This document shows positions 1 to 64,000 of a DNA stretch of 64,000 nucleotides, one piece after another. Numbering within the stretch: the first letter of the stretch is position 1; every line of letters begins with the position of its first letter. This DNA is from Escherichia phage vB_EcoM_ECO78. The notes under the pieces were generated by a model. The model saw only the letters and a list, made by a program, of their open reading frames with translations. It ran no database searches and was not told the DNA's origin. Both the position numbers and the translations under genes were made by a program. The stretch lies in sequence record PP526941.1; one strand, given 5' to 3'.

Positions 1-1433
1 CTCTTGGAAAAATTATTACTGATTCTGGTATTTTATTAGCTGAAATTGAAAATGCCGAAGCTGCTATGACAGCTGTTGACTTTCAAGCAAATCTCGAAAA
101 ATATGGAATTCCAGGAGTAGTAGCTCTTTATCCAGGCGAGTTGGGCGATAAAATCGAAATTGAAATCGTATCTAAAGCTGACTACGCAAAAGGTGCTTCT
201 GCATTACTCCCAATTTATCCAGGTGGCGGAACACGCGCATCTACTGCCAAAGCAGTGTTTGGATATGGACCACAAACTGATTCGCAGTATGCTATTATAG
301 TTCGTCGTAATGATGCTATTGTTCAAAGCGTTGTTCTTTCAACTAAGCGTGGTGAAAAAGATATTTACGATAGTAACATCTATATCGATGACTTTTTCGC
401 AAAAGGTGGCTCAGAATATATTTTTGCAACTGCACAAAACTGGCCAGAAGGCTTCTCTGGAATTTTAACTCTGTCTGGTGGATTATCATCAAATGCTGAA
501 GTAACAGCAGGAGATTTGATGGAAGCTTGGGACTTCTTTGCTGACCGTGAATCTGTTGATGTTCAGTTGTTTATTGCGGGTTCTTGTGCCGGTGAATCTT
601 TAGAAACAGCATCTACTGTCCAAAAACACGTCGTTTCAATTGGGGATGCTCGCCAAGATTGCTTAGTATTGTGCTCTCCTCCGCGTGAAACTGTAGTTGG
701 AATTCCTGTAACTCGTGCAGTAGATAATTTAGTTAACTGGAGAACTGCAGCAGGTTCATACACTGATAATAACTTTAATATCAGTTCAACCTATGCAGCA
801 ATTGATGGTAACTACAAATATCAGTATGACAAATATAATGATGTGAATCGTTGGGTTCCATTAGCAGCTGATATTGCTGGTTTATGCGCAAGAACTGATA
901 ACGTTTCTCAGACTTGGATGTCACCAGCTGGTTATAATCGTGGTCAGATTTTGAACGTTATTAAACTGGCTATTGAAACTCGCCAGGCTCAGCGCGACCG
1001 TTTATACCAAGAAGCTATCAACCCGGTAACTGGTACAGGTGGTGATGGTTACGTATTGTATGGTGATAAAACAGCTACTTCTGTTCCTTCTCCATTTGAT
1101 CGTATTAACGTTCGTCGTCTGTTTAACATGTTGAAAACGAATATCGGACGTAGTTCAAAATATCGTTTGTTCGAATTAAACAACGCGTTTACTCGTTCAT
1201 CATTCCGCACAGAAACTGCCCAGTACTTACAGGGAATTAAAGCTCTCGGTGGAATTTATGAATATCGTGTAGTTTGCGATACAACAAATAACACTCCGTC
1301 AGTAATTGATAGAAATGAGTTTGTTGCAACATTCTACATCCAACCGGCTAGAAGCATTAACTACATTACCTTAAACTTCGTAGCAACTGCTACTGGTGCA
1401 GATTTCGATGAGTTAACTGGTCTTGCAGGTTAA
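1..1433 (+). CDS. 18: tail sheath protein gp18, C-terminal part (5' end lies upstream of window)
   Basis: Frame is open from base 3 to stop at 1431-1433 with no upstream stop; sits directly upstream of gp19-gp20 as in T4; large Gly/Thr-rich structural protein. Confidence 0.85.
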   Translation, partial: LGKIITDSGILLAEIENAEAAMTAVDFQANLEKYGIPGVVALYPGELGDKIEIEIVSKADYAKGASALLPIYPGGGTRASTAKAVFGYGPQTDSQYAIIVRRNDAIVQSVVLSTKRGEKDIYDSNIYIDDFFAKGGSEYIFATAQNWPEGFSGILTLSGGLSSNAEVTAGDLMEAWDFFADRESVDVQLFIAGSCAGESLETASTVQKHVVSIGDARQDCLVLCSPPRETVVGIPVTRAVDNLVNWRTAAGSYTDNNFNISSTYAAIDGNYKYQYDKYNDVNRWVPLAADIAGLCARTDNVSQTWMSPAGYNRGQILNVIKLAIETRQAQRDRLYQEAINPVTGTGGDGYVLYGDKTATSVPSPFDRINVRRLFNMLKTNIGRSSKYRLFELNNAFTRSSFRTETAQYLQGIKALGGIYEYRVVCDTTNNTPSVIDRNEFVATFYIQPARSINYITLNFVATATGADFDELTGLAG

Positions 1434-1449
1434 TACAGTGCATTCTAAA

Positions 1450-1467
1450 GGCCTGTTTCGGCAGGCC
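1450..1467 (+). terminator. GC stem-loop with UUCG-type loop downstream of gene 18 (terminator or RNA-stability element)
   Basis: GGCCUG(U)-UUCG-(G)CAGGCC inverted repeat read in sequence; no strong U tract follows. Confidence 0.4.
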
Positions 1468-1468
1468 A

Positions 1469-1476
1469 TATAAATA
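1469..1476 (+). promoter_or_regulatory. T4-type late promoter (TATAAATA)
   Basis: Exact TATAAATA directly after the stem-loop, upstream of gene 19. Confidence 0.55.
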
Positions 1477-1527
1477 CACTATATCCTTAATTCTTTAATT
1501 CTATATGCCCTAGGTTAAACATAGGGA

Positions 1528-1535
1528 TATAAATA
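1528..1535 (+). promoter_or_regulatory. T4-type late promoter (TATAAATA) for gene 19
   Basis: Exact TATAAATA 15 nt upstream of GAGG Shine-Dalgarno and ATG at 1550. Confidence 0.6.
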
Positions 1536-1549
1536 CTACAGAGGCTAAT

Positions 1550-2041
1550 ATGTTTGTAGATGATGTAACACGAGCGTTTGAATCTGGTGATTTTGCTCGA
1601 CCTAACTTATTCCAAGTAGAAATTTCTTATCTTGGACAAAATTTTACGTTTCAATGTAAAGCTACTGCTTTACCAGCTGGTATTGTAGAAAAAATTCCAG
1701 TCGGATTTATGAACCGTAAAATTAACGTAGCAGGCGATCGTACATTCGATGACTGGACTGTTACAGTAATGAACGATGAGGCACATGATGCTCGTCAGAA
1801 GTTCGTTGATTGGCAAAGCATTGCCGCTGGGCAAGGAAACGAAATTACTGGTGGAAAACCTGCAGAGTATAAAAAGAGCGCTATCGTTCGTCAATATGCT
1901 CGTGACGCTAAAACAGTAACAAAAGAAATTGAAATTAAAGGTCTGTGGCCTACTAACGTGGGTGAACTTCAATTAGATTGGGATTCAAACAATGAAATCC
2001 AAACATTTGAAGTAACTCTTGCTCTCGATTATTGGGAATAA
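1550..2041 (+). CDS. 19: tail tube protein gp19
   Basis: 163 aa, same length as T4 gp19; synteny between 18 and 20; GAGG SD 5 nt upstream. Confidence 0.93.
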   Translation: MFVDDVTRAFESGDFARPNLFQVEISYLGQNFTFQCKATALPAGIVEKIPVGFMNRKINVAGDRTFDDWTVTVMNDEAHDARQKFVDWQSIAAGQGNEITGGKPAEYKKSAIVRQYARDAKTVTKEIEIKGLWPTNVGELQLDWDSNNEIQTFEVTLALDYWE

Positions 2042-2048
2042 AATGAAT

Positions 2049-2062
2049 GGGGAGAAATCCCC
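2049..2062 (+). terminator. stem-loop GGGGAGAAAUCCCC downstream of gene 19
   Basis: Perfect 5-bp GC stem with GAAA loop; no U tract, so may be a stability hairpin rather than a terminator. Confidence 0.35.
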
Positions 2063-2073
2063 ATCCTGCTTAA

Positions 2074-3698
<1,625 letters not shown>

Positions 3699-3699
<1 letters not shown>

Positions 3700-3947
3700 T
3701 GGAAGGTTTAATTGAAGCTATTAAATCAAACGACCTCGTAGCCGCTCGTAAATTATTTGCTGAAGCCATGGCTGCAAGAACGATTGATTTAATTAAAGAA
3801 GAAAAAATCGCTATCGCTCGTAATTTCTTAATTGAAGGTGAAGAACCTGAAGACGAGGATGATGACGAAGACGAAGATAGTGATGATAAAGACGACAAAA
3901 AAGACAAAGACTCTGATGAAGATGACGAAGACGAGGATGATGAATAA
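3699..3947 (+). CDS. 67: prohead core protein gp67 with poly-acidic C-terminal tail
   Basis: 82 aa; start overlaps gene 20 stop (TAATG); C-terminal 35 residues almost entirely D/E/K; T4 gene order 20-67-68-21. Confidence 0.8.
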
Positions 3948-4372
3948 TGCTTCTGATCCCTGAAACTCATGAATTAGTTCTCGAGAATGTCGAAGCACTT
4001 ATTCCTGAAGCACGGGGTCGCTTTGACAAATTGTCTTCTGCTTTAAATAAAGACGATATAAATACAATTGTCGAGAATATGCTTGATGATGAAACTGATT
4101 TAGCGGTTGCATTAGCTTCTATTAATGAAAATATGCCGTTAAATGAATTCATCGTTAAACATGTTTCCGCCCGTGGTGAAATTACTCGCACTAAAGACCG
4201 CAAAACGCGTGAACGTAATGCATTTCAAACCACTGGGCTGTCTAAAGCAAAACGTAGACAAATTGCTCGTAAAGCTACCAAAACGAAGATTGCCAATCCA
4301 GCAGGTCAATCTCGTGCTCAGCGTAAGCGTAAAAAAGCTCTTAAACGCCGTAAAGCATTAGGATTAAGCTAA
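3947..4372 (+). CDS. 68: prohead core protein gp68
   Basis: 141 aa; overlapping start/stop with gp67; basic C-terminus; synteny. Confidence 0.8.
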
Positions 4373-5010
4373 TGAATGAACCCCAATTACTAATTGAAAC
4401 TTGGGGTCAACCTGGCGAAATTATTGATGGCGTACCAATGCTTGAATCTCATGATGGAAAAGACTTAGGTTTAAAACCGGGTTTATACATCGAAGGAATA
4501 TTCATGCAAGCGGAAGTCGTCAATAGAAATAAACGTCTTTATCCAAAACGTATATTAGAAAAAGCGGTAAAAGACTATATTAATGAGCAAGTTTTAACTA
4601 AACAAGCTCTCGGAGAATTAAATCATCCTCCACGCGCTAATGTTGACCCAATGCAAGCCGCTATCATTATAGAAGATATGTGGTGGAAAGGAAATGACGT
4701 ATACGGACGAGCTCGTGTTATTGAAGGTGACCATGGTCCTGGAGATAAATTAGCAGCTAATATTCGTGCCGGATGGATTCCAGGAGTTTCTTCTCGTGGA
4801 TTAGGTTCATTGACTGACACAAATAAAGGTTATCGTATCGTAAACGAAGGATTCAAATTAACTGTAGGTGTTGATGCAGTATGGGGTCCAAGTGCTCCAG
4901 ATGCATGGGTAACTCCTAAGGAAATTACCGAATCACAGACGGCGGAAGCCGATACAAGTGCCGATGACGCCTATATGGCTCTCGCAGAGGCCATGAAAAA
5001 AGCGTTATAA
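4372..5010 (+). CDS. 21: prohead core protease gp21
   Basis: 212 aa, the T4 gp21 length; overlapping TAATG junction with gene 68; synteny upstream of 22-23. Confidence 0.88.
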   Translation: MNEPQLLIETWGQPGEIIDGVPMLESHDGKDLGLKPGLYIEGIFMQAEVVNRNKRLYPKRILEKAVKDYINEQVLTKQALGELNHPPRANVDPMQAAIIIEDMWWKGNDVYGRARVIEGDHGPGDKLAANIRAGWIPGVSSRGLGSLTDTNKGYRIVNEGFKLTVGVDAVWGPSAPDAWVTPKEITESQTAEADTSADDAYMALAEAMKKAL

Positions 5011-5013
5011 ATA
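5006..5013 (+). promoter_or_regulatory. T4-type late promoter (TATAAATA) for gene 22
   Basis: Exact TATAAATA overlapping the gene 21 stop codon, 28 nt upstream of the gene 22 ATG. Confidence 0.55.
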
Positions 5014-5040
5014 TTATTATCTAAACAACAGGACTACAAA

Positions 5041-5850
5041 ATGCTTAAAGAACAACTGATTGCCGAAGCGCAGAAAATTGATGCTTCCGTTGCTCTTGAT
5101 AGTATTTTCGAATCAGTTAATATTTCTCCGGAAGCAAAAGAAACTTTCGGCACTGTATTCGAAGCTACCGTCAAGCAGCACGCCGTTAAATTAGCTGAAT
5201 CTCATATCGCTAAAATTGCTGAAAAAGCAGAAGAAGAAGTAGAAAAAAATAAAGAAGAAGCCGAAGAAAAAGCTGAGAAGAAAATCGCTGAGCAAGCTTC
5301 TAAATTCATTGACCATCTTGCGAAAGAATGGCTCGCTGAAAATAAATTAGCAGTTGATAAAGGTATCAAAGCCGAACTGTTTGAATCCATGCTTGGTGGA
5401 TTAAAAGAGCTCTTTGTTGAACACAACGTTGTTGTTCCAGAAGAATCAGTTGATGTTGTAGCTGAAATGGAAGAAGAGCTGCAAGAACATAAAGAAGAAT
5501 CAGCTCGTCTGTTCGAAGAACTCAATATGCGCGACGCATATATCAATTATGTGCAGCGTGAAGTGGCATTGAGCGAAAGTACTAAAGATCTGACTGAGTC
5601 TCAAAAAGAAAAAGTCTCTGCTCTGGTCGAAGGTATGGATTATTCAGATGCATTCTCAAGTAAATTGAGTGCAATCGTAGAAATGGTGAAGAAATCTAAT
5701 AAAGATGAAAGCACTATTACTGAGAGTATAAATACTCCTGATACTGAAGCAGCCGGACTGAATTTCGTCACTGAAGCTGTAGAAGATAAAGCTGCACAGG
5801 GTGCAGAAGATATTGTAAGTGTATATGCGAAAGTCGCATCTCGTTTCTAA
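5041..5850 (+). CDS. 22: prohead scaffolding core protein gp22
   Basis: 269 aa; Glu/Lys/Ala-rich predicted coiled-coil protein; synteny directly upstream of gene 23. Confidence 0.88.
   Translation: MLKEQLIAEAQKIDASVALDSIFESVNISPEAKETFGTVFEATVKQHAVKLAESHIAKIAEKAEEEVEKNKEEAEEKAEKKIAEQASKFIDHLAKEWLAENKLAVDKGIKAELFESMLGGLKELFVEHNVVVPEESVDVVAEMEEELQEHKEESARLFEELNMRDAYINYVQREVALSESTKDLTESQKEKVSALVEGMDYSDAFSSKLSAIVEMVKKSNKDESTITESINTPDTEAAGLNFVTEAVEDKAAQGAEDIVSVYAKVASRF
5727..5734 (+). promoter_or_regulatory. TATAAATA late-promoter motif inside the 3' part of gene 22 (candidate gene 23 promoter)
   Basis: Exact TATAAATA 135 nt upstream of the gene 23 ATG; no other match nearer. Confidence 0.35.
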
Positions 5851-5868
5851 TTTTAAAGGTTAACACAA

Positions 5869-7434
5869 ATGACTATCAAAACTAAAGCTGAACTTTTGAA
5901 CAAATGGAAGCCATTACTGGAAGGTGAAGGTTTACCGGAAATTGCTAATAGCAAACAAGCGATTATCGCTAAAATCTTTGAAAACCAGGAAAAAGATTTC
6001 CAGACAGCTCCGGAATATAAAGACGAAAAAATTGCTCAGGCATTCGGTTCTTTCTTAACAGAAGCTGAAATCGGTGGTGACCATGGTTACAATGCTACTA
6101 ACATCGCTGCAGGTCAGACTTCTGGCGCAGTAACCCAGATTGGCCCAGCTGTTATGGGTATGGTACGTCGTGCTATTCCTAACCTGATTGCTTTCGATAT
6201 TTGCGGTGTTCAGCCGATGAACAGCCCGACTGGCCAGGTATTCGCACTGCGTGCAGTATATGGTAAAGACCCAATCGCTTCCGATGCTAAAGAAGCATTC
6301 CACCCAATGTATGGTCCAGATGCAATGTTCTCTGGCCAGGGTGCTGCTAAGAAATTCCCAGCTCTGGCTGCTAGCACACAAACCGTTGTAGGTGATATCT
6401 ATACTCACTTCTTCCAGGAAACTGGTACTGTGTATCTGCAAGCTTCCGCTGTAGTAACAATCGATGCTGGTGCGACTGATGCTGCTAAATTAGATGCTGA
6501 AATTAAGAAACAAATGGAAGCTGGTGCACTGGTAGAAATCGCTGAAGGTATGGCTACTTCTATCGCTGAACTTCAGGAAGGTTTCAACGGTTCTACCGAT
6601 AACCCATGGAATGAAATGGGCTTCCGTATCGATAAACAAGTTATCGAAGCTAAATCTCGTCAGCTGAAAGCTGCTTACTCTATTGAATTAGCACAAGACC
6701 TCCGCGCTGTTCACGGTATGGATGCTGATGCTGAACTGTCTGGTATTCTGGCTACAGAAATTATGCTGGAAATCAACCGCGAAGTTGTTGATTGGATTAA
6801 CTACTCAGCTCAGGTTGGTAAATCTGGTATGACCCTGACTCCAGGTTCTAAAGCTGGTGTATTTGACTTCCAGGATCCGATTGATATTCGTGGTGCTCGC
6901 TGGGCGGGTGAATCCTTTAAAGCTCTGTTGTTCCAGATTGACAAAGAAGCAGTTGAAATTGCTCGTCAGACTGGTCGCGGCGAAGGTAACTTCATTATCG
7001 CTTCCCGTAACGTAGTTAACGTTCTGGCTTCAGTTGATACTGGCATTTCTTATGCTGCACAGGGTCTGGCTACCGGCTTCAACACTGATACTACCAAGTC
7101 AGTATTTGCTGGTGTTCTGGGTGGTAAATACCGTGTATATATCGATCAGTATGCTAAACAGGATTATTTCACTGTAGGTTATAAAGGTCCGAACGAAATG
7201 GATGCTGGTATTTACTACGCTCCATATGTAGCTCTGACTCCGCTGCGTGGTTCCGATCCGAAGAACTTCCAACCAGTAATGGGATTCAAAACTCGTTACG
7301 GTATCGGTATCAACCCATTTGCAGAATCCGCTGCTCAGGCTCCGGCTTCTCGCATCCAGAGCGGTATGCCTTCTATTCTGAATAGCCTTGGTAAAAACGC
7401 TTACTTCCGCCGTGTATATGTTAAAGGTATCTAA
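5869..7434 (+). CDS. 23: major capsid protein gp23
   Basis: 521 aa; N-terminus MTIKTKAELLNKWKPLLEGEG and overall sequence recognised as T4 gp23; synteny. Confidence 0.96.
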   Translation: MTIKTKAELLNKWKPLLEGEGLPEIANSKQAIIAKIFENQEKDFQTAPEYKDEKIAQAFGSFLTEAEIGGDHGYNATNIAAGQTSGAVTQIGPAVMGMVRRAIPNLIAFDICGVQPMNSPTGQVFALRAVYGKDPIASDAKEAFHPMYGPDAMFSGQGAAKKFPALAASTQTVVGDIYTHFFQETGTVYLQASAVVTIDAGATDAAKLDAEIKKQMEAGALVEIAEGMATSIAELQEGFNGSTDNPWNEMGFRIDKQVIEAKSRQLKAAYSIELAQDLRAVHGMDADAELSGILATEIMLEINREVVDWINYSAQVGKSGMTLTPGSKAGVFDFQDPIDIRGARWAGESFKALLFQIDKEAVEIARQTGRGEGNFIIASRNVVNVLASVDTGISYAAQGLATGFNTDTTKSVFAGVLGGKYRVYIDQYAKQDYFTVGYKGPNEMDAGIYYAPYVALTPLRGSDPKNFQPVMGFKTRYGIGINPFAESAAQAPASRIQSGMPSILNSLGKNAYFRRVYVKGI

Positions 7435-7449
7435 TCTTTGACGATTTAA

Positions 7450-7465
7450 GGGACCTTCGGGTCCC
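7450..7465 (+). terminator. rho-independent terminator after gene 23
   Basis: GGGACC-UUCG-GGUCCC hairpin followed by UUUAGUUGUUUUUAU. Confidence 0.65.
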
Positions 7466-7482
7466 TTTAGTTGTTTTTATGG

Positions 7483-7490
7483 TATAAATA
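7483..7490 (+). promoter_or_regulatory. T4-type late promoter (TATAAATA) for gene 24
   Basis: Exact TATAAATA 27 nt upstream of the gene 24 ATG. Confidence 0.6.
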
Positions 7491-7517
7491 AATCATATAA
7501 ACCAAAAGGAAAGCGCA

Positions 7518-8801
7518 ATGGCTAAAATCAACGAACTTCTGCGCGAATCAACCACAACGAATAGCAACTCAATCGGTCGCCCAAATCTCGTTGCTTTGAC
7601 TCGCGCTACCACTAAATTAATATATTCTGACATTGTAGCAACGCAAAGAACTAATCAACCTGTTGCTGCTTTTTATGGTATCAAATACCTTAACCCAGAT
7701 AACGAATTTACATTTAAAACTGGTGCTACTTACGCTGGCGAAGCTGGGTATGTAGACCGAGAACAAATCACAGAATTAACAGAAGAGTCTAAATTAACTC
7801 TCAATAAAGGCGATTTATTCAAATATAATAATATCGTTTATAAAGTATTAGAAGATACACCATTTGCTGATATTGAAGAAAGCGATTTAGAATTAGCTCT
7901 TCAGATTGCAATTGTTCTTTTAAAGGTTCGTCTATTTTCTGATGCTGCAGTAACAAGCAAATTTGAAAGCTCTGATAGTGAAATTGCGGATGCTAGATTC
8001 CAGATTAATAAATGGCAAACCGCGGTTAAATCTCGTAAACTTAAAACTGGCATCACAGTTGAATTAGCACAAGATTTAGAAGCAAATGGATTCGATGCTC
8101 CTAATTTCTTGGAAGATTTGCTTGCAACCGAAATGGCAGATGAAATCAATAAAGATATTCTACAGTCTTTGATTACAGTGTCAAAACGCTATAAAGTTAC
8201 AGGAATTACTGATACTGGATTCATTGATTTGAGTTATGCATCTGCACCCGAAGCGGGTCGTTCATTATACCGAATGGTATGTGAAATGGTTTCGCATATC
8301 CAAAAAGAATCAACTTATACAGCAACGTTCTGTGTTGCTTCAGCTCGTGCTGCTGCGATTCTTGCTGCATCAGGTTGGTTAAAACATAAACCAGAAGATG
8401 ATAAATATCTTTCACAAAATGCCTATGGGTTCTTAGCTAATGGTTTACCGCTTTATTGCGATACTAACAGCCCATTAGATTATGTAATCGTTGGCGTAGT
8501 AGAAAATATCGGTGAAAAAGAAATTGTTGGATCAATTTTCTATGCTCCGTATACAGAAGGTCTCGACTTAGATGACCCTGAACATGTAGGTGCATTTAAA
8601 GTTGTGGTTGATCCAGAAAGCTTACAACCGTCTATCGGTTTATTAGTTAGATATGCTTTATCAGCAAATCCTTACACTGTAGCAAAAGATGAAAAAGAAG
8701 CAAGAATAATTGACGGTGGAGACATGGATAAAATGGCAGGTCGTTCAGATTTGTCTGTTTTATTAGGTGTTAAATTACCAAAAATTATTATCGATGAATA
8801 A
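7518..8801 (+). CDS. 24: head vertex protein gp24
   Basis: 427 aa, the T4 gp24 length; synteny after gene 23. Confidence 0.93.
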   Translation: MAKINELLRESTTTNSNSIGRPNLVALTRATTKLIYSDIVATQRTNQPVAAFYGIKYLNPDNEFTFKTGATYAGEAGYVDREQITELTEESKLTLNKGDLFKYNNIVYKVLEDTPFADIEESDLELALQIAIVLLKVRLFSDAAVTSKFESSDSEIADARFQINKWQTAVKSRKLKTGITVELAQDLEANGFDAPNFLEDLLATEMADEINKDILQSLITVSKRYKVTGITDTGFIDLSYASAPEAGRSLYRMVCEMVSHIQKESTYTATFCVASARAAAILAASGWLKHKPEDDKYLSQNAYGFLANGLPLYCDTNSPLDYVIVGVVENIGEKEIVGSIFYAPYTEGLDLDDPEHVGAFKVVVDPESLQPSIGLLVRYALSANPYTVAKDEKEARIIDGGDMDKMAGRSDLSVLLGVKLPKIIIDE

Positions 8802-8807
8802 AACAAA

Positions 8808-8823
8808 GGGACCGAAAGGTCCC
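8808..8823. terminator. bidirectional rho-independent terminator between convergent gene 24 and rnlB
   Basis: AAA-GGGACC-GAAA-GGUCCC-UUUUU palindrome with A tract on one side and T tract on the other. Confidence 0.7.
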
Positions 8824-8830
8824 TTTTTAT

Positions 8831-9835
8831 TTAGCTCACCAACTCAATCCAAGCTGGACGAAGTACATCTTGTACCATTTTAACTAATTCCTTTTTAATC
8901 AAAGAAGGATTATCTGCTTGAGTTAGAGTAATACCTTCACGAGAAGTTTCTTCCAAAATATCTTGAACAGTTAGTCCCATCACCTTTCCAAAATCATTTG
9001 GACCAATTTCGCCAATTTTAGAAATAACGTTATTTACTCGGTTCAGTGTAACATAACAAGCTAAAATTCCCAGCAATTTATTATCAGCTTCTGACAGTTC
9101 AACTTTAGCTTTAATAGGCTTATCAGACTTTTTCTTTTCGCTAAATTTAGAGTTCTTGCATTTGATGGCTACACGATTGCGATTAGGCAGCCAAGAAGGA
9201 TAACAAGGTTTCAATACATATCCTTCAGCGGTAAATACTTCGCCTTTTGCTTCAGAATTCCAAACGCATTTATTTGCATCAACTAATCCAGCGTGGTCTA
9301 CTGTAAAATTATAATCTTGGACGACAGAATCTAAATCATTTGGCAATTTAATAAGCTCTTCAAATTTACCGCGACCTAAAAGTGGAGCCATTTTAAATTT
9401 AAACGTATTACAGAATGATTCCATCATATAATCATCGACATAAGTCACATCACCACTTTCTGTAGTAACAATAATGTCAAATACATAAAAATCTTTATCG
9501 CCATAATCGACATTCTTCTGAATGCCAGGTCCAGCGAATTCGCCAAAGACTTGATAAGATACAACCGCTGAGGTTTCCATAATATCTTGTACTGCTTTAA
9601 TGGAATCAGCATAATTCTTTAGAATAATTTCATACCCAAAGAAATCTTCAGCAGGAAGAATAGGACCAGTACGTTTAGCACAAGTTACTTTATCACGCTC
9701 AATAATCAATGAGAAATTTGTGCCGTGAATCTTTTCACGAGCTACCCACTCCCCACCAGTCAATCCCAAGCTATAAAGTTTTTCAATGAATTTAGAATTG
9801 TAATGATTTTCAAGACTGCTATATTTTTTAAACAT
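8831..9835 (-). CDS. rnlB: RNA ligase 2 (Rnl2)
   Basis: 334 aa; nucleotidyltransferase KxHG motif (REKIHGTNF); T4 position 24.1. Confidence 0.9.
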
Positions 9836-9844
9836 AATTAATCC

Positions 9845-10123
9845 TCAAAATATAATTTCTAACCAATCACCATCACGCTGATCACTATTAACTTTAAAGC
9901 TGAATCCTTCTTTTCTCAGCCAATCACCAATTTCTTCAGTAATCAATTTATCACGAGCAATACAATAATAATTAAAATGTGTTTTACCTTGTTCAGCTGC
10001 TTTATTAGCAAGTTCCGAAAAATCTTTAATAAAACACTCTAGCTTAAACTGTTTACTTTTTAATGCTTTTTCGCGTAATTGATTAGCAAAAGATTCATTT
10101 TCATAAAGATCATACTGTTCCAT
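9845..10123 (-). CDS. hypothetical protein (position of T4 24.2)
   Basis: 92-aa ORF, ATG start, synteny. Confidence 0.55.
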   Translation of the reverse strand: MEQYDLYENESFANQLREKALKSKQFKLECFIKDFSELANKAAEQGKTHFNYYCIARDKLITEEIGDWLRKEGFSFKVNSDQRDGDWLEIIF

Positions 10124-10325
10124 TTTTCACCTTTTTATTAATATGTCTTTTTCTATAGACAACTTTTTCTCGAGTTTCAAATTTATTCTTAGCAGTCATA
10201 GCTCGAGCCCATAATACAGCCACTTCTTTAGCCTGTAAGTTTAATTCACGAGCAATTTCAATGAATGACTTTCCAGACTCATGAAGAGTAAACACCACAA
10301 CCTCAGTTCTCATAATCAATCTCAT
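10110..10325 (-). CDS. hypothetical basic protein (position of T4 24.3)
   Basis: 71-aa ORF overlapping the downstream gene by 14 nt. Confidence 0.5.
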   Translation of the reverse strand: MRLIMRTEVVVFTLHESGKSFIEIARELNLQAKEVAVLWARAMTAKNKFETREKVVYRKRHINKKVKNGTV

Positions 10326-10393
10326 GTTATCGAGTTGGTGCCATTATATACATCATTTTCTGATTATGTTTTGTGTGCTTTCAAAATGAAGAA

Positions 10394-10409
10394 AGGGGCC
10401 GAAGCCCCT
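10394..10409 (-). terminator. rho-independent terminator downstream of hoc
   Basis: On the minus strand: AGGGGC-UUCG-GCCCCU followed by UUCUUCAUUUUG. Confidence 0.6.
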
Positions 10410-10414
10410 TATGA

Positions 10415-11833
10415 TTATGGATAGGTATAGATGATACCAGTTTCTAAAGCAGTTTTGTGAATGATGTATCCATTACGCGATTCTTGGACATCAACTTCTG
10501 GATAATCTTTCATCATCTTCTGGAGAGTGTAACGATGCAGATAGTATTTACTATCTGGGTCTTCAGTTTTCCAATCTTTACCTTCTTCAGTCATTTTTTG
10601 AATTTCATCCATAACCCACCAACCGCACCAGATATAAGCTGAAGTACGATGTGGAAGAGGATGAACATAAGGCAATTCACCTTCTGGTTCTGGAGCAACT
10701 TTATCAGTCACTTGAACTTGACCTTCTGCTGTGATAGTTTTGCTATCATAATCAGTGGCAGTAACAGTTGCAGTAACTTCAATAGTTTGACTTCCAATAG
10801 ATGATGTATCAACGGTGTATACATTAGTTGACCCTTCTACAGGAGAAGAATCTTTCTTCCATGAATAAGTAATTTGTGCTTCTTCTGGAGCATCCGTAAC
10901 ATTAGCAGTAAATGTAGCCGAAGCATCTTGCTGAACGTTAATAGAAGGAGGAGTCAATGTAACCCGTGGATTCATTGTTTTCTTATTAACTGTCAATGAT
11001 ACTTCATTCGAAGTAACTTCCTTTTCATTGTAATTTTCAGCAGTTACTTGGGCTACGCATTTAATTCTTTTTACTCCACTTGTAGTTGGAGTATAGTTAA
11101 ATGTAGAGTTAGTTTCTCCACCAACTTGTGAATCATCTACATACCACTGATACGTAGCAGACGCTCCAACTGGTTGAGAAGCTAAGGCAGCAGTAAATTG
11201 AACTGGGGTTCCAATCACTCCAGCAGCAGGACTATCAGGAGTTACTGCCAAGGTAGTTGTCTGCGTCTTTTTATTAACAGTCAGTGACACTTCATTAGAA
11301 GTAACGCTTAGTGTATCATAATCTGTCGCGGTTACTTGAGCCACACACTTAATTGTTTTAACTCCGCTTGTGGTAGGAGTGTAATTGAATGTAGCAGAAG
11401 TTGCTTCGCCAACAGGAGAACCGTCAACGTGCCATTGATACGTAGCAGATGCACCTGGTGGCTGCGAAGCTAAAGCGGCAGTAAATTCAATAGCTGTTCC
11501 GATTACTCCAGCGTCAGGGCTATTAGGAGTTACAGCTAAGGTGGTCGTTTGTGTCTTATTTTGAACTGTGATAGTTGTAGTAGCTTCTGCTGTTTCAGCA
11601 TCAGTATCTGGAACTGTATTTGTTGCAACTACTTTAATAGTCTTTTGCCCGGCAGGTCCTTTTAGTACATAACTAAAAGTTGCTTCAGCTCCATCTTGTG
11701 GAACATCATCCACAGTCCAAGCATATGTAATAGTTCCGCCTCCAGTTTCACCACTGGGTGTAGCAGTAAACTGCTTAGTTTCATCAATAACCCCTGTCGA
11801 TGTTTTAGGAGTTATATCAACTGTAAAAGCCAT
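10415..11833 (-). CDS. hoc: highly immunogenic outer capsid protein Hoc with four tandem Ig-like domains
   Basis: 472 aa; N-terminal Ig-like domains and C-terminal capsid-binding region (ELPYVHPLPHR...IWCGWWVMDEI) recognised as Hoc; contains an internal 96-aa tandem duplication. Confidence 0.9.
   Translation of the reverse strand: MAFTVDITPKTSTGVIDETKQFTATPSGETGGGTITYAWTVDDVPQDGAEATFSYVLKGPAGQKTIKVVATNTVPDTDAETAEATTTITVQNKTQTTTLAVTPNSPDAGVIGTAIEFTAALASQPPGASATYQWHVDGSPVGEATSATFNYTPTTSGVKTIKCVAQVTATDYDTLSVTSNEVSLTVNKKTQTTTLAVTPDSPAAGVIGTPVQFTAALASQPVGASATYQWYVDDSQVGGETNSTFNYTPTTSGVKRIKCVAQVTAENYNEKEVTSNEVSLTVNKKTMNPRVTLTPPSINVQQDASATFTANVTDAPEEAQITYSWKKDSSPVEGSTNVYTVDTSSIGSQTIEVTATVTATDYDSKTITAEGQVQVTDKVAPEPEGELPYVHPLPHRTSAYIWCGWWVMDEIQKMTEEGKDWKTEDPDSKYYLHRYTLQKMMKDYPEVDVQESRNGYIIHKTALETGIIYTYP
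10979..11554 (-). repeat. in-frame tandem duplication (2 x 288 bp) inside hoc encoding two near-identical Ig-like domains
   Basis: Residues 94-189 and 190-285 of the translated protein are about 80 percent identical; the underlying DNA blocks are visibly similar. Confidence 0.8.
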
Positions 11834-11842
11834 AAGTTATCC

Positions 11843-12523
11843 TTATTTTAATGTTACGAAAGAAGAGTTGCGTGTTTCACGAATTAAAACTGATCCATCA
11901 CGGTTAATGTAATAAATTAAGCTAAATAAAGTTTGATGTGCTGACGCATGTTCAAAACTAGTTGGGTGAGATTTCCAATCAGGAGTTTCAGCAATCCATT
12001 GATAAATCCACCAAGGAACAGTACAGAATCCTGGATTTTTTCCAATCAGCTGAAGATTCGGACTAAAGTTTTCCGGAAGAGTAAATACAGACGGCTTTTC
12101 AGATTCAATAATCTCAGCTACAGCCTGTTCAAATTTTTCTTCAACAAAGGGAGTATCTTCAATCAAAATATCAGTATTTTCAGGAATTTTATCCGTTTCT
12201 ACTACTTCAATTTTAATGTCAGATTTAACCGGAGAATCAATCAGAAGTGCTGCTTCTGGATTGACTTCTTCATCGTCATATTTTAATCCCTCTGCAGCAT
12301 CAGCAGCATCAATTAAGTCTTTAATAGATAACCCATCAGTCTCTGGCATAGGTTCACTAGCGAGCTTCTGGAGGGCTTCTTCAATATCAACAACGATATT
12401 ATCAAAAGATTTATTCTTTTTGACCTTTATACCAAACTGTTCAGCATATTCAGCTAATTTAGCTTTAGCTTCTTTATTATCATCAAGAGCCTTCAGCTCT
12501 GCAATATAATCTTTATCTATCAT
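11843..12523 (-). CDS. inh: probable inhibitor of prohead protease (Inh/hoc.1 position)
   Basis: 226 aa acidic protein located between hoc and uvsW as in T4; assignment by synteny and length. Confidence 0.6.
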   Translation of the reverse strand: MIDKDYIAELKALDDNKEAKAKLAEYAEQFGIKVKKNKSFDNIVVDIEEALQKLASEPMPETDGLSIKDLIDAADAAEGLKYDDEEVNPEAALLIDSPVKSDIKIEVVETDKIPENTDILIEDTPFVEEKFEQAVAEIIESEKPSVFTLPENFSPNLQLIGKNPGFCTVPWWIYQWIAETPDWKSHPTSFEHASAHQTLFSLIYYINRDGSVLIRETRNSSFVTLK

Positions 12524-12536
12524 AATATTTCCTCAG

Positions 12537-12544
12537 TATAAATA
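12537..12544 (+). promoter_or_regulatory. TATAAATA late-promoter motif upstream of the homing endonuclease gene
   Basis: Exact TATAAATA 29 nt upstream of the ATG at 12573. Confidence 0.4.
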
Positions 12545-12572
12545 TAGATATATTTATTACTCGGAAAATAGT

Positions 12573-13190
12573 ATGTACCACTTTGTATATGAAACAACAA
12601 ATCTAATAAATGGTAAAAAGTATATAGGAAAGCACTCTACTGATGACTTGAATGATGGTTACCTTGGTTCCGGTAAGGCAATTCAGCAGGCTATAAAGAA
12701 ATATGGTGAAAACAATTTCTCTAGAACAATACTAAAAGAGTTTAAAACTTCCGAAGAAGCGTACATGTATGAAGAAGAAATTATAACTCCTGAACTAATA
12801 AAAAGCAAAAATTATTATAATATGAAACCTGGTGGAATTGGTGGAATTGTTATGACTACAGATGTTATAGCAAAGATGAAAGAATCTTCCGCTAAAAGAT
12901 TTGAAAACTCACCGGGCACGGTATTAGGTAAAACTTGTTACACTAATGGAACTAAAAATATTTTTATTAAACCTGGAGAACTTGTTCCAGAAGGATTTGT
13001 AAAAGGGATGGTTCATCCTAATAGAAAGTCCAGAAAAGGATGTAAAGTCAAACCGACTACCACAGGAACTTTTTGGGTCAATAATGGCGCAATAAATAAA
13101 TTAATACAACCAGACGGTATTATTCCCGACGGATTTATTAAAGGTCGTCTCATGAAAAGAGATTCTAAAGGCAAATTTAGTAAGGCATAA
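12573..13190 (+). CDS. segE: GIY-YIG homing endonuclease, Seg family (position corresponds to T4 segE)
   Basis: 205 aa; N-terminal GIY-YIG module (YHFVYETTNLINGKKYIGKH ... YYNMKPGG); free-standing gene inserted between inh and uvsW; stop overlaps the uvsW start. Confidence 0.65.
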   Translation: MYHFVYETTNLINGKKYIGKHSTDDLNDGYLGSGKAIQQAIKKYGENNFSRTILKEFKTSEEAYMYEEEIITPELIKSKNYYNMKPGGIGGIVMTTDVIAKMKESSAKRFENSPGTVLGKTCYTNGTKNIFIKPGELVPEGFVKGMVHPNRKSRKGCKVKPTTTGTFWVNNGAINKLIQPDGIIPDGFIKGRLMKRDSKGKFSKA

Positions 13191-13192
13191 TT

Positions 13193-14701
13193 ATGGATAT
13201 TAAAGTACATTTTCACGACTTCAGTCATGTACGCATCGATTGTGAAGAGAGCACGTTCCACGAATTAAGAGATTTCTTTTCGTTTGAGGCCGATGGATAT
13301 AGATTTAATCCTCGCTTCAGATATGGCAACTGGGATGGACGAATCCGTCTTTTAGATTATAATCGACTTCTTCCATTCGGCTTAGTCGGGCAAATTAAAA
13401 AGTTCTGCGATAACTTTGGCTATAAAGCCTGGATTGACCCACAAATTAACGAAAAAGAAGAATTATCAAGAAAAGATTTTGATGAATGGCTTTCTAAATT
13501 AGAAATCTATTCAGGAAATAAAAGAATTGAACCGCACTGGTATCAAAAAGATGCAGTGTTCGAAGGATTAGTTAATCGTCGTAGAATTCTTAATCTTCCA
13601 ACATCCGCTGGTAAATCTTTAATTCAAGCTTTGCTTGCGCGATATTATTTGGAAAATTATGAAGGTAAAATTCTTATCATTGTTCCAACAACTGCTCTGA
13701 CAACTCAGATGGCTGATGACTTTGTTGACTATCGTTTATTCAGTCATGCAATGATAAAGAAAATCGGCGGTGGAGCATCAAAAGATGATAAATATAAAAA
13801 TGATGCACCAGTCGTTGTTGGTACATGGCAAACTGTAGTAAAACAACCGAAAGAATGGTTCTCACAGTTTGGAATGATGATGAATGATGAATGCCATCTT
13901 GCTACAGGAAAAAGTATTTCATCTATCATATCAGGTTTAAATAACTGTATGTTTAAATTTGGTTTGTCTGGTTCATTACGTGATGGCAAAGCTAATATCA
14001 TGCAGTATGTTGGAATGTTTGGTGAAATATTTAAGCCAGTAACGACTTCTAAATTAATGGAAGATGGACAAGTAACTGAGCTAAAAATTAATAGTATTTT
14101 TCTTCGCTATCCCGATGAGTTCACTACTAAATTAAAGGGAAAAACTTACCAAGAAGAAATAAAAATTATCACTGGACTCAGTAAAAGAAATAAATGGATC
14201 GCTAAATTAGCTATTAAGCTTGCACAAAAAGATGAAAACGCTTTTGTCATGTTTAAACACGTATCACACGGTAAAGCTATTTTCGATTTAATTAAAAATG
14301 AATACGATAAAGTTTATTACGTATCAGGGGAAGTTGATACCGAAACCCGCAATATAATGAAAACCTTAGCTGAAAACGGTAAAGGAATAATTATAGTAGC
14401 TAGTTATGGTGTATTTTCTACCGGTATTTCAGTTAAAAATCTGCATCACGTTGTTTTAGCACACGGTGTTAAATCTAAAATTATTGTATTGCAAACAATC
14501 GGTCGTGTATTACGTAAGCATGGTTCCAAAACAATCGCAACAGTCTGGGACCTCATCGATGATTGTGGTGTTAAGCCAAAATCTGCTAATACGAAAAAGA
14601 AATACGTTCATTTGAACTATCTTTTAAAACACGGCATTGATCGTATTCAGCGCTACGCAGATGAAAAATTTAATTACGTAATGAAAACAGTTAATTTATA
14701 A
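13193..14701 (+). CDS. uvsW: UvsW recombination/repair helicase
   Basis: 502 aa; Walker A (PTSAGKS) and DEAH-like box (NDECH); synteny. Confidence 0.9.
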   Translation: MDIKVHFHDFSHVRIDCEESTFHELRDFFSFEADGYRFNPRFRYGNWDGRIRLLDYNRLLPFGLVGQIKKFCDNFGYKAWIDPQINEKEELSRKDFDEWLSKLEIYSGNKRIEPHWYQKDAVFEGLVNRRRILNLPTSAGKSLIQALLARYYLENYEGKILIIVPTTALTTQMADDFVDYRLFSHAMIKKIGGGASKDDKYKNDAPVVVGTWQTVVKQPKEWFSQFGMMMNDECHLATGKSISSIISGLNNCMFKFGLSGSLRDGKANIMQYVGMFGEIFKPVTTSKLMEDGQVTELKINSIFLRYPDEFTTKLKGKTYQEEIKIITGLSKRNKWIAKLAIKLAQKDENAFVMFKHVSHGKAIFDLIKNEYDKVYYVSGEVDTETRNIMKTLAENGKGIIIVASYGVFSTGISVKNLHHVVLAHGVKSKIIVLQTIGRVLRKHGSKTIATVWDLIDDCGVKPKSANTKKKYVHLNYLLKHGIDRIQRYADEKFNYVMKTVNL

Positions 14702-14714
14702 GGGCTTCGGCCCT
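14701..14714 (+). terminator. short GC stem-loop (GGGC-UUCG-GCCC) between uvsW and uvsW.1
   Basis: Inverted repeat overlapping the uvsW stop; no U tract. Confidence 0.3.
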
Positions 14715-14726
14715 TTGGAGAAAAAG

Positions 14727-14957
14727 ATGTTACTAGAATTTAAACAATTTCTTTATGAAGCTTCTATTGATGAATTTATGGGTAAAATTGCCTCTTGTCA
14801 AACAATAGAAGGTCTAGAAGAACTTGAAGCTTATTATAAGAAAAGAGTTAAAGAAACTGAATTAAAAGATACTGATGACATCTCCGTGAGAGATGCTTTG
14901 GCAGGAAAAAGAGCTGAATTAGAAGATTCAGACGATGAAGTAGAAGAAAGCTTTTAA
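14727..14957 (+). CDS. uvsW.1: UvsW.1-like small acidic protein
   Basis: ORF track start is a TTG; ATG at 14727 with GGAG SD gives 76 aa; synteny downstream of uvsW. Confidence 0.6.
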   Translation: MLLEFKQFLYEASIDEFMGKIASCQTIEGLEELEAYYKKRVKETELKDTDDISVRDALAGKRAELEDSDDEVEESF

Positions 14958-15012
14958 ATTAAAAAAGGCCCAACCAAAAAGGAAGGGCCAAAACTATAGA
15001 CTAAAGGTCACA

Positions 15013-15180
15013 CTATAGCAAAAGTTGTGTTTCATTTAATTGTTCTTCCGAACTTTCTGAAACTGGTAGTTCTTTAATGTAATTATAACAAGGCCCAGGA
15101 TGTACAGGACCTTTGTCTGTTTCAACAACCAATGCAGAATCGATTGGAGTTTTACAGACAACGCAAATCTTATCTGACAT
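15013..15180 (-). CDS. small Cys-rich hypothetical protein (55 aa; position of T4 uvsY.-2), not in the supplied ORF track
   Basis: Hand translation MSDKICVVCKTPIDSALVVETDKGPVHPGPCYNY...; GAGGAG SD 6 nt upstream of ATG; CxxC...C pattern. Confidence 0.5.
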   Translation of the reverse strand: MSDKICVVCKTPIDSALVVETDKGPVHPGPCYNYIKELPVSESSEEQLNETQLLL

Positions 15181-15208
15181 GATTGTCTCCTCTAAATTAT
15201 ATATCTAT

Positions 15209-15433
15209 TTATATAACTCTCATATGCATATCAATGCCCATATCTTTAGAATAAAAATATTCATCAAGATATCCGGCAAATTTTCCTTTAACATAAAGTA
15301 CATCTTCACCGCATGGGTGGTCGGCCAGGATACGAATATCCTGACGCTTGAGATTATACTTTTTCATTAAGAATTGAATTTCCGTTTCGAATTCTTCTTC
15401 ATAATTAAAAGCATCATCAATGCTATATTTCAT
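15209..15433 (-). CDS. hypothetical protein (position of T4 uvsY.-1)
   Basis: 74-aa ORF, start overlaps uvsY stop. Confidence 0.55.
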   Translation of the reverse strand: MKYSIDDAFNYEEEFETEIQFLMKKYNLKRQDIRILADHPCGEDVLYVKGKFAGYLDEYFYSKDMGIDMHMRVI

Positions 15434-15846
15434 TATTTTCCAGCCTCAAATGCTCGCATGTCTTGAATATGCTTAATAGCAAATCCGCGTGATTTAATAG
15501 CATCAAGAGCTCCGCTACAGAAATCCAATAAAATTCCCCAATATTGTAATGAAGTATCAACTTTTAAAACATCCTTATCAGCTGATAGAACTGTCTTCAT
15601 TTCTGATTTCTCATAACGGTCCATACTAAATTCATCACCATCTCCTCGTCCCGAGTAGTAGTCTAATCTAGCTTTAAGAGCAACTTTTTTCTGTGCGTCA
15701 ATTCTAAGCATTTCCTTTTTAATACTTGAATGCTTATTAAGCCATTTACTATATAACATCACATTATTAGCTGCTTCATACTGTAATTTAGTCGAATCTA
15801 TAAATACATCTTTCTTCAATTCTTCTTGAAGATCTTCTAATCTCAT
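15433..15846 (-). CDS. uvsY: recombination mediator UvsY
   Basis: 137 aa, the T4 UvsY length; synteny next to gene 25; MotA-type middle promoter upstream. Confidence 0.88.
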   Translation of the reverse strand: MRLEDLQEELKKDVFIDSTKLQYEAANNVMLYSKWLNKHSSIKKEMLRIDAQKKVALKARLDYYSGRGDGDEFSMDRYEKSEMKTVLSADKDVLKVDTSLQYWGILLDFCSGALDAIKSRGFAIKHIQDMRAFEAGK

Positions 15847-15886
15847 ATTATTCTCTATTCAATTGTTATTGGATGGACTTAGATTC

Positions 15887-15914
15887 ATTATACCACGTTT
15901 TAACGTGAAGCATT
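15887..15914 (-). promoter_or_regulatory. MotA-dependent middle promoter for uvsY (MotA box plus -10)
   Basis: Minus strand reads AATGCTTCA (matches MotA-box consensus wwTGCTTyA), 13-nt spacer, then TATAAT. Confidence 0.6.
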
Positions 15915-16311
15915 ATACCCTATTACTGGAAGCCAGTTGCAGTTTTATCTGCTCAATATCATCGGGGTTATCGATGACTGAAAAGCGTATTTCTACTATC
16001 AGAGTATAATCATCATAAACGGGTATCACATTAACTGATAATTTATCAATACGTGGCTCATAGTTTCTTACTGCGCTTTCGATGTTACGCTCAACCGTAT
16101 CAGCAGTAAGAGGAGTCATATTTTCAAAAAGCTGGTCTGATAAATCACATCCAAATTCAGGGTCAAACGGTCTTGAACCTTTTCTTGTTGTAATAATTCC
16201 CAAAAGACTGTTTTTAATTGACCTTAATCCAAGCGATCTGGAAACGTCTTTGTTCCAATCCATTTTCATTTCCGGGTCAATGTCAGAATAAAGCTTATTA
16301 ATATTTGACAT
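15913..16311 (-). CDS. 25: baseplate wedge protein gp25
   Basis: 132 aa; synteny; overlaps gene 26 stop. Confidence 0.88.
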   Translation of the reverse strand: MSNINKLYSDIDPEMKMDWNKDVSRSLGLRSIKNSLLGIITTRKGSRPFDPEFGCDLSDQLFENMTPLTADTVERNIESAVRNYEPRIDKLSVNVIPVYDDYTLIVEIRFSVIDNPDDIEQIKLQLASSNRV

Positions 16312-16937
16312 TATAGTAACTCAAAGAACTCTTTGAGGCCTCTTATTACGTGAGCATGGGTTTTTCCACACTCTGGACACTTAATTGGAACAGCCAAATA
16401 AACAGTAGGCTTTAAAAGCATATCTTTTATAGCTACAATATCTGACTCTGTGATGATAGAATATAAATCTTCCAGTTCTTTTTCATTTAAGTCTTCAACT
16501 GGAATGCTTTCCCCGTTAGCATGAATCGTTTCTATGCATGATACTATCATGTGGGCTATATTTTTATCATCAAAAATTTTAGGGTATCGGAATTTAATTT
16601 TAATGTCACCCAGTGTATACCAGAGGTCTTCTGGTGCATCTATTTGTGTATGTAATAGATTTATATGGGTTGGTATTTCAGTTCCACAGGTGCACTTCCA
16701 GGAGTTTTCGTGATTAACTTCGCCGAGAGAATGTGCCCATAAATGAATCAACAATAGTTCTGATTCTTGGCGGTTTAAATCTTTTGCATTTGTGCAGTCT
16801 TTGATTAGCTTTTTAACAATTACTTCTACAGAACCATTATTTTTGGCAGTAATAAGTTCTAGATATTCTTTAAGCGTGAATGCGCGACAATTGATTATTT
16901 TAGAACCAACTCTCACATCAAATTTGTATTCATACAT
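16311..16937 (-). CDS. 26: baseplate hub protein gp26
   Basis: 208 aa; synteny; AAGGAG SD. Confidence 0.82.
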
Positions 16938-16958
16938 ATTTAGCTCCTTTATTTATCA

Positions 16959-16970
16959 TATTTATAAATA
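16959..16970. promoter_or_regulatory. overlapping divergent T4 late promoters for gene 26 (minus) and gene 51 (plus)
   Basis: Sequence TATTTATAAATA contains TATAAATA on both strands, offset by 4 bp, in the 50-bp divergent intergenic region. Confidence 0.55.
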
Positions 16971-16987
16971 GAATAAAAGGAGCATCT

Positions 16988-17737
16988 ATGGCAAACATTA
17001 TTCGTTGTAAATTACCAGATGGTGTTCATCGTTTTAAACCATTTACGGTAGAAGATTATCGAGATTTTTTGTTAGTTCGAAACGATATAGAACATCGGTC
17101 ACCACAAGAACAAAAAGAAATAATTACTGATTTAATTGATGATTATTTTGGAGACTATCCGAAGACTTGGCAACCATTTATATTTTTGCAGGTATTTGTA
17201 GGGTCAATAGGTAAAACTAAAGTACCGGTTACATTTGTATGTCCAAAATGTAAAAAAGAAAAGACAGTTCCATTTGAAATATACCAAAAAGAATTAAAGG
17301 AACCTGTTTTTGATGTAGCTAATGTTAAAATTAAATTAAAGTTTCCTTCTGAGTTTTATGAAAATAAAGCAAAGATGATTACTGAAAATATTCATTCTGT
17401 TCAAGTAGATGAAATATGGTATGATTGGAAGGAAATTAGTGAATCAAGCCAAATAGAACTTGTTGATGCTATCGAGATAGAAACATTAGAAAAAATTCTC
17501 GATGCAATGAATCCTATTAATTTAACTCTACATATGTCATGCTGCAATAAGTACATTAAAAAATACACTGATATAGTAGACGTGTTTAAGCTATTAGTTA
17601 ACCCAGATGAGATATTTACTTTTTATCAAATTAATCACACACTCGTAAAAAGTAATTATAGCTTAAATTCAATAATGAAAATGATTCCTGCTGAGCGCGG
17701 ATTCGTATTAAAACTGATTGAGAAGGATAAACAATAA
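16988..17737 (+). CDS. 51: baseplate hub assembly protein gp51
   Basis: 249 aa; synteny; AAAGGAG SD. Confidence 0.82.
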
Positions 17738-18912
17738 TGAGTATGTTGCAACGCCCAGGATATCCAAATCTCAGCGTTAAATTATTTGATAGCTACGACG
17801 CTTGGAGTAATAATAGATTTGTTGAATTAGCTGCTACTATTACCACATTAACTATGCGGGATTCTCTTTATGGTCGAAATGAAGGAATGCTGCAGTTTTA
17901 TGATTCTAAAAACATCCATACAAAAATGGATGGAAATGAAATAATTCAGATTTCTGTAGCTAATGCAAATGATATTAATAATGTTAAAACACGAATTTAT
18001 GGATGTAAGCATTTTTCCGTGTCAGTAGATTCAAAAGGTGATAACATCATTGCTATTGAATTGGGAACTATTCATTCTATAGAAAACCTTAAATTTGGTA
18101 GGCCGTTTTTCCCTGATGCAGGTGAATCTATAAAGGAAATGCTTGGTGTCATTTATCAGGATCGCACGTTATTAACTCCAGCAATAAATGCTATAAATGC
18201 TTATGTTCCTGATATTCCATGGACTAGTACGTTTGAAAATTATTTGTCCTATGTAAGAGAAGTTGCTCTAGCTGTAGGAAGTGACAAATTTGTATTTGTG
18301 TGGCAAGACATCATGGGAGTTAACATGATGGACTATGATATGATGATAAATCAAGAACCGTATCCAATGATTGTCGGTGAGCCATCTTTAATAGGTCAAT
18401 TCATCCAAGAATTAAAATATCCATTAGCATATGATTTCGTTTGGTTGACTAAATCGAATCCTCATAAACGCGACCCAATGAAAAATGCTACTATCTATGC
18501 TCATTCATTTTTAGATTCTTCATTGCCAATGATTACTACAGGAAAGGGCGAAAACTCTATTGTGGTGTCAAGGTCAGGTGCTTATTCTGAAATGACTTAT
18601 AGGAATGGCTATGAAGAAGCTATTCGTCTTCAAACTATGGCACAATATGACGGCTATGCTAAATGTTCTACTGTCGGTAATTTTAACTTGACTCCTGGTG
18701 TTAAAATTATTTTTAATGATAGTAAAAACCAATTTAAAACAGAATTTTACGTTGATGAAGTTATCCATGAATTATCCAATAATAATTCAGTAACTCATCT
18801 ATATATGTTCACTAATGCAACGAAACTGGAAACAATAGACCCAGTTAAGGTTAAAAATGAATTTAAATCTGATACTACCACTGAAGAAAGTAGTTCTTCC
18901 AATAAGCAATAA
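17737..18912 (+). CDS. 27: baseplate hub protein gp27
   Basis: 391 aa; synteny; ATGA-coupled to gene 51. Confidence 0.88.
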
Positions 18913-19390
18913 AGAAGTTTCTATTCCTAAAATGGGTCTTAAACATTATAACATTTTAAAAGATGTTAAAGGTCCTGATGAAAATTTAAAACTTCTTATT
19001 GATTCTATTTGTCCGAATTTATCACCGGCAGAAGTTGATTTCGTTTCTATTCATTTATTGGAATTTAATGGAAAGATTAAATCTCGTAAAGAAATAGATG
19101 GTTATACTTATGACATTAATGATGTTTATGTGTGCCAAAGATTAGAATTTCAATACCAAGGAAATACATTTTATTTTAGACCTCCTGGAAAATTTGAACA
19201 ATTTTTAACGGTGAGCGATATGTTATCTAAATGCTTACTTAGGGTCAATGATGAAGTTAAAGAAATTAATTTTCTTGAGATGCCAGCATTCGTTTTAAAA
19301 TGGGCAAATGATATTTTTACAACTTTAGCAATTCCTGGCCCTAATGGTCCAATAACCGGAATTGGCAATATTATTGGATTATTTGAATGA
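18857..19390 (+). CDS. 28: baseplate hub distal subunit gp28
   Basis: 177 aa; overlaps gene 27 end by 56 nt in another frame; synteny. Confidence 0.75.
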
Positions 19391-21159
19391 AAAAGCCACA
19401 AGAAATGCAAACGATGCGTAGAAAAGTTATTTCAGATAATAAACCAACACAGGAAGCGGCTAAATCCGCTTCCAACACTTTATCTGGACTTAACGATATA
19501 TCTACGAAATTGGATGATGCTCAAGCTGCTTCTGAATTAATTGCTCAAACTGTCGAAGAAAAATCGAATGAAATAATTGGAGCAATTGACAATGTAGAAA
19601 GCGCAGTGAGTGATACTACTGCCGGTTCTGAGTTAATTGCTGAAACTGTTGAAATTGGCAACAATATTAATAAAGAAATCGGTGAATCACTCGGGAGCAA
19701 ATTAGATAAATTAACAAGTTTACTAGAGCAAAAAATTCAGACAGCTGGAATTCAACAGACTGGAACTAGTTTAGCCACGGTTGAAAGCGCTATTCCTGTT
19801 AAAGTTGTTGAGGATGATACAGCCGAATCTGTGGGTCCTTTATTACCGGCCCCCGAAGCAGTTAATAATGATCCTGATGCTGATTTTTTCCCTACCCCTC
19901 AGCCAGTTGAGCCAAAGCAAGAATCACCAGAAGAAAAACAGAAAAAAGAAGCATTTAACTTAAAATTATCTCAAGCTTTAGATAAATTAACAAAGACAGT
20001 TGATTTTGGATTTAAGAAATCTATTTCAATTACTGATAAAATATCAAGCATGCTATTTAAGTACACCGTCAGTGCTGCTATTGAAGCTGCTAAAATGACT
20101 GCAATGATATTGGCTGTTGTTGTTGGAATAGACCTTTTGATGGTGCACTTTAAATACTGGTCAGGTAAATTTTCACAAGCCTGGGACTTGTTTAGTGCAA
20201 ACTTTACTAAATTCTCTAGCGAAACCGGAACATGGGGTCCTTTATTACAGAGCATCTTTGGTTCTATTGATAAAATTCAACAATTTTGGGAAAAGGGAGA
20301 TTGGGGCGGATTGACAGCAGCTATCATAGAAGGACTCGGAAGTGTTCTTTTTAATTTAGGAGAGCTTATTCAATTAGGTATGGCTAAATTATCTGCTGCA
20401 ATTCTTCGAGTCATTCCTGGCATGAAAGACACTGCTGATGAAGTAGAAGGAAGAGCACTGGAAAATTTCCAAAATACTACTGGAGCATCTCTCAATAAAG
20501 AAGACCAGGAAAAAGTTGCAAATTATCAGTACAAAAGAATGAATGGAGACCTTGGTCCAATAGCAAAAGGATTAGACAAAATTGCGAACTGGAAAACTCG
20601 TGCATCTAACTGGATTCGTGGTGTAGATAATAAAGAAGCACTAACAACTGATGAAGAGAGAGCAGAGGAAGAAGAAAAATTAAAGCAGCTTTCTCCAGAG
20701 GAAGCTAAAATTGCTTTAATGAAAGCTAATGAAGCTCGTGCTGCGATGAATCGTTTTGAAAAATATGCTGATTCAGCTGATATGAGTAAAGACTCAACGG
20801 TTAAATCTGTTGAATCTGCCTATGAAGACCTTAAAAAACGGATGGATGACCCGGATTTAAACAATTCACCGGCAGTTAAAAAAGAACTTGCTGCTAGATT
20901 TTCTAAAATTGATGCTACTTATCAAGAGCTCAAGAAAAATCAGCCTAATGCCAAACCTGAAACTTCTGCTAAATCGCCAGAAGCAAAACAAGTCCAGGTA
21001 ATAGAAAAGAACAAAGCACAGCAAGCTCCTGTTCAACAAGCATCTCCTTCGATCAATAATACTAATAATGTTGTTAAGAAAAATACTGTCGTTCATAATA
21101 TGACACCTGTCACAAGCACAACTGCTCCTGGTGTATTTGATGCGACTGGAGTTAATTAA
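19387..21159 (+). CDS. 29: baseplate hub / tail length determinator gp29
   Basis: 590 aa; long helical Ala/Glu/Lys-rich segments; synteny. Confidence 0.88.
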   Translation: MKKPQEMQTMRRKVISDNKPTQEAAKSASNTLSGLNDISTKLDDAQAASELIAQTVEEKSNEIIGAIDNVESAVSDTTAGSELIAETVEIGNNINKEIGESLGSKLDKLTSLLEQKIQTAGIQQTGTSLATVESAIPVKVVEDDTAESVGPLLPAPEAVNNDPDADFFPTPQPVEPKQESPEEKQKKEAFNLKLSQALDKLTKTVDFGFKKSISITDKISSMLFKYTVSAAIEAAKMTAMILAVVVGIDLLMVHFKYWSGKFSQAWDLFSANFTKFSSETGTWGPLLQSIFGSIDKIQQFWEKGDWGGLTAAIIEGLGSVLFNLGELIQLGMAKLSAAILRVIPGMKDTADEVEGRALENFQNTTGASLNKEDQEKVANYQYKRMNGDLGPIAKGLDKIANWKTRASNWIRGVDNKEALTTDEERAEEEEKLKQLSPEEAKIALMKANEARAAMNRFEKYADSADMSKDSTVKSVESAYEDLKKRMDDPDLNNSPAVKKELAARFSKIDATYQELKKNQPNAKPETSAKSPEAKQVQVIEKNKAQQAPVQQASPSINNTNNVVKKNTVVHNMTPVTSTTAPGVFDATGVN

Positions 21160-21167
21160 GGAATAAT

Positions 21168-22262
21168 ATGGCAATTGTTAAAGAAATAACTACTGATTTA
21201 ATTAAAAAGTCCGGTGAGAAAATTTCAGCCGGACAGAGTACTAAATCAGAAGTAGGAACTAAAACATACACTGCCCAGTTTCCAACTGGGCGTGCTAGTG
21301 GTAATGACACTACAGGGGACTTCCAGGTAACAGATCTATATAAGAATGGATTATTATTTACTGCATACAATATGTCATCTAGGGATTCTGGAAGTCTTAG
21401 ATCAATGAGATCTAACTACTCTTCTTCATCTTCGAGTATTTTAAGTACAGCTAGAAACACTATTAGTAGTACAGTATCAAAACTATCAAATGGATTAATA
21501 TCAAATAATAATTCAGGAACAATAAGTAAAGCTCCTGTCGCAAACATTCTTTTACCGAGATCTAAATCTGATGTTGACACATCATCACATAGATTTAATG
21601 ATGTTCAAGAAAGCCTTATCAGCAGAGGCGGAGGTACTGCTACTGGTGTGCTAAGTAATATTGCTTCAACCGCAGTATTTGGGGCACTGGAAAGTATAAC
21701 ACAAGGTATAATGGCTGATAATAATGAGCAGATTTATACGACAGCCAGAAGTATGTACGGTGGTGCTGAAAATAGAACTAAAGTGTTTACATGGGATTTG
21801 ACTCCACGTTCAACAGAAGATTTAATGGCTATTATTAATATCTATCAGTATTTTAACTATTTTTCTTATGGTGAAACAGGTAAATCTCAATATGCTGCTG
21901 AAATAAAGGGGTATTTAGATGATTGGTATCGTTCTACATTAATTGAACCTTTATCTCCGGAAGACGCAGCTAAAAATAAAACACTATTTGAGAAAATGAC
22001 AGCAAGTTTAACGAACGTTCTTGTAGTTTCAAACCCGACAATTTGGATGGTGAAAAACTTTGGTGCAACATCTAAGTTTGATGGAAAAACGGAAATATTT
22101 GGTCCATGCCAAATACAGAGCATTAGATTTGATAAAACACCTAATGGTAACTTTAACGGATTAGCTATTGCTCCAAACCTCCCTAGTACATTTACTCTCG
22201 AGATTACTATGAGAGAAATTATCACGTTAAACCGTGCTTCTTTATATGCGGGGACTTTTTAA
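21168..22262 (+). CDS. 48: baseplate tail-tube cap protein gp48
   Basis: 364 aa; synteny. Confidence 0.88.
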   Translation: MAIVKEITTDLIKKSGEKISAGQSTKSEVGTKTYTAQFPTGRASGNDTTGDFQVTDLYKNGLLFTAYNMSSRDSGSLRSMRSNYSSSSSSILSTARNTISSTVSKLSNGLISNNNSGTISKAPVANILLPRSKSDVDTSSHRFNDVQESLISRGGGTATGVLSNIASTAVFGALESITQGIMADNNEQIYTTARSMYGGAENRTKVFTWDLTPRSTEDLMAIINIYQYFNYFSYGETGKSQYAAEIKGYLDDWYRSTLIEPLSPEDAAKNKTLFEKMTASLTNVLVVSNPTIWMVKNFGATSKFDGKTEIFGPCQIQSIRFDKTPNGNFNGLAIAPNLPSTFTLEITMREIITLNRASLYAGTF

Positions 22263-23227
22263 TGTATTCTTTAGAGGAATTTAATAATCAAGCAATAAAT
22301 GCAGATTTCCAACGTAATAATATGTTTAGCTGCGTTTTTGCAACAACTCCATCAACTAAAAGCTCTTCGTTGATAAGTTCAATTAGCAACTTTTCTTATA
22401 ATAACTTGGGCCTAAATTCAGATTGGTTAGGATTAACTCAAGGTGATATTAATCAGGGAATTACCACGCTAATTACAGCTGGCACACAAAAACTGATAAG
22501 AAAATCAGGGGTTAGTAAATATCTTATTGGTGCCATGAGTCAACGTACAGTTCAAAGTTTATTAGGCTCATTTACAGTTGGTACATATTTAATTGACTTC
22601 TTTAACATGGCATATAACTCATCTGGATTGATGATATACTCTGTAAAAATGCCAGAGAATAGATTATCCTATGAAACTGACTGGAACTATAATTCTCCTA
22701 ATATTCGTATAACTGGGAGAGAATTAGACCCTTTGGTTATTTCATTTAGAATGGATTCAGAAGCTTGTAACTATCGTGCAATGCAAGACTGGGTTAACTC
22801 TGTTCAAGACCCAGTAACTGGACTGCGTGCTTTGCCACAAGATGTCGAGGCAGATATTCAGGTTAATCTTCATTCTCGCAATGGATTACCTCATACTGCG
22901 GTGATGTTCACCGGATGCATTCCAATATCAGTGAGCGCTCCTGAGTTATCATATGATGGAGATAACCAAATAACTACATTTGATGTTACTTTTGCGTACA
23001 GAGTGATGCAGGCTGGAGCGGTTGATAGGCAAGCTGCGCTTGAATGGCTTGAATCTGCTGCTATAAATGGTATTCAAAGCGTTCTCGGAAATAGTGGAGG
23101 TGTTACTGGACTATCTAATTCGCTTTCACGACTTAGTAGATTAGGAGGAACTGCAGGAAGCATTTCAAACATTAACACTATGACAGGAATTGTCAATTCG
23201 CAGAGTAAAATATTAGGAGCAATATAA
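22262..23227 (+). CDS. 54: baseplate tail-tube initiator gp54
   Basis: 321 aa; synteny; ATGA-coupled to gene 48. Confidence 0.88.
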   Translation: MYSLEEFNNQAINADFQRNNMFSCVFATTPSTKSSSLISSISNFSYNNLGLNSDWLGLTQGDINQGITTLITAGTQKLIRKSGVSKYLIGAMSQRTVQSLLGSFTVGTYLIDFFNMAYNSSGLMIYSVKMPENRLSYETDWNYNSPNIRITGRELDPLVISFRMDSEACNYRAMQDWVNSVQDPVTGLRALPQDVEADIQVNLHSRNGLPHTAVMFTGCIPISVSAPELSYDGDNQITTFDVTFAYRVMQAGAVDRQAALEWLESAAINGIQSVLGNSGGVTGLSNSLSRLSRLGGTAGSISNINTMTGIVNSQSKILGAI

Positions 23228-23231
23228 CAAT

Positions 23232-23249
23232 GGGGACCTTTCGGTCCCC
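23232..23249. terminator. bidirectional rho-independent terminator between gene 54 and the convergent alt-region genes
   Basis: GGGGACC-UUUC-GGUCCCC followed by AUAUUUUUAUUU. Confidence 0.65.
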
Positions 23250-23255
23250 ATATTT

Positions 23256-23546
23256 TTATTTACGGAATGAAATGAAAGCAGCAACTGAAGCAACTAAACT
23301 GTCTTCAATATAAACTTCAATTTTTACCGGAGCTTCTGACTCAAATTTACCTGTTACTACACCCTGAAAAATACTTTCAGTCTGTTCTGGTTTTGAAAAA
23401 TTTTCAGAAGGAAAAATTCCGAACTTTTTATCTGTTCCAAAAATTTTGATAAATTCATCGTAAACTGCTTCATTAAAAGCATTATCAGCAGGAATAACGC
23501 CTTCAACTACAAGTTCTTGACCTAAAAAGCGTAAAGAAGATTTCAT
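23256..23546 (-). CDS. hypothetical protein downstream of alt
   Basis: 96-aa ORF with GAGGA SD, driven by an early-type promoter/leader cassette. Confidence 0.55.
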   Translation of the reverse strand: MKSSLRFLGQELVVEGVIPADNAFNEAVYDEFIKIFGTDKKFGIFPSENFSKPEQTESIFQGVVTGKFESEAPVKIEVYIEDSLVASVAAFISFRK

Positions 23547-23577
23547 TTTGTGTTCCTCATGTTATGTCAGTAAGACT

Positions 23578-23607
23578 ACTATAACACAACACGAGGGACT
23601 TGTAAAC
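23578..23607 (-). promoter_or_regulatory. T4 early-type promoter (copy 1 of a duplicated promoter/leader cassette)
   Basis: Minus strand: GTTTACA (-35), 17-18 nt spacer, TATAGT (-10), leader ...CAUAACAUGAGGA to ATG; near-identical to 38401-38454. Confidence 0.55.
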
Positions 23608-25664
23608 TACATTTTGAACTTTTTAGACATTCCGTTGATGTTAACCAAAGAAGCTAAGATTTGAGAAACTTCATTTTCCTCTTCTTTTGATTCTTCTACA
23701 AGGAATTGATTAAATCCAGCCATTGGACGAACTTCACCAGTTTCCATTAGATGGTCGCCATCATATACCGATTCCTCTAATTGTTCAGAAGGAGGAACGA
23801 TTGTACCTTCGATTAGATACTTGTTATAAGCAGTTTCTTTCATAAAGTACGTACTTACTTTATTAATCTTCAGTAAAATTCCACGTGGTAGAATAACTTC
23901 AGCTTCTGATGGAAATCCTGATAAATGACCTGGAACGATAACTTTGATTCGTTCAGCTCCTTTAATTACCATACCCACGCTAGTTTCAGCATCTTCATTA
24001 GCATATGTAGAATGACTACCCATATGCATCAAATCTTCTGCATCAACGGAACCTTCTCCTTCACCAGAAAATACTGCGCCGGAATCATCTAGAGCCATAT
24101 AGTTTTTACCATGCTCGCCGAAGATATTTGGTTTAAGTGATGTTGATACGAAGTTCTTGAAATAGAACATTTTATTTTCAATGTTATGACGCAAAGTTTT
24201 AAAGGTAACTTCTTGTCCGCGATAAAGCGTAGTTCCTGGAGGAAGAACTGATCCTTTGGCAAAGGCAGAATCAAGCGTCTCAATATGTTTAATAGCTCGT
24301 TCCATATATTCTTCACGGGTAGAATCTGGTTTACCCAAAAGGAACGAGTTCATTTCAACATATGAATCTGCACAATAATCTTCAATTACATCAGATTCAG
24401 CTTGAGTTAATCCTTTTGGAGTTACTTCAGTACTTGCATATTCATACGCCTGAGCGGCAGATTCATTAATCAATTTATAAATGCCATTCATTACAAATTG
24501 AATAATAGCTGTCTTTTCATCTGGCGTGGCTTTAGAACCTTTAACTAAATCATTAATAATTTTCTTAATAACATCAAAGCTATTAGAAATATTAATGTCA
24601 GCAAGATCGCTTAAAATTTTATCAGTTTTATAATCAAAGAATTCTTTATTCTTTAAATATTCTTGAGAACCTTGATATGTTATATCGCTCTGCAACTTGA
24701 TAGATGGATCACGTAAACGTGCATGGGCTAATGCAATATGATTTCGGAAGTTTTCTAGTTCATAATCGCTAGATTTAAAACGAGAAGCACTTCTCATACC
24801 ACCAATAGCTCCTTTGTTGAAGTTTGAACCAATCTGAATAACGCCAGAGTTCATCGGACCTTCTGCTTTATATACCGGAACCTTAGATTCAAACTCTTGA
24901 TATTTCTTAGCAGCGAAGCTATCACCCTGAAGTGAAGCATCAACAGTAGAATATTGAGCTTGTGCTGCTAATCGACGACTAATTTTAGTTTTCTGAATAA
25001 CAGCTTGATCAGTGCGCTTATCATTTTCTAAAGCAATAGAAGCAGCAACAGCGACAGCTTTAGGAACAGCATTACCTGTTTTAACGTCTACATAAACATC
25101 ACCAACCTTTGATTCAACTTTTGTGAATAACTCAGTTGAAATAGGAGGTACACCTGGAATGTCTTCTAAATTGGCATTTTTACGGTAAACCATAATATAT
25201 GCATACTTTTTATCATAGTCCCAGATTTCCTTTAAAAGAACATAACGACCTGCTCCTTTAGTACGTACTAAACGGTCAGCAATAACTTGCATTTGACGAG
25301 CTGCGCCATTTGTTTTACTTTTTAGTACGCGGAATAAGCATGCATCAATTTTATACTGTTTCATTGTTTGAAGAGCAGTATCAAAAACAGCATTAATGAC
25401 ACCAATTGGATTTCCACCCAAGTTTTTAAGCTTAACCAGCGATAGTTTCTCATTAACACCTATCATTACGATATGCATCATTTTATCGCCTGGCTTAACG
25501 TTTTTATTTGTATCACCGCCAGAGGTGTATGTACAAAATCTAAATCCAGGAAGCACGCTTTCTTCACCAGCTTGAATAGCAAAAATTTGAGGTATTTTAT
25601 GCTTAGGATTTAAGTTAACAACCGGCGCCGAAGCGCCGTCAAATAATTCTGTAATAAGTTCCAT
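23607..25664 (-). CDS. Alt-like ADP-ribosyltransferase, downstream paralogue
   Basis: 685 aa; N-terminus MELITELFDGASAPVVNLNPKHKIPQIF parallels the upstream Alt; C-terminal R-S-E ART signature (YRGQ...FVSTSL...SEAEVILPRG). Confidence 0.8.
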   Translation of the reverse strand: MELITELFDGASAPVVNLNPKHKIPQIFAIQAGEESVLPGFRFCTYTSGGDTNKNVKPGDKMMHIVMIGVNEKLSLVKLKNLGGNPIGVINAVFDTALQTMKQYKIDACLFRVLKSKTNGAARQMQVIADRLVRTKGAGRYVLLKEIWDYDKKYAYIMVYRKNANLEDIPGVPPISTELFTKVESKVGDVYVDVKTGNAVPKAVAVAASIALENDKRTDQAVIQKTKISRRLAAQAQYSTVDASLQGDSFAAKKYQEFESKVPVYKAEGPMNSGVIQIGSNFNKGAIGGMRSASRFKSSDYELENFRNHIALAHARLRDPSIKLQSDITYQGSQEYLKNKEFFDYKTDKILSDLADINISNSFDVIKKIINDLVKGSKATPDEKTAIIQFVMNGIYKLINESAAQAYEYASTEVTPKGLTQAESDVIEDYCADSYVEMNSFLLGKPDSTREEYMERAIKHIETLDSAFAKGSVLPPGTTLYRGQEVTFKTLRHNIENKMFYFKNFVSTSLKPNIFGEHGKNYMALDDSGAVFSGEGEGSVDAEDLMHMGSHSTYANEDAETSVGMVIKGAERIKVIVPGHLSGFPSEAEVILPRGILLKINKVSTYFMKETAYNKYLIEGTIVPPSEQLEESVYDGDHLMETGEVRPMAGFNQFLVEESKEEENEVSQILASLVNINGMSKKFKM

Positions 25665-25667
25665 GAT

Positions 25668-27764
25668 TTATCCTTGAACGAACTTGTAAGGCATGTTTGT
25701 AATATCTATGCAAGACGCAATAATTCCAAGAGATGATTCTACTTTTTGTTTAACATTTGATGAAACAAACGATGCAAAGTCAACTCTGTCTTCTATTTCA
25801 ATATCACCTGTCATTGCAACTACTTCACCGGTTTCCATTAGACGGTCACCGTCATAAATTACTGATTCGGTGAGTTCTTCCGTAGTCATAACTTCAGCTT
25901 GAATGAGTTTTGTATTATTAGATGTTGTTCCGTCATTATTAGAAGCATCAGTTATTTTATTAACTTTGACCATCAATCCGCGTGGTAGAATAACTTCAGC
26001 TTCTGTTGCTATTCCGAGACTTCCTGGATATACAACATTAACTTTATGAGCTCCATCAATTGCCCATCCTATTTGAACTTTAACGTATTCAGGATTTTCT
26101 TTATACGCTCTTATTTCGTTTGGATTAATAGTTATTCCTTCTTCATTTTTATCAACTGTCAATTCATTACGAGCTTCTGGTTCTAAAAGACCAATACCAG
26201 CATGCGTAATTCCAAAACGTCCAAAAATGATAGGAGTTAAAGAAGTAGATACAAAATTTCTGAAATAAAACACTTTATTTTTAACTAGTGCTTCGTATAT
26301 AGGAGCAGTCATGCTTTGAGCACGATAAACTGTAATGCCTTCTGGTATACGGTCACCGTTTTCAAAAGCTGAATCTAAGTTATTTATAGCAGATTCAATT
26401 TCTTTTTCACTCATTACATCATATCGTTCTGGATTGTAGCGACCCAAAAGAAGATTATTGATGTCAGTATATCCTGAACCGCAATACTCTCTAATGCCGC
26501 GCTTTTGTGATGGAGTATATTTAGAACCATCACGGGCAATAGTAATATCAATCATTGGACCTGCACCAATTCCAGAAAAGCTATAAATCATTCGTTTGAG
26601 GAATTTAGTTTTTGCTGCGTTCCAGGAATTTTTAGTTATTTCTTCCCAGACTTCATCTGGCTGTCCTTTACGGGTTTTATTATGTTTATCAAGCCAATTA
26701 TCTTTATATTCTTCAAAGAATTTATTAACAGCTGCTGCGTATTTCTCTAAACATTTTATTGAAGTAGTTGGTTCATTTTTAATCGCATTAAGAATTACAT
26801 CTTTAATTTTTTCAGAAACTTCATCAACCTCACTTTTTGAAAAGAATTTATAGTCATAGTGAAGTTCATTTGCAGTTCCTTCAGCAATAATTTTTGCTGC
26901 CTTAGTTTTAGAAGCTAATGAATTAATTCCAAGCTTCATTTCTTCTGCTTCGGGAATTAAAGGAGCGGTAGCAGGTTTATTAAAATTAGCTGCGGTAGAT
27001 TCATACTTCTGGAATAATTCACTTTCAAATCTAGAAGATTCTAATGATTGACTTTGCGCAATTGCTCTACGGGAAATTTTAACTTTAACAATAACAGCTT
27101 GGTCAGAACGTTTATCATTTTCTTGTGCAATAGATGCTGCAATTGCCTCATTTTTAGTTACTTGAGCTCCAGTATCTTTATTGATATAAACATCACCGAC
27201 CTTCGATTCAACTTTAGTAAAGAGCTCGGTACTAATTTCCGGAACTCCTGGAATGTCTTCTAGTGATACATTTTTGCGATGTATAAGAATATATGCATAC
27301 TTTTTATCATAATCCCAGAGTTCCTTAAGAAGGACGTATCTGCCACCTGAACGACTACGGATGAGCCTATCAGCAATAACTTGAATTTGTCGAGCTTGGC
27401 CAGCAGTTTTAGACTTAAGAATACGAAGCATACAAGCATCAATTTTATACTGACGCATAGTTTGCATTGCAACAGTAAAAACTGAATTGATATAATTAAT
27501 TGGGCTTGGTCCAAGACCTTTTAATTTAGCAATTGAACCTTTAGCAGTTAATGTAAAAGGAACAATATGCATCATTTTATCGCCCATCTTTAAATCACGA
27601 TTAGTATCACCTCCAGATGTATAGGTACATAAACGAAAGCCTGGTTGTTCAATTGCATCATCAACATGAACTGAAAAAATTTGCGGTATTTTCTTCTTTG
27701 GATTTAAGTTTGTAATCGGAAGAGTAGTATCTTCGTCAAATAATTCTGTAATGAGTTCCATCAT
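25668..27764 (-). CDS. alt: NAD-protein ADP-ribosyltransferase Alt (head-packaged)
   Basis: 698 aa (697 if started at the second ATG, 27761); N-terminal capsid-targeting region MELITELFDEDTT...; C-terminal ART motifs YRAQ...FVSTSL...TEAEVILPRG; late promoter upstream. Confidence 0.88.
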   Translation of the reverse strand: MMELITELFDEDTTLPITNLNPKKKIPQIFSVHVDDAIEQPGFRLCTYTSGGDTNRDLKMGDKMMHIVPFTLTAKGSIAKLKGLGPSPINYINSVFTVAMQTMRQYKIDACMLRILKSKTAGQARQIQVIADRLIRSRSGGRYVLLKELWDYDKKYAYILIHRKNVSLEDIPGVPEISTELFTKVESKVGDVYINKDTGAQVTKNEAIAASIAQENDKRSDQAVIVKVKISRRAIAQSQSLESSRFESELFQKYESTAANFNKPATAPLIPEAEEMKLGINSLASKTKAAKIIAEGTANELHYDYKFFSKSEVDEVSEKIKDVILNAIKNEPTTSIKCLEKYAAAVNKFFEEYKDNWLDKHNKTRKGQPDEVWEEITKNSWNAAKTKFLKRMIYSFSGIGAGPMIDITIARDGSKYTPSQKRGIREYCGSGYTDINNLLLGRYNPERYDVMSEKEIESAINNLDSAFENGDRIPEGITVYRAQSMTAPIYEALVKNKVFYFRNFVSTSLTPIIFGRFGITHAGIGLLEPEARNELTVDKNEEGITINPNEIRAYKENPEYVKVQIGWAIDGAHKVNVVYPGSLGIATEAEVILPRGLMVKVNKITDASNNDGTTSNNTKLIQAEVMTTEELTESVIYDGDRLMETGEVVAMTGDIEIEDRVDFASFVSSNVKQKVESSLGIIASCIDITNMPYKFVQG

Positions 27765-27784
27765 ATCCTCTCTAGTGTTTATTC

Positions 27785-27792
27785 TATTTATA
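27785..27792 (-). promoter_or_regulatory. T4-type late promoter (TATAAATA on minus strand) for alt
   Basis: Plus-strand TATTTATA 21 nt upstream of the alt ATG, directly after a terminator hairpin. Confidence 0.55.
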
Positions 27793-27797
27793 AAATT

Positions 27798-27815
27798 AAA
27801 GGCCCGAAGGCCTTT
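27798..27815 (-). terminator. rho-independent terminator separating the gene 30 early unit from alt
   Basis: AAAGGCC-CGAA-GGCCUUU hairpin followed on the minus strand by AAUUUUAUAAAUAG. Confidence 0.5.
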
Positions 27816-28002
27816 AATAATCTATTGGTAAGAGAGTACGATATATTTCAAACTTTGGACCTTTTTCATAGGCATCAAATGTTTCTGTGAATTTATTATA
27901 AGCATATGCATCTATAAATTCAATCATGATTTGTGATACAGAAGTAGAAACATCTCCACCTTCTTTTTGAGCCACGACAATTGTTTCTAAGTAAGCTTTC
28001 AT
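27814..28002 (-). CDS. small hypothetical protein ATGA-coupled to gene 30
   Basis: 62-aa ORF; its ATG overlaps the ligase TGA stop. Confidence 0.45.
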   Translation of the reverse strand: MKAYLETIVVAQKEGGDVSTSVSQIMIEFIDAYAYNKFTETFDAYEKGPKFEIYRTLLPIDY

Positions 28003-29462
28003 AAACCAGTTACCTCATGAAAATCACCAAATACATCTTCGAATGTATTAGCTTTAGTTTTATCTTCACGCAAACGAATCGCAATTGGAAGAAATAATTT
28101 AACGTAATCGGTGCGGCCATCAGATTTTAACCAACCGTTGCATTCGCACTCTAGAATTTTTCCAATATAATAATTTTGGTTTTCCATAATGCGAGTACGG
28201 TCAAGTTCATGCGATTTTACACCGGCTTTATCTTTTAAGCCTGAACCAGCATTTACTTTAATTTTTCCACACTCTGACTCAAGAATAAATCCACCCGCTT
28301 TAGTAGGGTCTTTACGGTGAGGATAAATTCCTACAATTTTTAAATCAACATCAATTACTTCTTTAAATTTATAGAGATTTTTTGAACGAGCATTTTCCCA
28401 TAATCCATCGATATTTTTGAGAATAATACCTTCAAGACCTTGGTCAATATACTTTTTATAAATTACCTTAGCTTCATCCAGGTTATTTACTACTTGGTTT
28501 TCAATTAAAATTACTTTATCATAGCCTGATGTCATTTGTTCTAGTTTAGAAAAACGTACATCATATTTCAAACGAAATGCTGGAAGACCGTATATTTCTA
28601 CCAACGGTACATAATCCCAGACCTGAAACTTCATGCATTGTGCTTCTTTTTCTGAAATAGTTCCCTTTAAAGATTTATTGGCGATGCCATTAGATGCAGT
28701 ACGTGATTCAGCTACTTCTGTGAAGTCTTTAGCTTTACTGTTTTCAGGGTGAGCATCAAAAAGAAAATCTAGGCCTTCTGGTTCCTTTTCAACTTGCTCA
28801 TGGTATACCAATTCGCCATCAATTAACACACCTTCTGGATGAATCTGGCGGGCTTCAGCAGTCATTTTGATTAATTCTTCCTTAAGAAGATCTAATCCTA
28901 GATATTCATTACCAGCTCGTGATAAAAGACGAACATCATCTAATTCATCGCCTCGGACTTCAGCAAAACACCGAGCTCCATCAGCTTTTAACTGGGCAAA
29001 GGCTGGAAATTTGATATTCTTATTAATGCCTTTTTCATCATAAGAACTTGCTAGCATTTGAGGTTGTTCAGGAATTAAACCTGGCCAAACTTTGTTTGCA
29101 ATAGATACTGAAGCACCACATTCAAGGTCTCGCATCATCACTCGACGCAAAACTTCAACATCATCTTTTTTACCGTCAGTAATATAACCTACTAATTCCT
29201 CAATTGCCGCATTTCCAGTCAATTTCCGAGTAGCTAACGTGAATTCAATGAAGTCAAGCATATCGGTAAGAGTCAACATTCCAAAACTCTGGGTAGCAAT
29301 ACCAGGTTTAGGCCATTTCTTGATATAATATTGTAACCCACGAGAATAAGTCAGACGATATACTCGTTTAAGCAATTCATTATCTTTATTCTTTTCAAGA
29401 ATTGCTTGCTTCTGCTTAGTTGAACCAATAGATGCTATTTCGTTCAGAATTTTAAGAATCAT
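27999..29462 (-). CDS. 30: ATP-dependent DNA ligase gp30
   Basis: 487 aa; adenylation motif KADG (AQLKADGARCF); sequence recognised as essentially the T4 DNA ligase. Confidence 0.96.
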   Translation of the reverse strand: MILKILNEIASIGSTKQKQAILEKNKDNELLKRVYRLTYSRGLQYYIKKWPKPGIATQSFGMLTLTDMLDFIEFTLATRKLTGNAAIEELVGYITDGKKDDVEVLRRVMMRDLECGASVSIANKVWPGLIPEQPQMLASSYDEKGINKNIKFPAFAQLKADGARCFAEVRGDELDDVRLLSRAGNEYLGLDLLKEELIKMTAEARQIHPEGVLIDGELVYHEQVEKEPEGLDFLFDAHPENSKAKDFTEVAESRTASNGIANKSLKGTISEKEAQCMKFQVWDYVPLVEIYGLPAFRLKYDVRFSKLEQMTSGYDKVILIENQVVNNLDEAKVIYKKYIDQGLEGIILKNIDGLWENARSKNLYKFKEVIDVDLKIVGIYPHRKDPTKAGGFILESECGKIKVNAGSGLKDKAGVKSHELDRTRIMENQNYYIGKILECECNGWLKSDGRTDYVKLFLPIAIRLREDKTKANTFEDVFGDFHEVTGL

Positions 29463-29728
29463 TGCTCATCCTTTAGAGTTTGGTTTACAGCTCTATTATA
29501 AATCAATTCATCATTAAGCTCAGTCAAAGACCTATGATATGTAGTTCTAACTTTATTTCCTTGCATCCAATGCTTGACGTAAATGAAACCTTGCTCTACA
29601 CATTTTTTAAAAATTCGTTCGTCTTTTTGAGCTCGGAATTCTGGATTGCATCTAAAAAATTGATTTACGTGACCATAATCACGTGTAGTATTACCTTCAT
29701 TTTCATAAATAGTGTGAACAACAAACAT
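29459..29728 (-). CDS. hypothetical protein (position of T4 30.1)
   Basis: 89 aa; ATGA-coupled upstream of gene 30. Confidence 0.55.
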   Translation of the reverse strand: MFVVHTIYENEGNTTRDYGHVNQFFRCNPEFRAQKDERIFKKCVEQGFIYVKHWMQGNKVRTTYHRSLTELNDELIYNRAVNQTLKDEQ

Positions 29729-30582
29729 TAGAATGCTCCTTGGAAAATATTATCACCACTACCACTAGTAAGTCTATTAAAATACCCTGCATCGCCGGGC
29801 TTAATATAACTCCACGTATGGAATGGATGCATCTGGTGTGAGTGCGTATAATATGGATGATATGGATTATAAGGATTAAATCCAGGAGTTCTCCAGGTAG
29901 TGTTCCAGCGAAAAGAATCGTTTTTAATCATCTTCTCAATTACATCTTTTATAGCTTTTTCACTATCAAAATTTTCTTTATTTTCCTTCAATGGAAAAAG
30001 CTTATTCTCTACATCATTCCATGTATAAACTCGCTGTGCAGTTTTTGGAATATTGTCACGCTCTCCTCGAGCCATCCAATACACAGGAACACGTAATATT
30101 TCACTCGCATGATCGCAGTGGTGAGCGAGATCGTCAATATAACAAATTACGTTATATTTCTCTTTTGCCTTTTTGAACAACTCTTCTTTTGAAGAATCAT
30201 GACCACACATCATTACTTCCGAGAAGGCACCAGGAAAAAGAGCATTCAAATTAAATTGACGATTCAACAAAGCGTCAATAGAATCACCCAATGCTGTAAC
30301 AGCTACAAAATTATAATCTTCTTTTAATTTGTTAATTACACACAGGGCATCTTTATATGGAGACAAATAACGAATAAAATCTGATCGATTGTATTTTTCA
30401 ATTAGCTTAACGCCAAGTTCTTCATCACAATTAAAGAGTTTACCTGGAGAAATAAATTTCTCATCCTGGATCATTTTTAAAATATGTTCCAACGGAAGAT
30501 TATATTTCTGAGCAAAATAAGGAAGGCCTGATTGCCAGCTTAAACATACTCCATCAATATCAGTTAAAATAGTAGGCTTCAT
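29728..30582 (-). CDS. HAD-superfamily hydrolase-like protein (position of T4 30.2)
   Basis: 284 aa; N-terminal HAD motif I ILTDIDGVCL; family assignment from motif only. Confidence 0.6.
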   Translation of the reverse strand: MKPTILTDIDGVCLSWQSGLPYFAQKYNLPLEHILKMIQDEKFISPGKLFNCDEELGVKLIEKYNRSDFIRYLSPYKDALCVINKLKEDYNFVAVTALGDSIDALLNRQFNLNALFPGAFSEVMMCGHDSSKEELFKKAKEKYNVICYIDDLAHHCDHASEILRVPVYWMARGERDNIPKTAQRVYTWNDVENKLFPLKENKENFDSEKAIKDVIEKMIKNDSFRWNTTWRTPGFNPYNPYHPYYTHSHQMHPFHTWSYIKPGDAGYFNRLTSGSGDNIFQGAF

Positions 30583-31043
30583 AGAGAGTCTCTTAATAGG
30601 TTTAACACATCAATAAATTCAGCTTCGGTTAGTATTGTATCATCTTTTGTTAGACCACTAGCCATGCTGTGCTTCAAAACTTTTCCTTTCGAGGCTTGTA
30701 ATGCATCACGAAAGCCCTTGTTTTGGATCGCTGCTTCAAAATATGCATTTGTGTATAATTCTTTCCACGCCGGGGAGTATCTTGAAAATGGAACTCCAAG
30801 CCAGAAGAGGGTCCCACGGTCCTGAGCTCTAGCATAAGCTCGTCCAGCTTGTTGGGCGGCAAGCCCGGATAACCCAAATATACGTCTTTGCTGTTCAACA
30901 TTTTTCACTTTACATCCTTGAAGGAATCCTTCGAGACCTCCAAATTGAATGCCATCCATAACGAAAGGCCATTGGGCGAAATTACTTAATGCACATGATG
31001 GCCATCTAAAATTACTTCTAATCTCTAACTCAGACATTTTCAA
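30579..31043 (-). CDS. NADAR (YbiA-like) domain protein (position of T4 30.3)
   Basis: 154 aa; resemblance to the NADAR/DUF1768 family (WPSCALSNFAQ...FxxxEx pattern); family assignment is by recollection, not search. Confidence 0.55.
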   Translation of the reverse strand: MKMSELEIRSNFRWPSCALSNFAQWPFVMDGIQFGGLEGFLQGCKVKNVEQQRRIFGLSGLAAQQAGRAYARAQDRGTLFWLGVPFSRYSPAWKELYTNAYFEAAIQNKGFRDALQASKGKVLKHSMASGLTKDDTILTEAEFIDVLNLLRDSL

Positions 31044-31236
31044 TGCTTATAATTTCAACATCAGCCCAATGACCATAGCAAGGAAGACGAAATTCAACTG
31101 GCCAGTTAGGGTCCTTTTCTAATATAATAGACTCAACTTGTGGTTCTTCGTGTTCATCAGTATACGGATTTTTATCTGTTACTTTATATGTGACCTTAAT
31201 GTACTGAATTCCAAAAATCTTATTAATTATATTCAT
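31030..31236 (-). CDS. hypothetical protein
   Basis: 68-aa ORF in the tightly packed 30.x block. Confidence 0.45.
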   Translation of the reverse strand: MNIINKIFGIQYIKVTYKVTDKNPYTDEHEEPQVESIILEKDPNWPVEFRLPCYGHWADVEIISIENV

Positions 31237-31430
31237 ACTAATTCCTTTAATCCGTAAATAGGAGATAATTCATCACCCATACGAAGGTCTTCATTTCCAT
31301 CTACCCAGGAAACAATATAAGCCTCTTTTATTTGAATACCACTCCATTTAAATGGAGATAGAACCTTAGAAATTAATCCAGGTATACCAACTCCCTTTAA
31401 TTCAACAGTTTGACCTAAAAAGAATTTCAT
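31233..31430 (-). CDS. hypothetical protein
   Basis: 65-aa ORF, ATGA-coupled. Confidence 0.45.
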   Translation of the reverse strand: MKFFLGQTVELKGVGIPGLISKVLSPFKWSGIQIKEAYIVSWVDGNEDLRMGDELSPIYGLKELV

Positions 31431-31717
31431 TAGAACCTCATCTGAAAACCGTGCGATTTAACATTACCTCCGCCAATATCAGAAATATTAATTTCACGCG
31501 CAATTGAAGGGTCAATGTCAATTTCACGATTGAGTTTAGTGATAGCTAAAGTATCGCGCCCATTTACAGTACGGAACTCTAAAGGACAAACCACATCAAC
31601 GTAGTTTTTAATCGATTCGCTAGTAGGTTGCAAATGTGCAGGAAGGTCTTTAGGTGCCTTTGAGAAAACCACTTCACAGAAATTTTTGCGGGTATCAAAA
31701 TAAGTAGTCATAAACAT
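31430..31717 (-). CDS. hypothetical protein
   Basis: 95-aa ORF; GAGGAAAA SD after an upstream hairpin. Confidence 0.5.
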   Translation of the reverse strand: MFMTTYFDTRKNFCEVVFSKAPKDLPAHLQPTSESIKNYVDVVCPLEFRTVNGRDTLAITKLNREIDIDPSIAREINISDIGGGNVKSHGFQMRF

Positions 31718-31733
31718 AACATTTTCCTCAATA

Positions 31734-31747
31734 GGGGCCGAAGCCCC
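31734..31747 (-). terminator. GC hairpin (GGGGC-UUCG-GCCCC) between two 30.x ORFs
   Basis: Inverted repeat read in sequence; weak U tract. Confidence 0.4.
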
Positions 31748-31757
31748 TCATTTATTT

Positions 31758-32123
31758 TTAAATATCAAATTCGTTAAGAACTACATCAAAGACTGCTTCC
31801 AAGTGCTCAGGTTTAGCTTTGTTACTCAGAATATGACGAATCCAAGTTTTAACTAAGAGTTTACGATTAACACCATTCCAGCAAGGATGAGTCCCTAAAT
31901 CGCGTTGACGAAAATCATCATCCAAAGCGATTTTGAAGTTGGAACCTTCCATTGTGATTGAAACCGTGATGCCATTTTCAAATCGCATATAAACGTAGTT
32001 AGGAGTCATATACTGTTCAATTTCGCATACTGATCCATTTTGATGTTTCCAAAGGCAAATAGTATCAATAGAACCTGCAATACCATTAGAAACATATTTA
32101 CGTTCAAAGTTAATGTAGTTCAT
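31758..32123 (-). CDS. hypothetical protein
   Basis: 121-aa ORF. Confidence 0.55.
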   Translation of the reverse strand: MNYINFERKYVSNGIAGSIDTICLWKHQNGSVCEIEQYMTPNYVYMRFENGITVSITMEGSNFKIALDDDFRQRDLGTHPCWNGVNRKLLVKTWIRHILSNKAKPEHLEAVFDVVLNEFDI

Positions 32124-32191
32124 TTTTATTCTCCGAGATGTTTAATTGCGGTACAGGTATATAATATCATATCCTGTACCAAAGTAAACAA

Positions 32192-32524
32192 TTATTTTAC
32201 TACTTTCCAGTGCTGCATGTCAAGTTTACCAACTTTTTTCATCTTCTCAATTAAGCGTTCTGCGCGTTGGCGAGCTGTAACATAATGCCATTCACCTAAT
32301 TCATTTTGTTCAATTTTTCCAACGATTACTGTATTCAATTCATAAATCCAACCAGTAAAGAAATTATGAACTTGAATTGTAAAGGTGAAATCTGTTCCCA
32401 TACCTTCTGTTGTTTCTACTTCAATAATATCACCTTCAACTGCCATTAAGAACCACATAGTTTCATCATATTTACCGTTGAAGCATTTAGTTTTAACTGC
32501 AGCGTTCAGATTAATTGTTTTCAT
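32192..32524 (-). CDS. hypothetical protein
   Basis: 110-aa ORF preceded by an early-type promoter and AAAGGAG SD. Confidence 0.55.
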   Translation of the reverse strand: MKTINLNAAVKTKCFNGKYDETMWFLMAVEGDIIEVETTEGMGTDFTFTIQVHNFFTGWIYELNTVIVGKIEQNELGEWHYVTARQRAERLIEKMKKVGKLDMQHWKVVK

Positions 32525-32551
32525 TTTATTCTCCTTTGTTTGTGTAAGATA

Positions 32552-32581
32552 ATACTATCACAAAGGAACCGTACTGTAAAC
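32552..32581 (-). promoter_or_regulatory. candidate T4 early-type promoter
   Basis: Minus strand GTTTAC, about 18-nt spacer, TAGTAT; lies directly downstream of a terminator hairpin. Confidence 0.4.
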
Positions 32582-32611
32582 AACTTTATGCAATCTTTGG
32601 AAAATAAAAAA

Positions 32612-32629
32612 GGACTCCCGAAGGAGTCC
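32612..32629 (-). terminator. rho-independent terminator
   Basis: GGACUCC-UUCG-GGAGUCC followed on the minus strand by UUUUUUAUUUU. Confidence 0.65.
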
Positions 32630-32634
32630 TCAAC

Positions 32635-32853
32635 TTATGCTTTCTGCTTACCAAAACGAGAAGCATCATCTCGAAGAACCGCACGTGCTCGACGCATGAT
32701 CTTCTCAACAGTTTGATTGATACGAGAGTTCGACCCACGCTTGTAGCCAGCGCGTTTAGAATCACCAACTTTCTTTTCAACTGCTTTCTTTGCTTTAGCT
32801 TGTTTTGCCATTATAAATTCTCTTTTAAATGAAAATGCAGGACTTATTGGCAT
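32635..32853 (-). CDS. small highly basic hypothetical protein
   Basis: 72-aa ORF (58 aa from the internal ATG); Lys/Arg-rich. Confidence 0.45.
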   Translation of the reverse strand: MPISPAFSFKREFIMAKQAKAKKAVEKKVGDSKRAGYKRGSNSRINQTVEKIMRRARAVLRDDASRFGKQKA

Positions 32854-32930
32854 TGCCTGCGCAAGCCCTCAAGGGGTACTTAGGTTTTGAATATTTACCG
32901 ACAGGATAACCATAAACCTCGTCAACATAA

Positions 32931-33179
32931 TTACTTCAGTGTTACCACAAAGTGACGAACTGCTTTTCGCGCAGCAGAAGCCAGAGGCTTAGCATATTTA
33001 AGTTCATCTTTTTCCTGAAGCTCAGCAGCTAATGCAGTTTGAGCAGGATTCAGATGTTTGAAATAACGCAGGATTTCAAGAGCTTCGGCTTCAACATCAA
33101 TAGATGCGCCATAGTTTTCGTGACCATTATTCCATGCGTTTCGTTGCAGTTCAAGAGCGTGTTGTAATTGTTTAATCAT
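32931..33179 (-). CDS. rIII: probable RIII lysis-inhibition accessory protein
   Basis: 82 aa, matching the T4 rIII length, and located beside gene 31; assignment by length and synteny. Confidence 0.5.
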   Translation of the reverse strand: MIKQLQHALELQRNAWNNGHENYGASIDVEAEALEILRYFKHLNPAQTALAAELQEKDELKYAKPLASAARKAVRHFVVTLK

Positions 33180-33326
33180 TTAAAAATTCTCGTTAGAGAT
33201 TAAAACTCGGTAGTCACGTTCTTCTGAATTTCATCTTCTTTCGACAGATCTCTCAGTTGTAGACTACCACATAGAATTGTTCGGTTAACTTATTATTCCG
33301 ACACCCAATTCATATTATTATTTATA

Positions 33327-33662
33327 TCACTTATAAAGACACGGAATAGCTTTATAGTGACAAGTAACGAATTTTTGTTTAATTTCTTTTGGCTGCTTAA
33401 GACCCAGAGCTACAAAAGGATGCGGAACATTTCGAATTTGACCAACTGGAAGAGAAGTCAAATCACCAACTTCGCAGAAACCTTCAGGAACATCAGGACC
33501 GACAGAGTGAACTACACACAGTTCAGGAACTTCACCTTGAACACGTTTACCAATAATAAGTCCTGATTCTGTAACTTCTTCATCACCGGCTTGTGCAGGT
33601 TCAGAAACTAAAATAACATATTCACCGACAGCACGAATTGGTAGCTGTTGTACTTCAGACAT
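33327..33662 (-). CDS. 31: co-chaperonin gp31 (GroES analogue for capsid folding)
   Basis: 111 aa; synteny near cd; N-terminus [18 protein letters not shown]. Confidence 0.85.
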
Positions 33663-33718
33663 CGTTTTTCCTTTTTGTTAACAGATGAATTAATAATAAC
33701 AAATAATTCTTAAAGCAT

Positions 33719-34027
33719 TTATTTACCGATAAATTGAAGCAAATGCTCAACTTTCATACCATTAACAGAAATCAATTTGTCAATAGAAAAACCTCGCCAT
33801 GCACCAAGTTCAACATCAAATACTGGAATCATGTCAGTAGATTCTTTCCGAGTAGATTCAGTCAATTTACCAGTTTGCATGGTTGGCATAAAGTCTGCAT
33901 CACGAGTACCTTTCATAGTACGAATAGTACCATCAGACTTTTCAAAAACTACGTTTGAAACACCCATGGACAATTTAGTTTTCAAAATTTCACGAATTGC
34001 TACTTTCTGTTCAGTTGTCAGTTTCAT
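33719..34027 (-). CDS. hypothetical protein
   Basis: 102-aa ORF between gene 31 and cd. Confidence 0.55.
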   Translation of the reverse strand: MKLTTEQKVAIREILKTKLSMGVSNVVFEKSDGTIRTMKGTRDADFMPTMQTGKLTESTRKESTDMIPVFDVELGAWRGFSIDKLISVNGMKVEHLLQFIGK

Positions 34028-34264
34028 TTATTTACCTATTACAGTTTTAATATGGGTTGTTCCACGTTCTTTAAGGGTGGAAAGCAATTTTTGGCATTTT
34101 TCTAAATCAGATTTCCAACTATACGGCCTATCAATACTAGTCCAATCAGTTTTATAATACTGTTTCCATTTAGAGAAAAAATATTTCTTATACTCTACAG
34201 CAAATGAAATGTTCTCGTTAGAATAAGAACTAATTGCTGTGAGCTGTACCAAACGAAATTTCAT
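34028..34264 (-). CDS. hypothetical protein
   Basis: 78-aa ORF, ATGA-coupled to cd. Confidence 0.5.
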   Translation of the reverse strand: MKFRLVQLTAISSYSNENISFAVEYKKYFFSKWKQYYKTDWTSIDRPYSWKSDLEKCQKLLSTLKERGTTHIKTVIGK

Positions 34265-34845
34265 TATTCACCACAGAATTCGTTGATATTTTCCCAGTTT
34301 AACTTATTCAAGTTTTTCTTAGGAACATTAAACACTTCAATACCTGCATTTCGCAGAATATCATCCCAACCAGGTTTATTTTTATCGTATGTTTCGCAAT
34401 AAACCAGCTTTTTAATTCCAGATTGAGCTATCGCTTTTGCGCAATCTGGACAAGGAGAAAGTGTTACATACATAGTAGCACCTTCAATAGAAGAACCATT
34501 TCGTGCAGCAAACAAAATTGCGTTTAGTTCAGCATGAATTTCATTTTTAGATGACCATTCCGAGTGAGCACTACGATGTTCTTTCGCCAAGACAAAACGA
34601 TCAGTTGAACCAAATGATACGCATTCAGGCTTATGACCTTGAATGATAGTATGTTTAGGCTTATTTAACAACCAACCTTGCTCAGCAGCATAATCACAAC
34701 AGTTCACACCCCCTGCGGGGGAACCATTATACCCAGTAGAAATAATACGTCCATTCTTTTCAATTACTGCTCCTACCTTCCAGGAGCAGCATTTTGATTC
34801 TTGTGATACTAAATATGCAATTTGAAGTACTGTACTCGCTTTCAT
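34264..34845 (-). CDS. cd: dCMP deaminase
   Basis: 193 aa; cytidine/deoxycytidylate deaminase zinc motifs HAELNAI and PCPDC. Confidence 0.92.
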   Translation of the reverse strand: MKASTVLQIAYLVSQESKCCSWKVGAVIEKNGRIISTGYNGSPAGGVNCCDYAAEQGWLLNKPKHTIIQGHKPECVSFGSTDRFVLAKEHRSAHSEWSSKNEIHAELNAILFAARNGSSIEGATMYVTLSPCPDCAKAIAQSGIKKLVYCETYDKNKPGWDDILRNAGIEVFNVPKKNLNKLNWENINEFCGE

Positions 34846-35180
34846 TTCATAATCACCAGATAAGCAGATTTAGCAGTTTCAACACGATAAATTTCGTGAC
34901 GAAGTTTAGTTATACTTTTAATAACAGAACTAATTATATTCTGCCCATCTTTAAAGCGGTTTTTCTTATCAATAAAAACTGCGCCAGTCATCTTTTTGTG
35001 AAGCTCAACTGGATACTTCGTCACAATAATAGCATCATACACAGAAGGATGAATACTATTCACCAGAGTATCATTCATTAAAGTTATTCTAATGAACTGT
35101 GCTGTTTCAGAATCAAGCGCTCTATGATCGCCAGTATCATTTTCAAGACAATTATCAATTATATCAGTTAAATTCATCAT
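34842..35180 (-). CDS. hypothetical protein
   Basis: 112-aa ORF. Confidence 0.5.
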   Translation of the reverse strand: MMNLTDIIDNCLENDTGDHRALDSETAQFIRITLMNDTLVNSIHPSVYDAIIVTKYPVELHKKMTGAVFIDKKNRFKDGQNIISSVIKSITKLRHEIYRVETAKSAYLVIMK

Positions 35181-35416
35181 AGTACGCCATACACCCTTTG
35201 TGCTTCAACTAATCCATCAAAATCCAGTTTAAGATGTGATATTTGATCGCCATCGCCTGGATTCACAATTACTAATACTGAACGAGGAGTTTCGTTAATA
35301 ACACGAACCGATGTTTCAGGAAATCGTTCAGAAACCTTATTTACCAATTCCTGTGCAAATAGCTTGACTTTTTCTTGGAATTCTTTAACAGTAATCGGTT
35401 TTTCACTTAGCAGCAT
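35177..35416 (-). CDS. hypothetical protein
   Basis: 79-aa ORF with GAGGAAAA SD, downstream of an early-type promoter. Confidence 0.5.
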   Translation of the reverse strand: MLLSEKPITVKEFQEKVKLFAQELVNKVSERFPETSVRVINETPRSVLVIVNPGDGDQISHLKLDFDGLVEAQRVYGVL

Positions 35417-35446
35417 TCTGTTTTCCTCATTTGTTTTGGTAGAGCT

Positions 35447-35476
35447 ATAATATCACAACTCTACCGTAAAGTAAAC
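35447..35476 (-). promoter_or_regulatory. candidate T4 early-type promoter
   Basis: Minus strand GTTTAC, 18-nt spacer, TATTAT. Confidence 0.4.
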
Positions 35477-35478
35477 TA

Positions 35479-35754
35479 TTAAATTGCTTTGAATTCTGCT
35501 GTCTGCGATTCAAAACGAATATCGCCTTTGATAACTAGCTCAGCATCAAGACCAAATACGACAATGATATGCGCGGAACCTGGATACAGTGTAATGGCAA
35601 TAGAATCCACCTGGTCTGGAAGCAAAGCGTTCAATACATGAGTCACTTGAGCATGGATTCGAAGCTCGGCTGCGTTATCAAGTTTTTCAAACATATTATT
35701 AGCGATAATTTGGCTAAACACTACTTCTACGATTTTAGAGTAAGTCGGAAACAT
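35479..35754 (-). CDS. hypothetical protein
   Basis: 91-aa ORF. Confidence 0.5.
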   Translation of the reverse strand: MFPTYSKIVEVVFSQIIANNMFEKLDNAAELRIHAQVTHVLNALLPDQVDSIAITLYPGSAHIIVVFGLDAELVIKGDIRFESQTAEFKAI

Positions 35755-35818
35755 ATTTACCTCACATAATTTTCTTCAAGACAATTAATAATATCTCAAG
35801 TTTCATGGTGCCAAGCCA

Positions 35819-37022
<1,204 letters not shown>

Positions 37023-37026
<4 letters not shown>

Positions 37027-37259
37027 TTATTTTTCTCAACCAATGATTGAATATAATCATGCAGGTCTTTAGATGCTTTGCCCCACTTATTTTGATATTC
37101 ATTTTTGAGATTAGCACGTGATTGAGCTAATAAAACATCATTAGTTGGAGGTAAAGATTCTAACCGCTGAATCTGGCGTCCATAAATCATTGCAGCCATC
37201 TCGGATTCATAAATCAATCCTTTGAGATGTTCAAATTGGTGCCATGAAATCATTTGCAT
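37023..37259 (-). CDS. hypothetical protein
   Basis: 78-aa ORF. Confidence 0.5.
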
Positions 37260-37549
37260 TTATCCTCTTTTAACTCTTGACGATAATAACATATCATAGT
37301 TTTCTGGTCATGTACATATCGTTTTACATCATTAAGCCAAATACGAAATTCCTGAGAATCTTCAAATGGCATACCGACCCAAGCTTTACCATCGATAACT
37401 TTAACTTGCCATGATAGTTTAGCTTCGTCATATGACTTTATTTGTACAGGCCAATTGGGATGAACTGTTTCTTTCTTTACTTCTAGAGGCTTTGTCGAAC
37501 AACCAACTAGAAGACCAATAGATAATATTACTGCTGATAGTTTAATCAT
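37250..37549 (-). CDS. outer-membrane spanin (o-spanin, Rz1-like lipoprotein; T4 pseT.2 equivalent)
   Basis: 99 aa; signal peptide with lipobox LLVGC; immediately downstream of and overlapping the i-spanin candidate. Confidence 0.65.
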   Translation of the reverse strand: MIKLSAVILSIGLLVGCSTKPLEVKKETVHPNWPVQIKSYDEAKLSWQVKVIDGKAWVGMPFEDSQEFRIWLNDVKRYVHDQKTMICYYRQELKEDKCK

Positions 37550-37899
37550 TTAGAAAGGTCCTGGATGTCTTCTGCGAACTTGTTGAAGGAGTTGTTGATT
37601 TGTTTTTCAACCAATCCTGGCTTATGAGCCACCACATCCGCCTTCTTTGCGTCTTTGCGCAGTTTTTCATTTTCACGCTCAATAGCAGCAATTGCCTCAC
37701 GATTTTTATTATTCATCGCATCAATATAATTATACTGAATTCGCAAATTATTTAATGCTAAGGCGTTTTCATTGGCTGTTTTTGTAATTTCAGTAACTGA
37801 TGTTTCTAATCTTTCTACCTTATTTTTTAAAATAATAGATGTTCCGCCAAATGCTATTACAAGTAATAGCAATCCAGCTGTAAAATTACTTACATGCAT
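37546..37899 (-). CDS. inner-membrane spanin (i-spanin, Rz-like; T4 pseT.3 equivalent)
   Basis: 117 aa; N-terminal transmembrane helix (AGLLLLVIAFGGTSIIL) followed by a predicted coiled coil. Confidence 0.65.
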   Translation of the reverse strand: MHVSNFTAGLLLLVIAFGGTSIILKNKVERLETSVTEITKTANENALALNNLRIQYNYIDAMNNKNREAIAAIERENEKLRKDAKKADVVAHKPGLVEKQINNSFNKFAEDIQDLSK

Positions 37900-38393
37900 A
37901 AAGTTTTAATAACCTCTATAATATCGTCTTGAGAAAGACCATTAATTAAAATATGATGTTCAGCAGGAGATTTAGAAATTTTAAAGCATGCCTCAACATC
38001 TTCTGCCATATCCGATGCACTACGATTTGGATTACTAATTCCAAGACGATGTTTTCCTGTCAAAGGATTAACGATGATATAGCATTTGCAGCTATTGATA
38101 TGAACATTGGGTTGAGTCTGATTAATGAATACTTCGCACTCATACTTAGCGAGTTGATTTTCTAAAAAGACTTTCATCTCCTCAACCGCATCAGGAAGCA
38201 TATCACGGGCTTGCTCAAGACGACGATTTCGATATTCTTTAATGGTCGTTTTCCGCTTAACTTGCTTAGCTAAATCTTTCTTAAGATCGGTGATATATCC
38301 AACTCGACGATTTCCTTTGAATACAGAAATCCCATCTGTAGTATCACCGTATGCTTCAACGACCATTTCAGTAGTAATAAGCTGCAAATCCAT
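37890..38393 (-). CDS. alc: Alc (host transcription allele-specific terminator)
   Basis: 167 aa from the second ATG (the ORF track used the first); synteny between pseT.3 and rnlA; early promoter/leader cassette upstream. Confidence 0.8.
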   Translation of the reverse strand: MDLQLITTEMVVEAYGDTTDGISVFKGNRRVGYITDLKKDLAKQVKRKTTIKEYRNRRLEQARDMLPDAVEEMKVFLENQLAKYECEVFINQTQPNVHINSCKCYIIVNPLTGKHRLGISNPNRSASDMAEDVEACFKISKSPAEHHILINGLSQDDIIEVIKTLCM

Positions 38394-38424
38394 CATAAAG
38401 TCCTCATGTTATGTCAGTAAGACT

Positions 38425-38454
38425 ACTATAACACAACACGATGGACTTGTAAAC
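38425..38454 (-). promoter_or_regulatory. T4 early-type promoter (copy 2 of the duplicated promoter/leader cassette)
   Basis: Minus strand GTTTACA, spacer, TATAGT, leader with GAGGA SD to the alc ATG; 53 of 54 nt identical to 23555-23607. Confidence 0.55.
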
Positions 38455-38457
38455 AGC

Positions 38458-40045
<1,588 letters not shown>

Positions 40046-40053
40046 AATAAAAT

Positions 40054-40067
40054 GGGCCTTGCGGCCC
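40054..40067 (-). promoter_or_regulatory. stable hairpin (GGGCC-GCAA-GGCCC) between the AAGGAG SD and the denA AUG; also a possible nrdB terminator
   Basis: Minus strand reads UAAGGAG-U-GGGCCGCAAGGCCC-AUUUUAUU-AUG; the hairpin would shorten the SD-AUG spacing from 23 to about 9 nt. Confidence 0.45.
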
Positions 40068-40072
40068 ACTCC

Positions 40073-41251
40073 TTAAAAGTATTTTTTAAAACTCATCATA
40101 ACTTTATCATCAACATCATTATCAATCTGTGCAACAAGGTAAGATGACAGTTCTACTTCTTGTGGCGCGGATTGAACATTATCAGAATTAAGATATTCAC
40201 GAATCCAAGGATATGGATGTTTAACCGGAGCATCGGTAATTGGGCATGGAAGACCACACTGTTTCATACGAGATACAGTTAAGTAATCAATAAAGCTCCA
40301 CATGCTATTTGTATTTAATCCAGGAACATCGCCATCTTTAAATAAATGAACTGCCCAATCTTTTTCTTGACGGTTAACTTCCATGAAAATATCAACTGCT
40401 TCTTGTTCACACTCTTGGGCAATTTTAACCCATTCATCGCCATCAGTGCCAAGTTGAAGTTGACGAATAATATATTGGGTGCCCTTAAGGTGTAGTTGTT
40501 CATCGCGAGCAATGAACTTCATAATCTTGGCATTACCTTCCATGATTTCCATATTCTTGTGGAAGTTAAAGGTGCATGCGAAAGATACATAAAAACGAAT
40601 AGCTTCTAAGGCATTAATAACGTGCAAACAGAGGTAAAGAGATTTCATTAGCTCACGCTTCCAATATGTCTCATGCTCAATAGCATCTTCAATAATGTCT
40701 TCGTCTGCATTAATTTCTTTTTGGTATTCGATATCAGCTTTAGCGTTTTCCCAATAACGAGTTTTAATCAGAACATCATCATAATAACGTCCAATGGATT
40801 CAGCACGTTTCATAATAGCTTCATCTAATACAATTTCATCAAATACCTTCGATGGATCAGTATAAAGATTTCGCATGATATGAGTATATGAACGACTGTG
40901 AATAGTTTCACTAAAAGTCCATGTAGCAACCCATGTATCAAGACTTGGGTCTGAAATTAATGACATAAGTACGGCAGACGGCGCACGACCCTGAATGCTA
41001 TCCAAAAGTGATTGATACTTCAGGTTGTTAGTAAAAATATTTTGCTGGTACTGAGGAAGCTTATTAAACTGTGCAGCATCCATCATCAAGTTTACTTCTT
41101 CAGGACGCCAGAAAAATGACAATTGCTTTTCGGTTAAATCTTCAAAAACTTTATGGCGTTGAATATCATAACGCGCAATACCAAGACCTGAACCGAAGAA
41201 CATAGGTTCTTTTAAAACATCAACTGGATTTGTATTAAAAACTGTGCTCAT
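40073..41251 (-). CDS. nrdB: ribonucleotide reductase small subunit NrdB, uninterrupted
   Basis: 392 aa contiguous ORF; di-iron/tyrosyl-radical RNR beta family; synteny downstream of nrdA; no intron-sized interruption. Confidence 0.92.
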   Translation of the reverse strand: MSTVFNTNPVDVLKEPMFFGSGLGIARYDIQRHKVFEDLTEKQLSFFWRPEEVNLMMDAAQFNKLPQYQQNIFTNNLKYQSLLDSIQGRAPSAVLMSLISDPSLDTWVATWTFSETIHSRSYTHIMRNLYTDPSKVFDEIVLDEAIMKRAESIGRYYDDVLIKTRYWENAKADIEYQKEINADEDIIEDAIEHETYWKRELMKSLYLCLHVINALEAIRFYVSFACTFNFHKNMEIMEGNAKIMKFIARDEQLHLKGTQYIIRQLQLGTDGDEWVKIAQECEQEAVDIFMEVNRQEKDWAVHLFKDGDVPGLNTNSMWSFIDYLTVSRMKQCGLPCPITDAPVKHPYPWIREYLNSDNVQSAPQEVELSSYLVAQIDNDVDDKVMMSFKKYF

Positions 41252-41302
41252 AAATTTTCCGCTTAGTTAATAGATAGTGACTCGTCCATGAGTCAAATTA
41301 TA

Positions 41303-43567
41303 TCATAATTTACAGGATGAACAATCTTCAGCTTTTGGAGTTTCTATTTCATAATCATCAGTACCAGAACCGTCACGGGTATTATGATAATAGAAATTTT
41401 TTCCGCCAAAATACCAAAAATACAAAAGGTCATCAATCATTATTGACATTGGAACCTTTCCTTTTGGAAAAATCTGCGGGTCATAATATGTATTTGCTGA
41501 AGCTGATTGACATACCCATTTCAGCATAATAGCTACCTGTGTAAGATAAGGTTTATTGCCTTTCTTAGCTAATTTCCACGTATAATCATAGAGGTCTATG
41601 TTATGTTCAATATTGGGCACGACTTGATTAAAGGAGCCCTCTTTTGATTCTTTAACAGAGACTGGTCCACGTGGAGGCTCGATACCGTTTGTACTGTTAG
41701 AAACTTGGGAAGATGACTCACATGGCATAAGTGCTGATAATGTGCTATTACGGATGCCAAAGAGCTTAAGGTCTTCCCGCAGCGACGACCAGTCACAAAC
41801 GTATTTTGGAGCTGCGATTTGGTCAATCTTTTTATTGTACCAGTCGATAGGTAATTCGCCTCGAGACCAACGAGTGTCTGAATAATATTCGCAAGGTCCT
41901 TTTTCTTTGGCGAGCTTAATGGATGCTTTAATGAGTCCATACTGTAATCTCTCAAATAGTTCATGTGTTAAATCGTTAGCATCTTCATAAGAAGCAAAGT
42001 TACTTGCCAGCCAAGCTGCATAGTTAGTAACACCTACACCGAGGTTACGACGCTTTTTAGCTTTTTCTGCTTCAGGAACTGGATATCCTTGGTAATCCAA
42101 AAGATTATCAAGAGCACGAACTTGAACTTCTGCCAATTCATTAATTTTATCTTGGTCTTGCCAATCGAAGTTATCCAACACAAACGCAGATAACGTACAC
42201 AATCCAATTTCGGCATCAGGGCTATTCACATCATTTGTTGGAATAGCAATTTCACAGCACAAGTTACTCTGACGAATAGGTGCCTTTTCACGAATAAACG
42301 GAGTGTAGTTATTCGTATTATCAATGAACTGTACATAAATCCTTGCTGTTCCTGAACGTTCAGTCATGAGCAATTCAAACAGTTCACGGGCTTTAATACG
42401 CTTTTTACGAATATTAGGGTCTTTTTCTGCTGCTTCGTATAATTCGCGGAAACGGTCTTGGTCTTTAAAATAAGAATAATAAAGCTCGCCACCCATTTCA
42501 TGCGGACTGAACAAAGTAATGTAATCGTTCTTTCCAAAACGTTCCATCATCAAATCATTCAGCTGAACACCATAATCCATATGACGAATGCGGTTTTCTT
42601 CTACGCCTTTGTTATTTTTCAAAACGAGAAGATTTTCAACTTCCAAATGCCAAATAGGATAATAAGCAGTAGCAGCGCCGCCACGAATTCCACCCTGTGA
42701 ACATGATTTAACTGCGGTCTGAAAATGTTTCCAAAAAGGAATAACACCAGTATGGCGTACTTCACCCATGCCAATCTTAGAACCTTCGGCACGAATCATA
42801 CCAACGTTAATACCAATTCCAGCACGTTTGGAGATATATTCAACAATCGAAGCGGAAGCCTTATTGATAGACTTCAATGAATCACCTGCCTCAATAACAA
42901 CGCATGAACTAAACTGCCGAGTTGGAGTACGACAACCAGCCATAATAGGAGTTGGCAATGAAATCTGTCGAGTAGATACCGCTTCATAAAAACGGATAAC
43001 ATGTTTTAATCTATCAACAGGTTCATCTTGATGCAATGCCATTCCAATAGCCATAAATGCAAACTGCGGAGTTTCATAAATTTGACCAGTGGTTTTATCT
43101 TTAACTAAATATTTTTCTTTTAATTGCATCGCCCCGGAATAAGTAAATTCCATATCCCGCTCGTGCTTAATTTTTGATTCTAAAAATGTAATTTCTTCTG
43201 CTGAATATTTTGACAATAATTCAGGGTCATATTTACCTTCATTTACACAATAAGAAATATGGTCAATAAATGAACGTGGTTCATACTGCCCGTAAACATG
43301 TTTACGAAGAGCAAACATTAAACAGCGTGCAGCTACATATTGATAATCAGGTTCTTCAACCGAAATAGAATTCGCAGCGGCCTTAATGACAATAGTCTGA
43401 ATATCATCAGTTGTCATTCCATCACGGAGATAAGATTTAATGTTTTCATATAATTCATAAGGATCTACTGATGTTCCCTCAGCTGCCCAAGATAAAACTT
43501 TAATAATTTTTTGTGGGTCAAAGCTCTGAGAAACACCACTACTTTTGATAACATTAATTAATTGCAT
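41303..43567 (-). CDS. nrdA: ribonucleotide reductase large subunit NrdA
   Basis: 754 aa; N-terminal ATP-cone; class I RNR alpha. Confidence 0.95.
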   Translation of the reverse strand: MQLINVIKSSGVSQSFDPQKIIKVLSWAAEGTSVDPYELYENIKSYLRDGMTTDDIQTIVIKAAANSISVEEPDYQYVAARCLMFALRKHVYGQYEPRSFIDHISYCVNEGKYDPELLSKYSAEEITFLESKIKHERDMEFTYSGAMQLKEKYLVKDKTTGQIYETPQFAFMAIGMALHQDEPVDRLKHVIRFYEAVSTRQISLPTPIMAGCRTPTRQFSSCVVIEAGDSLKSINKASASIVEYISKRAGIGINVGMIRAEGSKIGMGEVRHTGVIPFWKHFQTAVKSCSQGGIRGGAATAYYPIWHLEVENLLVLKNNKGVEENRIRHMDYGVQLNDLMMERFGKNDYITLFSPHEMGGELYYSYFKDQDRFRELYEAAEKDPNIRKKRIKARELFELLMTERSGTARIYVQFIDNTNNYTPFIREKAPIRQSNLCCEIAIPTNDVNSPDAEIGLCTLSAFVLDNFDWQDQDKINELAEVQVRALDNLLDYQGYPVPEAEKAKKRRNLGVGVTNYAAWLASNFASYEDANDLTHELFERLQYGLIKASIKLAKEKGPCEYYSDTRWSRGELPIDWYNKKIDQIAAPKYVCDWSSLREDLKLFGIRNSTLSALMPCESSSQVSNSTNGIEPPRGPVSVKESKEGSFNQVVPNIEHNIDLYDYTWKLAKKGNKPYLTQVAIMLKWVCQSASANTYYDPQIFPKGKVPMSIMIDDLLYFWYFGGKNFYYHNTRDGSGTDDYEIETPKAEDCSSCKL

Positions 43568-43884
43568 AAGTCCTCAACTTGAAAATCGTCTTTAAACAAT
43601 CGGTTAACTATATGAGCTATTATATCACCATGACACGGCTTTGGTTTACATGTGCATCCTAGCCTCATTCCACGTAAAGGCTCTAAATGTGCTTTAGTTA
43701 TTTCTCCGGATTTAATTCGACGTATAAAATCTTTTTTGAATAATTCAATGGCAGCCTCCCGGCTGCCAGCATCTTTACCGACGTAATTTCCCCAAAATGT
43801 ACCACGGTGAATATTAACATCAAAGTCGGATTTGTATTTATTCACTACCCGGCATAGACGGCCCGGTTGGTAATAATTCTTCAT
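43558..43884 (-). CDS. hypothetical Cys/His-motif protein (position of T4 nrdA.1)
   Basis: 108 aa; C-terminal [11 protein letters not shown] motif; overlaps the nrdA start by 10 nt. Confidence 0.5.
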
Positions 43885-44101
43885 ATTGTTTTTCCGTTAA
43901 AACAGTAATATCGTAGTAACAGTCAGAAGAAGTTTTAACTGTAGAAATTTTATTATCAAAATACTCACGAGTCATTTTATGAGTATAATACTTTTTACCA
44001 TAAATGATAATAGGTTGTTCTGGTCCTGGAACTTCTAACTCACTTGGGTTAGGAAGTGTAAAAAGAACAACGCCAGAAATATCTTTAAATCGTAAAATCA
44101 T
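43838..44101 (-). CDS. hypothetical protein (position of T4 nrdA.2)
   Basis: 87-aa ORF, ATGA-coupled to td. Confidence 0.45.
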
Positions 44102-44958
44102 ATTGCCATTTTCCCTTTAATTGCTGGATGCGATTCATAATTTTCAAGGATAAAATCTTTCGGTTTCATGTATTCAGTTAACCAGTAAAGCTGTGTTTCG
44201 GTGTCACAATTTCCAAACTCTATAGGCCAATCAATTTTAAGTTCACATAGTTCTTTAGGCTCACGACGTAAAATTTCTTTACATTGCTCAGTATGATTCA
44301 TATAGATGTGAGTATTACCACCAGAAAATATCAAATCTCCTGGGATAAGATTACACATCTTAGCCACAATATGCGTCAAGGCAGCGTACGAGGCAATATT
44401 GAATGGCAAGCCCAAGAAAACATCTACACTTCTTTGGTACCATTGTAAATCAAGATAACCATTACGCACATTAAACTGATAGAACATATGACAGGGCGGT
44501 AATGCCATTTGATTGATTTCAGCTGGATTCCATGCTGAAACGATTTGACGTCGATCAGTTGGTAATTTTTTAATACGATCAATAGTTTCAACTAATTGAT
44601 CCACACCACCGAAATCACGCCATTGTTTACCGTATATAGGACCAAGTTCACCACTATGATATCCTAGGTCTTTAGCCTGGTTTTCATAGTTATCGTCCCA
44701 AATAGTTTTACCTTGAATAAGACTACCATGAGTGCGAAGACGTAAATCATTAACATTGGTAGAACCGGAAATAAACCATAGAAGCTCAGCAATGCATGCA
44801 TTCCAGGCGAGCTTCTTAGTCGTTACTGCAGGAAAACCTTTAGTTAAATCCCAGCGTAATTTAGTACCGAACAAAGCAATTGTTCCTGTGCCCGTTCGGT
44901 CATCGGTTTCATAGCCGTTTTCAAGAATGTCTTTAATTAAATCTTGGTATTGTTTCAT
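44098..44958 (-). CDS. td: thymidylate synthase, uninterrupted
   Basis: 286 aa contiguous ORF; classical ThyA active-site region ([15 protein letters not shown]). Confidence 0.95.
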
Positions 44959-45002
44959 TTAGCACCTTATATAAATTATAATACATTTTATGAAGCTAAT
45001 AA

Positions 45003-45362
45003 TCAATACGGTTTAGCATCAAATTTTCTTTCAATTTCAGGCGTAAAATACAATTCTTTACCACGCTTGGAAAAGCGACCAATAATATGATAATTATTCT
45101 CATCAAACGTGATATTGCCGATATCCATAGCTTTCAACCAAATATCGATATTTCTGTCAAGCTTTATATCAAAATTCCAATATGGAGAACTATTACCAAA
45201 AATACTACAAGCGGATTCAGTGAAACAACTGCTATAAATCTTGTCTTTAGGAACTACTAATTGATAGACACCTTTAATAAACTGAGGACCCTGCCATTTT
45301 GGTTGTTTCGCGTCTTTTTCTAATAGAATAGGGTAATAATTAAAATTCATATTTTCCGCCAC
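45003..45362 (-). CDS. hypothetical protein inserted between frd and td
   Basis: 119-aa ORF with ATG start; no motif recognised. Confidence 0.55.
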   Translation of the reverse strand: MAENMNFNYYPILLEKDAKQPKWQGPQFIKGVYQLVVPKDKIYSSCFTESACSIFGNSSPYWNFDIKLDRNIDIWLKAMDIGNITFDENNYHIIGRFSKRGKELYFTPEIERKFDAKPY

Positions 45363-45370
45363 GTGTTATT

Positions 45371-46197
<827 letters not shown>

Positions 46198-46207
46198 ATT
46201 ATTTTCC

Positions 46208-46450
46208 TTAAACAGACTTTTTCACAATTTTCCAATCAACTTTAAACTGCTCGACGTCAGAATGGTAAATCCAGAATCCTGCGCTTTCTCCGTCTTCATA
46301 AAGAGGACATCCATCGCATTCATCTTCCCACCCCATATCGCGTAAAAGATGTTCAGCTTTTTCAACAAGTTCAGAATCTTTACCAATGATATTAAAATAC
46401 CATTTACCTCTAACTTCTGAATCTTTGATGCTCTGACGCTGTAATCTCAT
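46208..46450 (-). CDS. hypothetical protein (frd.x position)
   Basis: 80-aa ORF with GGAG SD, downstream of an early-type promoter. Confidence 0.5.
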   Translation of the reverse strand: MRLQRQSIKDSEVRGKWYFNIIGKDSELVEKAEHLLRDMGWEDECDGCPLYEDGESAGFWIYHSDVEQFKVDWKIVKKSV

Positions 46451-46475
46451 TTTATTCTCCTTAGTTGATAGGGTA

Positions 46476-46505
46476 ATAGTATCACACTACTACCCTTCTG
46501 TAAAC
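46476..46505 (-). promoter_or_regulatory. candidate T4 early-type promoter
   Basis: Minus strand GTTTAC, about 18-nt spacer, TACTAT. Confidence 0.4.
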
Positions 46506-46885
46506 TACTTTTTGAAAGTTTTTCGCAAAAGTTCAATGATTTCGTCGACGTTATTTTCGTCTACAATGCAGTGAATTTTTGTTACGCCAGAAACCTTGTC
46601 TTCGATTTCATCTTCTTCAGAAGTCGGTTCTTTATATTCACGAAAACAATGAAATTCATCTTCACAAATTTCTAAAAGTCTATCTTTGAGGTAAAAATGC
46701 TTTCCATTTGCGCATTCAATGTGTTTTACTGCTTTATATCCATTAGCGACGGAAACTTCTTTAACTTCAAACCATCCGCCATTATCTCGAATGGCTTTAA
46801 CTATTGATGAATTAGAACGTGGGCTATAATTAATAAATGTATCAATAAGTCTTGGAACAAGTTCATACTTTTTACCGGTATACAT
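46505..46885 (-). CDS. hypothetical protein (frd.x position)
   Basis: 126-aa ORF. Confidence 0.5.
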   Translation of the reverse strand: MYTGKKYELVPRLIDTFINYSPRSNSSIVKAIRDNGGWFEVKEVSVANGYKAVKHIECANGKHFYLKDRLLEICEDEFHCFREYKEPTSEEDEIEDKVSGVTKIHCIVDENNVDEIIELLRKTFKK

Positions 46886-46929
46886 TACGTTTTCCTCATT
46901 TTAATAGGGGCTTGATAGCCCCTTGATAA

Positions 46930-47157
46930 TTACTGTTCAATAAATCCTGTGTAAAATTCTACATCTTCAGCATCCATACCGTCGCAGTATTCATTAACCA
47001 TAAACTGTTTAAGACGATCTAAAGGACCTTCAATAACAACTGAAACATTACAATTAGGATCATTTAGTGCGCTTATGATACTAAGTTCAGGATAACGATT
47101 ACGAATAATTTCTTCAATATATTCAAAATCAACAACATCAATATCAATTTTAGCCAT
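46930..47157 (-). CDS. hypothetical acidic protein
   Basis: 75-aa ORF with AAGAGGAAAA SD. Confidence 0.5.
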
Positions 47158-47200
47158 ATTATTTTCCTCTTTAATTATCAGCAGTATTGCCGATAGTTGT

Positions 47201-47230
47201 ATAGTACCACAGTATGCTTTGGTTGTAAAC
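47201..47230 (-). promoter_or_regulatory. candidate T4 early-type promoter
   Basis: Minus strand GTTTACA, spacer, TACTAT; located just past the gene 32 terminator. Confidence 0.4.
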
Positions 47231-47261
47231 CGTTTTGTGAAAAATTTTTAAAATAAAAAAA

Positions 47262-47280
47262 GGGGACCTCTAGGGTCCCC
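47262..47280 (-). terminator. rho-independent terminator of gene 32
   Basis: GGGGACC-CUAGA-GGUCCCC followed on the minus strand by UUUUUUUAUUUU. Confidence 0.7.
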
Positions 47281-47302
47281 AATTAATTAGTAATATAATC
47301 TA

Positions 47303-48211
47303 TTAAAGGTCATTCAAAAGGTCATCCAGGTCCGTGTCATCAGCACTAGATGAACTGCCAGAGCTTGAGCTCATAAAATCATCTTCAGTTTTTGTATTGA
47401 AGTCATCAACATTGAATGCATCCAAATCATCAGCAACTTTATCAGCTTTCTTAGCAGCAGTTGCTGCGGCCCCGCCCATCACAGCAGTTCCCATGACTTG
47501 ACCGAATTTAGTGCTCAGTTCTTCAAACGATTTGAATTTATCTTTAGAAGTCATTTCAGAAAGGTCAACCATTTGTTCGAACAGTTCTTTCTGGAAAGAT
47601 TCATCGTCAATGTTTGGAATCGCAGATTGATTCAGAAATTTAGATTCATCGTAGTTACTAAATCCAGAAACTTGTTTAACTTTCAGTACAAAGTTAGCAC
47701 CTTCCCACGGACAAGTTACATCAACCGGAGTTTCACCCATTTCAACATCAACTGCAATCATTGCATTGATTTTATCCCAAATTTTCTTACCGAAACGGTA
47801 TTTAAATACTTTACCTTCATTTTCTGGAGCAGCTGGGTCTTTTACAACAAGAATGTTAGCCCAGTAAGAAGTTTTACGTTTAACAAGACTGTACTCTTTA
47901 TTGTCAGTGTTGTACAGATCATTTTTACTGATGTATTGACATACTGGGCAAGAATCGTAATCACCGTGGGTAGATGAACAGTTTTCAATATACCATTTAC
48001 CATTTTTCTTGAAACCGTGATTTACAAGAATTGCGAATGGTGCTTGTTCATCATTTTTAGACGGAAGAAAACGAATTACTGCTTGACCGTTACCCGCATT
48101 GTCGAGTTTCAGTTTCCACTCGCCTTTATCTTCAGAAGAAAAACCACCTTTATTTCCAGCCAGTTTAGCCATTTGTGCAGCGAGTTCAGCAGTAGATTTA
48201 CGTTTAAACAT
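47303..48211 (-). CDS. 32: single-stranded DNA-binding protein gp32
   Basis: 302 aa; sequence recognised as gp32 (zinc-binding region [15 protein letters not shown], acidic Ser/Asp-rich C-terminus). Confidence 0.96.
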
Positions 48212-48271
48212 TTTTATTTCCTTTTTAATTTAATTAACAGTTGGTGCTATGACGATGTATGACCTCATAGC
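48212..48271 (-). promoter_or_regulatory. gene 32 translational operator: A/U-rich unstructured leader plus 5' pseudoknot (gp32 autoregulation site)
   Basis: mRNA sense reads ...GCUAUGAGGUCAUACAUCGUCAUAGCACCAACUGUUAAUUAAAUUAAAAAGGAAAUAAAAAUG, matching the T4 operator as I recall it. Confidence 0.6.
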
Positions 48272-48294
48272 TGGTCAGTGAGATAATTATAATC

Positions 48295-48302
48295 TATTTA
48301 TA
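48295..48302 (-). promoter_or_regulatory. T4-type late promoter (TATAAATA on minus strand) upstream of gene 32
   Basis: Plus-strand TATTTATA about 85 nt upstream of the gene 32 ATG. Confidence 0.4.
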
Positions 48303-48310
48303 ATAAGCAA

Positions 48311-48964
48311 TTAATACTTACAAGATTTCACAGTTTCAATGAAAACATTTTTAGCTTTCTGTGAATCAATATTTAAAATTTTTCTATAAGCCTTTAACTT
48401 TATAGAATAATTATTCCAGACTAAATTATCAGTCTGTTCATCATGTTTATCAATTATATTTAAAAATGAATCAAGCAAGATAAACGTCTCAAACGAAATT
48501 ATGTTCGATTGCAGAAGTTTAAAAATATAACTTGACTGAACTTTTGGATTATATTCAAAGATTTCTTTAAAAGCAGAAACTTCAACTTTTTTACTAAAAT
48601 AATAAATGTTGCGAATATCTTCTTCAAACTTAAATTTAATTTGCTTTAAGCGTCCGATATATTCACGATAAAACACAAGTGCATCAGCGTCAGAGATGTC
48701 ACCAATCCAAGCATCTTGGTTAGCAACCAAATTGCTTATAAAGATTAAAGCAAGTTCCTTTAATTTATATTTTTCTGATAACTTCTGGAAAAAATACTTA
48801 TCCCTTCGCTTTTGATAAGCGGCATCAGACACCCGCATGCACCAATTATACTTAATAACATCATACTTTCCATTCATATGTTGTTTTATCATTAAGTATA
48901 ATTTATAAACTGATTTACCATCAATGTATCTTTCACCACCAGCAGGCATGCGGAGTTTAATCAT
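48311..48964 (-). CDS. 59: helicase loader gp59
   Basis: 217 aa, the T4 gp59 length; synteny between 33 and 32. Confidence 0.82.
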   Translation of the reverse strand: MIKLRMPAGGERYIDGKSVYKLYLMIKQHMNGKYDVIKYNWCMRVSDAAYQKRRDKYFFQKLSEKYKLKELALIFISNLVANQDAWIGDISDADALVFYREYIGRLKQIKFKFEEDIRNIYYFSKKVEVSAFKEIFEYNPKVQSSYIFKLLQSNIISFETFILLDSFLNIIDKHDEQTDNLVWNNYSIKLKAYRKILNIDSQKAKNVFIETVKSCKY

Positions 48965-49299
48965 AGTAGAAAATCTAATGTATTAGTTTTTTCACAACGA
49001 ACAACAGAAGGACGTAAAAGATTTTCGTCAATAGCTTCTGACTGAATTTTTTCAATTATACCCGAAGGAATAAATTTAGCAAATTGAGTTTCAGGAATAG
49101 AGTTTTCTTCCAAGAATGCTGTCGTAGCTTCAAGATAACTCATTCCAAACTCTTCTACCATTTTTTCAATAATAAATCCATTTTCTTGACGATCAAGAAG
49201 CTTTGCTATTTCATCCTTTTCTTTCTTGATTGAAAGTTCTTTTTCTGAAAGACCGGTCTCATCGACCGGACGAATATCATTTAGAGAAAACTGTGTCAT
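48961..49299 (-). CDS. 33: late transcription co-activator gp33
   Basis: 112 aa from the ATG at 49299 (the ORF track start is 3 codons further upstream); synteny. Confidence 0.75.
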   Translation of the reverse strand: MTQFSLNDIRPVDETGLSEKELSIKKEKDEIAKLLDRQENGFIIEKMVEEFGMSYLEATTAFLEENSIPETQFAKFIPSGIIEKIQSEAIDENLLRPSVVRCEKTNTLDFLL

Positions 49300-49546
49300 A
49301 AAGTTCAACTACCTCTTCAGTTTCAGCTTCAAACACATCACGGTTATCTTTATGATACAAAGCTAACAGACGATTAAACATCTTACCATCAACGCCAAGT
49401 TCATCTTTGGCACGAATTCGAATATCTTTAATCAATTCATTATAACCAGAAATTTTCAGTTTATGATCAGATGCTTCTTTAATAAATTTAGCCAAGTCTT
49501 CGCCATGGATAGCTTCATCAAATTCAACCATTTCTTTTTTAGCCAT
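49277..49546 (-). CDS. dsbA: double-stranded DNA-binding protein DsbA
   Basis: 89 aa; synteny between rnh and 33; 3' end overlaps the gene 33 start. Confidence 0.75.
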   Translation of the reverse strand: MAKKEMVEFDEAIHGEDLAKFIKEASDHKLKISGYNELIKDIRIRAKDELGVDGKMFNRLLALYHKDNRDVFEAETEEVVELYDTVFSK

Positions 49547-49554
49547 TATTCACC

Positions 49555-50472
49555 TCAAAATTCATTAATGCTATTAGTTAATTTAGAAAGACCCGCTTTT
49601 ACAAAATATGAATAAATTTTGCCACGCGGTGGTAATTTATATGAATTATAGTAATTCACAATGTTTGAAGCAATATTATCAGGAATATAATCAAAATCAA
49701 TTAGAACTAAATTTTCTTTATAACGATTATATTCAGATTCTGTGAGAAGCACCTTAGCTTGCTCACGGTCATTAGCAATAGCTTCAACGATTGAAGTTTT
49801 CATTGAAGGAGTTCGTTCACCTTCAACTCTGGTAAACCAAAAGTCAGATCGTACTTTAACTGAAGCAACGTTATCCTTTTTGTCGCCTTTAAGGATTTTA
49901 GTCATACAGTCAATTTCAGCAGAACCGCTTTTAATTTTAACCCATTTCTTATGCATCGGTGACCATTGCTTAACATTTGGATATTTGTGAAGCTGTGTAA
50001 AGTCACCATCCGACGAAATGATTAAAATCTTATGTCCTTCTAAAGAGAACTTTTTAACAAGAACAGCAATGTGGTCATCTGCTTCATACTTATCAATATC
50101 CATAACAATGTATGGCATATAAGCTTTCAATTCATCTATAACTTTATGGCTGGATTCAAAATAACCTTCCCAGTCCCAAGTAGATTCTTCTCGTGCTTTT
50201 CCACGGTTTTTCTTATAATAATACGCAAAATCACGACGCCAATATCCAGATTTCGCGTTATCAATACACAACACGATTTTAGTGTATCCAAGCGTTTTTG
50301 CTTTTTTGACATTAAACTTAATTGAGTTCAATATCAAATGACGAACCATTGATAAATTAATTTTTTCTTTATCTGGGAAGTTTACTAAAGCAGTTGAAAG
50401 CGCAATTTGACTAAAGTCAATAAAGCAAATTCCCTCTTTGTAATCTTCATCCAGCATCATTTCTAAATCCAT
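49555..50472 (-). CDS. rnh: RNase H (5'-3' exonuclease/flap endonuclease)
   Basis: 305 aa from the ATG at 50472 with GAGG SD (the ORF track start is a TTG); FEN-family acidic clusters. Confidence 0.92.
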   Translation of the reverse strand: MDLEMMLDEDYKEGICFIDFSQIALSTALVNFPDKEKINLSMVRHLILNSIKFNVKKAKTLGYTKIVLCIDNAKSGYWRRDFAYYYKKNRGKAREESTWDWEGYFESSHKVIDELKAYMPYIVMDIDKYEADDHIAVLVKKFSLEGHKILIISSDGDFTQLHKYPNVKQWSPMHKKWVKIKSGSAEIDCMTKILKGDKKDNVASVKVRSDFWFTRVEGERTPSMKTSIVEAIANDREQAKVLLTESEYNRYKENLVLIDFDYIPDNIASNIVNYYNSYKLPPRGKIYSYFVKAGLSKLTNSINEF

Positions 50473-50534
50473 ATGAACCTCGTTCAATTAGTGAGATTTC
50501 TATTATATACCATCCGAATCTTAAAGTAAACAAG

Positions 50535-50542
50535 TATAAATA
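50535..50542 (+). promoter_or_regulatory. T4-type late promoter (TATAAATA) for gene 34
   Basis: Exact TATAAATA 35 nt upstream of the gene 34 ATG. Confidence 0.6.
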
Positions 50543-50576
50543 CTTATTATTGAAAACACAATAGGAGCCCGGGAGA

Positions 50577-53500
50577 ATGGCCGAGATTAAAAGAAAGTTC
50601 AGAGCAGAAGATGGTCTGGACGCAGGTGGTGATAAAATAATCAACGTAGCTTTAGCTGATCGTACCGTAGGAACTGACGGTGTTAACGTTGATTACTTAA
50701 TTCAAGAAAACACAGTTCAACAATATGATCCAACTCGTGGATATTTAAAAGATTTTGTAATCATTTATGATAACCGCTTTTGGGCTGCTATAAATGATAT
50801 TCCAAAACCAGCAGGAGCTTTTAATAGCGGACGCTGGAGAGCATTACGTACGGACGCAAACTGGATTACAGTCTCATCTGGTTCATATCAATTAAAATCC
50901 GGTGAAGCTATTTCGGTTAACACTGCAGCTGGTAATGACATCACGTTTACTTTACCATCTTCTCCAATTGATGGTGATACTATCGTTCTCCAAGATATTG
51001 GAGGAAAACCTGGAGTTAACCAAGTTTTAATTGTAGCTCCAGTGCAAAGTATTGTAAACTTCAGAGGTGAACAAGTACGTTCAGTACTAATGACTCATCC
51101 AAAGTCACAGCTAGTTTTAATTTTTAGTAATCGTCTGTGGCAAATGTATGTTGCTGATTATAGTAGAGAAGCTATAGTTGTAACACCAGCGAATACTTAT
51201 CAAGCGCAATCAAATGATTTTATCGTACGTAGATTTACTTCTGCTGCACCGATAAATATTAAACTTCCACGATTTGCTAATCATGGCGATATTATTAATT
51301 TCGTTGATTTAGATAAACTAAATCCACTTTATCATACAATTGTTACTACATACGATGAAACGACTTCAGTACAAGAAGTTGGAACTCATTCCATTGAAGG
51401 CCGTACAACGATTGACGGTTTCTTGATGTTTGATGATAATGAGAAATTGTGGAGATTGTTTGACGGGGATAGTAAAGCGCGTTTACGTATCATAACGACT
51501 AATTCTAATATTCGTCCAAATGAAGAAGTTATGGTATTTGGTGCGAATAACGGAACAGCTCAGACAATTGAGCTTAAGCTTCCAACTAATATTTCTGTTG
51601 GTGATACTGTTAAAATTTCCATGAATTACATGAGAAAAGGACAAACAGTTAAAATCAAAGCTGCTGATGAAGATAAAATTGCTTCTTCAGTTCAATTGCT
51701 GCAATTCCCAAAACGCTCAGAATATCCACCTGAAGCTGAATGGGTTACAGTCCAAGAATTAGTTTTTAATGGTGAAACTAATTATGTTCCAGTTTTAGAG
51801 CTTGCTTATATAGAAGATTCTGATGGAAAATACTGGGTTGTACAGCAAAATGTTCCAACCGTAGAAAGAGTTGATTCTTTGAATGATTCTACTAGAGCAA
51901 GATTAGGCGTAATTGCTTTAGCTACACAAGCCCAAGCTAATGTCGATTTAGAAAATTCTCCGCAAAAAGAATTAGCAATTACTCCAGAAACATTAGCTAA
52001 CCGTACTGCTACTGAAACTCGCAGAGGTATTGCAAGAATAGCAACTACTGCTCAAGTGAATCAGAACACCACATTCTCTTTTGCTGACGATATTATCATC
52101 ACTCCTAAAAAGCTGAATGAAAGAACTGCTACAGAAACTCGCAGAGGTGTTGCTGAAATTGCTACGCAACAGGAAACTAATGCAGGAACCGATGATACTA
52201 CAATCATCACTCCTAAAAAGCTTCAAGCTCGTCAAGGTTCTGAATCATTATCTGGTATCGTAACTTTTGTATCTACTGCAGGTGCTACTCCAGCTTCTAG
52301 CCGTGAATTAAATGGTACGAATGTTTATAATAAAAACACTAATAATTTAGTTGTTTCACCTAAAGCTTTGGATCAGTATAAAGCTACTCCAACACAGCAA
52401 GGTGCAGTAATTTTAGCAGTTGAAAGTGAAGTAATTGCTGGACAAAGTCAGGAAGGATGGGCAAATGCAGTTGTAACGCCAGAAACGTTACATAAAAAGA
52501 CATCAACTGATGGAAGAATTGGTTTAATTGAAATTGCTACGCAAAGTGAAGTTAATACAGGAACTGATTATACTCGTGCAGTCACTCCTAAAACTTTAAA
52601 TGACCGTAGAGCAACTGAAAGTTTAAGTGGTATAGCTGAAATTGCTACACAAGTTGAATTCGACGCAGGCGTCGACGATACTCGTATCTCTACACCATTA
52701 AAAATTAAAACCAGATTTAATAGTACTGATCGTACTTCTGTTGTTGCTCTATCTGGATTAGTTGAATCAGGAACTCTCTGGGACCATTATACCCTTAATA
52801 TTCTTGAAGCAAATGAGACACAACGTGGTACACTTCGTGTAGCTACACAAGTTGAAGCTGCTGCAGGAACATTAGATAATGTTTTAATAACTCCTAAAAA
52901 GCTTTTAGGTACTAAATCTACCGAATCGCAAGAAGGTGTTATTAAAGTTGCAACACAGTCTGAAACTGTGACTGGAACGTCAGCAAATACTGCTGTATCT
53001 CCAAAAAATTTAAAGTGGATTGTGCAGAGTGAACCAACATGGGCTGCTACTACGGCGATAAGAGGGTTTGTTAAAACTTCATCTGGTTCAATTACATTCG
53101 TTGGTAATGATACAGTCGGTTCTACACAGGACTTAGAGTTATACGAGAAAAATAATTATGCAGTATCACCATATGAATTAAACCGCGTACTTGCTAACTA
53201 TTTGCCATTGAAAGCAAAAGCTGCAGATAGTAATTTATTGGATGGTCTAGATTCATCTCAGTTCATTCGTAGGGATATTGCCCAGACAGTTAATGGTTCA
53301 CTAACCTTAACCCAACAAACGAATCTGAGTGCCCCTCTTGTATCATCTAGTACTGCTACGTTTGGTGGTTCAGTTTCGGCAAATAGTACATTAACTATTT
53401 CTAACTCTGGAACAGCAACTCGTCTGATTTTTGAGAAAGGACCTCAAACTGGAACTAATCCAGCGCAGACGATGACTATCAGAGTTTGGGGAAATCAGTT

Positions 53501-54446
53501 TGGCGGCGGATCAGATACAACACGTTCTACTGTATTTGAAGTTGGTGATGAAACGTCTAATCATTTTTATTCTCAACGTAATAAAGCTGGTAATATAACG
53601 TTTAGCATTAATGGTACTGTGATGCCAATAAATGTTAACGCTTCAGGCACGTTGAATGCGAATGGCGTTGCAACATTCGGTCGTTCAGTTACAGCCAATG
53701 GTGAATTCATTAGCAAGTCTGCAAATGCTTTTAGAGCAATTAGTGGTGATTACGGATTCTTTATTCGTAATGATGCTGCTAATACCTATTTTATGCTCAC
53801 TGCATCCGGTGATCAGACTGGCGGATTTAATGGATTACGTCCTTTGGCTATTAATAATGCATCTGGCCAAGTAACGATTGGTGAAAGCTTAATCATTGCC
53901 AAAGGTGCTACTATAAATTCAGGTGGTTTGACTGTTAACTCGAGAATTCGTTCTCAGGGTAATAAAACATCTGATTTATATACCCGTGCACCAACATCTG
54001 ATACAGTAGGATTCTGGTCAATTGATATTAATGATTCAGCTACTTATAACCAGTTCCCAGGTTATTTTAAAATGGTTGAAAAAACTAATGAAGTGACTGG
54101 ACTTCCATACTTAGAACGTGGCGAAGAAGTTAAATCTCCTGGTACACTGACTCAGTTTGGTAATACACTTGATTCGCTTTACCAAGATTGGATTACTTAT
54201 CCAACGACGCCAGAAGCACGTACCACTCGCTGGACACGTACATGGCAGAAAACCAAAAACTCTTGGTCAAGTTTTGTTCAGGTATTTGACGGAGGTAACC
54301 CTCCTCAACCATCTGATATCGGTGCTTTACCATCTGATAATGCTACAATGGGAAATCTTACTATTCGTGATTTCTTACGAATTGGTAATGTTCGCATTGT
54401 TCCTGACCCAGTGAATAAAACGGTTAAATTTGAATGGGTTGAATAA
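50577..54446 (+). CDS. 34: long tail fibre proximal subunit gp34
   Basis: 1289 aa, the T4 gp34 length; repetitive beta-rich fibre sequence; synteny. Confidence 0.95.
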   Translation: MAEIKRKFRAEDGLDAGGDKIINVALADRTVGTDGVNVDYLIQENTVQQYDPTRGYLKDFVIIYDNRFWAAINDIPKPAGAFNSGRWRALRTDANWITVSSGSYQLKSGEAISVNTAAGNDITFTLPSSPIDGDTIVLQDIGGKPGVNQVLIVAPVQSIVNFRGEQVRSVLMTHPKSQLVLIFSNRLWQMYVADYSREAIVVTPANTYQAQSNDFIVRRFTSAAPINIKLPRFANHGDIINFVDLDKLNPLYHTIVTTYDETTSVQEVGTHSIEGRTTIDGFLMFDDNEKLWRLFDGDSKARLRIITTNSNIRPNEEVMVFGANNGTAQTIELKLPTNISVGDTVKISMNYMRKGQTVKIKAADEDKIASSVQLLQFPKRSEYPPEAEWVTVQELVFNGETNYVPVLELAYIEDSDGKYWVVQQNVPTVERVDSLNDSTRARLGVIALATQAQANVDLENSPQKELAITPETLANRTATETRRGIARIATTAQVNQNTTFSFADDIIITPKKLNERTATETRRGVAEIATQQETNAGTDDTTIITPKKLQARQGSESLSGIVTFVSTAGATPASSRELNGTNVYNKNTNNLVVSPKALDQYKATPTQQGAVILAVESEVIAGQSQEGWANAVVTPETLHKKTSTDGRIGLIEIATQSEVNTGTDYTRAVTPKTLNDRRATESLSGIAEIATQVEFDAGVDDTRISTPLKIKTRFNSTDRTSVVALSGLVESGTLWDHYTLNILEANETQRGTLRVATQVEAAAGTLDNVLITPKKLLGTKSTESQEGVIKVATQSETVTGTSANTAVSPKNLKWIVQSEPTWAATTAIRGFVKTSSGSITFVGNDTVGSTQDLELYEKNNYAVSPYELNRVLANYLPLKAKAADSNLLDGLDSSQFIRRDIAQTVNGSLTLTQQTNLSAPLVSSSTATFGGSVSANSTLTISNSGTATRLIFEKGPQTGTNPAQTMTIRVWGNQFGGGSDTTRSTVFEVGDETSNHFYSQRNKAGNITFSINGTVMPINVNASGTLNANGVATFGRSVTANGEFISKSANAFRAISGDYGFFIRNDAANTYFMLTASGDQTGGFNGLRPLAINNASGQVTIGESLIIAKGATINSGGLTVNSRIRSQGNKTSDLYTRAPTSDTVGFWSIDINDSATYNQFPGYFKMVEKTNEVTGLPYLERGEEVKSPGTLTQFGNTLDSLYQDWITYPTTPEARTTRWTRTWQKTKNSWSSFVQVFDGGNPPQPSDIGALPSDNATMGNLTIRDFLRIGNVRIVPDPVNKTVKFEWVE

Positions 54447-54454
54447 GAGGTATT

Positions 54455-55570
54455 ATGGAAAAATTTATGGCAGAGTTTGGACAAGGATATGTCCAAACGC
54501 CGTTTTTATCGGAAAGCAATTCAGTAAGATATAAAATAAGCATAGCGGGTTCTTGCCCGCTTTCTACTGCAGGGCCATACGTTAAATTTCAAGATAATCC
54601 TGTAGGAAGTCAAACATTTAGCGCAGGTCTTCATTTAAGAGTTTTTGATCCTTCCACAGGAGCATTAGTTGATAGTAAGTCATATGCTTTTTCTACTTCA
54701 AATGATACTACATCAGCTGCTTTTGTTAGTTTCATGAATTCTTTGACGAATAATCGAATTGTTGCTATATTAACTAACGGAAAGGTTAATTTTCCTCCTG
54801 AAGTAGTATCTTGGTTAAGAACCGCCGGAACGTCTGCTTTTCCATCTGATTCTATATTGTCAAGATTCGACGTATCATATGCTGCTTTTTATACTTCTTC
54901 TAAAAGAGCTATCGCATTAGAGCATGTTAAACTGAGTAATAGAAAAAGCACAGATGATTATCAAACTATTTTAGATGTAGTATTTGACAGTTTAGAAGAT
55001 GTCGGAGCTACAGGATTTCCAAGAAGAACGTATGAAAGCGTTGAGCAATTTATGTCAGCTGTTGGTGGAACTAATAACGAAATTGCGCGTCTACCAACTT
55101 CAGCTGCTATAAGTAAATTATCTGATTATAATTTAATTCCTGGTGATGTTCTTTATCTTAAAGCTCAGTTATATGCTGATGCTGATTTACTTGCACTTGG
55201 AACTACGAATATATCCATTCGATTTTATAATGCATCAAATGGATATATTTCCTCGACACATGCTGAATTTACTGGGCAAGCTGGGTCATGGGAATTAAAG
55301 GAAGATTATGTAGTTGTTCCAGAAAACGCAGTAGGATTTACGATATACGCACAGAGAACTGCACAAGCTGGCCAAGGTGGCATGAGAAATTTAAGCTTTT
55401 CTGAAGTATCAAGAAATGGCGGCATTTCAAAACCCGCTGAATTTGGCGTCAACGGTATTCGAGTTAATTATATCTGTGAATCTGCTTCACCTCCGGATAT
55501 AATGGTACTTCCTACACAAGCATCGTCTAAAACTGGTAAAGTGTTTGGGCAAGAATTTAGAGAAGTATAA
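54455..55570 (+). CDS. 35: long tail fibre hinge (knee) protein gp35
   Basis: 371 aa; synteny; AGAGG SD. Confidence 0.9.
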   Translation: MEKFMAEFGQGYVQTPFLSESNSVRYKISIAGSCPLSTAGPYVKFQDNPVGSQTFSAGLHLRVFDPSTGALVDSKSYAFSTSNDTTSAAFVSFMNSLTNNRIVAILTNGKVNFPPEVVSWLRTAGTSAFPSDSILSRFDVSYAAFYTSSKRAIALEHVKLSNRKSTDDYQTILDVVFDSLEDVGATGFPRRTYESVEQFMSAVGGTNNEIARLPTSAAISKLSDYNLIPGDVLYLKAQLYADADLLALGTTNISIRFYNASNGYISSTHAEFTGQAGSWELKEDYVVVPENAVGFTIYAQRTAQAGQGGMRNLSFSEVSRNGGISKPAEFGVNGIRVNYICESASPPDIMVLPTQASSKTGKVFGQEFREV

Positions 55571-55575
55571 ATTGA

Positions 55576-55593
55576 GGGAGCCTTCGGGTTCCC
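55576..55593 (+). terminator. rho-independent terminator after gene 35
   Basis: GGGAGCC-UUCG-GGUUCCC followed by UUUUUCUUUAU. Confidence 0.6.
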
Positions 55594-55601
55594 TTTTTCT
55601 T

Positions 55602-55609
55602 TATAAATA
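55602..55609 (+). promoter_or_regulatory. T4-type late promoter (TATAAATA) for genes 36-37-38
   Basis: Exact TATAAATA 24 nt upstream of the gene 36 ATG. Confidence 0.6.
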
Positions 55610-55632
55610 CTATTAAAATAAAGGGGCATACA

Positions 55633-56295
55633 ATGGCTGATTTAAAAGTAGGTTCAACAACCGGGGGCTCTGTCATTTGGCATCAAGGAAATTTTCCATT
55701 GAATCCAGCCGGTGACGATGTACTCTATAAATCATTTAAAATATATTCAGAATATAATAAACCACAAGCTGCTGATAACGATTTCGTTTCTAAAGCTAAT
55801 GGTGGTACTTACGCCGCGACTGTTCGATTTAATGGAGGCGTACATGTTCCTACTATAGGTAGTAGTCAACAGTGTGGTGTTTATCCAGGTAACGGTGATG
55901 CAGCTACTTTTGCTATGGCAAATATTGACATCGTTTCGTGGAATGGTATTGGTTTTAAATCATCACAAGGTTCAGCAGACCGAACTGTTGTAATTAACGC
56001 TCGTACCGGTGATATCAGCAGTAAGGGCGGTTTTTATGCAACTGGTCCTGTCCGTTCTAACGCTACTGCTCCGGTTGCAGCAAATGACCTTACTAGAAAG
56101 GACTATGTTGATGGAGCAATAAATACTGTTACGGAAAATGCGAACTCTAGAGTGTTACGATCTGGCGACACTATGACGGGTAACTTAACCGCACCAAATT
56201 TTTTCTCGCAGAATCCTGCGTCTCAACCTTCACACGTTCCACGATTTGACCAAATCGTAATTAAGGATTCTGTTCAAGATTTCGGCTATTATTAA
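55633..56295 (+). CDS. 36: long tail fibre distal connector gp36
   Basis: 220 aa; synteny. Confidence 0.9.
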
Positions 56296-56303
56296 GAGGA
56301 CTT

Positions 56304-59300
56304 ATGGCTACTTTAAAACAAATACAATTTAAAAGAAGCAAAACCGCAGGTGCACGTCCTGCTGCTTCAGTATTAGCCGAAGGTGAATTGGCTATAAACT
56401 TAAAAGATAGAACACTTTTTACTAAAGATGATTCGGGAAATATCATTGATCTAGGTATTGCTAAAGGCGGTCAAATTGATGGAAATGTGACTATCAATGG
56501 TCTTTTAAGATTAAATGGGGATTATACACAAACTGGTGGAATGACCGTAAATGGACCTATTGGTTCTACTGAAGGCGTATCCGCCTTAGTTTTTAGATCT
56601 ATGCGAGGGTCATTTTACGCAAGAGCAACAAATGATACTTCCAATGCCCATCTTTGGTTTGAAAATACAAATGGATCAGAGAGAGGGGTTTTATATTCAA
56701 AACCACAGTCTGAAAATGAAGGCGTAATTACAATGCGTGTTCGTCAAGGAACCGCTGCGGGAGCTCAAAATTCAGAATTTCATTTCATTTCTACTGATGG
56801 CGGTATCTTCCAGGCACGCAAATTAACTGCTTTAACTTCTATTAGTACACCAACTATTAGTGTTAATTTAATTAATCATGATTCTAAAGCCTTTGGACAA
56901 TACGATTCGCAATCATTAGTTCAGTATGTTTATCCTGGAACTGGTGAAACTAACGGAGTAAACTATCTTCGTAAAGTTCGAGCTAAATCAGGTGGCACTA
57001 TGTGGCATGAGCTTTGTACTGCTCAGACTGGCCAGGCTGATGAAATGTCTTGGTGGACAGGTAATACTCCATCATCTAAACAATATGGCATTCGTAATGA
57101 CGGACGAATGGCAGGCCGTAATAGCCTTGCATTAGGTACATTCACTACGGGTTTCCCGTCTAGTGATTATGGTAACGTCGGTGTAATGGGCGATAAGTAT
57201 CTTGTTCTCGGTGACACTGTAACCGGTCTGAAATATATTAAGCAAGGTGTTTATGATTTAGTTGGTGGAGGTTATTCCGTTGCATCTGTTACTCCAGATA
57301 GTTTCCGTAGTACTCGTAAAGGTATATTTGGTCGCTCAGAAGACCAAGGTGCTACATGGAACATGCCTGGAAACAACGCCGCGTTTTTATCGGTTCAAAC
57401 ACAAGCTGATGAAAACACTGCTGGAGACGGCCAGACACATATTGGCTATAACTCAGGCGGTAAAATGAACCACTATTTCCGTGGTAAAGGCAAAACTAAT
57501 ATTAATACTCAAGAAGGCATGGAAGTTAACCCGGGTATTCTTAAACTAGTAACCGGTGCTAACAGTATTAGCTTTAACGCTGCAACAGGTAATATTGATT
57601 CTACATTAGCTTTTCGTCTTAATAAAGGTATAATTATTGATGGACCTGATAATCAGGGATTCCAATTTAATGCTCCGACGGCTGTAGATGGTACTAGAAG
57701 CATATACTGGAATAGTGGCACTCGCGCAGGTCAAAACAAAAACCCTGTTACAGTTAAAGTGTGGGGTAATTCATTTAACGCATCTGGTGATCGTAGTCGT
57801 GAAACCGTTTTTGAAGTAGCTGATGGGCAAGGTTACCATTTTTATTCTCAACGCGTAGCTCCTGCACCTGGTTCGACTGTCGGGCCTATTCAACTCCGAG
57901 TTAATGGTGGTTTATTAACTTCTGGTGGTATTACTGCTTCCGGTTCTATTGTTACTGAATCAAGTTTAGTTGCAAATAATGGATTATCTGTAAATGGTCA
58001 GGCTAAATTTGGCGGAACAGCAAACGCACTAAGAATTTGGAACGCTGAATATGGTGCTATTTTCCGTCGTTCGGAAAGTAACTTTTATATTATTCCAACC
58101 AATCAAAACGAAGGCGAAAGCGGAGACATTCACAGCTCTTTGAGACCTGTGAGAATAGGATTAAACGATGGCATGGTTGGGTTAGGAAGAGATTCTTTTA
58201 TAGTAGATCAAAATAATGCTTTAACTACTATAAACAGTAACTCTCGCATTAATGCCAACTTTAGAATGCAATTAGGACAAAATGCTTATATAGATATTGA
58301 GGCTTCTGATGGAATTCGCCCAACAGGTTGTGGTTCCTTTGCATCTCAGAATGACGTAAACGTCAGAGCTCCAATTTATATGAATATAGAGCGTACTGCT
58401 ACTTCTGAATATATTCCTATTGTTAAACAGCGTTATGTGCAAGGTGATAGCACTTATTCTATTGGGACATTAATTAATCAAGGAGATTTCCGTGTTCATT
58501 ACCGCCAAGGCACCGGTACGGGTGGCACTGATTTGAGTTGGGAATTCCGTCGCACAGGCGATTTCCGCGCGGCAGGTAAAATTATTGCTGGTGCTGCTAC
58601 TCTTGGCACTGATGGTAATATCACCGGTGGTTCTGGTAACTTTGCTAACCTGAATACCACATTAAATCGTAAGGTAAATTCCGGATTTGTAACATACGGT
58701 GCAACGGCCGGATGGTACAAATTCGCTACAGTAACGATGCCACAATCTACTTCTACTGTTTCATTTACTATAACTGGTGGTAAAGGATTTAATACCGGAC
58801 TGTTTACACAATGTGCTATAACAGAAATTGTTCTTCGTACTGGTAATGACCGCCCAGCAGGTTTAAACGCCGTGATGTATACCAGAACAGCGGCAGGTCT
58901 TACTGATATTGCTGTAGTTAATACCTCAGGAAATACATATGATGTCTATGTTGAAGCTGGCACTTATGCCAACCAATTAGCTTATACCTGGCATACAGTT
59001 GATAATGCTACCGTAGAAGTTATTGGCGCTTTTGGTCCTACTCAAGACCCGGTAGATTCTTTGCCGGCTAATTATGTTAAAGGCCAAGTAGCTAACATGC
59101 TTAACAACCTGGTAGACACAGGTAAAGTAAAACGTTATGTAGCAGATTCTGAAATTGCTATTAATAACCAAACGGGTCTTCGTATTACGAGTAATTATGA
59201 TAGATCAGGTTCTAATTCCGTTTTGTTTCGAAATGACGGTGGAAGCTTCTATATTTTACTGACTGACAAAAACTCTTCAGACGGCGATAATAAAGCAACT

Positions 59301-60227
59301 GAAGGTGATTGGAATGGAAAACGACCATTTTCAATTGATATGACTGCTGGTACTGTTCGTCTTGGCGAAAATACTTCTTTTAGTAAAGATGTTACTATTG
59401 ATGGAAACATTAATTCACGAGTTAAAGTTGTCGGACAGTGGAATGTTAGCTTTTCTGATATTTCAGATGTGACTCGTGACCGTTCTGCATTTTTAGTGAA
59501 TACGGGTGGCATTTCCAATACAAGTCAATCTTATTACCCGCTATTTTCTGGATACAGTTTTTTAACTGACGCGGGTTATCGCCAATCGTTTGAATTTGGA
59601 TGGTTAGGTGTTTCTGGTACTTGGCGTCAAGGTATTATTCGCATGCGTGGTGACAACGCATCGGGGCAACAGGCTCGTTGGACTTTTGATATGGATGGAA
59701 CATTTTATGCTCCTAAATTGGCTTGCGGTTCTACCGGTGCCCTCGGTATTAACACATCCAACGGATGGGGTGGTAACTCAATTGCAATTGGTGATAGCGA
59801 TACTGGTTTTAGACAAGTAGGCGATGGGCTTTTAGAAGCGTGGGCGAACAACGTTAAAGTTGTTAGATTCACTTCGAGCGAAGTTTATTCCGAGAAAAAC
59901 GTCAATGCTCCTAACGTTTATATTCGTTCTGATGTTCGCTTGAAATCTAATTTTAAACCTATTAAAAATGCGCTCGAAAGGGTTGAGCAACTTGATGGTT
60001 TAATCTATGACAAAGCTGAATATATAGGCGGTGAACCTGTTCAAACTGAAGCGGGTATTATAGCTCAAACGTTACAAGACGTTTTACCAGAAGCTGTCCG
60101 TGAATCAGAAGATAGCAAGGGTAATAAAATACTCACTGTTTCTTCTCAAGCCCAGATTGCTCTTCTGGTTGAAGCTGTGAAAACACTTTCTGCTCGTGTA
60201 AAAGAACTTGAATCTAAACTTATGTAA
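56304..60227 (+). CDS. 37: long tail fibre distal subunit gp37, T2-type, with C-terminal intramolecular chaperone domain
   Basis: 1307 aa; conserved N-terminus; C-terminal about 99 aa begin with the SDxRLK motif typical of autocleaving intramolecular chaperone (S74-like) domains. Confidence 0.9.
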
Positions 60228-60228
60228 A

Positions 60229-60246
60229 AGAGGGCTTCGGCCCTCT
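60229..60246 (+). terminator. GC hairpin (AGAGGGC-UUCG-GCCCUCU) between genes 37 and 38
   Basis: Perfect 7-bp stem with UUCG loop followed by AAGGAUUUUUA, which contains the gene 38 SD. Confidence 0.45.
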
Positions 60247-60257
60247 AAGGATTTTTA

Positions 60258-61043
60258 ATGGCAATTGTAGGTGTTCCTGGCTGGATTGGTGAATCTGCTG
60301 TGAATGAAACTGGACAACGTTGGATGGATGCTGCGATGAAAGCTGTTCGTGTTTCAGTTCCCGGCTGGATGAGCTCAATGGCTGGACAATCTAAAGAAAT
60401 TCATTATAGCATTGGTGCTAGCAATTCTTACAATAAAGACACTCTTATTAACTGGATGAAAGCACAGGGGTCTACTCCGGTAGTAATTACTATTACAGGA
60501 AATATTGTTTCTTCATCGACAGGTCAACCATGCTTAGATTTTCCTAGCTCATTAACTAATGCATACGTGACACTTAATATCAATTCAGGCGTGCATGTTT
60601 GGGGTCGCGGCGGGAATGGTGGAAATAACTCTGCTGGCGGAGCAGGAGGAACTGCAATAAATAACGGAATTGGAACTAGATTACGTATTAATAACAATGG
60701 TGTTATCGCAGGCGGCGGTGGCGGCGGTGGCGGCGGATACTACTCTCCTTTTTCACAAATGAGATTGACTTTTGGTGGAGGAGGCGGTCGTCCATTTGGT
60801 GCGGCTGGCGGGTCTGCTAATATGGAACAGGGTGCTACTGCTGGTACTATTTCTGCGCCCGGTAAAGGGTCTGTCAACGGTATCTATAATGGCGGGAATG
60901 GTGGTGATGCCGGTGCCGCAGGAGGTAAATGTAATATTCGCGGTCAAGGATCAGAATATAATGGCGGCGCTGCTGGTAAAGCTGTTACTGGTAATGCTCC
61001 AACTTGGACTAAAGTTGGTACAATATATGGTGCAAGAGTATAA
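60258..61043 (+). CDS. 38: T2-type receptor-recognising adhesin gp38 (glycine-rich motifs)
   Basis: 261 aa; C-terminal half built from glycine-rich tracts (GRGGNGGNNSAGGAGG, GGGGGGGGGY, FGGGGGRPFGAAGG, NGGNGGDAGAAGG) separated by short variable segments. Confidence 0.85.
   Translation: MAIVGVPGWIGESAVNETGQRWMDAAMKAVRVSVPGWMSSMAGQSKEIHYSIGASNSYNKDTLINWMKAQGSTPVVITITGNIVSSSTGQPCLDFPSSLTNAYVTLNINSGVHVWGRGGNGGNNSAGGAGGTAINNGIGTRLRINNNGVIAGGGGGGGGGYYSPFSQMRLTFGGGGGRPFGAAGGSANMEQGATAGTISAPGKGSVNGIYNGGNGGDAGAAGGKCNIRGQGSEYNGGAAGKAVTGNAPTWTKVGTIYGARV
60711..60737 (+). repeat. 9-bp tandem repeat (GGCGGCGGT x3) encoding a poly-glycine tract in gp38
   Basis: Three consecutive near-identical 9-mers read directly in the sequence. 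Confidence 0.8.
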
Positions 61044-61074
61044 TTTTGAATAAATATCCTTAAAAGGAGGGTCT

Positions 61075-61731
61075 ATGGCAGCACCTAGAATATCATTTTC
61101 GCCCTCTGATATTCTGTTGGGTGTTCTAGATCGCTTGTTCAAAGATAACGCTACCGGGAAGGTTCTTGCTTCCCGGGTAGCTGTCGTAATTCTTTTGTTT
61201 ATGATGGCGATTGTTTGGTATAGGGGAGATAGTTTCTTTGAGTACTATAAGCAATCAAAGTATGAAACATACAGTGAAATTATTGAAAAGGAAAGAAATG
61301 CACGCTTTGAATCTGTCGCCCTGGAACAACTCCAGATAGTTCATATATCATCTGAGGCAGACTTTAGTGCGGTGTATTCTTTCCGCCCTAAAAACTTAAA
61401 CTATTTTGTTGATATTATAGCATATGAAGGAAAATTACCTTCAACAATAAGTGAAAAATCACTTGGAGGATATCCTGTTGATAAAACTATGGATGAATAT
61501 ACAGTTCATTTAAATGGACGTCATTATTATTCCAACTCAAAATTTGCTTTTTTACCAACTAAAAAGCCTACTCCTGAAATAAATTACATGTACAGTTGTC
61601 CATATTTTAATTTGGATAATATCTATGCTGGAACGATAACCATGTACTGGTATAGAAATGATCATATAAGTAATGACCGCCTTGAATCAATATGTTCTCA
61701 GGCGGCCAGAATATTAGGAAGGGCTAAATAA
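61075..61731 (+). CDS. t: holin T
   Basis: 218 aa; N-terminal TM segment and large periplasmic domain; sequence recognised as the T4-type holin; AAAGGAGG SD. Confidence 0.92.
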   Translation: MAAPRISFSPSDILLGVLDRLFKDNATGKVLASRVAVVILLFMMAIVWYRGDSFFEYYKQSKYETYSEIIEKERNARFESVALEQLQIVHISSEADFSAVYSFRPKNLNYFVDIIAYEGKLPSTISEKSLGGYPVDKTMDEYTVHLNGRHYYSNSKFAFLPTKKPTPEINYMYSCPYFNLDNIYAGTITMYWYRNDHISNDRLESICSQAARILGRAK

Positions 61732-62004
61732 TTATTTGTTTGTATACATCTCTAGATATCGATATACACCCTCAAAACCCTCGTTGAATTCGTCGATGAG
61801 GGTTTTCTTATCTTCTTGAGTTAATTCAGAAACAATTTTACGGAATGAATTTTGATTTAACTTTCTACCTTCATGTGTTACTCCAATCTCATTCAGAAAT
61901 GCAATAAAATTAGCGCGATTCTCAACAATATCTTCTCGGGAAAATTTAATCAAAATAGACGCAACAGTAATAATTTCACGAACTGTATCAATGTTTTTAT
62001 TCAT
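61732..62004 (-). CDS. asiA: anti-sigma-70 factor AsiA
   Basis: 90 aa; N-terminus MNKNIDTVREIITVASILIKFSREDIVENRANFIAFLNEIG recognised as AsiA; convergent with t. Confidence 0.88.
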   Translation of the reverse strand: MNKNIDTVREIITVASILIKFSREDIVENRANFIAFLNEIGVTHEGRKLNQNSFRKIVSELTQEDKKTLIDEFNEGFEGVYRYLEMYTNK

Positions 62005-62016
62005 TAACTATACCAC

Positions 62017-62169
62017 TCAATTAGTTGACTTTGTTATAATATCATCAGACGCTTGATTTGTAAACTGGTCTGTGTTATTTTCTTCAAAAATTTTTTCTAC
62101 GAATTCCTTGAACGACTTACGTTCCTGAGCTACATTGTGCTCGATTACCTTTTCAAGATTATGACTCAT
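62017..62169 (-). CDS. small hypothetical protein (50 aa), ATGA-coupled to the upstream ORF; not in the supplied ORF track
   Basis: Hand translation MSHNLEKVIEHNVAQERKSFKEFVEKIFEENNTDQFTNQASDDIITKSTN; its ATG overlaps the stop of the 92-aa ORF. Confidence 0.4.
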   Translation of the reverse strand: MSHNLEKVIEHNVAQERKSFKEFVEKIFEENNTDQFTNQASDDIITKSTN

Positions 62170-62444
62170 TCGAAATAATCTTCAATTTCATAATCATGGA
62201 CATAAATCATTATAGTTTTTAATACATCATCGATACTTTTTCCTGGAGCTGGAATTACGTAGAAATATCCTGCTTTTGAGAGGTCTTTATAAGTTCCAAT
62301 CAAGAAATCATTATTCTCGAGATGTAGTTCTTCAACTAATTCATTAACAATTGAGTGGTATAAATTTGGTAGAAACTTATATAGCTTTTCTAGAATATCA
62401 ATTTTGATTGTGTATTGAACCACAGACTGAGAATCAATAATCAT
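62166..62444 (-). CDS. arn: probable Arn (anti-restriction nuclease, McrBC inhibitor)
   Basis: 92 aa acidic protein adjacent to asiA; assignment by length and synteny. Confidence 0.55.
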   Translation of the reverse strand: MIIDSQSVVQYTIKIDILEKLYKFLPNLYHSIVNELVEELHLENNDFLIGTYKDLSKAGYFYVIPAPGKSIDDVLKTIMIYVHDYEIEDYFE

Positions 62445-62527
62445 AGACCTTCCCCTTGTGTTTCTGTTTGCGATTAGATTCTTTAAACGCTTTCTTCTTA
62501 TCCTTATGAACAGAAGCTTTATTAAAA

Positions 62528-62746
62528 TTATGTTTTGCGACTAAATTGTTCATAGTGCTGAATTACCTCTCTTAAACATTTGCATGTGAATGAAAACTTT
62601 TTAGCTACACCACATTCAAATATATGTTCTCTTAAATCACGTGTATCGGTATATCCCATCTCAACAATAAAATGCCGTATTAGATTTTTATCTTTATCGT
62701 TAAGAGAATTAAAATAATCGGATTTTGAATTAATTTCCCTGGCCAA
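62528..62746 (-). CDS. hypothetical protein
   Basis: 72-aa ORF; Cys/His-containing (CGVAKKFSFTCKC). Confidence 0.45.
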   Translation of the reverse strand: MAREINSKSDYFNSLNDKDKNLIRHFIVEMGYTDTRDLREHIFECGVAKKFSFTCKCLREVIQHYEQFSRKT

Positions 62747-63026
62747 ATTGAATCACCTTCAGTTGACGTTTTAGTTCTTTTATCATTTCTTCGTTCATCG
62801 CAATATAAAGATCGCGTAAAGCAGGTTTTAGCATTCCATTTATTGGGGAACTAAATGGACATACATAATCTTTTCCTACGAGCTTTTTGGTGAATTCCAT
62901 ATTACAGAATTGAAATGCCGGTTCATTGGTATAAATTCCCCAATTAGTTGACATCATTTTATTAGCATATTCCAGTGCCTGGATTTGATTCGTAATTCCA
63001 TCAATTTGAAACTTTTTAATATTCAT
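62730..63026 (-). CDS. hypothetical protein
   Basis: 98-aa ORF. Confidence 0.45.
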   Translation of the reverse strand: MNIKKFQIDGITNQIQALEYANKMMSTNWGIYTNEPAFQFCNMEFTKKLVGKDYVCPFSSPINGMLKPALRDLYIAMNEEMIKELKRQLKVIQFGQGN

Positions 63027-63487
63027 TAGTAAAGGTCCTCAGAGTAAAGTTCTTTTTCACTACCACCACGTTCAATACGTACTTGTCCAGCGTAAGTTGC
63101 AATAATCATTGCTTCTTCACGTGTCCAATAATTACTATATTGGTCAATAAATCCTTGGTCATCATCACAAACTTGCTGAGTAACTAATTGAGGTTTAACT
63201 ACATCTAAAACTTCTGCCATATCTTTAGAATAATGACGAGCACCTGGAATAATAAGAGTTCGTCCATCTTTTAATTTAAAACGGTTGGCTGCGCAAACAA
63301 TTCGTCGTTGATACTTTTGGTTTTCATCCCAGTACGCAGTCTGCCAACAAATTTCAGGAACTTCTTTCAGAATATCTTCTTCTGTGCATTTATAACCATG
63401 TGCTTTAAATTTTTGAACAAGACTTTCTGGAGTCTCACGAGATAAAGGAACATTCAACATTTTTAAACGATTAATAAATGGGTTCAT
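63026..63487 (-). CDS. hypothetical protein
   Basis: 153-aa ORF, ATGA-coupled. Confidence 0.5.
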
Positions 63488-63813
63488 TTAAACCATCCTT
63501 TAATACGCTGCCACAAAGTTTTCTGCTGAGTTTTGTTAACACCAATTGAACGAATAACTGGTTGAGATTCCTGGAATTCTTTATAATCGGCAAGGTAAAT
63601 TTCGTAAGCTGCATCCGTAAATGAACTTATCGCTGCCATAAAATTATTGCGAATACCTACTGGAGCATCTTTACTTTCACGAATAATCATGTATTTACCA
63701 GTCTTAATCTTTACGATAGTTCCAAGATAAGCTCCATGGTACCAAATATCCCAACCCTCTTGAGTAGGTTCTGCGCAACGACGAAGTTCATTAACAATTT
63801 CTAACTTGTTCAT
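63484..63813 (-). CDS. hypothetical protein
   Basis: 109-aa ORF. Confidence 0.5.
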
Positions 63814-63823
63814 TATTTATTCC

Positions 63824-64000
63824 TCACAGTTCAGATGCTACGGTGATTACTGCTTCAATGTTTTCTGCCGAGCGTTTAATGTCAAGATACACATTACCGT
63901 TTTTAGCGATTTTACATGACATTCCGATGTCAGTAAATTTCTGAATATGATGTTCCATCATTTTATATCCAAAAATTCGCATATTTCCATTGTTGTTAAT
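63824..64000 (-). CDS. 3' end of a gene continuing beyond the window; possibly the C-terminus of MotA
   Basis: Open minus-strand frame to the window edge ending ...NGNVYLDIKRSAENIEAVITVASEL; MotA suggested only by synteny (asiA-arn-...-motA) and weak recollection. Confidence 0.35.
   Translation of the reverse strand: MNNNGNMRIFGYKMMEHHIQKFTDIGMSCKIAKNGNVYLDIKRSAENIEAVITVASEL

Follow-up and report, generated by a model that had tools for sequence, protein, structure and literature searches.

A block of six small genes in a T4-like phage as the probable counterpart of early accessory genes 30.4–30.9 of phage T4

The early transcription units of phage T4, as at motA, combine GTTTAC promoters with RegB/S1 shut-off at ribosome-binding sites of the GGAG type (PMC1702504, PMC9409239; Truncaite et al. 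2006). The RegB/S1 target is an 11-nt single-stranded GGAGRAYARAA within the ribosome-binding site, for which GGAGAAUAAAA is the T4 optimum (PMC1702504), and the T4 30.7 transcript has served as an assay substrate for RegB cleavage (PMC9409239). A study devoted to transcription and RNA processing in this part of T4 is on record (Truncaite et al. 2006, Virology 344:378, as cited in PMC9409239), and its title places it on exactly the 30.4–30.9 region. Genes 30.4–30.8 of T4 belong to the early class for both RNA and protein (PMC9697503 supplement), and in CRISPRi-ART data none of the six knock-downs had a clear fitness effect in the laboratory host: five of the genes 30.4–30.9 were scored 'Not Fit' and 30.6 was borderline ('Semi-Fit', score 0.72, p 0.067), while gene 31 was 'Fit' (PMC11879866 supplement).

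Host-directed activities have also been described at this T4 locus. The T4 30.5 protein binds polyphosphate kinase (Ppk) of the host and is among the triggers of the bNACHT11 defence (bioRxiv 10.1101/2024.12.17.629029). The neighbouring 30.3 product, AdfN, is a NADAR ADP-ribosylglycohydrolase that counters DarTG1, and the T4 enzyme takes DarT1 ADP-ribose off DNA (PMC11257639; bioRxiv 10.1101/2025.11.20.689424). In the literature, whether searched by gene name, accession or locus tag, we found 30.4, 30.6, 30.8 and 30.9 only in annotation tables.

We analysed a window of 64,000 nucleotides from Escherichia phage vB_EcoM_ECO78 (PP526941.1), in which six ORFs, all on the minus strand and called at 68, 65, 95, 121, 110 and 72 aa, fill positions 31030–32853. 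The block is flanked by the 30.3 NADAR gene (30579–31037) and rIII (32931–33179), and the ORF coordinates bear out the original prediction of six small ORFs between a NADAR-like gene and rIII. We consider it probable, at roughly 0.75, that these six ORFs correspond to genes 30.4–30.9, the early accessory cluster of phage T4, in a T4-like Tequatrovirus. Nucleotide identity to T4 is 97.8% across the stretch (T4 128228–131154), protein identity is 96.7–100% gene by gene, and T4 (AF158101, 128758–130540) has genes 30.4–30.9 in identical order and with intergenic signals of the same kinds as here. Two differences were seen: the loop of the hairpin before 30.6 is UUCG in the window and UUCA in T4, and T4 carries approximately 126 bp between rIII and 30.9 that are absent from the window. 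The features of the locus are as follows.

30579–31037, minus strand: flanking gene 30.3 (adfN), overlapping 30.4; Pfam PF08010; 98.7% identity to T4 gp30.3
31030–31236, minus strand: gene 30.4; 68 aa, acidic, pI 4.6; 98.5% identity to T4 gp30.4; phrog_2042
31233–31430, minus strand: gene 30.5; 65 aa; 98.5% identity to T4 gp30.5 over all 65 residues
31430–31717, minus strand: gene 30.6; 95 aa; 98.9% identity to T4 gp30.6
31733–31748, minus strand: C(UUCG)G tetraloop hairpin directly 5' of the 30.6 Shine-Dalgarno (UGAGGAAA)
31758–32123, minus strand: gene 30.7; 121 aa; Pfam PF06919
32124–32134, minus strand: Shine-Dalgarno of 30.7, a perfect 11-nt RegB/S1 site, GGAGAAUAAAA
32150–32180, minus strand: inverted repeat of 31 nt, GGTACAGGATAT…ATATACCTGTACC, bracketing the -10 of the 30.7 promoter
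32161–32189, minus strand: early promoter for 30.7; GTTTAC-N17-TATTAT, TG-extended -10
32192–32524, minus strand: gene 30.8; 110 aa; PF06019; 100% identity to T4 gp30.8
32524–32534, minus strand: Shine-Dalgarno of 30.8, a second perfect RegB/S1 site, GGAGAAUAAAA
32552–32581, minus strand: early promoter for 30.8; GTTTAC-N18-TAGTAT, TG-extended -10
32600–32631, minus strand: intrinsic terminator 3' of 30.9; 9-bp stem, UUCG loop, U-tract
32635–32811, minus strand: gene 30.9; 58 aa, pI 11.4, 19 Lys+Arg; 100% identity to T4 gp30.9

Each of the six proteins gave a full-length PHROG profile match (phrog_2042, 1690, 2153, 1582, 1507 and 1427; E 4e-35 to 1.9e-65), and all six are labelled 'unknown function' in PHROGs. 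The only Pfam matches among them were to the self-named families PF06919 (30.7, E 1.6e-52) and PF06019 (30.8, E 2.4e-58), in keeping with the earlier description of the ORFs as having no recognisable motifs. Single-sequence searches of the PDB with all six proteins returned nothing below E 0.18, and a PDB search with the 30.7 profile gave nothing significant; with the 30.9 profile, residues 30–54 were weakly and not significantly similar to residues 138–162 of E. coli SlmA (E 0.15). NCBIfam and PADLOC provided nothing usable for the block proteins, which for PADLOC is expected because its models describe defence proteins, not counter-defence proteins. An exhaustive phmmer search with 30.6 against 1.84 billion representatives found 5 matches only, and across the searches run there was no informative sequence match for 30.4, 30.6, 30.7, 30.8 or 30.9. 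Structure prediction, which had been proposed as a check for each ORF, was likewise uninformative for 30.7 and 30.8. The homologue sets obtained by word-indexed search were shallow (6 proteins for 30.8 and 18 for 30.7, some of them chimeric), as a result of which the AlphaFold2 model of 30.8 was unusable (pLDDT 50); the model of 30.7, the only usable one, recovered its own family alone in a Foldseek search of BFVD, with no informative fold match.

Genes 30.6, 30.5, 30.4, 30.3 (adfN), 30.2 and 30.1 form, in that order, a chain of overlapping genes. Of the original claim that several of the ORFs are ATGA-coupled, only the 30.5/30.4 junction stands; the 30.6/30.5 junction shares start and stop as TAATG, and the end of 30.4 overlaps the beginning of 30.3 by 8 nt. 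The gene order between the ligase-side genes (30.3/30.2) and rIII/31 is common to T4, Bas45, JS98, SP18, JS09 and IMG/VR loci, the last taken from a protein-guided scan that replaced a scan with a RegB-site/start-codon pattern, which lacked specificity (of 120 loci, 3 were relevant). Within this order the locus is plastic: the distance from 30.9 to 30.7 ranges from 126 to 1620 bp in 31 loci, and outside four genera 30.3, 30.4 and usually 30.6 are absent, with other ORFs in their stead. The ORFs present elsewhere in place of 30.6, 30.4 and 30.3 had no Pfam matches, and these include some that depositors had named 'peptidase inhibitor' and 'YorP'.

Two T4-type promoters (GTTTAC–TGnTAnnnT) lie within the block. 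Both have the composition of T4 early (sigma-70) promoters, with a GTTTAC -35, a spacer of 17–18 bp, a TG-extended TAnnnT -10 and an orientation towards the genes. Against an expectation of 0.19, the window contains 8 matches to GTTTAC-N14-16-TGNTANNNT, every one on the minus strand and 2 of them within the block, which upholds the GTTTAC promoter first proposed at 32552–32581; the count of one promoter fell short, as the second at 32161–32189, before 30.7, had been missed. The 30.8 promoter of T4 and Bas45 is the same as that of the window except for the spacer, and the 30.7 promoter is conserved in SP18, KP179, IME523, JS09 and IMG/VR loci. Generic scans of the region were not above chance on their own, with 15 promoter-like sites against 13.2 expected for sigma-70 and 4 terminator-like sites against 2.0 expected; the evidence is carried by the specific T4 patterns and by conservation across phages. 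That both promoters would be active in this phage is transferred from T4.

Downstream of 30.9, a GC hairpin at 32610–32631 (fold of the terminator -16.4 kcal/mol, z -4.0) is followed by a U-tract, UUUUUUAUUUU, as in an intrinsic terminator, and this element is conserved in four other genera and lies after 30.9 in KP179, IME523, SP18 and JS98. It is the sole non-coding minus-strand terminator-like site in the stretches scanned around the block; apart from a weak site inside 30.9, no further minus-strand terminators were found upstream to 35476 or downstream to 26500. An Rfam assignment of the element as 'Atu_C8' was rejected (31 bits, cut-off 50), and the Rfam scan of 29000–35000 gave sub-threshold chance matches only. 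Since there is no recognisable promoter in the 119-bp spacer (244 bp and thus longer in T4), 30.9 was assigned to the upstream unit, the start of which appears to be the early promoter at 35447–35476. This unit would run through cd, 31.2, 31.1, 31, rIII and 30.9 to the terminator at 32600–32631, past which transcription would restart at the two strong sigma-70 T4-type early promoters, for 30.8 and 30.7. The original description of terminator plus early-promoter pairs thus holds for one pair, 32600–32631 with 32552–32581; the hairpin at 31733–31748 has neither a U-tract nor a promoter.

The inverted repeat at 32150–32180 has a predicted fold of -20.1 kcal/mol (z -4.7). Promoter hairpins were assessed by folding each sequence individually with shuffled controls, and a hairpin is kept at the position of the 30.7 promoter in 11 of 13 distinct orthologous promoters, with arm sequences that vary between clades. 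RNAalifold predicted no consensus structure from the promoter alignment, because the register of the hairpin shifts between clades. The -10-bracketing repeats persist in most clades despite complete changes of arm sequence, and they may be functional hairpins, in DNA or in read-through RNA, of a kind as yet undescribed. The -10 of two other early promoters is likewise bracketed by inverted repeats.

Exact copies of GGAGAATAAAA number 3 in the window against 0.04 expected, and two of the three serve as ribosome-binding sites, one for 30.7 and one for 30.8; both are left unpaired in the predicted folds. These are perfect RegB/S1 targets within ribosome-binding sites, so RegB should cut 30.7 and 30.8 there. 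By analogy with T4, from which cleavage in the window phage is transferred, the nuclease would shut off translation of both genes minutes after infection.

One may ask whether all six ORFs are genes and whether the block contains more than one terminator. Some of the ORFs could be chance open frames in AT-rich phage DNA, given that they are short (58–121 aa) and lack recognisable domains, and that the 72-aa reading of 30.9 was an overcall; in the alignment its 14 extra N-terminal codons are unconserved and the homologues start at MAKQ, leaving 58 aa. However, purifying selection is evident in all six, with dN/dS far below 1 (0.06–0.33 in comparisons with JS98 and SP18; 0.21–0.28 for 30.4 and 0.06–0.09 for 30.6), and each gene is conserved in 719–1041 phage records: 719 for 30.4, chiefly from Escherichia, Shigella and Yersinia phages, 735 for 30.5, 804 for 30.6, the family of which is restricted to T4-like phages, 1041 for 30.8, Aeromonas phages among them, and 1005 for 30.9, whose 68 homologue clusters, where named, come nearly all from T4-like phages. 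Five of the six were moreover detected as early proteins in T4, and every gene either comes with a ribosome-binding site or overlaps the one before it. We regard the chance-frame explanation as effectively refuted. Both GC hairpins of the original prediction are present, at 31733–31748 and 32610–32631, and the former (-12.3 kcal/mol) might be taken for a second terminator, with genes 30.6–30 as a separate unit requiring its own promoter; its GC-rich stem, UUCG loop and position in an intergenic gap would fit, and a simple scan calls it terminator-like, but on the plus strand only. A T-run is present only on that non-transcribed strand. On the transcribed minus strand the stem is followed by UAUUGAGGAAAAUG, without a U-tract, and the hairpin is therefore not a canonical terminator; in addition, there is no promoter between it and 30.6, and the ribosome-binding site lies within 7 nt. 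The module of hairpin plus Shine-Dalgarno is kept in about 25 of 27 distinct T4-like loci, and at equal spacing in nearly all clades, whichever gene comes next, with stems that covary and loops of UUCG, UUUG, GAAA or UACG, which suits an RNA stability or processing element better. Such an element is the most likely identity of this hairpin, and a second terminator is improbable.

The function of the proteins allows for a further alternative, in which the five uncharacterised members are dedicated anti-defence inhibitors, each directed at one immune system, and the block is strictly an anti-defence island, not a mixture of factors for metabolic takeover with other host binders. In its favour, action against DarTG1 is proven for the overlapping neighbour 30.3/AdfN, and the genes themselves are expressed early, can be dispensed with in the laboratory host and vary in content from one genus to another. 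Recent work has also revealed defence inhibitors among other T4 genes of formerly unknown function (e.g., nrdC.1 against Septu). Yet 30.5, the only characterised member, binds the metabolic enzyme Ppk and triggers rather than inhibits defence, and the six genes are unnamed among the hits in the texts of published T4 transposon screens (RexAB, RnlAB, CBASS, DarTG1, DarTG2 and three clinical isolates). In Klebsiella and Enterobacter phages, furthermore, 30.9 retains 88–97% identity, against 38–49% for 30.7 and 30.8, and is far too conserved for a typical fast-evolving arms-race protein. We therefore consider a strict anti-defence island unlikely. Under our reading as a T4 early accessory cluster, these small proteins, which occur only in T4-like phages and can be spared in the laboratory host, probably bind host molecules: by analogy, 30.4, 30.6, 30.7 and 30.8 would each bind a host protein, and the very basic, unusually conserved 30.9 would bind nucleic acid or a nucleoprotein complex. 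The contrast in conservation between 30.9 and its neighbours suggests that the protein has a conserved target in the host, either nucleic acid or nucleoprotein. It is a tentative proposal that one or more of the five uncharacterised proteins act in host takeover or counter-defence by a new mechanism, or that the -10 repeats are functional and undescribed; the small size of 30.9 (58 residues), its pI of 11.4, its restriction to T4-like phages and its 88–97% identity suggest it as the best candidate for a new activity.

The block is real, but it is already known and does not constitute a new discovery. It had been put forward as the most likely place for an undescribed function; its members are named T4 genes whose transcription and RNA processing were, by the title of the cited work, covered by a dedicated study. 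The existing record already covers these genes, including their early expression, dispensability in the laboratory host and regulatory signals, and finding them again in a T4-like genome adds little. Other parts of the original prediction fared better: an early-expressed small-protein cassette agrees with the T4 expression data for 30.4–30.8 (PMC9697503 supplement), the view that T-even phages keep host-directed factors at this locus is supported by 30.5 (Ppk, bNACHT11) and 30.3 (AdfN), and housekeeping homologues for all six, the result it had named as telling against it, were found for none. What we add is a corrected gene model for 30.9, negative sequence searches for all six proteins together with fold searches for the 30.7 model, a division of the block into three expression modules, and the inverted repeat at the -10 of the 30.7 promoter, which is kept in most T4-like clades. 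The locus can be regarded as well-defined T4 'dark matter', in which five conserved early proteins stand beside the proven counter-defence enzyme AdfN and a host-kinase binder, 30.5, is also sensed by a bacterial NLR-like receptor; its genes are reasonable candidates for host-takeover factors or immune triggers.

Compared with described systems, the block resembles AdfN in several respects. The adfN gene comes directly downstream of 30.4 in the overlapping chain, is expressed early, is not required in the laboratory host and, like 30.4 and usually 30.6, is confined to four genera; AdfN differs in that it is an enzyme, its fold can be recognised and it has relatives in bacteria, and the six ORFs have neither such a fold nor such relatives. 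Ppk binding and bNACHT11 sensing are results obtained with T4 gp30.5, to which the 30.5 of the window is likened by its 98.5% identity. Set against the T4 early-unit design, no difference could be shown for the block: it has two promoters of the same kind, two perfect GGAGAAUAAAA sites, a terminator and a conserved stem-loop.

On sequence comparison, the six small minus-strand ORFs at 31030-32853 are the T4 30.4-30.9 cluster, whose members have been labelled 'conserved hypothetical' for decades. In a nucleotide search, 30500-33300 matched T4 (AF158101, 128228-131154) at 97.8% identity and many other Tequatrovirus genomes at the same level, and the T4 record under the match carries 30.3, 30.4, 30.5, 30.6, 30.7, 30.8, 30.9 and rIII on one common strand; the six products are 96.7-100% identical to T4 gp30.4-gp30.9. 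Protein identity and the T4 annotation together give the assignment. The original prediction had placed six ORFs between the NADAR gene (30.3, adfN) and rIII, and its location and sizes were right save for the last ORF, 30.9, to which it gave 72 aa. When 27 homologues were aligned, the 14 additional N-terminal residues showed no relation from phage to phage, while a MAKQ start was common to all, and the short form is annotated in T4, JS98, SP18 and KP179; we therefore regard the longer model as an overcall and take 30.9 to be 58 aa (32635-32811). Next to this gene, at 32854-32930, the window lacks ~126 bp present between rIII and 30.9 in T4 (3814-4057 of the T4 locus extract) and Bas45; vB_Eco_NR1 and EPIMAM01 align to the window in one piece, so the short rIII-30.9 form is common to the window and both of these phages.

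Junctions and early promoters of the block and the genes downstream
30.9/30.8, minus strand: 110-nt gap
30.8/30.7, minus strand: 68-nt gap
30.7/30.6, minus strand: 40-nt gap
30.6/30.5, minus strand: TAATG, 1-nt overlap
30.5/30.4, minus strand: ATGA, 4-nt overlap
30.4/30.3, minus strand: 8-nt overlap
30.3/30.2, minus strand: ATGA, 4-nt overlap
30.2/30.1, minus strand: TAATG, 1-nt overlap
32161-32189, minus strand: early promoter within the block, GTTTAC pattern match
32552-32581, minus strand: early promoter within the block, GTTTAC pattern match

Several lines of evidence establish 30.4-30.9 as genuine early proteins that are dispensable in the lab host. The dN/dS of all six is 0.06-0.33 (against JS98 and SP18), comparable to rIII and gene 31, and tblastn recovered 30.8 in 1041 phage records, 30.9 in 1005, 30.7 in 994, 30.6 in 804, 30.5 in 735 and 30.4 in 719. 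T4 30.4-30.8 belong to the early class in RNA and protein layers alike; 30.9 has an early call in one of these layers and no class in the second (PMC9697503 supplement). Upon CRISPRi-ART knock-down, 30.4, 30.5, 30.7, 30.8 and 30.9 were scored 'Not Fit', 30.6 'Semi-Fit' (0.72, p 0.067) and gene 31 'Fit' (4.1) (PMC11879866 supplement).

We then considered how the block is expressed. Generic consensus scans were uninformative, returning 15 promoter-like sites (13.2 expected) and 4 terminator-like sites (2.0 expected). The T4 early-promoter pattern GTTTAC-N14-16-TGNTANNNT, by comparison, is matched by eight sites of the 64-kb window (0.19 expected), each of them on the minus strand. Two lie within the block: the site at 32552-32581, which had been noticed from the sequence and is real by this T4-specific pattern, and that at 32161-32189, which had been overlooked. 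Directly after 30.9 (32600-32631) stands a terminator with a 9-bp stem, UUCG loop and U-tract (-16.4 kcal/mol, z -4.0), also present at this position in KP179, IME523, SP18 and JS98. A scan found no minus-strand terminator-like site between the early promoter at 35447-35476 and this terminator, and no recognisable promoter in the rIII-30.9 spacer; downstream to 26500, one further minus-strand candidate turned up, a weak stem of 5 bp at 32657-32673, within the 30.9 coding sequence. Because the stretch from 35476 to 32631 is free of minus-strand terminator-like sites and the spacer lacks a recognisable promoter, 30.9 would be read as the final cistron of the cd, 31.2, 31.1, 31, rIII unit, and we infer that it stands outside the 30.8-to-30 group.

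Both GC hairpins of the original prediction are present, but its picture of repeated terminator plus early-promoter pairs holds for one pair only, 32600-32631 with 32552-32581; besides this, a second promoter stands alone, and the second hairpin is a stem-loop that does not terminate. This stem-loop (31733-31748) reads, on the transcribed strand, GGGGC-UUCG-GCCCC followed by UAUUGAGGAAAAUGUUAUG. We rejected it as a terminator, given that a U-tract is absent on the transcribed strand and the 30.6 Shine-Dalgarno sequence directly adjoins. The same hairpin-plus-RBS module (31718-31757, minus strand) lies 3' of 30.7 in ~25 of 27 distinct T4-like loci, regardless of which gene comes next, and consists of a 4-6-bp GC stem, a tetraloop, 3-8 nt and a UGAGGAAA ribosome-binding site. 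Its stems covary (GGGGC, GGAGGC, GGGAGC, GGGCC, GGGC), its loops are UUCG, UUUG, GAAA or UACG, and across the T4-like loci compared its hairpin is never followed by a U-tract. Such conservation is in keeping with an element for RNA stability or processing.

At 30.7 and at 30.8 the ribosome-binding site reads GGAGAAUAAAA, and these two sites account for two of the three occurrences of this motif in the window (0.04 expected). For this region, the abstract of Truncaite et al. 2006 reportedly lists early promoters and RegB sites along with a stem-loop and a conserved rho-independent terminator. The GGAGAAUAAAA motif is identical to the optimal 11-nt RegB/S1 target as defined in PMC1702504, and cutting of the early T4 30.7 RNA by RegB is well enough documented for this RNA to serve as an assay substrate (PMC9409239, which cites Truncaite et al. 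2006 for this region).

Around the 30.7 promoter we observed a 31-nt inverted repeat (32150-32180, minus strand) that flanks the -10 hexamer on both sides. Of 13 distinct orthologous promoters, 11 retain a hairpin at this position (z -3.1 to -7.1 against shuffles); its arm sequences are wholly different from clade to clade, and one clade has the GGAG ribosome-binding site as its 3' arm. The 5' arm precedes the expected start site, which limits hairpin formation to read-through RNA or the DNA. The repeat may be the 'stem-loop' of Truncaite et al. 2006, and thus possibly described already. Of the other seven GTTTAC promoters of the window, two (those ending at 35476 and 46505) have the same dyad and five lack it. 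Just downstream of the second of these (46476-46505) lies the third perfect RegB/S1 site (46450-46460, minus strand), so the combination of promoter, hairpin and RegB site is repeated elsewhere in the genome.

Most likely, the block comprises three expression modules. In the first, 30.9 would end the upstream 31-rIII unit, with the terminator next. In the second, 30.8 and 30.7 would each be driven by a strong early promoter of their own and translated from a ribosome-binding site sensitive to RegB, from which a brief burst of synthesis would be expected. In the third, past the stem-loop, 30.6, 30.5 and 30.4 would form a chain of overlapping genes continuing through adfN (30.3), 30.2 and 30.1. 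The sequence signals of these modules are observed directly; promoter use, termination and RegB cutting are carried over from T4.

By its gene content in 31 IMG/VR loci and eight GenBank phages, the 30.3-30.9 locus fits a plastic accessory region. Genes 31, rIII, 30.9, 30.7, a 30.5-like ORF and 30.2 are nearly always there and 30.8 usually so; 30.3, 30.4 and usually 30.6 are limited to Tequatrovirus, Mosigvirus, Dhakavirus and Gaprivervirus, and are replaced in other genera by unrelated 55-205-aa ORFs with no Pfam matches. The spacing from 30.9 to 30.7 varies from 126 to 1620 bp. A 30.7 homologue also sits amid unrelated small ORFs in Klebsiella phage KaOmega (Vequintavirinae, outside Straboviridae; 1801-2172 of its locus, 31% identity, E 1e-11), which suggests that 30.7 spread horizontally.

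Databases offered little on the proteins themselves: Pfam gave no families other than the self-named PF06919 and PF06019, PHROGs has all six under unknown function, NCBIfam and PADLOC gave no assignment, and no PDB chain matched by sequence or profile. The literature found on 30.4, 30.6, 30.8 and 30.9 was confined to annotation tables and that on 30.7 to its role as a RegB substrate transcript; none of the six is among the named hits of T4 transposon screens. A 30.7 model from a 10-sequence alignment (pLDDT 76, pTM 0.69) consists of seven beta strands and then two helices at the C-terminal end, and its Foldseek matches among viral models were confined to its own family. The 30.8 model, from two usable homologues, was discarded (pLDDT 50), and an exhaustive search of 1.84 billion representatives gave five matches to 30.6.

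For 30.9 we found 68 homologue clusters, the named ones nearly all from T4-like phages. The protein is highly basic (pI 11.4; 19 Lys+Arg in 58 residues) with an invariant core, SKRAGYKR…RARAVLRDD…FGKP, in the homologue alignment; this conservation and charge suggest a nucleic acid or nucleoprotein target. Its identity is 88-97% in Klebsiella and Enterobacter phages (30.7 and 30.8 there, 38-49%) and ~65% in JS98 and SP18, indicating two alleles in circulation. The flanking genes show the reverse of this allele pattern (T4-like/Klebsiella/Enterobacter versus JS98/SP18), which argues for exchange between lineages. A 30.9 profile weakly matched, over residues 30-54 (32650-32724), residues 138-162 of SlmA, the E. 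coli nucleoid occlusion factor, below significance (E 0.15).

Beyond the suggested nucleic acid or nucleoprotein target of 30.9, our analysis derives no specific mechanism for any block protein. Most likely they are small proteins that bind host molecules, as shown for 30.5 in T4 and inferred for the other five. T4 30.5 and host polyphosphate kinase (Ppk) co-purify, as reciprocal pull-down confirmed; cells that co-express 30.5 with bNACHT11, an NLR-related defence protein, form no colonies, and T4 lacking 30.5 and two other triggers escapes bNACHT11 (bioRxiv 10.1101/2024.12.17.629029). Beside the block, downstream of 30.4, 30.3 encodes an enzyme: AdfN, a NADAR ADP-ribosylglycohydrolase necessary and sufficient to overcome DarTG1 (PMC11257639), a role that transposon sequencing confirmed (bioRxiv 10.1101/2025.11.20.689424). 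Earlier work already covers the genes, when they are expressed, their dispensability in the lab host and the elements that control them, and it gives one of the six a host target; the block would be unsurprising to a specialist, and it is a fair candidate list for new host-directed functions.

Follow-up and report, generated by a model that had tools for sequence, protein, structure and literature searches.

Early promoters of phage T4 have a UP/-35/TGn/-10 architecture (Hinton, 2010, PMC2988021). A second kind of unit, the promoter-early stem-loop (PeSL) cassette, has been described in T4-type phages (Arbiol, 2010, PMC2839356; Comeau, 2014, PMC4122927); it consists of an upstream stem-loop, a promoter matching TTTACW-N17-TAYWAT (the PST/T4 consensus), and a 3' Shine-Dalgarno (SD) sequence with an ATG (PMC4122927). 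PeSLs are located at junctions of indels or replacements within hyperplastic regions. Here, we analyze a promoter cassette that occurs twice in a 64-kb stretch of Escherichia phage vB_EcoM_ECO78 (PP526941.1; 64,000 nucleotides, hereafter the window), once before alc and once before alt.-3. The element is of a standard, already characterized T4 regulatory type, and both copies are known from the T4 reference: the window cassettes are the same as the T4 early promoters of alc and alt.-3 to within one or two bases and occupy the same positions, i.e., between rnlA and alc and between alt.-2 and alt.-3. Membership in the T4 early-promoter class is seen in the GTTTAC(A/T) -35 element, the ~17-nt spacer, the TGn motif, and the TAnnnT -10 element. 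Two features differ from T4, namely, a C-to-A spacer change in the alc copy of the window and a full-length alt.-2, which in T4 is a remnant.

Similarly to PeSLs, the cassette is a compact intergenic early promoter that ends in an SD sequence and a start codon, and near-identical copies are found at separate loci, where they could be recombination substrates. Unlike PeSLs, neither copy has a stem-loop or terminator upstream, with coding sequence reaching up to the -35 element; the cassette occupies only two fixed loci and flanks no rearrangement in the sampled genomes; and its -10 element, TATAGT, has one mismatch to TAYWAT. Hairpins with T-runs are present upstream of other early promoters of the window, e.g., at 32581 and 47230. 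Functionally, the cassette resembles the promoter half of a PeSL, but it is not a full member of this group.

Our main reading, to which we assign a probability of about 0.85, is that both copies are immediate-early promoters of the T4 type, each with a short unstructured 5' leader and an SD sequence, providing early drive of alc and alt.-3, and that the pair arose by copying in the Tequatrovirus ancestor.

Genomic setting and the 54-nt repeat

The window comes from a Tequatrovirus, with approximately 97–98% identity to RB27 and RB32; the nearest relatives include RB27, RB32, and ZCEC14 (~97.6–97.9% identity). Both cassette regions are 95–99% identical to about 500 records of Tequatrovirus (T4-like) phages. 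The genes relevant to the two copies are all on the minus strand, in the transcription order rnlA (gene 63), alc, pseT.3, pseT.2 at the alc locus and alt, alt.-2, alt.-3 at the partner locus. A hairpin terminator follows alt.-3 and lies between this gene and gene 54, which is on the plus strand and convergent with it. The main features are as follows:

37890..38396, minus strand: alc, inhibitor of host transcription (Pfam ALC match, 7.5e-92)
38458..39582, minus strand: rnlA (gene 63), upstream neighbour of alc
38401..38454, minus strand: cassette copy B, early promoter, leader, and Shine-Dalgarno before alc, GTTTACAAGTCCATCGTGTTGTGTTATAGTAGTCTTACTGACATAACATGAGGA
23256..23546, minus strand: alt.-3, 96 aa (Pfam DUF5498, 1.4e-64; PHROG 1739 of unknown function)
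23554..23607, minus strand: cassette copy A, promoter, leader, and SD before alt.-3
23607..25664, minus strand: alt.-2, 685 aa, full-length second Alt-like ADP-ribosyltransferase, upstream of copy A
23230..23251, no strand given: bidirectional terminator hairpin of alt.-3 and gene 54
27785..27792, minus strand: late-promoter motif TATAAATA, just upstream of alt

A repeat search over the 64-kb window aligned 23554–23607 with 38401–38454, with 53 of 54 bases (98%) being equal. On the minus strand, the repeat reads GTTTACAAGTCC[C/A]TCGTGTTGTGTTATAGTAGTCTTACTGACATAACATGAGGA, the sole mismatch falling into the spacer between the -35 and -10 elements, with C in the alt.-3 copy and A in the alc copy. 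Its borders are the G of GTTTAC at one end and the last A of GAGGA at the other, and the flanks of the two copies are unrelated on both sides. The exact 41-nt core is the longest exact direct repeat of the window; in 20 first-order Markov simulations, the longest repeats were 15–18 nt. An earlier, sequence-only reading of the window had proposed the element at 38401–38454 together with a partner copy, and both its coordinates and the repeat hold; the partner itself, which was given as 23555–23607, has the correct end but starts one base earlier, at 23554.

The background set comprised ten GTTTAC-N16-18-TAnnnT sites in the window. Among these, the alc/alt.-3 pair has a pairwise identity of 0.98, compared with 0.73 for the next-best pair and a median of 0.59, and hence the match goes beyond the shared early-promoter consensus. 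Identities among the remaining early promoters, and between them and this pair, range from 37 to 73%. In the leader part, all 24 of 24 positions (1.00) agree between the two copies, against 0.08–0.58 in other early-promoter pairs.

Elsewhere in the window, three diverged 68-nt coding repeats (ATYACTCCTAAAA...GAAACTCGCAGAGGT...) with associated 25-nt repeats were observed at 51978–52648 on the plus strand; these resemble a peptide motif repeated within a structural gene of that strand.

The 96-aa ORF behind copy A had been described as anonymous and as lying downstream of alt. The partner cassette is indeed directly before this ORF, but the ORF has a name, alt.-3 (DUF5498), and it follows alt.-2, the second Alt paralogue, rather than alt. 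The genes alt and alt.-2 are tandem paralogues with approximately 71–80% DNA identity at an offset of 2091–2097 nt (23855–25667 vs. 25952–27764), and their 5' ends are 94% identical. As for the Alt.-3 protein, a search of PDB sequences yielded no match, and the AlphaFold model built from the single sequence was unusable (mean pLDDT 44). Homology between the N-termini of Alc and Alt.-3, hinted at by a DNA alignment (...GTNGTTGAAG...), was rejected, as BLASTP produced no alignment.

Anatomy of the promoter and leader

The elements of copy B and the region upstream of copy A are located as follows:

38448..38454, minus strand: -35 element GTTTACA of copy B (sigma-70 hexamer TTTACA at 38453–38448)
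38425..38433, minus strand: extended -10 element of copy B, TGT (TGn, 38433–38431) plus TATAGT (38430–38425)
38406..38418, minus strand: predicted transcribed leader ACUGACAUAACAU of copy B, placed from promoter geometry
38401..38405, minus strand: Shine-Dalgarno GAGGA of copy B, at the 3' end of the repeat
23608..23626, minus strand: likely UP element of copy A, the A/T-rich sequence CTAAAAAGTTCAAAATGTA spanning approximately -37 to -55

The -35 element of copy B begins 3 nt past the rnlA stop codon, and that of copy A (GTTTACA at 23607–23601, minus strand) shares the G of GTTTAC with alt.-2, where it is the last base of the stop codon TAG. Both copies have a spacer of 17 nt between the -35 and -10 elements. 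The combination TTTACA-17 nt-TATAGT with TG matches the sigma-70 consensus at 10 of 12 positions, and the cassette promoter is the top minus-strand match in each of the two scanned regions. In two GenBank records, Lutter and fPS-65, a promoter is annotated at exactly this spot. Judging from the promoter geometry, transcription from copy B probably starts near 38418, i.e., 7 nt past the -10 element, and that from copy A near 23571. The leader occupies about 14 nt before the SD sequence, and with a start approximately 7 nt past the -10 element its full length, including GAGGA, would be roughly 22–25 nt.

The leader is a plain, open translation-initiation region and not a structured element, since both leaders fold no better than shuffled sequences (z-scores from -1.2 to +1.9) and Rfam contains no family matching the cassette, its sub-threshold matches being confined to the vicinity of the terminator. 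An inverted repeat bracketing the -10 element is also absent from the alc/alt.-3 cassette. Such repeats were observed at other early promoters of the window (GTTTAC at 32189, 35476, and 46505, minus strand), e.g., GGTACAGG...CCTGTACC and GGTAGAG...CTCTACC, and are conserved in T4, RB69, and IME08.

The similarity ends at the SD sequence. The bases between GAGGA and ATG are ACACAAA before alt.-3 and CTTT before alc, or CTTTATG if counted up to the second ATG of alc, and the coding starts of the two genes differ. Two adjacent in-frame ATGs are present in alc, at 38396 and 38393; the second is annotated as the start in T4 (167 aa) and the first in many relatives (168 aa). Accordingly, GAGGA is separated from the start codon by 7 nt in alt.-3 and by 4 nt (first ATG) or 7 nt (second ATG) in alc, the distance being the same in both genes if the second ATG is used. 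Equal translational efficiency of alc and alt.-3, as expected in the sequence-only reading, cannot be assumed, since the SD-to-ATG bases and the coding starts differ.

A mini-ORF of 4–5 codons is opened by an AUG in the SD region (CAUGAGGA; minus strand, 38391–38409 and 23542–23562), and in both copies it terminates at a UGA sharing bases with the main start codon (AUGA). No SD sequence precedes it. RB69, IME08, and Melville have the same mini-ORF before alt.-3, and it probably arises incidentally from the conserved ATGAGGA-N7-ATGA geometry.

The RegB endonuclease motif is GGAG/U (PMC3014915). It is absent from the shared SD sequence, in which GAGGA is followed by C or A (38401–38405, 23554–23558). 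GGAG is present in neighbouring early cassettes of the window (AAGGAGAA; 32581- and 46505-type), as well as in the alc leaders of RB69 and IME08. Inactivation by RegB may spare the alc and alt.-3 mRNAs of Tequatrovirus.

Upstream of the repeat, the copies are different. Between -37 and -55, copy A has 15 of 19 A/T positions (79%), with A-tracts, compared with 10 of 19 (53%) in copy B, which becomes A/T-rich only farther out. The alc promoter may therefore be weaker or behave differently. More generally, early promoters with identical -35, TGn, and -10 elements can respond differently to Alt-modified polymerase (Hinton, 2010, PMC2988021), and, given this together with the difference in A/T content, the alc and alt.-3 promoters need not be equal in strength. 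The alt.-2 gene bears on the same region. It is full-length, with an ADP-ribosyltransferase domain, in the window, RB32, G9062, ECO4, and wV7, and is only a remnant in T4 and FL23. The T4/FL23 deletion stops 19 nt upstream of copy A and not inside the cassette, so that the part of alt.-2 kept beside the T4 cassette is exactly the A/T-rich stretch from -37 to -55. Retention of precisely this stretch suggests that it belongs to the functional promoter.

Distribution and origin of the pair

That the two cassettes are nearly identical is a trait fixed in Tequatrovirus. In T4 (NC_000866), each of the two loci likewise carries a copy; the copies are again 53/54 identical, with a mismatch different from that of the window, a G-to-A change in the alt.-3 leader. 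A blastn search with the 54-mer consensus (word size 11) found 997 places in 499 phage records, with two places per record in 40 of 40 among the matches listed, and a scan of IMG/VR with the core motif found seven loci. The apparent presence of a single copy in many genomes, T4 included, in a megablast search was an artifact of the 28-nt word, as direct reading of T4 and blastn show two.

The alc copies and the alt.-3 copies have one and the same consensus in the genomes and contigs that were read. The two copies are identical in G9062, ECO4, FL23, and one IMG/VR contig; they differ at one position in the window and in T4 and at two in wV7. The variants are private to one copy, as is the C-to-A change in the window's alc copy, and are mostly located in the -35/-10 spacer; none was seen in both copies of any sampled genome. 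Changes just 3' of the -10 element were observed in wV7 and G28. Orthologous cassettes differ by 0–3 per 54 nt, matching a genome divergence of 2–3%.

A different picture emerges from other T4-type lineages. In RB69 (Mosigvirus), IME08 (Dhakavirus), Marfa (Marfavirus), and Melville (Gelderlandvirus), a GTTTAC promoter abuts the upstream stop codon at alc and alt.-3 alike, and, as in the window, the leader ends in ...A(C/A)(A/G)(T/C)GAGGA or a similar sequence. However, the alc and alt.-3 promoters within these genomes are only 0.58–0.75 identical, in contrast to 0.98 in the window. Background comparisons of early promoters in the same regions of these lineages gave medians of 0.54–0.66 and a maximum of 0.79, and all four alc/alt.-3 pairs are inside this range. 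Orthologous leaders of other genera differ substantially from the cassette leader. Since the four lineages have both promoters, at background likeness, comparison across genera points to an own early promoter for each of alc and alt.-3 as the old arrangement and to near-identity as specific to Tequatrovirus.

As pairs outside Tequatrovirus are no more alike than any early promoters, the simplest reading is that one copying event in the Tequatrovirus ancestor made the near-identical pair. One promoter-to-SD segment would have replaced the segment of the other locus, probably anchored on motifs common to all such cassettes, GTTTACA at the left end and ATGAGGA at the right end, and the copies would since have drifted by private point changes alone. 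The T4 cassette is 0.72–0.74 identical to alt.-3 orthologues and 0.63–0.77 identical to alc orthologues; these ranges overlap, so that either locus could have been the donor. An alternative history, in which the promoters were identical in an older ancestor and diverged later everywhere but in Tequatrovirus, is less parsimonious.

Could the copies instead be kept identical by ongoing gene conversion, or represent an active, PeSL-type regulatory module that is still mobile and mediates rearrangements? Gene shuffling via recombination of early-promoter cassettes has been reported in T4-type phages (PMC4122927), the cassette ends are motifs common to such cassettes, and alt.-2 beside copy A is polymorphic, being full-length here and truncated in T4 and FL23. 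In addition, a contig and wV7 share a G-to-A spacer variant (CTCATG), which the former carries in its alc copy and the latter in its alt.-3 copy. These points are outweighed, in our opinion, by the absence of a stem-loop upstream of either copy, by the constancy of the two loci, with two copies typical per record, and by the private variants, never found in both copies of one genome, which led us to reject ongoing concerted evolution. Nor is ongoing conversion needed, since 0–3 differences per 54 nt between orthologues are what a genome divergence of 2–3% predicts. The only extra copy found, in G28, comes from a duplication with its junction outside the cassette. We thus regard conversion or mobility as improbable.

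The G28 case is as follows. In vB_EcoM-G28 (NC_054916.1), a tandem duplication of approximately 350 bp covers the 3' end of rnlA, the cassette, and the first ~165 nt of alc, yielding a truncated alc' ORF together with the additional cassette copy. The duplication junction lies within alc/rnlA coding sequence. Both alc-side copies have the consensus -10 element TATAAT.

Selection on the leader for a shared post-transcriptional operator, e.g., a site for an RNA-binding factor of the phage or the host co-regulating translation or decay of alc and alt.-3 mRNAs, is an explanation that we hold very improbable. It would account for the complete identity of the leader part (24/24), where other early-promoter pairs are only 8–58% identical, and for the absence of the RegB GGAG/U motif from both leaders, unlike several neighbouring cassettes; moreover, with the second alc ATG annotated in T4, both genes have the arrangement GAGGA, 7 nt, ATG. 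At the same time, changes in the leader are tolerated, as demonstrated by the G-to-A change in the alt.-3 copy of T4 and those just after the -10 element in wV7 and G28; the leader has neither structure nor an Rfam family; its orthologues in other genera are substantially different; and a recent common origin suffices for the identity. Finally, a chance or consensus-driven resemblance of two independent early promoters, although GTTTAC, TGn, and the TAnnnT -10 element are common to all T4 early promoters, is refuted by the background comparison and has a negligible probability, given an identity of 0.98 against 0.73 for the next-best pair and a median of 0.59, a 41-nt exact run against 15–18 nt in simulations, and the inclusion of unconstrained spacer and leader positions.

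Expression timing and biological meaning

Under the main reading of two immediate-early promoters related by copying, the host sigma-70 RNA polymerase would recognize the -35 GTTTACA, TGn, and -10 TATAGT elements right after DNA injection and start transcription approximately 7 nt 3' of the -10 element, and the resulting mRNA would carry GAGGA 4–7 nt ahead of the start codon. Copy B would provide an extra early start for alc and for the downstream genes, from pseT.3 and pseT.2 onward, with alc being the head of a polycistronic unit. No terminator-like site was found between rnlA and alc, and hence read-through from rnlA into alc is possible. Copy A would drive alt.-3 as a monocistronic unit, since the terminator hairpin at 23230..23251 follows the gene and would end its transcript. 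Read-through from upstream can reach alt.-3 as well, and late read-through from the alt promoter TATAAATA towards alt.-2 and alt.-3 is possible. No mapped middle promoters are located near alc or alt.-3.

The published T4 data agree with this scheme. Time-resolved RNA-seq and proteomics assign both alc and alt.-3 of T4 to the class "early-RNA_early-Protein" (Wolfram-Schauerte et al., 2022, PMC9697503, Tables S2, S4), and the T4 Alt.-3 protein was detected from the second sampled time point, rising to high intensity (PMC9697503). Their T4 neighbours belong to other classes, namely, early RNA and late protein for rnlA, early RNA and middle protein for pseT.3, and middle RNA for alt.-2 and alt.-1 (PMC9697503). 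By orthology, these data bear out the expectation of the sequence-only reading that alc and the 96-aa ORF have the same timing; its proposal that the cassette drives alc agrees with the position of copy B, on the minus strand directly before a gene with a Pfam ALC match (7.5e-92). The further step of that reading, by which the 96-aa ORF was tied to the regulatory class of Alc, stands for the timing class and tells little of function: many other T4 genes are listed in the immediate-early class, and membership in it is hence weak evidence on the function of Alt.-3. Overall, that reading is right on the repeat and, with these corrections, broadly right on its meaning.

The finding has little importance beyond housekeeping. 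It confirms that alc and alt.-3 of this phage are under T4 immediate-early promoters of the standard kind. What is new, and only mildly so, is that the identity of the two cassettes would result from one Tequatrovirus-specific replacement of a promoter cassette. A more far-reaching version, which we consider unlikely, is that, in the ancestor of Tequatrovirus, the segment from promoter to SD passed by copying from one of the two loci (alc or alt.-3) to the other, as a cassette lacking the stem-loop, and was retained because matched dosage and timing of Alc and Alt.-3 matter. If this were true, Alt.-3 would be a partner in the immediate-early host takeover, and cassette conversion would, beside PeSL gene shuffling, rewire expression in T4-type phages.

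The pair is of modest practical use in two ways. In T4, alt.-3 can be deleted, and mutations extending its C-terminus enable escape from the CmdTAC defence system, degradation of CmdA being blocked (Vassallo et al., 2024, PMC11618068); the cassette gives context for this gene and its escape mutants. Furthermore, since the core promoter and leader are identical in the two copies and the UP region and SD-to-start spacer differ, the cassette pair is a natural experiment for early promoter strength and responsiveness to Alt.

Follow-up and report, generated by a model that had tools for sequence, protein, structure and literature searches.

How ribosomes find the start of denA, whose product degrades host DNA, is the question raised by the nrdB-denA junction of Escherichia phage vB_EcoM_ECO78 (PP526941.1). 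In the window, by which we mean the whole 64,000-nt stretch of DNA that was analysed, the minus-strand mRNA reads nrdB-UAAGGAG-U-GGGCC GCAA GGCCC-AUUUUAUU-AUG (Table 1), a sequence identical to that of T4 from the Shine-Dalgarno (SD) sequence to the AUG. The minus strand bears out the first-pass annotation, which had reported a hairpin between the SD and the AUG of denA. As it had claimed, the only usable SD stands upstream of the hairpin, overlaps the nrdB stop codon and has its last G 23 nt from the AUG. The hairpin occupies exactly the intervening sequence, so that subtraction of its 14-nt core leaves a spacing of 9 nt. Measured from the nrdB stop codon, the stem is 4-5 nt away and the AUG 27 nt.

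Pairing with the anti-SD sequence singles out the upstream element. The AAGGAG duplex is worth -8.0 to -8.7 kcal/mol; the 8-nt spacer in front of the AUG offers no anti-SD pairing (+2.8), and the only other SD-like word, an AAGG made up of loop and 3' arm, reaches -3.0 kcal/mol and is locked in the hairpin. We also considered the GGAG of the SD as a target of the RegB nuclease, for which the consensus is GG*AGRAYARAA (PMC3014915). This candidate was rejected, as the context, GGAGUGGGCCG followed by structure, does not match the consensus and the GGAG is not conserved in other genera.

From its sequence, we judge that the junction is probably a split, or structured-spacer, ribosome-binding site (RBS) of the T4 gene 38 and gene 25 type. 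At 23 nt from the AUG, beyond the limit of about 15 nt for normal initiation, the SD would be too distant to work on unfolded mRNA. A stable tetraloop hairpin would fold between the two and loop out 14-22 nt, and the 30S subunit would then find SD and AUG separated by about 4-9 nt and could start translation of denA. Folding would, under this mechanism, be required for efficient initiation.

Table 1. Features of the nrdB-denA junction, in positions of the window
Feature	Position	Strand	Basis or remark
nrdB ORF	40073..41251	-	ORF list
nrdB stop UAA	40073..40075	-	its AA forms the first 2 bases of the SD
denA SD, AAGGAG	40069..40074	-	overlaps nrdB stop
Single U between SD and stem	40068	-	sequence
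5' arm, GGGCC	40063..40067	-	sequence
Loop, GCAA (GNRA tetraloop on the mRNA strand)	40059..40062	-	sequence
3' arm, GGCCC	40054..40058	-	sequence
Core hairpin, GGGCC-GCAA-GGCCC, 14 nt	40054..40067	-	pair probabilities, covariation
Extended hairpin with outer pairs G.U, A-U, G.U, U-A; reaches into the SD (GAG) and the leading U residues of the tail	40050..40072	-	folding
U-rich 8-nt spacer AUUUUAUU, from hairpin to AUG; possible terminator U-tract	40046..40053	-	sequence
denA (endonuclease II, GIY-YIG), AUG 40045..40043, 136 codons + stop	39635..40045	-	ORF list
In-frame GTG, annotated as denA start in the T4 reference (144 aa); rejected as start here	40067..40069	-	comparison

The hairpin is strongly predicted. 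A 41-nt context folds at -16.4 kcal/mol (z = -3.9), and the five core G-C pairs have probabilities of 0.999-1.0 in contexts of both 131 and 251 nt. The first-pass description of a 5-bp GC stem with a GCAA loop holds for these five pairs, but the stem is probably longer and touches the SD. Predicted probabilities of the outer pairs are 0.99 for U-A, 0.96 for G.U, about 0.7 for A-U and about 0.4 for the last G.U. The weak outer pairs extend into the GAG of the SD and would leave an effective spacing of about 4-5 nt; because they cover the GAG, the hairpin could also slightly mask the SD instead of helping it. A larger minimum-free-energy structure joining 3' codons of nrdB to the AUG region was discarded, as its ensemble frequency was 0.03 and it did not appear in the centroid. 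An Rfam search of positions 39000-41500 with E values up to 1 returned no match above the gathering score; the hit to L20_leader, at 22.3 bits (E = 0.24) below its gathering score of 58.7, was dismissed as a chance match.

Perfect tetraloop stems with five G-C pairs occur at four places in the window, that is, eight counts over both strands, against a mean of 0.2 counts in 30 dinucleotide-preserving shuffles. Tuerk and colleagues reportedly described, in 1988, extra-stable C(UUCG)G and GNRA tetraloop hairpins in intercistronic regions of T4, and the denA stem-loop belongs to the same class, as do three further ones in the window. One of these, at 31747, precedes a gene whose SD follows the hairpin, in the usual order of stop, hairpin, SD and AUG (31760-31717), whereas the SD of denA stands before its hairpin. 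The UUCG and GNRA loop classes and the G.U pairs are present on the mRNA strand only, and because of this restriction we ruled out a palindrome or protein-binding site acting at the DNA level.

The arrangement is widely conserved. Our comparison comprised the window, T4, RB69, 36 IMG/VR loci and eight GenBank phages, which together yielded 23 different types of nrdB-denA junction, spread over six or more genera of Tevenvirinae. Their common layout is UAA with AAGG(A/G), 1-5 nt, a GC-rich hairpin, a spacer of 6-10 nt and the AUG; hairpin-bearing junctions come from Tequatrovirus, Mosigvirus, Gelderlandvirus, Winklervirus, Karamvirus and Roskildevirus. AAGG(A/G) directly follows the nrdB stop in nearly all types, and the upstream SD pairs with -3.4 to -8.1 kcal/mol in 20 of them but poorly, with -1.7 to -2.4 kcal/mol, in three. 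Hairpin and spacer together measure 22-24 nt in 21 of the 23 types, and the distance from SD to AUG in the homologues is 22-27 nt. Most types have a UUCG loop, those of the T4 type GCAA or GUAA. None of the 23 places an SD beyond the hairpin, the best duplex offered by any spacer being -0.1 kcal/mol.

The stem itself covaries. Five of its seven pairs have changed on both sides, with pair types such as GC/AU, GC/CG/AU and AU/GC/UA/CG, and 88% of cells are paired. Changes on both sides affect 27 stem cells; the observed covariation score was equalled by none of 500 shuffles, and slid controls fell far short of it. Folding and covariation together show that the hairpin is highly probable and that evolution has preserved it as RNA structure on the mRNA strand. 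The junction alignment likewise shows a conserved distance between SD and AUG that equals the spacing in validated split RBSs.

Departures from the layout were also observed. In the one hairpin-less variant, L028, the SD has gone as well and the TGA of nrdB overlaps the ATG of denA. In Krischvirus a hairpin again precedes denA, but a normal SD follows it, which points to some role of a hairpin upstream of denA that is independent of bridging. In Krischvirus, Tulanevirus and Slopekvirus denA does not adjoin nrdB, so these genera contributed no further junctions, and in distant genera denA overlaps the stop of the preceding gene (ATGA type).

As the first-pass annotation had stated, T4 genes 38 and 25 are documented precedents for hairpin-bridged RBSs, and they are the only two named in a T4 review (PMC3014915). 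Their hairpins reduce the effective spacing from 22 to 5 nt (gene 38) and from 27 to 11 nt (gene 25; Nivinskas 1999, Malys and Nivinskas 2009, as reviewed in PMC3014915), and mutations that destabilise the intervening structure reduce initiation (PMC3014915). The T4 gene 37/38 junction, UAAGGAG-A-GGGGC UUCG GCCC-UUCUAAAU-AUG, closely resembles that of denA: a UAA overlapping AAGGAG, 1 nt, a GC-rich hairpin with an extra-stable tetraloop, an 8-nt spacer (of A and U at gene 38) and the AUG, with a linear spacing of 22 nt against 23 nt at denA. In both cases outer hairpin pairs reach the SD, and one homologous denA junction (type L023), UAAGGAGAGGGCCUUCGGGCCCUUCUGUUAUG, nearly matches the gene 38 sequence itself. 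The two differ in that gene 38 is a late gene and denA a prereplicative one, in the loop (UUCG against GCAA in T4/T6 denA), and in that the gene 38 RBS was established by experiment while that of denA is supported by sequence comparison. Gene 25, which reads GAGG-C-hairpin (18 nt)-8 nt-AUG in the window, shares with denA the succession of SD, 1 nt, hairpin, 8 nt and AUG. Its hairpin, rich in A/U and weak (-6.4 to -7.4 kcal/mol), lies within the coding sequence of gene 26 and is conserved among T-even phages but lost in distant relatives. That of denA, in contrast, lies between genes and is GC-rich and far more stable. A heuristic motif scan of T4 segments and the window returned just four sites: those of gene 25, gene 38 and denA, plus a weak internal one taken as a false positive. 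Thus, denA is likely to be the third T4 case of a known but rare type of RBS. We found no earlier description of a denA hairpin or split RBS in the literature, of which the older T4 papers were covered in part, so a prior mention is possible.

Several other explanations of the junction have to be weighed. The hairpin might primarily be a Rho-independent terminator, a barrier to 3' exonucleases, or both, for nrdA-nrdB transcripts, with the upstream SD a by-product of genome compaction and denA expressed at a low level from read-through; we regard this as unlikely. The GC-rich stem, the stable tetraloop and the UUUUAUU that follows look like a terminator, and the 6-bp version, UGGGCC-GCAA-GGCCCA, scores +25 on an approximate d'Aubenton-Carafa-type scale, exceeding the +14 of a classical-looking hairpin at 10408. 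T4-type hairpins are annotated as terminators by other groups' pipelines, and one is likewise predicted immediately ahead of denA in RB49/Krischvirus. No promoter-like motif for denA lies in the 3' part of nrdB, which would make denA dependent on read-through, and our promoter scan of the window gave no promoter-like site just upstream of denA. In T4, the mapped terminator at mobE, a similar hairpin whose GC stem carries a 4-nt loop and is followed by a short U-tract, ends 30-50% of transcripts (PMC2790892). Transcriptome and proteome tables of T4 class denA RNA as 'middle' and nrdB and rnlA as 'early', a division too coarse to show termination (PMC9697503). Yet the terminator features are not conserved among homologues. 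Scores range from -43 to +25 across junction types, with +23 as the highest among the homologues, and lie clearly below zero in RB69 (-43) and in types L019, L021 and L033, where hairpin, SD position and spacing are all kept; the tails of L033 and L034 read GUAAAGCU and AUAAAGCU. TransTerm lists no terminator at the RB69 nrdB-denA junction, and the terminator scan of the window made no call at the denA hairpin, probably because it lets G.U pairs prolong the stem into the U-tract. Unlike T4 Rho-independent terminators, the denA hairpin has a stop codon 4-5 nt before its stem and the next AUG 8 nt after it. Nor does termination explain the lack of an SD after the hairpin in every lineage, a layout used elsewhere in the same genome. 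The experimentally established gene 38 element, for its part, has a tail that is not terminator-like (-52, against +25 at denA). A second function of the hairpin in terminating nrdB transcripts, as suggested by the first-pass annotation, is thus plausible for the T4/T6 sequence, with its GC stem and U-tract, but does not extend to the family. A leaky, partial terminator within the nrd gene cluster is plausible at denA: in phages of the T4/T6 type, hairpin and UUUUAUU probably also act as a leaky intrinsic terminator or as a 3'-end stabiliser of nrdA-nrdB transcripts. Such an activity would hold denA mRNA below nrdB mRNA, a second role that would be lineage-specific. Since the terminator property is not conserved (for example in RB69), the split RBS appears to be the better-conserved role.

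The remaining alternatives concern translation itself. If most denA translation came from ribosomes that finish nrdB at its UAA and then reinitiate, the hairpin would be neutral or modulating. Indeed, the nrdB stop overlaps the SD, 27 nt from the AUG, so that nrdB ribosomes could supply denA without need for a hairpin; the L028 arrangement, with neither SD nor hairpin, suggests that coupling alone can suffice, and the stop overlaps of distant genera agree with this. Coupling, however, needs neither a conserved, covarying hairpin nor a conserved distance of 22-24 nt, and for a sliding ribosome a stable hairpin between stop and AUG should be more of an obstacle than a help. We consider it quite improbable as the main route. 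It is also hardly credible that translation of denA begins at the in-frame GTG at 40069, which would yield a protein of 144 aa and make the hairpin coding sequence. The T4 record AF158101.6 annotates denA in this way (137517..137951), and the ORF is open from 40069. But an in-frame upstream start exists in only three of the 23 junction types and is absent or out of frame elsewhere, and the eight extra codons vary like a stem-loop, not like a peptide. The GTG overlaps the SD, which would leave it with zero SD spacing. RB69 and other genomes annotate the AUG, and the EndoII protein that was crystallised and used to number the active site begins MKEIAT, PDB 2WSH consisting of a His tag followed by MKEIAT. 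Comparison therefore indicates that the GTG start of the T4 reference is wrong and that the AUG at 40045, which the first-pass annotation had taken as the start and which is conserved, begins denA (136 aa).

One could also combine termination and initiation in a two-stage, ribosome-gated switch, a reading that we put forward as speculative and very likely incorrect. A ribosome following closely behind RNA polymerase would cover the 5' arm on reaching the UAA, because the stop lies only 4-5 nt from the stem (1-5 nt in all homologues), and would thereby block the terminator hairpin; read-through into denA would occur only while nrdB is actively translated. Once the ribosome had left, the hairpin would form again on the read-through transcript and so complete the split RBS. 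Standing in place of the usual A-rich spacer, the hairpin may in addition make the GGAG of the SD RegB-resistant, unlike other early T4 genes.

In conclusion, a split RBS at denA, if our reading is right, would have consequences for annotation and for the biology of T-even phages. The automatic 'terminator' labels that many phage records carry at this hairpin miss its likely translational role, and comparison indicates that the denA start of the T4 reference should be changed from the GTG (144 aa) to the AUG (136 aa). The 23 variants, together with one natural deletion, form a natural test set for how the 30S subunit accommodates a structured spacer. Hairpin-bridged RBSs have been textbook curiosities confined to very few genes. 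The denA element covaries across at least six genera and belongs to a prereplicative gene encoding a toxic nuclease needed in small amounts; a third case, if true, would show the hairpin-bridged RBS to be under selection and used repeatedly by T-even phages, and thus more than an oddity.

Read 5' to 3' on the minus strand, the nrdB-denA junction is ...UAC UUU UAA GGAG U GGGCC GCAA GGCCC AUUUUAUU AUG AAA GAA..., and from the Shine-Dalgarno sequence (SD) through the denA AUG it is identical to that of T4. The first-pass annotation had placed a GC stem with a GCAA loop exactly between SD and AUG, and the coordinates agree: the two are 23 nt apart, or 9 nt once the 14-nt hairpin is subtracted. The hairpin dominates the predicted ensemble (centroid -15.6 kcal/mol in a 91-nt context; -16.4 kcal/mol, z = -3.9, in a 41-nt context). 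In longer contexts its five G-C pairs have probabilities of 0.999-1.0, and further outer pairs are predicted, U-A (0.99), G.U (0.96), A-U (~0.7) and G.U (~0.4), the weak ones extending into the GAG of the SD. AAGGAG, overlapping the nrdB stop, is indeed the only good SD; its duplex with the 3' end of the 16S rRNA is worth about -8 to -8.7 kcal/mol, whereas the spacer has no such complementarity.

Features of the nrdA-nrdB-denA region in window coordinates
Feature	Position	Strand	Basis
nrdA	43567-41303	-	ORF
nrdB	41251-40073	-	ORF, without intron
denA	40045-39635	-	ORF; rnlA next in order
nrdB stop	40075-40073	-	sequence
SD AAGGAG	40074-40069	-	sequence
hairpin	40067-40054	-	sequence
spacer AUUUUAUU	40053-40046	-	sequence
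denA AUG	40045	-	sequence

No Rfam family matches the junction hairpin. All-GC 5-bp tetraloop stems occur at four sites in the window, which makes 8 counts when the two strands are taken together, compared with 0.2 in dinucleotide-preserving shuffles; such hairpins are therefore selected in this genome rather than due to chance. Besides denA, perfect five-GC-pair hairpins of the C(UUCG)G type lie at 31717-31760, 10395-10408 and 25624-25637 (all minus strand), and the one at 10408, with its tail UUUCUUCAUUUUG, has the look of a classical terminator.

The region shares 98.8% identity with T6 and about 98% with hundreds of Tequatrovirus genomes. Between nrdA and nrdB (41251-41310, minus strand) it lacks mobE, and nrdB is free of its intron, T4 differing on both counts; an extended -10-like TGATATAAT at 41305 (minus strand) overlaps the nrdA stop. 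Between the denA stop and rnlA (39610-39636, minus strand), a MotA-box-like AUGCUU directly after the stop precedes a small hairpin, CCACA-UGGAG-UGUGG, whose loop contains GGAG; the rnlA SD AAGAGGA and AUG 39581 lie next downstream. For rnlA, this element may act as a middle promoter, as a RegB-type or processing site, or as both.

The T4 reference record (AF158101.6) places denA at 137517..137951, as 144 codons from a GTG equivalent to window 40069 (in-frame GTG 40067-40069, minus strand). With that start, the hairpin would form part of the coding sequence. An upstream in-frame ATG or GTG is present in only 3 of 23 hairpin-bearing junction types, the rest having none or one out of frame, and the GTG overlaps the final base of the SD, leaving a spacing of zero. 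The AUG is the annotated start in RB69 and all other annotated genomes that we examined. Endonuclease II (EndoII) as crystallised (PDB 2WSH) begins MHHHHHH, then MKEIAT..., and the E118 numbering of the Carlson laboratory is consistent with a 136-residue EndoII. The AUG is thus favoured by conservation and SD geometry as well as by RB69's annotation and 2WSH; denA starts there (136 aa), and its start in the T4 reference record is probably wrong.

Two T4 genes, 38 and 25, are documented as having a hairpin that draws an over-distant SD into range (reviewed by Uzan and Miller, PMC3014915), which bears out their earlier citation as precedents. The spacing falls from 22 to 5 nt for gene 38 and from 27 to 11 nt for gene 25; destabilising mutations lower initiation, and the gene 25 arrangement was confirmed by reporter fusions and DMS probing (PMC3014915). 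Gene 25 in the window (AUG 16311) reads GAGG-C-CUCAAAG AGUU CUUUGAG-UUACUAUA-AUG, that is, 1 nt, hairpin and 8 nt, a geometry equal to that of denA. The T4 gene 37/38 junction, UAAGGAG-A-GGGGC UUCG GCCC-UUCUAAAU-AUG, is a near-twin: the stop overlaps AAGGAG, 1 nt follows, then a GC tetraloop hairpin with outer pairs into the SD, and 8 nt. We scanned T4 1-100 kb, 134-142 kb and 157.5-169 kb, together with the window (roughly T4 98-162 kb), for hairpins (4 bp or more, including 3 or more GC pairs) that lie within 7 nt of a preceding SD word and end 4-11 nt upstream of an ATG or GTG with an open frame of at least 40 codons. The matches were gene 25, gene 38, denA and one weak site inside nrdC.6. 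The last (T4 52539, minus strand; retrieved locus L055), AAAGGAUAU-GACC UUUAU GGUC-GGCUA-AUG, has a weak hairpin and an internal ATG, and is probably a false positive. By this heuristic, denA would be the sole further T4 gene with a split-RBS layout.

With DenA as query we collected 36 IMG/VR loci and further GenBank phages, which reduce to 23 distinct hairpin-bearing junctions and one hairpin-less junction. The annotated records cover Tequatrovirus (the window, T4, G4507, fPS-2), Mosigvirus (RB69), Gelderlandvirus, Winklervirus, Karamvirus, Roskildevirus and unclassified Klebsiella and Serratia phages. The order of parts is identical in all 23. AAGG(A/G) overlaps the nrdB stop (UAA) or adjoins its 3' side, the stem starts 1-5 nt from the stop and has 4-7 Watson-Crick pairs, rich in GC, and a U-rich spacer of 6-10 nt separates the hairpin from the AUG; the combined length of hairpin and spacer is 22-24 nt in 21 of the 23. 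Loops are mostly UUCG; the T4 type has a GNRA loop, GCAA or GUAA, while UUUG and CUUGA occur once each. On a MAFFT alignment not fitted to structure, 88% of cells are paired across a 7-pair helix, and in five pairs both partners change (GC/AU, GC/CG/AU and AU/GC/UA/CG are examples). The observed covariation score was reached by none of 500 shuffles, and slid controls scored much lower. G.U pairs and stable loop classes appear on the mRNA strand only, so the conserved object is an RNA hairpin of the nrdB-denA transcript. In more distant Straboviridae this junction does not exist: after a different preceding gene, the denA ATG overlaps the stop in Tulanevirus and lies 3 nt past it in Slopekvirus, and in Krischvirus a hairpin and a normal SD precede denA (GAGGAAAGGAUA-AUG). 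A hairpin in front of denA is thus seen again where the neighbouring gene differs. In the Krischvirus Escherichia phage E26 (retrieved locus L040, 320-400) it reads UAAUAAGGUG + GGCGGGA-GAAA-UCCCGCC + UUUGUUG, then the normal SD; the corresponding hairpin of RB49 (131015-131032) is a TransTerm-predicted terminator (Nolan et al. 2006).

In every denA junction lineage the SD lies 5' of the hairpin, and none has SD complementarity 3' of it. In contrast, the very similar hairpin at 31747-31734 (minus strand) stands between two genes in the usual order of stop, hairpin, GAGG, 8 nt and AUG. In the hairpin-less junction (L028, 1400-1504; IMG/VR UViG 2974786931) the intergenic element is missing, hairpin and SD are both gone, and the nrdB TGA overlaps the denA ATG (UUAUGA), coupling the genes directly. 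Its nrdB C-terminal peptide is T4-like and its denA 5' end matches the type of another retrieved locus, L026; L028 may thus be a recombinant. The constant position of the SD and its joint loss with the hairpin are expected if SD, hairpin and spacer act as one functional unit; neither is expected of a terminator that stands in front of a gene by chance.

The suggestion that the hairpin doubles as an nrdB terminator is plausible for the T4/T6 form but not across lineages. That form, UGGGCC-GCAA-GGCCCA + UUUUAUU, resembles an intrinsic terminator, and in two GenBank records software has predicted a terminator at the junction. A d'Aubenton-Carafa-type score, approximate because its formula was combined with modern folding energies, is +25 for denA versus +14 for the classical-looking 10408 hairpin. 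The property is not conserved: homologues score -43 to +23 (the hairpins of genes 38 and 25, -52 and -43), RB69 retains SD, hairpin, 8 nt and AUG with the tail ACUUUAUU, and Nolan et al. (2006), in their TransTerm table, give a pre-denA terminator for RB49 only and none for RB69. Any terminator here must be leaky, since no promoter-like motif for denA was found in the 3' part of nrdB; the mapped mobE terminator of the same cluster stops 30-50% of transcripts (PMC2790892). In T4 omics data (PMC9697503, tables S2 and S4) denA RNA is 'middle' and nrdB and rnlA 'early', compatible with a discontinuity at the junction, though these classes are too coarse to interpret. In the T4/T6 lineage the hairpin probably has an additional role, either in partial termination or in protecting the 3' ends of nrd transcripts. 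Coupling of denA to nrdB translation, possible given that the SD overlaps the nrdB stop, may contribute, but it leaves the covarying hairpin and the fixed distance unexplained. The GGAG is unlikely to be a RegB site: strong sites follow GG*AGRAYARAA and cleavage is hindered by structure, whereas this GGAG precedes UGGGCC and a helix and is not conserved among homologues.

Our literature search returned no description of a denA hairpin or split RBS; it covered the classical T4 papers in part, and an earlier mention is possible. Comparative sequence analysis supports the denA hairpin well as a real element, and we conclude that bridging the SD to the AUG is probably its conserved function. By analogy with genes 38 and 25, we infer that folding would be required for denA initiation. 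In all lineages only 1-5 nt separate the stop from the stem, so that a ribosome ending its translation of nrdB would, speculatively, have to melt or occlude the hairpin. Equally speculatively, read-through into denA could, in the T4/T6 type, depend on close coupling of transcription and translation, the hairpin refolding afterwards to build the RBS.

Follow-up and report, generated by a model that had tools for sequence, protein, structure and literature searches.

Introduction

In bacteriophage T4 the thymidylate synthase gene td is split by a group I intron that encodes the homing endonuclease I-TevI, and the homing of this intron by I-TevI, together with co-conversion of the flanking exons, is a textbook result. 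The td locus of Escherichia phage vB_EcoM_ECO78 (sequence record PP526941.1) raises the question of whether its gene is truly uninterrupted and, if so, whether it could act as a recipient for the intron. A first-pass annotation had read td as a contiguous 286-codon open reading frame (ORF), a natural intron-minus allele and a potential recipient for homing. In order to answer this question we analysed a 64,000-nucleotide stretch of this genome (hereafter the window) by comparison with T4 and with the phage records that match it. Positions marked minus and plus are counted from the intron insertion site into exon 1 and exon 2, respectively.

Results and discussion

The td gene is a single open reading frame

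The td gene of the window was found in the ORF list as one uninterrupted reading frame of 286 codons, with an ATG start, on the minus strand (Table 1). The Pfam profile PF00303 (Thymidylat_synt) matched residues 2–286 over its entire length (1–266 of 266, E 3.3e-96) with a score of 322 bits against a curated cut-off of 24.3, and the best solved structure was that of T4 thymidylate synthase, 1TIS, aligned 1–286 on 1–286 (E 1.2e-170). In ThyA-type thymidylate synthases PCH is the catalytic cysteine motif and QRS provides the substrate-phosphate Arg-Ser pair. Both motifs were identical to those of 1TIS in the residue-by-residue alignment, as was the stretch WYQRSVDVF. A 286-codon ORF with such Pfam and 1TIS scores is not a chance ORF, and the contiguity claimed in the first-pass annotation was borne out by the ORF list, the full-length PF00303 match and the end-to-end 1TIS alignment.

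Table 1 Features of the td locus in the window
Feature	Coordinates	Strand	Basis
td, thymidylate synthase	44098..44958	minus	ORF list; Pfam PF00303; 1TIS alignment; collinearity with spliced T4 td
nrdA.2 homologue (DUF5496), overlaps td stop codon	43838..44101	minus	Pfam; tblastn, 93% identity to T4 NrdA.2
115-aa ORF between frd and td	45003..45350	minus	ORF list; not part of td
frd, dihydrofolate reductase, upstream of td	45371..45952	minus	Pfam DHFR_1; tblastn, 98% amino acid identity to T4 Frd
Equivalent of T4 td intron insertion site	44409..44410	minus	T4 exon boundaries mapped onto the ORF
Predicted I-TevI cleavage motif CAAAG (T4: CAACG), -27..-23	44432..44436	minus	Homing-site alignment
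Predicted I-TevI homing site, ~38 bp, -27..+11	44399..44436	minus	Alignment; size from PMC2988022

Positions 136000–150000 of NC_000866 (L001) served as the T4 reference, in which td lies on the minus strand at L001:7236-9113 as a two-piece join enclosing I-TevI. The split described for T4 in the first-pass annotation was located after nt 549, where the 1017-nt intron begins; for mapping, exon 1 was taken to end TTCTTGGGT and exon 2 to begin CTACCG. Exon 1 (549 nt) and exon 2 (312 nt) aligned collinearly on the window ORF and abutted directly; the window has neither a counterpart of the 1017-nt intron nor the I-TevI that T4 carries, and the ORF is exactly as long as the spliced T4 gene (861 nt). 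The orthologous 286-aa enzymes share 242 of 286 residues (85%), and the only gaps between them were a compensating +1/-1 pair within a variable stretch at aa 241–265.

It is in this stretch that a degenerate intron remnant, a mini-intein or another insertion that preserves the frame might be hidden. Its core is hypervariable (td nt 721–780, 44179..44238, aa 241–260), with only 16 of 60 nucleotides identical to T4 and the +1/-1 codon indel pair. Against such an insertion, the length equals that of T4 Td (286 aa), the 1TIS alignment runs from end to end with posterior support throughout, the PF00303 profile is covered from 1 to 266 of 266 and no Rfam match was obtained; moreover, two allelic versions of the aa 241–265 segment exist, and many phages share that of the window. 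The 1TIS, PF00303 and T4 Td alignments refute the idea, which the first-pass annotation had named as what would overturn its reading, and we regard it as almost certainly wrong. The uninterrupted td of the window would be translated directly, from an unspliced mRNA.

The intron, I-TevI and neighbouring endonuclease genes are absent

A search of the whole 64-kb window with Rfam returned no family (tRNA, sRNA, intron or riboswitch) at gathering score. When the threshold was relaxed to E<=1 over 39500..46500, no group I intron was found, and the three matches obtained were at chance level and all to unrelated families. Neither tblastn of T4 I-TevI, a GIY-YIG endonuclease, against the whole window (E<=1e-3) nor blastn of the T4 td intron against it gave a match. 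The description of td as a natural intron-minus allele is thus upheld by the absence of a group I intron RNA, of T4 td-intron DNA and of an I-TevI homologue from the window.

Homologues of I-TevIII, mobE, segG and nrdB.1 were likewise sought in the window and none was found. The nrdB gene (40073..41251) is also uninterrupted, T4 exons 1 and 2 mapping to segments that abut at ~40566..40573; the gap between nrdB and nrdA is only 51 nt (41252..41302), with no mobE and no nrdB.1, and that between gp32 and gp59 is ~100 nt (48212..48313), with no segG. With nrdB unsplit and both gaps so short, all four endonuclease-related insertions that T4 carries in this 10-kb stretch (the td intron with I-TevI, the nrdB intron with I-TevIII, mobE with nrdB.1, and segG) are missing. 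Overall, we are highly confident that the window comes from a Tequatrovirus distinct from T4 and that its td is an ordinary functional intron-free gene whose I-TevI homing site appears to be intact.

The td allele belongs to a class distinct from that of T4

The 2.5-kb region around td (43500-46000) matched 703 phage records, of which 378 covered at least 80% of it. Among the matches listed, nearly all were Tequatrovirus from Escherichia, Shigella and Yersinia, the best being phage KMB22 at 98.0%, and none was identical. The window td itself was matched at >=95% by 105 records and at 80–90% (the T4/T2 class) by 524. Its DNA identity to T4 is ~83% in exon 1 and lower in exon 2 (exons ~77–83%), unlike the Frd, gp32 and gp59 proteins, which are 98–100% identical to those of T4. 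Since the neighbours are 98–100% identical at the protein level and td only ~83% at the DNA level, we assign the window td, on sequence grounds, to a distinct allele class, the 'U5/phiD1/KAW1E185 type' (window-type hereafter).

The intron-free phages KAW1E185, FL08 and phiD1 have td genes 98–99.4% identical to that of the window. As in the window, a contiguous 861-nt td CDS is present in T2, RB14, RB18, phiD1, KAW1E185 and slur02, and the gene order frd, 115-aa ORF, td, nrdA.2, nrdA.1, nrdA is shared between the window and intron-free T-even phages. In contrast, U5 (AY262155, a td-only record of 1,877 bases), G8, Lutter and Pu-Krd-SF5 have exons that are window-type at nearly all informative sites but carry the intron and a T4-type patch, both of which the window lacks. 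The td nt 721–780 segment exists as two allelic versions among Tequatroviruses, and AV121 has the T4-like version of aa 241–260 behind a window-type exon 1, which shows recombination within td. On a larger scale, identity between 38118..49768 and T4 (L001) is mosaic, with 97–99% in denA/nrdB exon 2 and in gene 59, ~85% in nrdB exon 1, 83% in td exon 1 and ~89% from frd.2 to gene 32; the boundaries fall close to the sites of T4 endonuclease genes.

The window also differs from T4 between frd and td. In T4 these two genes overlap (ATGA) and the 115-aa ORF is missing, whereas in the window they are separated by a 416-nt segment. At its two ends lies a 9-nt direct repeat, TAAATGAAA (45369..45377 and 44953..44961), an arrangement that suggests either a deletion in the T4 lineage or an insertion by microhomology. 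The 115-aa ORF is also found in T2, G8, AV121, Lutter and FriedrichMiescher, and one GenBank record names it 'putative homing endonuclease'. No Pfam domain was found in it. It falls in PHROG 1928, a family without assigned function, and its family is small, with 17 representatives among 1.8 billion proteins; no nuclease motif was found in the alignment. A PDB search with its confident AF2 model (pLDDT 91) gave nothing better than E 0.31, and the matches of the model in BFVD were to uncharacterised phage proteins only. In the light of the missing Pfam domain, nuclease motif and PDB match, we consider the name 'putative homing endonuclease' unsupported.

The predicted I-TevI homing site is conserved

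As a monomer, I-TevI occupies a 38-bp site whose 20-bp primary binding region has the insertion site at its centre; it cuts at 5'-CNNNG-3', 23 and 25 nt upstream, and generally tolerates base changes in the site (PMC2988022). In the window the equivalent insertion point lies between td nt 549 (44410, the C that ends the Gly183 codon GGC) and nt 550 (44409, the T that starts the Leu184 codon TTG), the codons of the same two residues as in T4. The alignment to T4 is ungapped from -45 to +30, the C at -27 and the G at -23 of CNNNG are kept, and the spacing from cut to insertion is unchanged at 23/25 nt. The search for the I-TevI site proposed in the first-pass annotation, like the alignment to the two T4 exons, therefore turned out in its favour, CAAAG being retained at the correct distance.

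Within the predicted homing site the window differs from T4 at -24, -22, -21, -20, -19, -1, +1, +3, +6 and +9, while -18..-2 is identical; across the primary binding region (-10..+10) 15 of 20 positions match, the exceptions being -1, +1, +3, +6 and +9. Outside the site, the stretch -40..+25 holds further differences at -37, -34, -28, +18, +21 and +24. All 16 differences in -40..+25 are synonymous, and the protein encoded across the homing site is the same as in T4. For comparison, the T2 site differs from that of T4 at seven positions (-22, -7, -6, -4, +3, +6 and +18), five of them within -10..+10. The homing site of phiD1 and KAW1E185 is identical to that of the window from -45 to +11; at +12 the window has a T, a private synonymous base, where both of these phages have C.

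Whether such a site would be cut depends on a few bases that have been studied in detail. C1 and G5 of CNNNG are critical and certain central triplets make poor substrates (PMC5009752), A/T-rich central triplets being preferred by I-TevI (PMC12663268, PMC12774661). The AAA triplet of the window is A/T-rich and hence falls in the preferred class. Two nucleotides beyond the G, at position 7 of the cleavage region, the window has an A; the preference at this position is given as T (PMC12774661) or as T/A (PMC12663268), and with A there the cleavage efficiency could be below that of T4-type sites. A text search of the literature turned up no relevant account of I-TevI acting on CAAAG. I-TevI would be expected to cut the window site efficiently.

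At -24..-19 (44428..44433), exactly at and next to the I-TevI cut, two codons of the YQRSVD motif have switched codon family: Arg from CGC to AGA and Ser from TCA to AGT. T2 and T4 use CGC/CGA and TCA at these codons, the window AGA and AGT; several substitutions are needed to pass from the one Ser codon to the other. No other feature of the site might hint at lower cleavage, and the switches may simply reflect how deeply the two td allele classes have diverged. They could also be taken to mean that selection against I-TevI has made the window-type allele a homing site that partly resists cleavage, the codon-family switches having been selected to lower cleavage and td being intron-free through poor invasion. 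If true, this would be a case of natural target-site escape inside an essential, protein-constrained motif. Five of the six bases at -24..-19 (-24 and -22..-19) differ from T4 with the protein unchanged, the change from TCA to AGT is not trivial drift, position 7 is not the reported preferred T (PMC12774661) and many CNNNG variants are poor substrates (PMC5009752). Set against this are the retention of the critical C-27 and G-23 and the membership of AAA in the preferred A/T-rich class (PMC5009752, PMC12663268). The phages in which window-type exons carry the intron bear on the same point, and with these taken into account, as described below, we judge resistance to be unlikely.

Window-type alleles carrying the intron bear co-conversion scars

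A chimeric query joining window exon 1 to the 5' end of the T4 intron matched, among the matches listed, the intron-bearing phages U5, G8, Manna, fPS-2, AV121, Lutter and others at 96–98.6% across the junction, with an exon 1 of window type. The 125 differences between the window and T4 in td nt 1–720 were taken as informative sites and scored in U5, G8, Lutter and AV121, each spliced computationally. U5 showed a T4-type patch from -28 to +3, and G8 and Lutter from -45 to +3/+6; AV121 was T4-type from -49 onward, including most of exon 2. In Pu-Krd-SF5 a T4-like tract extended ~250 nt upstream and covered only +1..+3 downstream. The patches thus start at or upstream of the I-TevI cut and, in four of the five phages (AV121 being the exception), stop 3–6 nt past the insertion. 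Away from the insertion site, the two informative sites nearest the start of td (-516 and -508) were also T4-type in U5, G8, Lutter and AV121, as were a few scattered sites elsewhere in exon 1, which were most numerous in Lutter.

These short T4-type patches are the co-conversion scar expected of homing. Their asymmetry, long in exon I and short in exon II, matches the explanation that I-TevI remains bound on the exon II side and leaves exon I open to degradation, giving biased tracts (PMC2988022). The tract boundaries differ between phages, which suggests several separate invasion events, and the window-type allele class has been invaded repeatedly in nature. The proposal that the window td is a potential recipient thereby gains substance from U5, G8, Lutter, AV121 and Pu-Krd-SF5, all of which combine window-type exons with a T4-type patch. 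The site of the recipients was most likely that of the window: U5, G8, Lutter and Pu-Krd-SF5 have retained the C at +12 that is also seen in the intron-free phages phiD1 and KAW1E185, and the sites of these two are identical to that of the window from -45 to +11. For the cleavage site as such, the probable match is drawn from these intron-free relatives, the recipients' own sequence having been overwritten.

These recombinants, at least five of them with differently bounded tracts that start at the cut, are also what makes a cleavage-resistant site unlikely. A chimeric query of the T4 intron 3' end and window exon 2 was covered by about 60 records, to be set against roughly 100 records with a window-type td (>=95%), so that occupancy is not clearly lower; record counts, which are not independent, give no clear occupancy deficit relative to T4-type alleles.

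Homing into the window-type allele would be expected to proceed as follows. When a cell is infected by an intron-bearing phage as well, I-TevI would bind at ~44399..44419 and cut at the CAAAG motif, 23/25 nt upstream of the insertion site. The break would be resected mainly into exon I, and donor-templated repair would copy the intron in, converting -25..-1 to donor sequence. This conversion would be silent because every difference between cut and insertion site is synonymous. At the 5' splice site of a group I intron, position -1 is the conserved U of a U.G pair. The window has C at -1, which would replace that U; conversion from C to T would restore it, and would follow automatically, as -1 is within the converted stretch that runs from the cut to the insertion point. 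The base at -1 was T in all five intron-bearing window-type alleles (U5, G8, Lutter, AV121 and Pu-Krd-SF5).

In the window itself, the informative sites between -49 and +9 are all window-type. With no T4-type patch, the allele is without trace of past intron occupancy. The intron-minus state could nevertheless be secondary, the intron having once been present and then precisely lost through recombination with an intron-free phage or via spliced RNA. Cycles of gain and loss are an accepted model for homing elements (PMC2988022, PMC5009752), T-even phages recombine frequently and the td gene is a mosaic when phages are compared. A loss of this kind would leave no trace if recombination had been with an identical intron-free allele. 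The site of the window, all window-type over -49..+9, is nevertheless that of phiD1 and KAW1E185 from -45 to +11, and lacks the patch seen in five of five intron-carrying window-type alleles, so that we consider a secondary loss very unlikely.

Intron-free td is the commoner state

In the phage collection, 447 of the 658 records matching the window td had the gene contiguous, that is, in one place with at least 80% covered. This count takes in no intron-split genes, because the 1017 nt of the intron exceed the joining distance of the search. The whole T4 td intron was present in 197 records, and the chimeric query of window exon 1 and the T4 intron 5' end was covered by 204, which have the intron at the equivalent site. 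With 447 of 658 contiguous against about 200 with the intron, about two thirds of the td-bearing records are intron-free and T4 represents the minority state, the counts not being independent in that many T4 laboratory strains and RefSeq/GenBank duplicates are among them. The first-pass annotation framed T4 as the norm, and in this respect it needs qualification: T4 is in the minority and intron-free td is the commoner form.

That the td intron occurs only sporadically in T-even phages is reported to have been described by Quirk et al. in 1989 and by Sandegren and Sjöberg in 2004, both of which are cited in PMC2988022 and PMC2993671. Among the T4-related genomes then sequenced, intron-encoded endonucleases were listed only for T4, T6, RB3 and LZ2, together with possible relics (PMC2993671, Table 5). 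The literature on T4 relatives is in agreement with our results, and the uninterrupted td of this phage is ordinary biology of a kind already described.

Conclusions

The distribution of the td intron, its homing and co-conversion being already known, the finding has little importance past correct annotation, for which td is to be entered as a single CDS. Beyond this, U5, G8, Lutter, AV121 and Pu-Krd-SF5 form a tidy natural series of co-conversion tracts for the window-type allele, and phage vB_EcoM_ECO78 would serve as a clean intron-free, endonuclease-poor recipient for homing crosses.

Follow-up and report, generated by a model that had tools for sequence, protein, structure and literature searches.

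A small gene between frd and td of T4-like phages is very probably an old resident of its slot that phage T4 has lost

Between the genes for dihydrofolate reductase (frd) and thymidylate synthase (td), the 64,000-nucleotide stretch of Escherichia phage vB_EcoM_ECO78 analysed here (the window) carries td.1, which is very probably a genuine small protein gene of the already catalogued family phrog_1928, an old resident of the frd-td slot and a gene that T4 has lost. An ORF had been predicted at this junction from the letters of the window, and its frame, coordinates and both spacings were verified: an uninterrupted 119-codon frame occupies 45003-45362 on the minus strand, bounded by frd and td, with its first codon 8 nt past the frd stop (TGA, 45373-45371) and its own stop (TGA, 45005-45003) 44 nt short of the td ATG (44958). 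The original prediction was mistaken in giving the 119-aa frame a proper ATG, as its first codon is GTG (45362); the first ATG, at 45350 and 20 nt past the frd stop, gives a protein of 115 aa (MNFNYY...). In the Mosigvirus phage SF, the frd TGA directly overlaps the MNFNYY ATG and the GTG position is absent. The same position is CTG in Shf125875 and ATG in Ozark, and the gene is annotated as 115 aa in the T2H, T6 and FriedrichMiescher records. Judged from the SF overlap, the CTG of Shf125875 and the 115-aa records, the conserved start is ATG 45350 and not the GTG. The CDS from this ATG covers 45003..45350 (minus strand; 115 aa plus stop) and is backed by an HMM match as well as by synonymous-only differences. 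When copies are compared, the four extra in-frame codons of the 119-aa version (GTG GCG GAA AAT; 45351..45362, minus strand) are probably a 5' leader, in which a weak Shine-Dalgarno-like GGCGGA is located 5 nt upstream of the ATG.

The upstream neighbor, frd, encodes 193 aa (45371..45952, minus strand) and is annotated as dihydrofolate reductase in all matching records; the downstream neighbor, td, is a divergent allele that encodes 286 aa without an intron (44098..44958, minus strand). The minus-strand order runs from gene 32 (47303-48211) through homologues of frd.3, frd.2 and frd.1 and an 81-aa ORF to frd, td.1 and td, and is continued by homologues of nrdA.2 and nrdA.1 and then nrdA. Like td.1, the genes frd.1 (DUF5417), frd.2, frd.3, nrdA.1 (DUF4326) and nrdA.2 are small, uncharacterised and syntenic between the enzyme genes of the 32-frd-td-nrdA region, and are conserved across T4-like genera; unlike td.1 they are kept in T4, and they have no sequence kinship to it. 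The 81-aa ORF (45952-46197, minus strand; phrog_3183) stands immediately upstream of frd, has one base in common with the frd start and is named 'similar to RB32ORF231c' in Shf125875. T2, T6 and others have this ORF and T4 does not, frd.1 being directly followed by frd there; by this comparison, it is a second gene of the cluster missing in T4. No td.1 paralogue was found elsewhere in the 64-kb window or in 12 kb of T4.

Td.1 matched the phrog_1928 profile with E = 9.5e-36 (residues 8-115 aligned to positions 2-125 of the 126-position profile). In GenBank, the gene is named td.1 in T2H (AY262132.2, ABI48932.1) and RB32ORF229c in RB-series genomes; the T2H copy is the same gene, with 95% nucleotide identity, the same frd-td position and no material difference. 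The exact 115-aa protein of the window occurs in 341 public contigs, always labelled 'hypothetical protein'. A 551-bp junction query found 518 phage records, 358 of which contain the whole of td.1 at 90-99% identity, and tblastn with the protein gave at least 90% identity in 362 records, including T2, T6, RB14, RB32, RB51 and PP01. About 360 Tequatrovirus and Mosigvirus records hold td.1 between frd and td. The original prediction would have fallen to an equivalent ORF conserved at this position in T4 and all relatives; the distribution at the junction bore this out for most T4 relatives and not for T4 itself.

To measure selection on td.1, substitutions were counted by the Nei-Gojobori method with the window copy as reference. 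The T2 copy differed by 18 synonymous and no non-synonymous substitutions (dS 0.36), and the same pattern was seen in T6 (17 and 0; dS 0.33), Ozark (18 and 0; dS 0.36) and FriedrichMiescher (15 and 0; dS 0.29). Three Mosigvirus copies showed 24-27 synonymous and 9 non-synonymous differences, an omega of about 0.05; omega in the same comparisons was 0.02-0.21 for frd and 0.02-0.10 for td. At the level of sequence comparison, these data show that td.1 is protein-coding and that its minus-strand frame is under very strong purifying selection; the short plus-strand ORFs within it are noise. Few small ORFs of the region are as constrained in sequence as td.1, the protein of which is unchanged between phages with a divergence of about 30% at synonymous sites.

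Orthologues with 26-63% identity lie between the DHFR and TS genes of Kanagawavirus, Roskildevirus Cronus, Klebsiella T4-like phages and Marfavirus, as well as of two metagenomic T4-like contigs (L016 and L017), and td.1 is syntenic across at least six genera. Several of the non-Tequatrovirus loci contain a second, tandem member of phrog_1928, and a more distant paralogue adjoins frd in Serratia phages and EcS1. Amino acid identities to the window for td.1, frd and td, respectively, were 45%, 50% and 81% in Kanagawavirus, 36%, 50% and 75% in Cronus, 35%, 46% and 76% in the Klebsiella phage, 31%, 48% and 79% in Marfavirus, 63%, 49% and 83% in L017, and 26%, 51% and 60% in L016. By these values, the divergence of td.1 appears comparable to or below that of frd in most of these loci, with td much more conserved. 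The idea that the ORF is accessory cargo held in part: T4 relatives differ in whether they have the gene, which is dispensable, but its orthologues in the same slot of other genera speak against an insertion.

The two genes of T4 (NC_000866; frd end 145109, td start 145112) meet in a 4-nt ATGA overlap with nothing between them, as the original prediction had stated. The accompanying view that the ORF was inserted is not supported by the junction either. The window contains two copies of a 9-bp direct repeat, TAAATGAAA, of which the left (45369..45377, minus strand) spans the frd stop and the right (44953..44961, minus strand), 416 bp from the left, spans the td start. Dropping one TAAATGAAA copy together with the intervening DNA, a deletion of 416 bp, reproduces ...GTATATAAATGAAACAATACC... 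of T4 at every base. A deletion between the flanking repeats would leave exactly the junction seen in T4, and T4 is therefore the derived state. The simplest history would be an ancestral frd-td.1-td order followed by a microhomology deletion in the T4 lineage. Right after the frd stop, the left repeat copy also contains a mini-frame, ATG-AAA-TAA, in which codons 1 and 2 of td are followed by a stop; it resembles a remnant of an overlap of the frd/td type.

Tequatrovirus-like phages have three alleles at the frd-td junction: td.1, an unrelated 68-aa ORF (phrog_9550), or nothing, as in T4. Since the 68-aa ORF occupies the same slot with overlapping start and stop, the junction appears to behave as a three-allele cassette site. 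This ORF shares bases with the frd stop at its start (ATGA) and with the td start at its stop (TAATG); about 150 records have it, among them those of pSs-1 and JS10-type phages, and examples are those of Yersinia phage fPS-65 (L008:1648-1854) and YUEEL01 (L009:2648-2854). In Mosigvirus SF, Td.1 is 94% identical to the window protein and the adjacent frd is 60% identical, which implies, as far as these identities can be read, a recent exchange of the td.1 cassette between Mosigvirus and Tequatrovirus. The td.1 copies of Mosigvirus PHB12, Shf125875 and SF (L012, L014 and L015) have about 90% DNA identity to the Tequatrovirus gene, and the frd beside them is as low as 62% identical. The junction polymorphism is a clear case, found in nature, of microhomology deletion and of cassette replacement between translationally coupled genes.

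The occurrence of td.1 was also compared with that of the td intron and its endonuclease, I-TevI, by chimeric BLAST queries, in which all counts are raw database records uncorrected for redundancy or phylogeny. Among about 515 junction-bearing records, about 362 were td.1-positive and about 205 td-intron-positive; td.1 and the intron occurred together in 79 records, and the 68-aa ORF and the intron together in 58. In these raw counts, about 22% of td.1-positive records (79/~362) have the intron, versus about 80% of td.1-negative records. Mutual exclusion of td.1 and the intron is ruled out by the 79 records that have both. This skew, together with the tight linkage of td.1 to td as the target, would be expected if Td.1 were an immunity factor that shields the neighboring td from I-TevI cleavage and so from invasion by the intron, a role we consider extremely unlikely. 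T6 is among the phages that carry both td.1 and the intron, and the T2 Td.1 protein is identical to the window copy, yet T2 is the classic homing recipient; Quirk et al. (1989) reportedly found that it receives the td intron efficiently when crossed with T4. Immunity to I-TevI was rejected on the ground that T2 has td.1 and still receives the intron. The association has a simpler account in linkage. About 0.6 kb separates the junction from the I-TevI cut site, and flanking exon DNA is co-converted when the td intron homes (review PMC2988022); because of this proximity and co-conversion, we infer that td.1 tends to be overwritten by intron donors whose own junction is of the T4 type or holds the 68-aa ORF. 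Loss of td.1 may be driven partly by such co-conversion.

The td gene of the window (44098-44958, minus strand) is only 77% identical in nucleotides to the exons of T4 and 79% to td of T2, with T2 and T4 about 95% identical to each other. Identity is at least 90% over the first 180 nt and falls off thereafter, which marks a recombination breakpoint inside the gene. Several positions differ in the stretch that matches the I-TevI homing site. A search of the whole window (1-64000) against Rfam at the gathering score returned no RNA family, consistent with an intronless td here, unlike in T4.

The 44-nt gap between td.1 and td holds a promoter-like element (44975..44999, minus strand; recognized as a sequence pattern), in which the MotA-box-like TTAGCTTCA (44999-44991) is followed after 10 nt by TATAAT (44980-44975); the earlier claim of such an element before td was thereby confirmed. 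In the consensus of T4 middle (MotA-dependent) promoters, a MotA box, (a/t)(a/t)(a/t)TGCTT(t/c)A, precedes a TAnnnT -10 element by about 12 bp. Relative to this consensus, TTAGCTTCA has A instead of T before GCTT and stands 10 nt from TATAAT or 12 nt from TAATTT. A sigma-70-like TTGATT-N17-TATTAT (45006-44978) overlaps the MotA-box-like element. Loose matches to the MotA-type pattern numbered 29 in the window versus 18 +/- 3.7 expected, only a mild enrichment, and the putative promoter in the gap is plausible, if unproven. The block is conserved with small indels in five other aligned Tequatrovirus copies; about 30 nt of it are missing from three Mosigvirus copies, in which the td.1-td gap is 13-15 nt. 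In Tequatrovirus, this promoter-like block of about 30 nt could give td its own start. A Shine-Dalgarno-like AAGGTG for td is located at 44963..44968 (minus strand). In other genera, the start and stop of td.1 overlap or abut frd and td, an arrangement consistent with co-transcription and translational coupling. We infer that td.1 would be an early or middle gene, transcribed together with its neighbors frd and td and presumably translated by coupling or re-initiation after frd.

The homology searches that had been called for identified the protein family and little beyond it. Apart from phrog_1928, no usable match was found for Td.1 or 14 relatives in Pfam, NCBIfam, PADLOC or the PDB sequences; none of the 15 family members scored below E = 0.07 in Pfam, and the match of one member to a methyltransferase model in PADLOC (E = 0.019) was taken as noise. 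The original prediction that the ORF is neither GIY-YIG nor HNH agrees with the lack of a Pfam, NCBIfam or PDB sequence match. An exhaustive phmmer search of 1.84 billion representatives recovered just 16 related clusters of about 100-116 aa, and a paralogue-inclusive profile search of 5.8 billion proteins recovered 24 stand-alone proteins of 113-148 aa. No domain fusion was present in either search, all matches being stand-alone proteins of 100-148 aa. On a Klebsiella-phage-like contig (OR941409.1), one 195-aa called protein (P0015; L018:3501-4088) consists of the C-terminal portion of a phrog_388 nucleotidyltransferase followed by the final 34 residues of the Klebsiella-phage td.1 orthologue. 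The td and nrdA genes around it are fragmented, and P0015 was rejected as a true fusion since the contig is rearranged or misassembled.

An AlphaFold2 model of Td.1 built from a 15-sequence alignment reached pLDDT 80 and pTM 0.75. It predicts strands at residues 10-16, 31-38, 52-54 and 66-68, a helix at 72-80, and strands at 84-86, 90-100 and 103-108. Fold-match lists were non-significant and consisted mostly of OB-folds (HIN, Teb1, S1, RPA, SSB, Stn1 and RecO), with a few CheW-type barrels and no nucleases; against viral models, good matches were limited to uncharacterised proteins of T4-like phages, including a Cronus neighbor and Aeromonas phage proteins. OB-folds are five-stranded closed beta-barrels with a helix between strands 3 and 4; the model may resemble the OB-fold domains of RPA, SSB, S1, Teb1 and HIN in being small and beta-rich with one helix between the third and fourth strand regions. 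With low confidence, Td.1 may be a non-catalytic single-domain beta-barrel of OB-like topology. Seven residues are invariant in 15 orthologues and paralogues (Q16, W19, G27, G91, F93, K95 and G97 in 115-aa numbering). They make up two elements, of which Q-x-x-W lies in the loop that follows strand 1 and G-x-F-x-K-x-G in the hairpin at the C-terminus. The signature comes from the present analysis, and the window protein has both of its parts. In the model, the invariant aromatic and basic residues appear to be placed in correspondence with the L12 and L45 loops of OB-folds. Most family members are mildly basic (pI 8.5-9.4). The 15-member alignment contains no invariant D, E, H or C, and the lack of an invariant acidic, His or Cys residue argues against a metal-dependent enzyme and against the homing endonuclease label.

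That label, 'putative homing endonuclease', is found in records of BASEL collection phages, and several features of the locus are those expected of a free-standing homing endonuclease or another selfish mobile cassette aimed at the frd-td junction. The gene is present or absent between conserved genes, as are the seg, mob and hef endonuclease genes of T-even phages; it adjoins the td intron/I-TevI locus and is flanked by 9-bp repeats, and Mosigvirus td.1 is far closer to the Tequatrovirus copy than the adjacent frd is. We nevertheless regard this explanation as very improbable. The seg, mob and hef products are nucleases, whereas Td.1 has no nuclease motif, fold or invariant catalytic residue: Pfam, NCBIfam and the PDB sequences gave no GIY-YIG, HNH, LAGLIDADG or PD-(D/E)XK match, and neither a metal-binding candidate among the invariant residues nor a nuclease fold match was seen. 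At 115 aa, Td.1 is also shorter than the homing endonucleases annotated for the T4 region (I-TevI, 245 aa; MobE, 141 aa). The family diverges in place to 26-45% identity along with its flanks, which is vertical behavior, and the 9-bp repeats are simply the frd stop and the td start.

Taken overall, the best explanation is that Td.1 is an ancestral, dispensable, non-catalytic binding protein co-expressed with DHFR and TS, a statement to which we assign about an even chance. Its binding surface would be formed by the two invariant elements, Q-x-x-W and G-x-F-x-K-x-G, at the positions of the OB L12 and L45 loops, and the likeliest ligand would be nucleic acid, or else a conserved partner among the phage proteins for nucleotide synthesis or replication. 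As drawn from the predicted model, such a binding mechanism is a tentative proposal, possible but more doubtful than the explanation as a whole. A narrower form, in which Td.1 is a beta-barrel adaptor of the thymidylate-synthesis module that tethers DHFR and TS to each other, to the replication or dNTP machinery, or to nucleic acid, is quite unlikely. If the adaptor reading were true, the tandem paralogues in other genera would be a two-subunit version of it, and Td.1 would have gone unfound since the model phage T4 deleted the gene. T4 being the reference for T-even biology, this deletion would have made td.1 invisible to sixty years of genetics.

Alternatively, Td.1 might be a small early protein that neutralizes host immunity or a takeover target, kept where the host factor is met and lost elsewhere. 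Many small T-even early ORFs have proved to have anti-defense or host-modulating roles, and this general precedent fits a protein that is small, stand-alone and confined to phages, encoded by a dispensable, polymorphic gene with three junction alleles in Tequatrovirus and with lateral exchange between Mosigvirus and Tequatrovirus. We consider this role somewhat unlikely. Td.1 has no similarity to anything in Pfam, where known sponge and inhibitor families are included, and its slot is fixed in at least six genera with different hosts. A dN/dS of about 0-0.06 with 100% protein identity at dS of about 0.3 is unusual for an arms race; such near-zero values would be a better fit to a housekeeping-type partner than to an arms-race protein. 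td.1 could turn out to encode either a protein that interacts with the host or a hitherto unrecognized accessory factor of nucleotide metabolism in phages.

Our literature search found no functional study of td.1, RB32ORF229c or phrog_1928, or of the gene in the frd/td context. As td.1 is already annotated in hundreds of genomes, what the present analysis adds is its evolutionary context and the removal of wrong labels. Across several records, the gene is called 'putative glucose-1-phosphate adenylyltransferase', 'dihydrofolate reductase' or 'putative homing endonuclease' (MN580668.1, PV287714.1, OQ466432.1, MZ501066.1, MZ501113.1 and MZ501067.1). The labels 'glucose-1-phosphate adenylyltransferase' and 'putative dihydrofolate reductase' are without any profile support. 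In the complete T2 genome (LC348380.1), td.1 is unannotated and td itself is called 'hypothetical protein'.
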